From positions 1 through 13,411 of IMG/VR virus record IMGVR_UViG_2548876950_000004: a stretch of 13,411 bases of DNA; one strand, given 5' to 3'. Both the position numbers and the translations under genes were made by a program. Of this stretch, positions 1 to 13,411 are shown in pieces (position 1 is the stretch's first letter; each line of letters begins with the position of its first letter). Source of the DNA: a virus (lineage: Duplodnaviria; Heunggongvirae; Uroviricota; Caudoviricetes). The notes beneath the pieces were generated by a model that was given only the letters and a program-made list of their open reading frames with translations, searched no databases and was not told the DNA's origin.

Positions 1-54
1 CTGGCAGCCTGAGTTCACAGATAAAACACTCTCCAGGAAACCCGGGGCGGTTCA
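1..54 (-). mobile_element. Terminal inverted repeat of an IS3-family insertion sequence (element body lies left of the window)
   Basis: Positions 2-54 are the exact reverse complement of 13359-13411. Read inward the end begins TGAACCGCCCCGGG, the TG...-type terminus I recall for IS3-family elements such as IS629. The identity runs to the window edge and stops abruptly at 54/55. Confidence 0.5.
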
Positions 55-157
55 AAACGCCCATGATTTTACAGGCTTTTGATACGTTGCTGAGTTCTTC
101 AGCCAGATTGAGCAAACCGGCTTTGTGTTTGATAACGGGATTGGTAGTATGAAGCAT
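55..157 (-). pseudogene. N-terminal fragment of an HTH-type protein, truncated at the IS junction
   Basis: ATG at 155-157 (reverse strand) preceded by GAGGT. Translation MLHTTNPVIKHKAGLLNLAEELSNVSKACKIMGV then runs straight into the IS-end sequence. The LAEELS-VSKACKIMGV stretch looks like the first helices of an HTH motif. Confidence 0.35.
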
Positions 158-280
158 GAGAGTTACCTCGTGTTTTGTATAAGGATTCGACACCCATATC
201 AAAACCGGTAACTCTCAACCTTTCAAGGCTCAGTGTCAGATCAAGTCGCGACTAATACACTCAATTCCATCATAAACTTC

Positions 281-409
281 TCAGTTGTTAGCTTTTGCCG
301 AACTGGAAAGCGCCTGTTTAAACTCACTGAAGCTGAGAGCTTCTTCGCCTTCGGCAAGGCCTTCGAAGTATTCTTCGTAAGCCTTTTTCATGATTGTGTC
401 GAAATCCAT
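281..409 (-). CDS. Small hypothetical protein, 42 aa (possibly YdaG-like)
   Basis: ATG at 407-409 (reverse strand) with AGGTGA 5 nt upstream; translation MDFDTIMKKAYEEYFEGLAEGEEALSFSEFKQALSSSAKANN, stop at 281-283. Below the 60-aa ORF-track cutoff. Sits upstream of the repressor like the small genes of Rac-type prophages. Confidence 0.4.
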   Translation of the reverse strand: MDFDTIMKKAYEEYFEGLAEGEEALSFSEFKQALSSSAKANN

Positions 410-419
410 ATCACTCACC

Positions 420-566
420 TTAGTTTCTTTCCAACCAGCGACGTGCGCCAGCTTCGGTTTTAAACGATTTGCTTTTGGTATACGTCATGGCGGTGAATGT
501 GCCGTCCTGATTGGGAAACACGCCACATACCAGAGATTCGTTGTTGCCAAGATCGATAGTATCCAT
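420..566 (-). CDS. Small hypothetical protein, 48 aa (possibly YdaF-like)
   Basis: Internal start MDTIDLGNNESLVCGVFPNQDGTF... of the 420..629 ORF, with GAGGT 4-5 nt upstream. The longer 69-aa form has no obvious ribosome-binding site. Confidence 0.4.
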   Translation of the reverse strand: MDTIDLGNNESLVCGVFPNQDGTFTAMTYTKSKSFKTEAGARRWLERN

Positions 567-816
567 GTTGACCTCATTTCCCCTTAACGCCGGGTGGCGG
601 AACGTTTTATCTACTGCGCTTTGTATCAATCAACAACTGCCGTCATGTTCGTATGCCTCAGGCTGGCTACTTAGCCCTGTTCAGTGGCTGGATAACTCGA
701 GGTATTGTCCAGCCGTTCTCTGGTGGGGCGTTGTTTGGATATGCTTATTAAACACAATGCGTTTTCTTATGTAAACACGAAATGTGTTTTGTGGTGAGTG
801 TCATATGATGATGGTA

Positions 817-841
817 CAAAAAAGCCCGCTGATAGCGGGCT
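817..841 (-). terminator. Intrinsic terminator downstream of the repressor gene
   Basis: Hairpin AGCCCGCT-GAT-AGCGGGCT (823-841) flanked by an A-run on the plus strand (817-822), which is a U-run after the hairpin on the minus strand. Confidence 0.6.
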
Positions 842-871
842 GATTGGCATATTACTGTGATAGCAAGATCA

Positions 872-1291
872 TTACTCCGGTGGGGGATTATCTTTAAGCC
901 TGCCTCTCAAATATTTTTCTACATACTCATCGATTTCTTTTAGCCGGACTTCAAATAGCTCAATCATTCGTTGTTGTTCTGAGCCAGGTAGCTGGTTAAA
1001 CAACTCAAGAAGTTTTCGTTGGGATTCATTTAACCACAATTCAGAAGATTCCTGTTCTCCAAATAGGAGCTCAGGAGGAGATATGCCAAGTGCCTTTCCC
1101 AATACGACAGCGTCATGCACTCCAACATTTCTGCTGCCCGCCTCATAGTTACCTATACGCGATTGCGTCCATCCGCAGATTTCAGCAAGTTTTCCTTGAG
1201 ATAAACCAAGCTTCTGCCTGCGCTCTTTAAGACGCATTGCAATTTTGTCATTGAGCCTACTAGCGGCAATTTTTTCGTTTTCTTTTTCCAT
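872..1291 (-). CDS. CI-like prophage repressor, XRE-family HTH, 139 aa, no S24 peptidase domain
   Basis: HTH segment LGLSQGKLAEICGWTQSRIGNYEAG; divergently oriented to a Cro-like gene across a 96-bp operator region; C-terminal part is charged/coiled-coil like with no Ser-Lys autocleavage domain. Confidence 0.8.
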   Translation of the reverse strand: MEKENEKIAASRLNDKIAMRLKERRQKLGLSQGKLAEICGWTQSRIGNYEAGSRNVGVHDAVVLGKALGISPPELLFGEQESSELWLNESQRKLLELFNQLPGSEQQRMIELFEVRLKEIDEYVEKYLRGRLKDNPPPE

Positions 1292-1387
1292 TGCATCCTT
1301 GTATCACGAATCGTGATTTACATAAAACACAAAACAGCTTGACCATATAACACAAGGTGTGTTTAAAATTGTCATCGGAGGTTTTCA
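1292..1387. promoter_or_regulatory. Immunity-switch operator/promoter region between divergent repressor and cro-like genes
   Basis: Contains palindrome ATCACGA-A-TCGTGAT (1303-1317), imperfect palindrome AACACA-AGG-TGTGTT (1349-1363) and a TTGACC -35-like hexamer (1336-1341). Confidence 0.6.
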
Positions 1388-1630
1388 ATGAACAAAATTT
1401 CAACATATCGAAAACAGCTTGGGCTGTCTCAAAGACAACTTGCTGTTCAGTTAGGGTGGATACAAAGCCGACTGGCAAATTACGAAGCAAATTTTCGTAC
1501 CCCTGGACTAGAGGAGTGCAGAAAAATTGTTTCTACCCTTAATCGGCTTGGCGCTCATTGTGGACTTGACGATGTATTCCCCCCAGACGGTAAGCATAGC
1601 GAAAACAGCATAGGAGCGGTTGATTCATGA
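1388..1630 (+). CDS. Cro-like HTH regulator, 80 aa (YdaS-like)
   Basis: GGAGG 6 nt upstream of the ATG. HTH LGLSQRQLAVQLGWIQSRLANYEA shares the GW-QSR-NYEA recognition-helix motif with the repressor. Stop overlaps the next start (ATGA at 1627-1630). Confidence 0.75.
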   Translation: MNKISTYRKQLGLSQRQLAVQLGWIQSRLANYEANFRTPGLEECRKIVSTLNRLGAHCGLDDVFPPDGKHSENSIGAVDS

Positions 1631-2049
1631 AAATCAGGCATGAGCACATCGAATCAGTGTTGTTAGCCCTGGCAGCCGAAAAAGGGCAGGCGTGGGTCGC
1701 TAACGCAATTACTGAAGAATATCTGCGCCAGGGGGGCGGCGAATTGCCCCTTGTACCAGGCAAGGACTGGAACAATCAGCAGAATATCTATCACCGTTGG
1801 TTGAAAGGTGAAACGAAAGCGCAAAGGGAAAAAATTCAGAAACTGATCCCTGCGGTTCTGGCAATTCTTCCGCGCGAGCTGCGTCACCGACTCTGCATCT
1901 TCGATACCCTGGAACGCCGTGCATTACTGGCGGCGCAGGAAGCGTTGAGTACGGCAATTGATGCGCATGATGATGCAGTCCAGGCCGTTTACCGGAAAGC
2001 ACATTTCAGCGGTGGTGGGTCGCCCGGCGATTCTGTCGTAGTGCATTGA
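1627..2049 (+). CDS. YdaT/CII-like prophage regulatory protein, 140 aa
   Basis: Translationally coupled to the cro-like gene; N-terminus MKIRHEHIE and the position after cro match my recollection of the Rac ydaS-ydaT arrangement. Identity is from recalled family features only. Confidence 0.5.
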   Translation: MKIRHEHIESVLLALAAEKGQAWVANAITEEYLRQGGGELPLVPGKDWNNQQNIYHRWLKGETKAQREKIQKLIPAVLAILPRELRHRLCIFDTLERRALLAAQEALSTAIDAHDDAVQAVYRKAHFSGGGSPGDSVVVH

Positions 2050-2126
2050 TTGAAATTAATCGTGCCGGATTGTTTTGTTCGGTATCAGTTAAATGTAACG
2101 CTGCGAGCGTTACAAGGTGAAAACAA

Positions 2127-2909
2127 ATGGCTTCAAACTGGATAAAGCTCGAGGTTATTACGCCGGATAAGCCGGAAATATTCAGGCTTGCTGAGATTCT
2201 GAATATTGATCCAGATGCCGCATTAGGGAAGGTTATTCGCTTCTGGGCATGGGCGGATCAACAAATGATAGACGGTAATGCAGATTGTAACGCTCGCGGC
2301 GTTACAAAAAGTGCAATAGATCGCATCACTTTTATGGCTGGTTTTGCTGATGCGTTAATTCAGGTTGGATGGCTGATCGAAAATGACGGTGGGCTTTCTC
2401 TACCTAACTTTGAACGTCATAACGGGAAAAGCTCTAAAAAACGGGCGGTTACAAACGAGCGAGTAACAAAAATACGCGAACTGCAACGAAAAGGTAACGC
2501 TGCCAGCGTTACACAAACGGATCAAAAAGCGTTACCAGAGGAAGAGGAAGATATAAATACTGATCTCCCCCTAAATCCCCCTCGCCAAAAACGAGCGTCT
2601 AAAAAATTCGAGCCGGAGGCTATCGAGCTGCCTGACTGGTTGCCGGAAACACTCTGGCATGAGTGGTTTCAGTTCAGGCAGGCATTGCGAAAACCGATTC
2701 GAACGGAGCAGGGCGCTAACGGGGCGATACGGGAACTGGAAAAATTCCGTCAGCAGGGTTTTACACCTGAGCAGGTGATTCGACACAGCATCGCCAATGA
2801 ATACCAGGGCCTGTTCGCGCCGAAAGGTGTTCGGCCTGAGACGTTGCTCCGACAGGTTAACACCGTCTCGTTGCCGGACAGTGCGATCCCGCCAGGCTTC
2901 AGGGGGTAA
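2127..2909 (+). CDS. Replication initiation/primosomal protein, DnaT-like C-terminus (YdaU-like), 260 aa
   Basis: AGGTGA ribosome-binding site; sits directly upstream of the DnaC-like gene, as in the dnaT-dnaC and lambda O-P arrangements; C-terminal W/F-rich segment DWLPETLWHEWFQFRQALRKP; gene body carries repeated palindromes. Confidence 0.55.
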   Translation: MASNWIKLEVITPDKPEIFRLAEILNIDPDAALGKVIRFWAWADQQMIDGNADCNARGVTKSAIDRITFMAGFADALIQVGWLIENDGGLSLPNFERHNGKSSKKRAVTNERVTKIRELQRKGNAASVTQTDQKALPEEEEDINTDLPLNPPRQKRASKKFEPEAIELPDWLPETLWHEWFQFRQALRKPIRTEQGANGAIRELEKFRQQGFTPEQVIRHSIANEYQGLFAPKGVRPETLLRQVNTVSLPDSAIPPGFRG

Positions 2910-2915
2910 CGGACC

Positions 2916-3662
2916 ATGAAAAATATTGCGACAGGCGGTGTTCTTGAACGTATCCGTAAGCTGGCTCCGCAGCATGTAACCGCGCCGTACCGGACAGTGG
3001 ACGAGTGGCGAGAGTGGCAGCTTGCAGAAGGGCGAAAACGTAGCGAGGAGATCAACCGCCTGAATCGTCAGTTGCGGGTGGAAAAAATTCTGAATCGCTC
3101 AGGCATCCAGCCGTTGCATCGTAAATGCTCGTTTGCAAATTACCAGGTGCAGAACGACGGCCAGCGATACGCGTTAAGCCAGGCGAAATCCATCGCCGAT
3201 GAACTGATGACCGGGGGTACAAATTTTGCGTTCAGCGGAAAACCTGGTACCGGGAAGAACCACTTAGCGGCAGCTATCGGAAATCGCCTGCTGAAAGATG
3301 GCCAGACAGTGATTGTGGTTACTGTGGCTGATGTTATGAGTGCCCTGCATGCCAGCTATGACGACGGACAGTCAGGCGAAAAATTTTTGCGGGAACTGTG
3401 CGAAGTGGATCTGCTGGTTCTTGATGAGATTGGCATTCAGCGCGAGACGAAAAACGAGCAGGTGGTACTGCACCAGATTATTGATCGACGGACAGCGTCG
3501 ATGCGTAGCGTGGGAATGCTGACAAATCTGAACTATGAGGCCATGAAAACATTGCTCGGTGAGCGGATTATGGATCGCATGACCATGAACGGCGGACGCT
3601 GGGTGAATTTTAACTGGGAGAGCTGGCGTCCGAATGTCGTCCAGCCAGGAATTGCGAAGTAA
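2916..3662 (+). CDS. DnaC-like helicase loader, AAA+ ATPase (IstB/DnaC family), 248 aa
   Basis: Walker [16 protein letters not shown] and Walker [10 protein letters not shown]; size and placement after the initiator gene. Confidence 0.85.
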
Positions 3663-3684
3663 TTTTTACCGGGAGAAAAATTTA

Positions 3685-4446
3685 ATGGAGACTGTTTTTG
3701 ACGCACTGAAAGCAATGGGAAAAGCCACATCCATAGAACTTGCTGCGCGACTTGATATCAGTCGTGAAGAGGTACTGAACGAGCTGTGGGAACTGAAAAA
3801 AGCTGGTTTTGTTGATAAAACCGCGTACACCTGGCGCGTGGCTGAAAACAACGTTCAGCAGGAACAGTCAGCGCAGGCAGAACTGCCGGAAGAAACCACC
3901 ACAGCAACAGTAGCGAAAATCTCAGAGTGCGATTTAACCGCAACGATTGAACAACGCGGACCACAAACGGCTGATGAGCTGGCTACATTGTTTGATACCA
4001 CATCACGCAAAGTGTCTTCAACGCTGGCAATGGCAATCAGCAAAGGTCGTCTGATTCGCGTAAATCAGGGCGGTAAATTTCGTTACTGCATACCGGGCGA
4101 TAATTTACCAGCAGAGCCGAAAGCAGCATCGGTAGCGGAAACTGATGGTAAAGCCTTTCCTCAGCCTGCATGTGTTGCGTTACCAGTACAGGAAGCTGCA
4201 ACACAGGAAGATATTAAAACAGAAACGATGGCGGACATTGTGCAGTCGCTGCCATCGTTTACTGCAACGCGATCTGATGATTTGATTTTGCCATCGCTGC
4301 ATTTGGCAAACCGCGAACTGCGTCGGGCGAAAAATCATGTCCAGAAGTGGGAGCGTGTCTGCGCCGCGCTGCGTGAGTTGAACAAGCACAGGGATATTGT
4401 ACGACAGATTACTGATTCTTCCCGCCATGTTGCATCGGAAAAGTGA
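3685..4446 (+). CDS. Hypothetical phage protein with two winged-helix-like segments, about 253 aa
   Basis: Start chosen at ATG 3685 (GGGAGA upstream) to avoid overlap with the DnaC-like gene. Segments [30 protein letters not shown] and [35 protein letters not shown] resemble winged-helix DNA-binding folds. Confidence 0.55.
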
Positions 4447-4461
4447 TTGCCGGAGGCGCTT

Positions 4462-4854
4462 ATGGCAAAAGTATTTACACAAGAAGAGCGGGAAGAAGTG
4501 AAGGCGCGCATTGTGGAATTCGTGCGCCTGAGCGGACGAGAAACTTTTCGACAACTGGCAGATAAAACGGGTGTCAGTAAGACCGCTATTCGTCGTTTAT
4601 CTGGTGCGCTTGCGGCCAGTGGTGATGTCTGGCTCTCTGGTTGCGGGGTATTTCCATCAGAGCAGGCGTATCGCGTATGGCGTAAGACACCGGAGAAGGC
4701 TGCTGACCCGACACTGATTCGAAAGTTACCTGACGGAGAAATACGTCGTTACAACAGACGGCAGAACATAATTTGTCGTGAGTGCCGCCAGAGCGAAGTT
4801 ATGCAGCGTGTGCTGGCGTTCTATCGGGGAAACTTTCAGGAGGTGATGTTGTGA
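4462..4854 (+). CDS. Hypothetical HTH-containing protein, about 130 aa
   Basis: GGAGG 5 nt upstream of ATG 4462; HTH-like FRQLADKTGVSKTAIRRLSG; stop overlaps the next gene's start. Confidence 0.5.
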   Translation: MAKVFTQEEREEVKARIVEFVRLSGRETFRQLADKTGVSKTAIRRLSGALAASGDVWLSGCGVFPSEQAYRVWRKTPEKAADPTLIRKLPDGEIRRYNRRQNIICRECRQSEVMQRVLAFYRGNFQEVML

Positions 4855-5324
4855 GTGAGTCGGCTACCATTCTCGACATGTGCTGTGGCAGTCGCATGTT
4901 CTGGTTTGATAAGAATGACGAACGGGCGATATTTAGCGATATCAGAAAAGAAGAGCACACATTGTGTGATGGACGACGCCTGATTATCAGTCCTGACCTG
5001 ATAGCAGATTTTCGAGCATTACCATTTGCAGACGCATCGTTTCCGGTTGTTGTATTCGACCCTCCGCATCTTGAGCGTGTTGGTGATAACGCCTGGATGG
5101 GAAAGAAATATGGACGGCTGAATAAAGATACCTGGCGAGATGATTTGCGGCAGGGATTTAAAGAAGCCTTTCGTGTGTTGTGCCCACGCGGCGTTCTGAT
5201 TTTTAAATGGAATGAAACGCAAATACCTGTTCGCCAGATATTGGTACTGACCGACAGAAAACCTGTTATCGGTCAACGAACAGGAAAAAACGATAAAACC
5301 CACTGGATTATTTTTATGAAATAG
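4851..5324 (+). CDS. Putative small SAM-dependent DNA methyltransferase (N6-adenine type, DPPH motif), about 157 aa
   Basis: GTG start at 4851 with AGGAGG 6 nt upstream. Motif I-like ILDMCCGSRMF followed by motif IV-like VVFDPPHL, the order seen in gamma-type amino-methyltransferases. Confidence 0.45.
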   Translation: MSESATILDMCCGSRMFWFDKNDERAIFSDIRKEEHTLCDGRRLIISPDLIADFRALPFADASFPVVVFDPPHLERVGDNAWMGKKYGRLNKDTWRDDLRQGFKEAFRVLCPRGVLIFKWNETQIPVRQILVLTDRKPVIGQRTGKNDKTHWIIFMK

Positions 5325-5572
5325 GCATCCAGTGAGTAGGTTCGTAAGGTTACAGATGCGTATATCTGAATAATTAAATTCAGTTCTGTAAATAAAATTT
5401 AATCCTTAACCGGAGGGATTCCTGCACCCTCAGAACATCAGGAGACCGCCCGAAAGGGCGGTAATGAAAAATGGCTGAATGAACCAAATGGCTACAAAAC
5501 ACGATTACCGGAATTGAAACGGTAGTAGACGATAAATCGTTTGTATGTGATGAAATAGTATTCAAAATCGAT

Positions 5573-5938
5573 GTGGTTAAAAACGTACTTACCGCATTTA
5601 AAGTCGCGCTGGTATCGCTGGAAGCCGAACCGGTGACATGGCGATATCGCTACGTGAGAAAAGGCGTTACGAACTTTCAGGAGAAGCCGTGGGTTGGTGA
5701 CTGGAAATATGTACCGACAAAAGAGGATTGCAACGACAGGCCGAACTATGAAATTCAGGCGTTATTCACGGCCCAGCCTGTGCCACTGACACCCGAAGGA
5801 TTGATTAAAGCGGTGCGCTTCTATGAACAGGTTAAGAGTGAAAATCCGCCAGTCGAAACCGGAGCATGGAAAGACGCTGTTGACTGGGTGCTCAAAGAGG
5901 CTTGTCAGGCTGTAAACATTGGCATCAAAGGAGAGTGA
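5573..5938 (+). CDS. Hypothetical protein, 121 aa, start uncertain
   Basis: Long ORF with no internal Met; GTG start at 5573 lacks a clear ribosome-binding site. Leads a co-oriented, tightly packed cluster. Confidence 0.45.
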   Translation: MVKNVLTAFKVALVSLEAEPVTWRYRYVRKGVTNFQEKPWVGDWKYVPTKEDCNDRPNYEIQALFTAQPVPLTPEGLIKAVRFYEQVKSENPPVETGAWKDAVDWVLKEACQAVNIGIKGE

Positions 5939-5939
5939 G

Positions 5940-6131
5940 ATGAACGGACAAATCTCAATTGTTCGACCGGGAGCATGTGACGATTGCGAGATACGAATGA
6001 TTATTCGTCTGGCGATGGGGAAAACAATAACTGCTCTCATTACTCCAGAAAATCTCGCATTAGCATTAACAGGAAAGTCAGACCTGCCAGTAGAGCTAAA
6101 GCTGCGAAATGTTGAGATTAAGGTGAAATAG
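5940..6131 (+). CDS. Hypothetical protein, 63 aa
   Basis: ATG at 5940 with AAGGAGAG 5 nt upstream, two bases after the upstream stop; ends 2 bp before the next gene. Confidence 0.5.
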   Translation: MNGQISIVRPGACDDCEIRMIIRLAMGKTITALITPENLALALTGKSDLPVELKLRNVEIKVK

Positions 6132-6133
6132 CT

Positions 6134-7555
6134 ATGACCACTATTACCAAAGAGCGACTGCTGACAATCAAGCAGTGGCGCGAAACATACGGACCTGGTA
6201 GCAACGTTGTACTGCCAGCAGAAGAAGCGGAAGAACTGGCACGGATTGCACTGGCATCATTGGAAGCAGATCCAGTTAAACGAGTTAACTCAGATCAGAT
6301 GCACCGAGTCTGCTTAGAAGCTAATCGCTATTTAGATAAATATGACGCGATGGCGAAAGAGGTAAATAAGTTGCTTGGACGCATCGCCCCGCCAGCGCCA
6401 GTATTTAACGGCGAATACGGTGACGCATATCAGGGCGCTCGTGAAGACCTGTCCATCTGGAAACGGCGAGCGCTTGAAGCTGATGAGCACGTTCGGCGAC
6501 TGGAGCAAATCAATGACCACATGGTGAAAGAGGCGCAGGGAGAATCACGCATGGGCGAGCCTGTAATACGTGAGCCAGCACCGGTAGTGCCTGAAGAAGC
6601 AACTCCGGAAAACGTAGAAATGCTCTCTGGCTATGTTTCAACGTACAAATTAACCGATAGCGAGCGCGATATTGCTGCCGAAATATGGAACGCCTGCCGC
6701 GCCGCCATGCTTCAGTCAGGAAACTTTCGGGAAAACAAGAATTCGTCAACCAATAATTTTCGGGAAATCGAGGAAACGTCAACCAACTATCCGGCAATTC
6801 CTAGTGAGGTGTTGTCCGCAATCCTGAAGGTTGCCAGGATTCGTGCCGATTTCGATGATTTTGACGGTGACAGGCGAGGTATCGGTGATTGTCTGGATGA
6901 GGCTGAGCAAGAGCTTATCGTTACCATTAACAAATATGCCAGTCAGTTGGCAGCAGAACCGATAGCGACTAATGACGTTCGAGAGCAGCAGACAGCCGTT
7001 CCGCCAGTTCCGGAAATACAGGCTGATGTCGCGCAAGCAATTGAAAATCTCAAGCAGAAGCTAGTGGAATGTAATCGCTATAACTACTGCGCAGATGCAG
7101 TTAAAGGCGTAGAGGATGCCTGCCGTGCTGTTAGCTATAGCCAAGCCGACAATCAACCAGCATCTGGCAACCAGGCTGCCGAATCCAATCGCGGTAATGA
7201 GTGGACCGGCAATCCTGATATTGATAACGCCATCATCATGCTCGACCGCATAGATACGCTGGAAAATTGCGATGATGACCGTATTGAGGCTGTTAAGGCT
7301 GTTTTGCGTAGACTGGCTGGCAACTATCCGGTAACTCCGGATGGTTGGATAAGCTGTAGTGAGCGAATGCCGAATACCAAAACAGCCGTTCTTGTTGCCG
7401 TGGAGTTTGACAGGAAAGGTGACTGGCGAATGAAATGGGCTACTTACATCCCGGGGCATCCTGACGCTAATGATGGGTGGATAATTCCTGGTGCGTCGTG
7501 GAAACCGTCACACTGGATGCCGCTACCAGAACCGCCGCAGGAGGTGCGCCAATGA
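6134..7555 (+). CDS. Large hypothetical phage protein with DUF551-like C-terminus, 473 aa
   Basis: AAGGTGA ribosome-binding site; acidic, low-complexity central region; C-terminal WISCSERMP...SHWMPLPEPP matches the recalled DUF551 signature. Confidence 0.6.
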   Translation: MTTITKERLLTIKQWRETYGPGSNVVLPAEEAEELARIALASLEADPVKRVNSDQMHRVCLEANRYLDKYDAMAKEVNKLLGRIAPPAPVFNGEYGDAYQGAREDLSIWKRRALEADEHVRRLEQINDHMVKEAQGESRMGEPVIREPAPVVPEEATPENVEMLSGYVSTYKLTDSERDIAAEIWNACRAAMLQSGNFRENKNSSTNNFREIEETSTNYPAIPSEVLSAILKVARIRADFDDFDGDRRGIGDCLDEAEQELIVTINKYASQLAAEPIATNDVREQQTAVPPVPEIQADVAQAIENLKQKLVECNRYNYCADAVKGVEDACRAVSYSQADNQPASGNQAAESNRGNEWTGNPDIDNAIIMLDRIDTLENCDDDRIEAVKAVLRRLAGNYPVTPDGWISCSERMPNTKTAVLVAVEFDRKGDWRMKWATYIPGHPDANDGWIIPGASWKPSHWMPLPEPPQEVRQ

Positions 7556-7635
7556 TCTGGCCTGAAGCCTTTGCAATTACAGGCGTTGCTATAGCTATTG
7601 ATTTTTTAGTATATGTTATTTGTCGGTGGGGGTAA
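7552..7635 (+). CDS. Tiny hydrophobic peptide, 27 aa
   Basis: ATG overlaps the upstream stop (ATGA) with GGAGGTG upstream; translation MIWPEAFAITGVAIAIDFLVYVICRWG is a single predicted transmembrane helix. Below ORF-track cutoff. Confidence 0.4.
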   Translation: MIWPEAFAITGVAIAIDFLVYVICRWG

Positions 7636-7670
7636 AAACGTTCGCCGGGATTCACACCAAAGGAGGGAAT

Positions 7671-7775
7671 ATGTCGGATGATATTTCACTGGCAATGGAA
7701 GGTGCGCTGGCTGTTATTGCTGTTGTGGGCGTTTACTGCCTGGTTGTGTTTTTGATGGATCGACTAGGGAACTGA
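7671..7775 (+). CDS. Tiny hydrophobic peptide, 34 aa
   Basis: AAAGGAGGGAAT-ATG; translation MSDDISLAMEGALAVIAVVGVYCLVVFLMDRLGN with a central hydrophobic helix. Below ORF-track cutoff. Confidence 0.45.
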   Translation: MSDDISLAMEGALAVIAVVGVYCLVVFLMDRLGN

Positions 7776-7783
7776 ATTCATTA

Positions 7784-7805
7784 CGATATGGGAATTCCCA
7801 TATCG
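7784..7805. repeat. Perfect 22-bp palindrome CGATATGGGAATTCCCATATCG
   Basis: Exact self-complement with a central GAATTC, 9 bp after the 34-aa peptide stop and upstream of the hok locus; no T-run follows, so not a classical terminator. Confidence 0.7.
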
Positions 7806-7909
7806 GGTAAAAACGGTTTGCGGTAAAGCGAGAGTTAAGTAGAATTGCTGCGGGTGCTTGAGGCTATCTGCCTCGGGCATGCCACCGTAAGGCAGACAGA
7901 GAAAAGCCC

Positions 7910-7975
7910 CAGTTAACATTACGCGTCCGGCAAGACGCTTAACATTAATCTGAGGCCATATCTATGCTCTACACA
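7910..7975 (-). ncRNA. Expected position of the Sok-like antisense RNA of the hok locus (approximate, not delimited)
   Basis: Placed by analogy with hok/sok architecture, where the antisense RNA overlaps the leader and upstream start region. Promoter and 3' end could not be pinned from sequence. Confidence 0.25.
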
Positions 7976-8020
7976 CGTAGGTTAGCCTCTTACGTGCCGA
8001 AAGGCAAGGAGAAGCAGGCT

Positions 8021-8176
8021 ATGAAGCAGCAAAAGGCGATGTTAATCGCCCTGATCGTCATCTGTTTAACCGTCATAGTGACGGCACTGGTAACGAGGAA
8101 AGACCTCTGCGAGGTACGAATCCGAACCGGTCAGACGGAGGTCGCTGTCTTCGTAGACTACGAATCTGAGAAGTAA
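8021..8176 (+). CDS. hok: Hok/Gef-family type I toxin, 51 aa; in-frame upstream start at 7964 gives a 70-aa Mok-like form
   Basis: MKQQKAMLIALIVICLTVIVTALVTRKDLCEVRIRTGQTEVAVFVDYESEK has the hallmark Hok/Gef transmembrane segment and TRKDLCEV...GQTEVA motif; AGGAG upstream of ATG 8021. Confidence 0.8.
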   Translation: MKQQKAMLIALIVICLTVIVTALVTRKDLCEVRIRTGQTEVAVFVDYESEK

Positions 8177-8244
8177 GAGACCAGGCGGGGGAGTAATCTC
8201 CCGCCACCTCTGATGTGTCAGGCATCCTCAACGCACCCGCACTA

Positions 8245-8267
8245 AACCCGCTTCGGCGGGTTTTTTG
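8245..8267 (+). terminator. Intrinsic terminator at the 3' end of the hok transcript
   Basis: Hairpin AACCCGC-TTCG-GCGGGTT followed by TTTTTTGTT; a second GC-rich hairpin lies just upstream (about 8192-8210). Confidence 0.7.
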
Positions 8268-8451
8268 TTGCGTGCTGAATGCGCAGGGTGAAAAATAACC
8301 ATATATTTGATTATATACACAACAAAAAATAAAAGTCATTGTACCTGCACATTAAATAATCAAATATACAGCGTGAAATAAATATTTTTCAGATTAATAT
8401 TTTTGTCTCTATGTGGATATAACCGTTTGTACTTATAAACTCGGAGGCATC

Positions 8452-8664
8452 GTGGAAAAAATAAAGAAACTATTTAGTTGCAAATACGCAGTCATACGTC
8501 GTGATGACCTGTCAGTTATAGTCGAAATGGATTACTTCCCTGAAACCCCAAAATCAATGATGTATCGTAATGGTCGAAAGGCAATTTTTTTACCGATGAG
8601 GGTAAGTGACATTATGGGAAATGATAAACTGCTGGATGAATTGCGAGTCAGAGCATCCTGTTAG
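8452..8664 (+). CDS. Hypothetical protein, about 70 aa
   Basis: GTG at 8452 with GGAGG 4 nt upstream, preferred over the ATG at 8413 which lacks a ribosome-binding site; AT-rich promoter-like region upstream. Confidence 0.45.
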   Translation: MEKIKKLFSCKYAVIRRDDLSVIVEMDYFPETPKSMMYRNGRKAIFLPMRVSDIMGNDKLLDELRVRASC

Positions 8665-8735
8665 TATTGGCATTAATTCTGGTATACTACATAACGGGCT
8701 GAACACCCATTCTACTGCGCCAGCGGAGAACTACG

Positions 8736-9335
8736 ATGGCGCATATACAACTGGTCAAACAAACCTCTTCCGGATTACTTCTCCCGGCGACACCGGAGAG
8801 TTGCGATTTTTTGCATCAAATCAAAATAGGCGAGTGGATACACGCAGACTTTAAGCGTGTGCGTAACTACGCATTCCACAAGCGTTTTTTCAAACTCCTG
8901 CAACTGGGATTCGATTACTGGACTCCGGTCGGTGGGGCGATCACGCCTCGCGAACGAGAACTGCTGTCTGGTTTCGTTGATTACCTGTGCGAATCAGTTG
9001 GTCGGGAACACACGCCAGCCCTGAGTGATGCCGCAGAGCAATATCTGAATACAGTTGCGACACGCAGAACCCGGGATACGGCATTGTTAAAGTCGTTTGA
9101 GGCTTTTCGCGAGTGGGTAACCATTCAGGCTGGATTTTACACCGAACATTTTTATCCGGACGGTAGCCATGGGCGTCGGGCGAAATCCATCGCTTTTGCG
9201 AATATGGACGAAACCGAGTTTCAGCAGGTTTATAAATCTGTTCTGAATGTGCTGTGGAACTGGATTCTGTTCCGTAAATTTTCCTCTCCGGAACAAGTCG
9301 AAAATGTGGCCGCGCAGCTGCTGGAGTTTGCGTAA
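8736..9335 (+). CDS. Conserved lambdoid nin-region protein, 199 aa
   Basis: GGAGA 6 nt upstream of the ATG; stop overlaps the next start (TAATG); family assignment (DUF1367-like) is from memory only. Confidence 0.55.
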   Translation: MAHIQLVKQTSSGLLLPATPESCDFLHQIKIGEWIHADFKRVRNYAFHKRFFKLLQLGFDYWTPVGGAITPRERELLSGFVDYLCESVGREHTPALSDAAEQYLNTVATRRTRDTALLKSFEAFREWVTIQAGFYTEHFYPDGSHGRRAKSIAFANMDETEFQQVYKSVLNVLWNWILFRKFSSPEQVENVAAQLLEFA

Positions 9336-9625
9336 TGGTGGATTTACGTAAAGCGGCGCGGGGGCAGATGTGCACCGTCAGAATTCCTGGCTACTGCAAT
9401 CACGATCCGGAAACGTCTGTGCTGGCGCATTACCGACTGGCGGGAACGTGCGGAACAGCGATAAAGCCACACGATATGCAGGCAGCGATTGCCTGTAGCT
9501 CGTGCCACGATTTAATCGACGGGCGGGTAAAAACCGGCGATTACACCAAAGAAGAATTACGCCTGATGCATGCAGAAGGTGTTTTTCGCACACAAGAAAT
9601 CTGGAGAAAGGAGGGATATTTATGA
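9335..9625 (+). CDS. YbcO-like (DUF1364) cysteine-rich protein, putative nuclease, 96 aa
   Basis: Size and several cysteines (CTVRIPGYC...CGT...ACSSCHD) fit the YbcO family that sits before Q in lambdoid prophages; translationally coupled on both sides. Confidence 0.55.
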   Translation: MVDLRKAARGQMCTVRIPGYCNHDPETSVLAHYRLAGTCGTAIKPHDMQAAIACSSCHDLIDGRVKTGDYTKEELRLMHAEGVFRTQEIWRKEGYL

Positions 9626-10176
9626 TTTACCCAACGAATACAGGAAAAAGCGGAGAACACCTTCGTCTCACCACGCTGGAAAGTGTCTGGATTCAGGGAA
9701 AACTACGTATGTGGGGGCGCTGGTCGTATATTGGCGGCGGTAAGACGGGAAATATGTTTAACCAGTTGCTGACCTCTAAAAAGCTAACAAAAACGGCAAT
9801 TAATGAGGCGCTCCGGAGGATGAAAAAAGCAGGTCTGGACAAACCTGAACTTGAGGCTTTTTTGCGGGATATGATCAACGGCAAGCAAAAAAGCTGGCTG
9901 GTGCATTGTACTGATGCAGAGGCGTTATGCATTGATCGGGTGATTAGTGAAGTGCTGGCAGAACACCCAGGATTGATTTGTATCCTCCGGCAAAGATATG
10001 AAGGGCGGGGGATGAGTAAGCGCAAAATGGCTGAATTGCTAAATGATGCACACCCTGAGTGGTGTTTTCGGACGTGCTGCAGTCGGGTAGATGTATGGCT
10101 AAATCTTGCTGAATATATGCTCTATCTGCCGATGCGTGATGCATTCTCTTCCGGGTATTTAAAAACTGTCTGTTGA
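9622..10176 (+). CDS. Putative late-gene antiterminator Q, 184 aa
   Basis: Called mainly from position: last gene of the nin-like block, immediately followed by a strong promoter overlapping its stop and a short terminated leader. Strong AAAGGAGGG ribosome-binding site. Sequence family not confirmed. Confidence 0.5.
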   Translation: MIYPTNTGKSGEHLRLTTLESVWIQGKLRMWGRWSYIGGGKTGNMFNQLLTSKKLTKTAINEALRRMKKAGLDKPELEAFLRDMINGKQKSWLVHCTDAEALCIDRVISEVLAEHPGLICILRQRYEGRGMSKRKMAELLNDAHPEWCFRTCCSRVDVWLNLAEYMLYLPMRDAFSSGYLKTVC

Positions 10177-10202
10177 CTCAATCTGTTATCCGGGGCTATA
10201 TT
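10173..10202 (+). promoter_or_regulatory. PR'-like late promoter (TTGACT-N18-TATATT)
   Basis: -35 TTGACT at 10173-10178 overlaps the stop of the upstream gene; -10 TATATT at 10197-10202. Confidence 0.55.
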
Positions 10203-10264
10203 CCTCACGCGCCAGCAAAATCTGGCGTCGGGATTAGGAACCCCGGATAGAGACCGCGACAGAC

Positions 10265-10287
10265 ACACGCCGCGAGCGTGTTTTTTA
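10265..10287 (+). terminator. tR'-like intrinsic terminator ending a short (about 80 nt) leader RNA
   Basis: Hairpin ACACGC-CGCGA-GCGTGT followed by TTTTTTATT, about 60-80 nt downstream of the PR'-like promoter. Confidence 0.65.
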
Positions 10288-10449
10288 TTGTCGTATGCAC
10301 GCGCACATCTGAATTATGGTGGGGCGTATGGGGGAGCTGAAAAGCTCGCCGGTTGGTTTCCCGGTAGTTCCTAACCCTGTACGTCTCACCACCCGATGAT
10401 TAGGAACCTGACGGTGGTGATGGTTTAGAAACCACCAGAGGGCGTCATT

Positions 10450-11031
10450 ATGACAACTCAAATTTCTGTTGAAACTCTCTCCCCGATCACCCATAACCAG
10501 ATTCCTGTTATTACCACCGAACTTTTGGCGCAGTTGTACGGTGCTGGAGTTAAGAACATTCAAAATAACTACGCCAGAAATGCTGAGCGCTTTATTGAAG
10601 GAAAGCATTTTTTCAAAGTGGCTGGCGATGCCCTGAAAAATTTGCGGGTAGCTTTAAACTACTCACAAAATTTGCAACCATCTTTAAGAGGGTTACAAAT
10701 TTCCCCGAAAGCCCGCTCCCTCATCCTCTGGACAGAACGCGGAGCAGCCCGTCATGCCAAAATGCTGGAAACCGATCAGGCGTGGGATGTGTTCGAAAAG
10801 CTGGAAGACTGCTATTTCAGACAAAAGGATCCGTCAGCGCCAGTTTCATGCCAGAAAAGTTACGACACGCGAGTTCTCTGTTATCAGAGAGGCGGTGTCA
10901 CTGTTTCCACAATTCAGTTACGGGATGATGATATTGTTATTTCCCTTGAGTCATGGCTGGAACTGGCGAGAGCCAATGGTTGGTTTGTTGTTCGCAGAGA
11001 TAAACTGGTGGAAAGGTTGATGCAGCTTTAA
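10450..11031 (+). CDS. ORF6N/KilA-N-like domain protein (antirepressor-type regulator), 193 aa
   Basis: N-terminal IPVITTELLAQLYGAGVKNIQNNYARNAERFIEGKHFFKV matches the recalled ORF6N consensus (LAELYG...RN..RF...F). Confidence 0.55.
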   Translation: MTTQISVETLSPITHNQIPVITTELLAQLYGAGVKNIQNNYARNAERFIEGKHFFKVAGDALKNLRVALNYSQNLQPSLRGLQISPKARSLILWTERGAARHAKMLETDQAWDVFEKLEDCYFRQKDPSAPVSCQKSYDTRVLCYQRGGVTVSTIQLRDDDIVISLESWLELARANGWFVVRRDKLVERLMQL

Positions 11032-11128
11032 AAAAGTTCTTGCATTTTTGCACATAAACTGCTTCAATTCCTGTATGCTTCGCAAAGCTGTATCGCGAGG
11101 CGAAACGCAAGTTTTTTTCGCACAAGGA

Positions 11129-11151
11129 AGCCACCGGAAGGTGGTTTTTTT
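11129..11151 (+). terminator. Intrinsic terminator after the ORF6N gene
   Basis: Hairpin CCACC-GGAA-GGTGG followed by TTTTTTT. Confidence 0.65.
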
Positions 11152-11274
11152 GTGTCCGTAATATACAGCAGCGCAATAAATTCGCTGGTGGTTATTAATA
11201 CCGTTCTTTCAGCTTGCTGGCTTTTTCGACAAGAGTTATTGGTATGTCACGTTAACCGGAAAGGGTAAAAAGAC

Positions 11275-11472
11275 ATGCTGAAACAGCAGGATATGACAGA
11301 AACCGCCAGAGTTGTGTTTGATGAATTAAGCGTTACCGAACCGGCGACAGTCGGGGAGATTGCGCAGAATACTTACCTTTCACGCGAACGCTGCCAGTTA
11401 ATACTGACCCAGCTGGTTATGGCGGGTCTGGCAGACTATCAGTGCGGTTGTTACAGACGCATTCAGTCCTGA
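11275..11472 (+). CDS. Small putative DNA-binding protein, 65 aa
   Basis: ORF with a weak AAGGG ribosome-binding site; the VGEIAQNTYLSRERCQLILTQLVMAGL segment looks like a winged-helix/HTH. Confidence 0.4.
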   Translation: MLKQQDMTETARVVFDELSVTEPATVGEIAQNTYLSRERCQLILTQLVMAGLADYQCGCYRRIQS

Positions 11473-11505
11473 AGGCTTTTTATTTGTGGTAAATGGGCGG
11501 CTGGT

Positions 11506-11513
11506 GGGGGGGG
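11506..11513. repeat. Homopolymeric G8 tract upstream of the AraC-family gene
   Basis: Eight consecutive G (GGTGGGGGGGGCGG) about 95 bp upstream of the ATG at 11608. Confidence 0.8.
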
Positions 11514-11607
11514 CGGCACCTGTCAGTCCTTTGCTTATGTGTTGATGATAATTTACCTTTTGGGGCTATAATTGAGCTAACCAATTGCTAATGAAAGTAA
11601 AATTATA

Positions 11608-12321
11608 ATGGCTGTTGTCTGTTCAGTTATCATGGTTTGCTCCCCAATTAATATTTTTCTTGAAAAGGATACGTTGTCACTTAAGCCAGGCTCAGTCGTT
11701 CTGGCCACCAAATGCATCAGGGAGCTTTTCCTTATGCATTATGGCAAAGTTAAAATTGTCGATATAAGCGAATCCGTCGTAAGTCAATATCTGGAAAGTC
11801 AGCATAAGCTGACGAGGACTCGTCTGACTGACATTCCGCTTTACCTGTTGCTGGAACCCAACAATCCTGCGTTGGCTGCGGCTTTAATTACCAGCCAGGG
11901 ATTTTCCGGAGAGGTCACGGATATGTTTCTTATGATGGCCTGCCTGTCTCTGTTTGAAACAGATGAACGGATGTCATTGTTTTTAAGTGGATGTTTATCC
12001 AGCATAAGTGCCAAAGTCAGGGCGATAATTCAGACAGATATATCAGCAAGCTGGACGCTTGGTGCGATTGCTCTACAGTTGCATATGAGTGAGAGTTTGT
12101 TAAAGACAAAACTGAAAAATGAAGGGGGCATGTTCAGTCGCTTGTTGCTGGAAGAGCGGATGCGTGTTGCTGTAAATATGTTATGTTCCCGGCATGGATA
12201 TGGACAGGCTGTAGCAGAAAAATGCGGTTATTCAAGCAGGTCCTACTTTATTTCTGTATTTCACCGCTATTATGGCTTCCCGCCAGACAGATATGTATCC
12301 AGGCAAGGGCTTGATTATTGA
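11608..12321 (+). CDS. AraC/XylS-family transcriptional regulator, 237 aa
   Basis: C-terminal double-HTH typical of the family (SWTLGAIALQLHMSESLLKTKLK...YGQAVAEKCGYSSRSYFISVFHRYYGFPP); located in the cargo slot between Q and the lysis genes. Confidence 0.75.
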   Translation: MAVVCSVIMVCSPINIFLEKDTLSLKPGSVVLATKCIRELFLMHYGKVKIVDISESVVSQYLESQHKLTRTRLTDIPLYLLLEPNNPALAAALITSQGFSGEVTDMFLMMACLSLFETDERMSLFLSGCLSSISAKVRAIIQTDISASWTLGAIALQLHMSESLLKTKLKNEGGMFSRLLLEERMRVAVNMLCSRHGYGQAVAEKCGYSSRSYFISVFHRYYGFPPDRYVSRQGLDY

Positions 12322-12349
12322 TTTTCATCTGATTATTATTTTTTGGCTC

Positions 12350-12425
12350 GGCCCTTTAGCTCAGTGGTGAGAGCGAGCGACTCATAATCGCCAGGTCGCT
12401 GGTTCAAATCCAGCAAGGGCCACCA
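12350..12425 (+). tRNA. tRNA with CAU anticodon (Ile2/Met type, ileX-like)
   Basis: Cloverleaf by hand: acceptor GGCCCTT/AAGGGCC, anticodon loop CTCATAA, T-loop TTCAAAT, 3' CCA. Close to the host ileX sequence as I recall it. Confidence 0.7.
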
Positions 12426-12426
12426 A

Positions 12427-12503
12427 CCGCCACTAGCTCATCAGGAAAGAGCGTCAACCCTTTAAGTTGAGTGTGCGAGGTTCGAGTCCCCGGTGGCGGT
12501 CCA
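12427..12503 (+). tRNA. Atypical tRNA-like gene, anticodon UUU (Lys-like), possibly a pseudo-tRNA
   Basis: Acceptor CCGCCAC/GTGGCGG with CCA end, D-arm and TTCGAGT T-loop present, but C at position 33, a C1:G72 start and one T-stem mismatch. Confidence 0.45.
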
Positions 12504-12505
12504 GT

Positions 12506-12581
<76 letters not shown>

Positions 12582-12584
12582 TAT

Positions 12585-12659
<75 letters not shown>

Positions 12660-12866
12660 GTTAGAGTCTTTCAGTCTGCGATGATGGGAAATCCCGGAGT
12701 GACTGAAAGACGTTTAGGTTATGAATGATCGCTTTTTTTTGCAAAATTGCTGTGCAGAAATACTAACCTTCGGGCAGGCGATCATTCATAAGCACTCTGC
12801 TTTTATTCCGATTAACTGTGGGTGGTTTGTTGGATAGAGTGCTTTCCTGACTGTAGATCCAATTTC

Positions 12867-12891
12867 GCCCGCTTTTGCGGGCTTTTCTTTT
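12867..12891 (+). terminator. Intrinsic terminator downstream of the tRNA cluster
   Basis: Hairpin GCCCGC-TTTT-GCGGGC followed by TTTTCTTTT. Confidence 0.7.
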
Positions 12892-12951
12892 CAAATCCCT
12901 TTCATCTCTCAGTGTAAAACTACGCCATCCGTTATTTGCGGAGGTGAGGCT

Positions 12952-13167
12952 ATGAAATCCATGGACAAAATTTCAACGGGCATTGCCTACGGCACCTCCG
13001 CAGGCAGTGCTGGCTACTGGTTTTTACAGTGGCTTGATCAAGTCAGTCCGTCACAGTGGGCTGCGATTGGTGTACTGGGGAGTCTGATTCTGGGCTTCCT
13101 GACTTATCTGACAAATCTGTACTTCAAAATCAGAGAAGACAAGCGTAAGGCTGCACGGGGAGAGTAA
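12952..13167 (+). CDS. Phage 21-type class II holin (pinholin) with dual-start motif, 71 aa
   Basis: [27 protein letters not shown]...[13 protein letters not shown] closely matches S21 as I recall it, including the M-K-S-M dual start (12952 and 12961); GGAGGTGAGG ribosome-binding site. Confidence 0.85.
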
Positions 13168-13171
13168 TTCA

Positions 13172-13358
13172 ATGACTCAAAACTATGAAGTGATTGTGAA
13201 AGGGATCCGCAATTTTGAGAATAAAGTTACGGTAACTTTAGCGTTACGGGACAAAAAACGCTTTGACGGTGAAATTTTTGACCTGGACATCTCGCTGGAC
13301 CGTGTTGAAGGTGCCGCGCTGGAGTTTTATGAGGCAGCAGCCAGAAGGAGCATCAGAC
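13172..13358 (+). pseudogene. Lysis-region gene (possibly YdfR-like) truncated by the IS insertion
   Basis: ATG at 13172 with GGGGAGAG upstream; ORF MTQNYEVIVKGIRNFENKVTV... runs in frame into the IS-end sequence at 13359 with no stop before the window edge. Family name from memory only. Confidence 0.4.
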
Positions 13359-13411
13359 TGAACCGCCCCGGGTTTCCTGGAGAGTGTTTTATCTGTGAAC
13401 TCAGGCTGCCA
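13359..13411 (+). mobile_element. Terminal inverted repeat of an IS3-family insertion sequence (element body lies right of the window)
   Basis: TGAACCGCCCCGGGTTTCCTGGAGAG..., the exact reverse complement of window positions 2-54. Confidence 0.5.

What the first reader, a model, noticed from the sequence alone, without database searches (positions are those of the whole stretch)
12665..12791. Two long inverted repeats forming a structured region between the tRNAs and the terminator
A 12-bp stem (12665-12676 pairing with 12700-12711) encloses a 23-nt loop with a small internal hairpin. It is followed by a 14-bp inverted repeat (TTATGAATGATCGC at 12719-12732 pairing with 12778-12791) whose loop starts with T8 and contains more small hairpins. 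Long perfect stems like these are unlikely by chance and may be a processing element, a small RNA or a recombination site. No credible ORF is present.
Basis: seen in the sequence. Interest (0 to 1): 0.4.

Follow-up and report, generated by a model that had tools for sequence, protein, structure and literature searches.

The report
Structured RNA trailing prophage tRNA genes
The two inverted repeats are part of a roughly 190-base, three-hairpin RNA, conserved and so far unannotated, that sits directly after the last tRNA of a self-contained tRNA operon in many E. coli-type prophages; it is a well-supported new RNA family whose job is still unknown.

Summary
The 14-bp repeat is exact. A third hairpin (12792-12842) was missed.

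The region is a conserved plus-strand RNA structure. Across 34 distinct copies from Enterobacteriaceae prophages, 59 predicted pairs are 97.9% canonical, against 38-47% when partners are slid. Eleven pairs carry two-sided compensatory changes. G-U cells outnumber A-C cells 250 to 18.

It has three separable modules: a hairpin with a k-turn-type GAUGA/GA internal loop, a Y-shaped hairpin with an invariant 9-nt loop, and a bulged hairpin.

It starts 1 nt after the CCA of tRNA-Gly(UCC) in most copies. It lies downstream of a conserved sigma-70-type promoter in front of the tRNA cluster. Usually an intrinsic terminator follows it. It always lies between the Q antiterminator gene and the lysis genes.

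About 10% of complete E. coli genomes carry it, never annotated. There is no Rfam match, no conserved ORF, and no similarity to Pas sRNAs or put RNAs.

Best reading: it is the processed 3' trailer of a phage tRNA operon, a stable non-coding RNA with conserved recognition surfaces and an unknown partner. The main rival is a purely cis-acting end-protection or processing role.

The parts
12311..12339 (+). Sigma-70-type promoter of the tRNA operon (TTGATT-17 nt-TATTAT), followed by a G+C-rich stretch up to the first tRNA
   Evidence: Promoter scan, 9 of 12 matches. The same position in about 45 distinct related loci holds TTGCAA/TTGCAG/TTGCGT, a 17-nt spacer, TATTAT/TATCAT and a G+C-rich segment 8-9 nt before the tRNA. 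Predicted only, not measured.
12350..12659 (+). Four tRNA genes: CAU (called Met by ARAGORN, Ile by PGAP in related loci), Lys-UUU, Thr-UGU, Gly-UCC
   Evidence: ARAGORN; Rfam tRNA hits; PGAP annotation of homologous loci.
12660..12665 (+). Short A/U-rich linker (GUUAGA) between the CCA end of tRNA-Gly and the first hairpin; likely site of the endonuclease cut that frees the tRNA 3' end (inferred)
   Evidence: The element starts 1 nt after the tRNA-Gly end in most of 104 loci. The cleavage itself is inferred from what is known of E. coli tRNA 3' processing; it was not tested.
12666..12711 (+). Module SL1. Lower stem 12666-12676/12701-12711; bulged U12677; pairs 12678-12679/12699-12700; asymmetric 5+2 internal loop GAUGA (12680-12684) / GA (12697-12698) of k-turn type; cap stem 12685-12688/12693-12696; variable loop 12689-12692
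   Evidence: helices 1 and 2 are 97.5% and 98.5% paired, with two pairs showing two-sided changes. The internal-loop bases are invariant or nearly so in A3 and A4. The covariance model finds one copy per locus, on the plus strand at 52-78 bits against 15-21 bits on the opposite strand.
12719..12791 (+). Module SL2, Y-shaped. Lower stem of 14-15 bp (12719-12733/12777-12791); inner hairpin 12736-12743/12753-12760 with invariant 9-nt loop AAAUUGCUG (12744-12752); small hairpin CC-UUCG-GG (12767-12774)
   Evidence: helix 3 has five pairs with two-sided changes. The sequence TTTTTGCAAAATTGCTGTG is invariant in nearly all copies.
12792..12842 (+). Module SL3. Stem 12792-12799/12835-12842; 7-nt bulge 12800-12806; stem 12807-12811/12830-12834; 2+2 internal loop; stem 12814-12817/12824-12827; loop GUGGGU 12818-12823. 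In this copy A12790-A12791 can pair instead with U12843-U12844
   Evidence: (I10), 14, 37, 38: helix 6 has four pairs with two-sided changes and at least four different stem versions among lineages. GGGTGGTTTGTTGG is highly conserved.
12867..12890 (+). Intrinsic terminator (GCCCGC-UUUU-GCGGGC followed by UUUUCUUUU) ending the tRNA operon and trailer transcript
   Evidence: Terminator scan. A terminator lies 5-35 nt after the element in 35 of 53 distinct downstream flanks by a strict script, and several of the other flanks visibly hold weaker hairpin plus T-run versions. At least five unrelated terminator sequences are used.
12952..13167 (+). Phage-21-type class II holin, first gene of the lysis cassette (context, not part of the RNA)
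   Evidence: Pfam PF04971, E = 1.4e-35. The first sizeable ORF downstream in related loci includes several unrelated proteins that look like membrane proteins and are probably other holin types; their Pfam identity was not checked.

Best explanation
The region 12660-12850 encodes a structured non-coding RNA that forms the 3' trailer of an autonomous prophage tRNA operon.

Shown here:
- The plus-strand RNA folds into three independently folding modules: SL1, a hairpin with a k-turn-type loop; SL2, a Y-shaped hairpin with an invariant 9-nt apical loop; and SL3, a bulged hairpin.
- The stems are maintained by compensatory changes, while many unpaired bases are invariant.
- The element begins directly after the CCA of the last tRNA.
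- A conserved sigma-70-type promoter precedes the tRNA cluster, and an intrinsic terminator usually follows the element.

Inferred:
- In a lysogen the unit promoter-tRNAs-trailer-terminator is transcribed on its own.
- tRNA 3'-end processing (RNase E-type cleavage in the A/U-rich linker just after CCA) releases a stable RNA of about 230 nt, running from about 12660 to about 12890 and capped at the 3' end by the terminator hairpin.
- The conserved unpaired surfaces (k-turn loop, AAAUUGCUG loop, G/U-rich SL3 tip) are recognition sites for a trans partner, either a host or phage protein or another RNA.
- During Q-dependent late transcription the same structure would also become the 5' end of the severed lysis and late-gene mRNA.

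The identity of the partner and the physiological effect are unknown.
For: - Structure and strand: RNAalifold on 34 distinct copies gives 59 pairs, 11 of them with two-sided changes. Cells are 97.9% paired against 38-47% for slid partners, and no shuffle of 500 reaches the observed pairing or covariation score. Window versus HK639: 19 of 59 pairs differ, 8 on both sides, and all 19 stay canonical. G-U/U-G cells number 250 against 18 A-C/C-A.
- Thermodynamics: z = -5.2.
- Recognition surfaces: invariant GAUGA/GA internal loop, invariant SL2 apical hairpin and loop, conserved SL3 tip.
- Operon membership: the element starts 1 nt after tRNA-Gly(UCC) in most of 104 loci and 0-3 nt after it in most copies that lack SL1. 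SL1 also follows other tRNAs (L201 and the second unit in L212). A conserved promoter lies upstream of the tRNA cluster. Terminators of unrelated sequence follow. No promoter-like site lies inside the element.
- Spread: 536 of 5426 complete E. coli genomes, plus Shigella, Enterobacter, Phytobacter, Yokenella and Citrobacter prophages.
- Not coding: and length variation of -2 to +2 in the T-run.
Against: - No expression, processing or stability data were available. The promoter, terminator and cleavage site are predictions.
- Most two-sided changes separate two main lineages, so the number of independent events is modest. The count of pairs with two-sided changes is not by itself above the shuffle control (11 against 10.0).
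- Modules can be lost (SL1 or SL3 absent in some copies). This fits independent modules but also fits dispensable hairpins.
- No complementary target was found in the window, and no partner protein co-occurs.
- The constant position upstream of lysis genes fits a cis role equally well.
Confidence: 0.5

Rival explanations
1. A purely cis-acting processing and end-protection element. The hairpins placed immediately after the tRNA serve two ends. They guide or delimit the endonuclease cut that matures the tRNA 3' end. After that cut they form a 5'-terminal structure that shields the downstream lysis and late-gene mRNA from 5'-end-dependent decay during Q-antiterminated transcription. In the lysogen they would also shield the operon's 3' region. 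No trans partner beyond the host RNases is needed.
For: - A stable hairpin lies within 0-6 nt of the tRNA CCA end in most copies, and within 0-9 nt in most copies that lack SL1, where SL2 takes that place. SL1 also follows three different tRNAs.
- The element is always between Q and the lysis cassette, whatever the holin type.
- The stems covary.
- Established knowledge, not tested here: 5'-terminal stem-loops stabilise E. coli mRNAs, and phages T7 and lambda use hairpins as processing and stability signals.
Against: - A simple protective hairpin does not need an invariant k-turn-type loop, an invariant 9-nt apical loop or a conserved SL3 tip.
- An intrinsic terminator separates the element from the lysis genes, and in some phages several hundred bases with two further terminators intervene.
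- Three elaborate modules are more than end protection requires.
Confidence: 0.27
2. An Hfq- or ProQ-associated base-pairing small RNA of the kind already found in the same 'moron' slot of pathogenic E. coli prophages (Pas sRNAs, anti-sRNAs). It would regulate host or phage mRNAs through one of the conserved loops. This is a special case of the best explanation.
For: - It occupies the same genomic slot between Q and the holin gene as the Pas sRNAs and the EHEC anti-sRNAs (PMC8550237; bioRxiv 10.64898/2026.05.13.724894; PMC4104026).
- A terminator hairpin with a U-rich tail is preceded by an A/U-rich single-stranded linker.
- The 9-nt apical loop is invariant.
Against: - There is no sequence similarity to the PasA, PasC or PasD2 loci of E2348/69.
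- It is much longer and more structured than those 51-84-nt RNAs.
- The single-stranded linker before the terminator is the least conserved part.
- No complementary site was found in the window.
- There is no Rfam match.
Confidence: 0.13
3. A cis-acting transcription-control RNA. Either it is a processive antiterminator like HK022 put (or Bacillus EAR) that lets polymerase read through the downstream terminators, or it is a ligand-sensing riboswitch controlling the terminator at 12867-12890.
For: - Adjacent stem-loops lie just upstream of one or more intrinsic terminators and a long operon.
- HK639, which carries the element, is a phage known to use a put-like RNA elsewhere (annotation).
Against: - There is no similarity to the HK022 genome or to the annotated HK639 putL-like RNA.
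- The modules are separable and larger than the roughly 70-nt two-hairpin put RNA (PMC9378689).
- The terminators differ completely among copies, with no conserved alternative pairing.
- These phages already encode Q.
- Read-through from a constitutive tRNA promoter into the holin gene would be harmful to lysogens (inference).
Confidence: 0.05
4. A DNA-level feature: a recombination or attachment site, a protein-binding palindrome (TTTTGCAAAA), or a conserved 'linker' that promotes mosaic exchange between lambdoid phages.
For: - It lies at a mosaic boundary between unrelated Q genes and unrelated holins.
- The 3' part of tRNA-Gly is retained even where the tRNA is truncated.
- A perfect 10-bp palindrome in SL2 is invariant.
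Against: - The pairing constraint is strand-specific: 250 G-U against 18 A-C cells.
- Compensatory changes keep the helices.
- The covariance model scores the plus strand 52-78 bits against 15-21 bits for the minus strand.
Confidence: 0.04
5. A small protein-coding gene, for example the 38-codon ORF 12721-12837 or the 13-codon ORF starting at 12725.
For: An ATG ORF of 38 codons exists in the window, and a short peptide motif (FCKIAV) is shared with HK639 in one frame (my own reading).
Against: - An indel between the lineages changes the frame and the C-terminus: 38 aa against 27 aa, with a TTG start in HK639.
- The T-run inside the ORF varies by -2 to +2 bases among otherwise near-identical copies.
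- The start codons are buried in a 14-bp stem.
- The substitutions follow base-pairing rather than codon periodicity.
Confidence: 0.01

Closest known systems
RNAs derived from tRNA-operon trailers and spacers in E. coli (RtT RNA of the tyrT operon; the 3'ETS-leuZ sponge of glyW-cysT-leuZ)
   Same: The RNA lies in the transcribed non-tRNA part of a tRNA operon, would be released by tRNA processing, and ends at the operon terminator. This is the closest match in how it is probably made.
   Different: It is phage-borne, much more elaborately structured, and has three conserved modules. There was no Rfam hit to RtT or any other family, even at E <= 10. A sponge or regulatory activity is untested. 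What I say about RtT and 3'ETS rests on my own knowledge.
Phage T4 'species 1' and 'species 2' stable RNAs in the T4 tRNA gene cluster
   Same: They are stable structured RNAs of about 120-140 nt, co-transcribed and co-processed with phage tRNAs, and their function is still unknown (my own knowledge).
   Different: They belong to a virulent T-even phage and sit inside the cluster rather than as a terminal trailer. No sequence comparison was made here.
ROOL and GOLLD RNAs
   Same: They are structured non-coding RNAs of phages and prophages, 'often near tRNA islands', with unknown function (PMC12286853).
   Different: They are hundreds of nucleotides longer (many GOLLD RNAs exceed 800 nt), have pseudoknotted folds and form multimeric cages. 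No Rfam hit in this window. The present RNA is about 190 nt and is found only in Enterobacteriaceae.
Prophage small RNAs of the Q-to-holin 'moron' slot (PasA/PasC/PasD; anti-sRNAs AgvB/AsxR)
   Same: They occupy the same slot downstream of the Q antiterminator gene and upstream of the holin and lysozyme genes in lambdoid prophages, and they end in a terminator (PMC8550237; 10.64898/2026.05.13.724894; PMC4104026).
   Different: They are 51-84 nt, Hfq-dependent, and PasA is read from the strand opposite the holin gene. There is no sequence similarity. They are not described as adjoining a tRNA.
HK022 put / HK639 put-like antiterminator RNAs
   Same: They are adjacent stem-loops in a lambdoid phage transcript upstream of terminators. 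HK639 carries both a put-like RNA and this element.
   Different: put is about 70 nt with two hairpins and lies downstream of the early promoters (PMC9378689). There is no sequence similarity. The HK639 record annotates the put-like RNA at 34187-34312 and nothing at the element.
Kink-turn (k-turn) RNA motif (Kt-7, box C/D, U4 5' stem-loop)
   Same: SL1 has a Watson-Crick stem ending in C-G, a 3-nt bulge (GAU), tandem G.A/A.G (GA opposite GA), and then a stem opening with a variable non-Watson-Crick position. This is the sequence signature of a standard k-turn (my own knowledge of the motif).
   Different: Only the sequence pattern and its conservation were checked. The kinked 3D geometry and any binding protein are untested, and E. 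coli has no known L7Ae-family protein.

Membership tests
Any Rfam 15 family (including RtT, GOLLD, ROOL, STnc100, riboswitches, ribozymes) | Score at or above the family's gathering threshold, or at least a suggestive E-value | tested here: not met
   The gathering search of the whole window finds only sok, isrK, C4, c4-a1b1 and four tRNAs. The E <= 10 search of 12600-12960 gives only noise, best 19.8 bits against thresholds of 35-99.
Conserved structured RNA (generic test) | Base pairs maintained by compensatory and wobble changes across homologues, on one strand | tested here: met
   59 pairs, 97.9% paired against 38-47% when slid; 11 pairs with two-sided changes; 250 G-U against 18 A-C cells.
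tRNA-operon trailer RNA (3'ETS / RtT type) | Lies between the last tRNA of an operon and the operon terminator, with no promoter or terminator in between | tested here: met
   It starts 1 nt after the tRNA-Gly CCA. The terminator is at 12867-12890. No promoter-like site lies inside. A conserved promoter lies upstream of the cluster. All of these are sequence predictions.
tRNA-operon trailer RNA (3'ETS / RtT type) | Released as a discrete stable RNA by RNase E / tRNA processing | not testable with these tools
   No transcript data were available.
HK022-type put antiterminator RNA | Sequence or structure homology to putL/putR: about 70 nt, two adjacent hairpins | tested here: not met
   BLAST against the whole HK022 and HK639 genomes finds only the element itself and terminator-like fragments. 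The architecture is three separable modules of 46, 73 and 51 nt.
HK022-type put antiterminator RNA | [quoted passage not shown] | tested here: not met
   It lies in the late region between Q and the holin gene.
HK022-type put antiterminator RNA | Renders RNA polymerase terminator-resistant in cis | not testable with these tools
   This needs transcription assays.
Pas sRNAs / EHEC anti-sRNAs | Sequence similarity to PasA, PasC or PasD | tested here: not met
   blastn with word size 7 against the E2348/69 loci holding PasD2-PasA and PasC gives only chance hits of 10-36 nt. The PasD1 locus itself was not fetched. The published PasA and PasD1 fragments (supplement) do not resemble the element on my reading.
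Pas sRNAs / EHEC anti-sRNAs | Position between the Q antiterminator gene and the holin/lysozyme genes of a lambdoid prophage | tested here: met
Pas sRNAs / EHEC anti-sRNAs | Hfq-dependent stability and Hfq-mediated target pairing | not testable with these tools
   No interaction data exist for a strain that carries the element.
Kink-turn motif | Watson-Crick C-stem, 3-nt bulge, tandem sheared G.A / A.G, then an NC-stem, with the G and A bases conserved | tested here: met
   C12679-G12699; bulge G12680 A12681 U12682; G12683 and A12684 opposite A12698 and G12697; then U12685.G12696 and three G-C pairs. The GA/GA bases are kept in 33 of 34 full-length copies of A3 (L151 is the exception) and in 21 of the 22 distinct SL1 sequences of A4 (again all but L151), including those of L201 and L083; the second-unit SL1 in L212 keeps them too. 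The position next to them varies: U.G, U.U, A-U, A.G.
Kink-turn motif | Tightly kinked three-dimensional geometry, or binding by a k-turn protein | not testable with these tools
   This needs structure probing, crystallography or cryo-EM, or binding assays.
Intrinsic (Rho-independent) terminator, for the feature after the element | G+C-rich hairpin followed by a T-run | tested here: met
   12867-12882, 6 G-C pairs, 4-nt loop, then TTTTCTTTT. Analogous terminators occur in most homologues.

The most novel reading that the evidence does not exclude
The trailer RNA may be an active partner of the tRNA cluster in phage-host conflict rather than a by-product. The cluster it travels with (CAU, a hypervariable second tRNA, Thr-UGU, Gly-UCC) overlaps the tRNAs reported as preferred targets of the P2 OLD tRNase, a system that excludes lambdoid phages. 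Its second slot changes anticodon between phages, as expected in an arms race. A k-turn-bearing, multi-module RNA made in the same transcript could act as a decoy, inhibitor or sensor for a tRNA-targeting nuclease or for a host RNA-processing enzyme. That would make it a new kind of RNA-based counter-defence element.
Probability: 0.1. Interest if true: 0.8.

Novelty: new member of a known kind. Interest (0 to 1): 0.5.

Why it matters
If it is real as an RNA, this is an undescribed structured RNA family carried by about one in ten sequenced E. coli strains and by related enterobacterial prophages. It lies in a region (Q to holin) that has been mined repeatedly for small RNAs.

It adds a temperate-phage, enterobacterial example to a long-standing puzzle: phage tRNA clusters come with conserved non-coding RNAs of unknown function (T4 species 1 and 2, ROOL, GOLLD). 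This one sits in an organism where genetics, RNase mutants, Hfq/ProQ profiling and defence-system assays are routine, so the question becomes directly testable.

It also gives annotators a covariance-model-ready alignment and a defined promoter-tRNA-trailer-terminator unit.

Tried and rejected
- Rfam at gathering thresholds and at E <= 10: nothing for the element.
- Promoter inside the element: none by scan. By eye, TTGCAA-16 nt-TACTAA in the SL2 apical region lacks the essential last T of a -10 hexamer, and a start there would leave out the covarying 5' arms. Rejected.
- Small ORFs on both strands: not conserved in frame or length, and the T-run length varies.
- Pas sRNA identity: rejected by BLAST against the E2348/69 loci.
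- put-like RNA: rejected by BLAST against HK022 and HK639 and by architecture.
- Riboswitch-style alternative pairing with the terminator: the terminators are unrelated among copies, so no conserved competing helix exists.
- A closing helix 12660-12664/12847-12851 appears in the single-sequence fold. It is not conserved in HK639-type copies, so I dropped it.
- Search for sites in the window complementary to the invariant SL2 loop or the SL3 loop: no perfect match other than the element's own complement; the one-mismatch matches are scattered and uninformative (13 vs 6.1 expected for the SL2-loop complement, reached by 3 of 200 shuffles; 12 vs 7.8 for the SL3-loop complement).
- Covariance-model search for extra SL1 copies in 48 loci, including the whole HK022 and HK639 genomes: one per locus, except a second tRNA-linked unit in a Yokenella prophage.
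- The genome-contig scan with the 19-mer also returned about a dozen non-enterobacterial hits (Acidobacteriota, Bacteroidia and others). None of them aligned to the element apart from a single 29-nt fragment (L219, E about 1e-5) that I treated as chance.
- Literature searches for a described RNA at this position found none.
Full report
**1. What is in the sequence**

The window is part of a lambdoid prophage of E. coli. It is 100% identical over the queried 301-base stretch (12655-12955) to NZ_CP148401.

From left to right the relevant stretch holds:
- a Q-type antiterminator gene, 9502-10176 (DUF1133 / Phage_antitermQ);
- an isrK / c4-a1b1 / C4 antisense-RNA module, 10196-10396;
- an ORF6N-domain gene and an AraC-family gene, 11608-12321;
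- four tRNA genes, 12350-12659;
- the region of the finding;
- an intrinsic terminator, 12867-12890;
- a phage-21-type holin gene, 12952-13167.

A third inverted repeat, 12790-12798/12836-12844, was not reported.

Only eight local inverted repeats of at least 11 nt exist in the whole window. The plus strand of 12660-12895 folds far better than shuffled sequence (z = -5.2).

**2. It is conserved, and conserved as an RNA structure on the plus strand**

- The element occurs in 536 of 5426 complete E. coli genomes, and the feature column under the match reads 'none' in every listed row.
- It occurs in a few sequenced coliphages. One is HK639, at 76% identity.
- Scans of IMG/VR and of one genome per species added about 100 copies. 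Apart from a single 29-nt fragment treated as chance, every genome-collection hit that aligned to the element was in Enterobacteriaceae: Escherichia, Shigella, Enterobacter, Phytobacter, Yokenella and Citrobacter.

An alignment of 34 distinct full-length copies (A3) gives an RNAalifold consensus of 59 pairs in seven helices. Pair counts on that alignment:
- 97.9% of cells are canonical pairs, against 38-47% when the 3' partners are slid by 1-3 columns.
- Eleven pairs have two-sided changes, against 1-6 in the slid controls.
- No shuffle of 500 reaches the observed pairing or covariation score.

Between the window and HK639, 19 of the 59 pairs differ, eight of them on both sides, and all 19 remain canonical. 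Helix 6 of the third hairpin exists in at least four different but self-complementary versions.

G-U/U-G cells outnumber A-C/C-A cells 250 to 18. A covariance model of the first hairpin scores the plus strand at 52-78 bits and the minus strand at 15-21 bits. The constraint therefore acts on the transcript of the plus strand, the strand of the tRNAs and of the late genes.

One caveat: most two-sided changes separate two main lineages, so independent events are fewer than cells. The bare count of such pairs is not above the shuffle control.

**3. Anatomy**

- **SL1 (12666-12711).** A 13-pair stem is interrupted by one bulged U. Then comes an asymmetric 5+2 internal loop, GAUGA opposite GA, then a 4-bp cap with a variable tetraloop.
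  - The layout is a C-G pair, a three-base bulge, GA facing GA, and then a variable non-Watson-Crick position: U.G here, and U.U, A-U or A.G elsewhere. This is the sequence signature of a standard kink-turn.
  - The GA/GA bases are kept in all but one copy.
  - The motif assignment is my inference from the sequence. The 3D kink is untested.
- **SL2 (12719-12791).** A 14-15-bp stem carries two branches. One is an 8-bp hairpin with an invariant 9-nt loop, AAAUUGCUG. The other is a small CC-UUCG-GG hairpin.
- **SL3 (12792-12842).** An 8-bp stem, a 7-nt bulge and two short stems, with a conserved G/U-rich tip.

Unpaired columns are on average somewhat more variable than paired ones (mean entropy 0.44 against 0.30). 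Even so, the loops named above are invariant.

The modules are separable:
- Some copies lack SL1, and SL2 then abuts the tRNA.
- Some lack SL3.
- L083 and a second unit in a Yokenella prophage keep SL1 and the SL2 lower stem but carry a different SL2 top.

**4. Context: the 3' trailer of an autonomous tRNA operon**

- In most of 104 loci the element starts 1 nt after the CCA of tRNA-Gly(UCC). In copies without SL1 it usually starts 0-9 nt after the preceding tRNA. SL1 also follows a tRNA(CAU) in L201 and another tRNA in L212. Where the tRNA is truncated (HK639, L002, L004), its 3' part is still there.
- A promoter-like site lies 8-9 nt upstream of the first tRNA. It has TTGCAA or a near variant, a 17-nt spacer, TATTAT or TATCAT, and then a G+C-rich segment. 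It is conserved across about 45 distinct upstream sequences that otherwise differ.
- Downstream, an intrinsic terminator follows within 5-35 nt in 35 of 53 distinct downstream flanks by a strict script. At least five unrelated terminator sequences are used.
- No promoter-like site lies inside the element.
- The whole unit sits between different Q genes and different holin genes. This is the slot known to accept 'moron' insertions (PMC4104026).

**5. What it is not**

- No Rfam family matches, even at E <= 10.
- No ORF is conserved. The 38-codon ORF of the window becomes a 27-codon TTG ORF with a different end in HK639, and the T-run inside it varies by -2 to +2 bases among close copies.
- The Pas sRNAs of EPEC and the EHEC anti-sRNAs occupy the same slot. 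They are short and unrelated in sequence, and PasA is read from the opposite strand.
- The HK022 put RNA is a two-hairpin element of about 70 nt next to the early promoters (PMC9378689). The element matches neither HK022 nor the putL-like RNA annotated in HK639, and the HK639 record annotates nothing at the element.
- Because the terminators differ completely between copies, a riboswitch-like competing helix is unlikely.

**6. How it most likely works**

Shown here: a plus-strand RNA with three conserved hairpin modules, placed between the last tRNA and the terminator of a unit that has its own predicted promoter.

Inferred:
- In lysogens the unit is transcribed on its own.
- The endonuclease cut that matures the tRNA-Gly 3' end falls in the A/U-rich linker at 12660-12665. 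It releases an RNA of about 230 nt that ends at the terminator.
- The invariant unpaired bases are contact surfaces for a partner.

I put 0.5 on this 'discrete stable RNA with a trans partner' reading. A base-pairing sRNA is a special case of it. I put about 0.27 on a purely cis role, in which the hairpins serve as a guide for tRNA 3' processing and as a 5' cap for the severed late mRNA during Q-dependent transcription.

The two readings are not exclusive. They are separable by comparing loop-only with stem-only mutants and by complementation in trans. Antitermination or riboswitch roles, a DNA-site role and a coding role are each unlikely, for the reasons in section 5.

**7. Comparison with what is known, and novelty**

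By mode of production the closest things are the RNAs of E. coli tRNA-operon trailers and spacers (RtT, 3'ETS-leuZ) and the T4 species 1 and 2 RNAs. By context the closest are ROOL and GOLLD, phage non-coding RNAs 'often near tRNA islands' whose function is unknown (PMC12286853). None is related in sequence or fold.

I therefore file the element as a new family within a known kind: phage tRNA-associated structured RNAs. It is not a new kind of system.

**8. An observation that could raise its importance**

- The accompanying tRNAs are CAU (Ile2-like), a second slot that changes anticodon from phage to phage, Thr-UGU and Gly-UCC.
- These are rare-codon tRNAs, which is the ordinary explanation.
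- Thr(UGU) and Gly(UCC) are also among the preferred targets reported for the P2 OLD tRNase, and that work reports that phage tRNAs rescue phages from this defence (bioRxiv 10.64898/2026.07.10.737580).
- Whether the trailer RNA takes part in that conflict is pure speculation at present. I put the probability at about 0.1.

Noticed in passing
window 12427-12503; the corresponding slot in loci L003, L015, L029, L057, L097, L168, L195 and others: The second tRNA of the cluster is hypervariable between otherwise similar prophages. ARAGORN calls it Lys-UUU (this window), Arg-UCU, Phe-AAA, Leu-UAA, a 'Stop'-UUA (ochre-suppressor-like) anticodon in L195, and several tRNAs with odd anticodon loops ('???'). 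The flanking CAU, Thr-UGU and Gly-UCC tRNAs stay constant.
   Followed up: partly
window 12350-12659: The tRNA set includes Thr(UGU) and Gly(UCC), two of the five tRNAs reported as preferred targets of the P2 OLD tRNase (bioRxiv 10.64898/2026.07.10.737580). The same tRNAs are also the classic rare-codon set (AUA, AAA/AGA, ACA, GGA), so either explanation may apply.
   Followed up: partly
window 12350-12425: ARAGORN calls the CAU tRNA tRNA-Met, while PGAP annotates the homologous genes as tRNA-Ile. It has a paired G1-C72 end and, from my recollection of the E. coli ileX sequence, looks like an Ile2 (lysidine-type) tRNA rather than an initiator.
   Followed up: no
window 12300-12349 and about 45 related loci: A conserved sigma-70-type promoter (TTGCAA-like, 17-nt spacer, TATTAT/TATCAT) with a G+C-rich segment before the transcription start lies upstream of the tRNA cluster. 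It resembles stable-RNA promoters under growth-rate control.
   Followed up: partly
window 10196-10396 and 10450-11031: Directly after the Q-like gene lie Rfam hits c4-a1b1, isrK and C4 antisense RNA, followed by an ORF6N-domain gene. The arrangement may be an immunity/antirepressor module like P1 immI or the Gifsy-1 isrK region, inserted in the late leader (my reading; not tested).
   Followed up: no
window 7852-8026: A strong Rfam hit to sok (112.6 bits) overlaps the start of a 70-codon ORF at 7964-8176. This suggests a hok/sok-type toxin-antitoxin locus inside the prophage.
   Followed up: no
window 11608-12321: An AraC-family regulator gene (HTH_AraC, HTH_18) ends about 30 nt before the tRNA promoter. 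It is a prophage-borne transcription factor of unknown target.
   Followed up: no
window 12733-12740: The T8 run at the start of the SL2 interior varies from 6 to 9 T (with or without a C) among copies that are otherwise about 98% identical. This looks like slippage-prone length variation at the junction of the Y-shaped hairpin.
   Followed up: partly
L004 2029-2454 (NCTC 13148); also L037, L006 and L010: An HNH endonuclease gene sits between a tRNA-Asn and the truncated tRNA-Gly that precedes the element. Sequence resembling a tRNA 5' half lies just before the ORF. This looks like a homing-endonuclease insertion in the tRNA cluster.
   Followed up: no
L212 (Yokenella regensburgei) 17-62 and 2163-2294, minus strand: One prophage region carries two tRNA-linked units about 2.1 kb apart. 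One has SL2 and SL3 directly after a tRNA. The other has SL1 after a different tRNA, followed by the alternative SL2 version seen in L083.
   Followed up: partly
window 12937-12946 and 12993-13002: A 10-bp perfect inverted repeat pairs the holin Shine-Dalgarno region (TGCGGAGGTG) with codons 14-17 of the holin gene. It may be a translational control structure of the dual-start kind.
   Followed up: no
L228 (phage HK639) 44331-45164: Between Q and the holin gene, HK639 has four annotated terminators, a tRNA-Asn and a truncated tRNA-Gly. The record annotates a putL-like RNA and an 'M3-like RNA' elsewhere but nothing at the element.
   Followed up: yes
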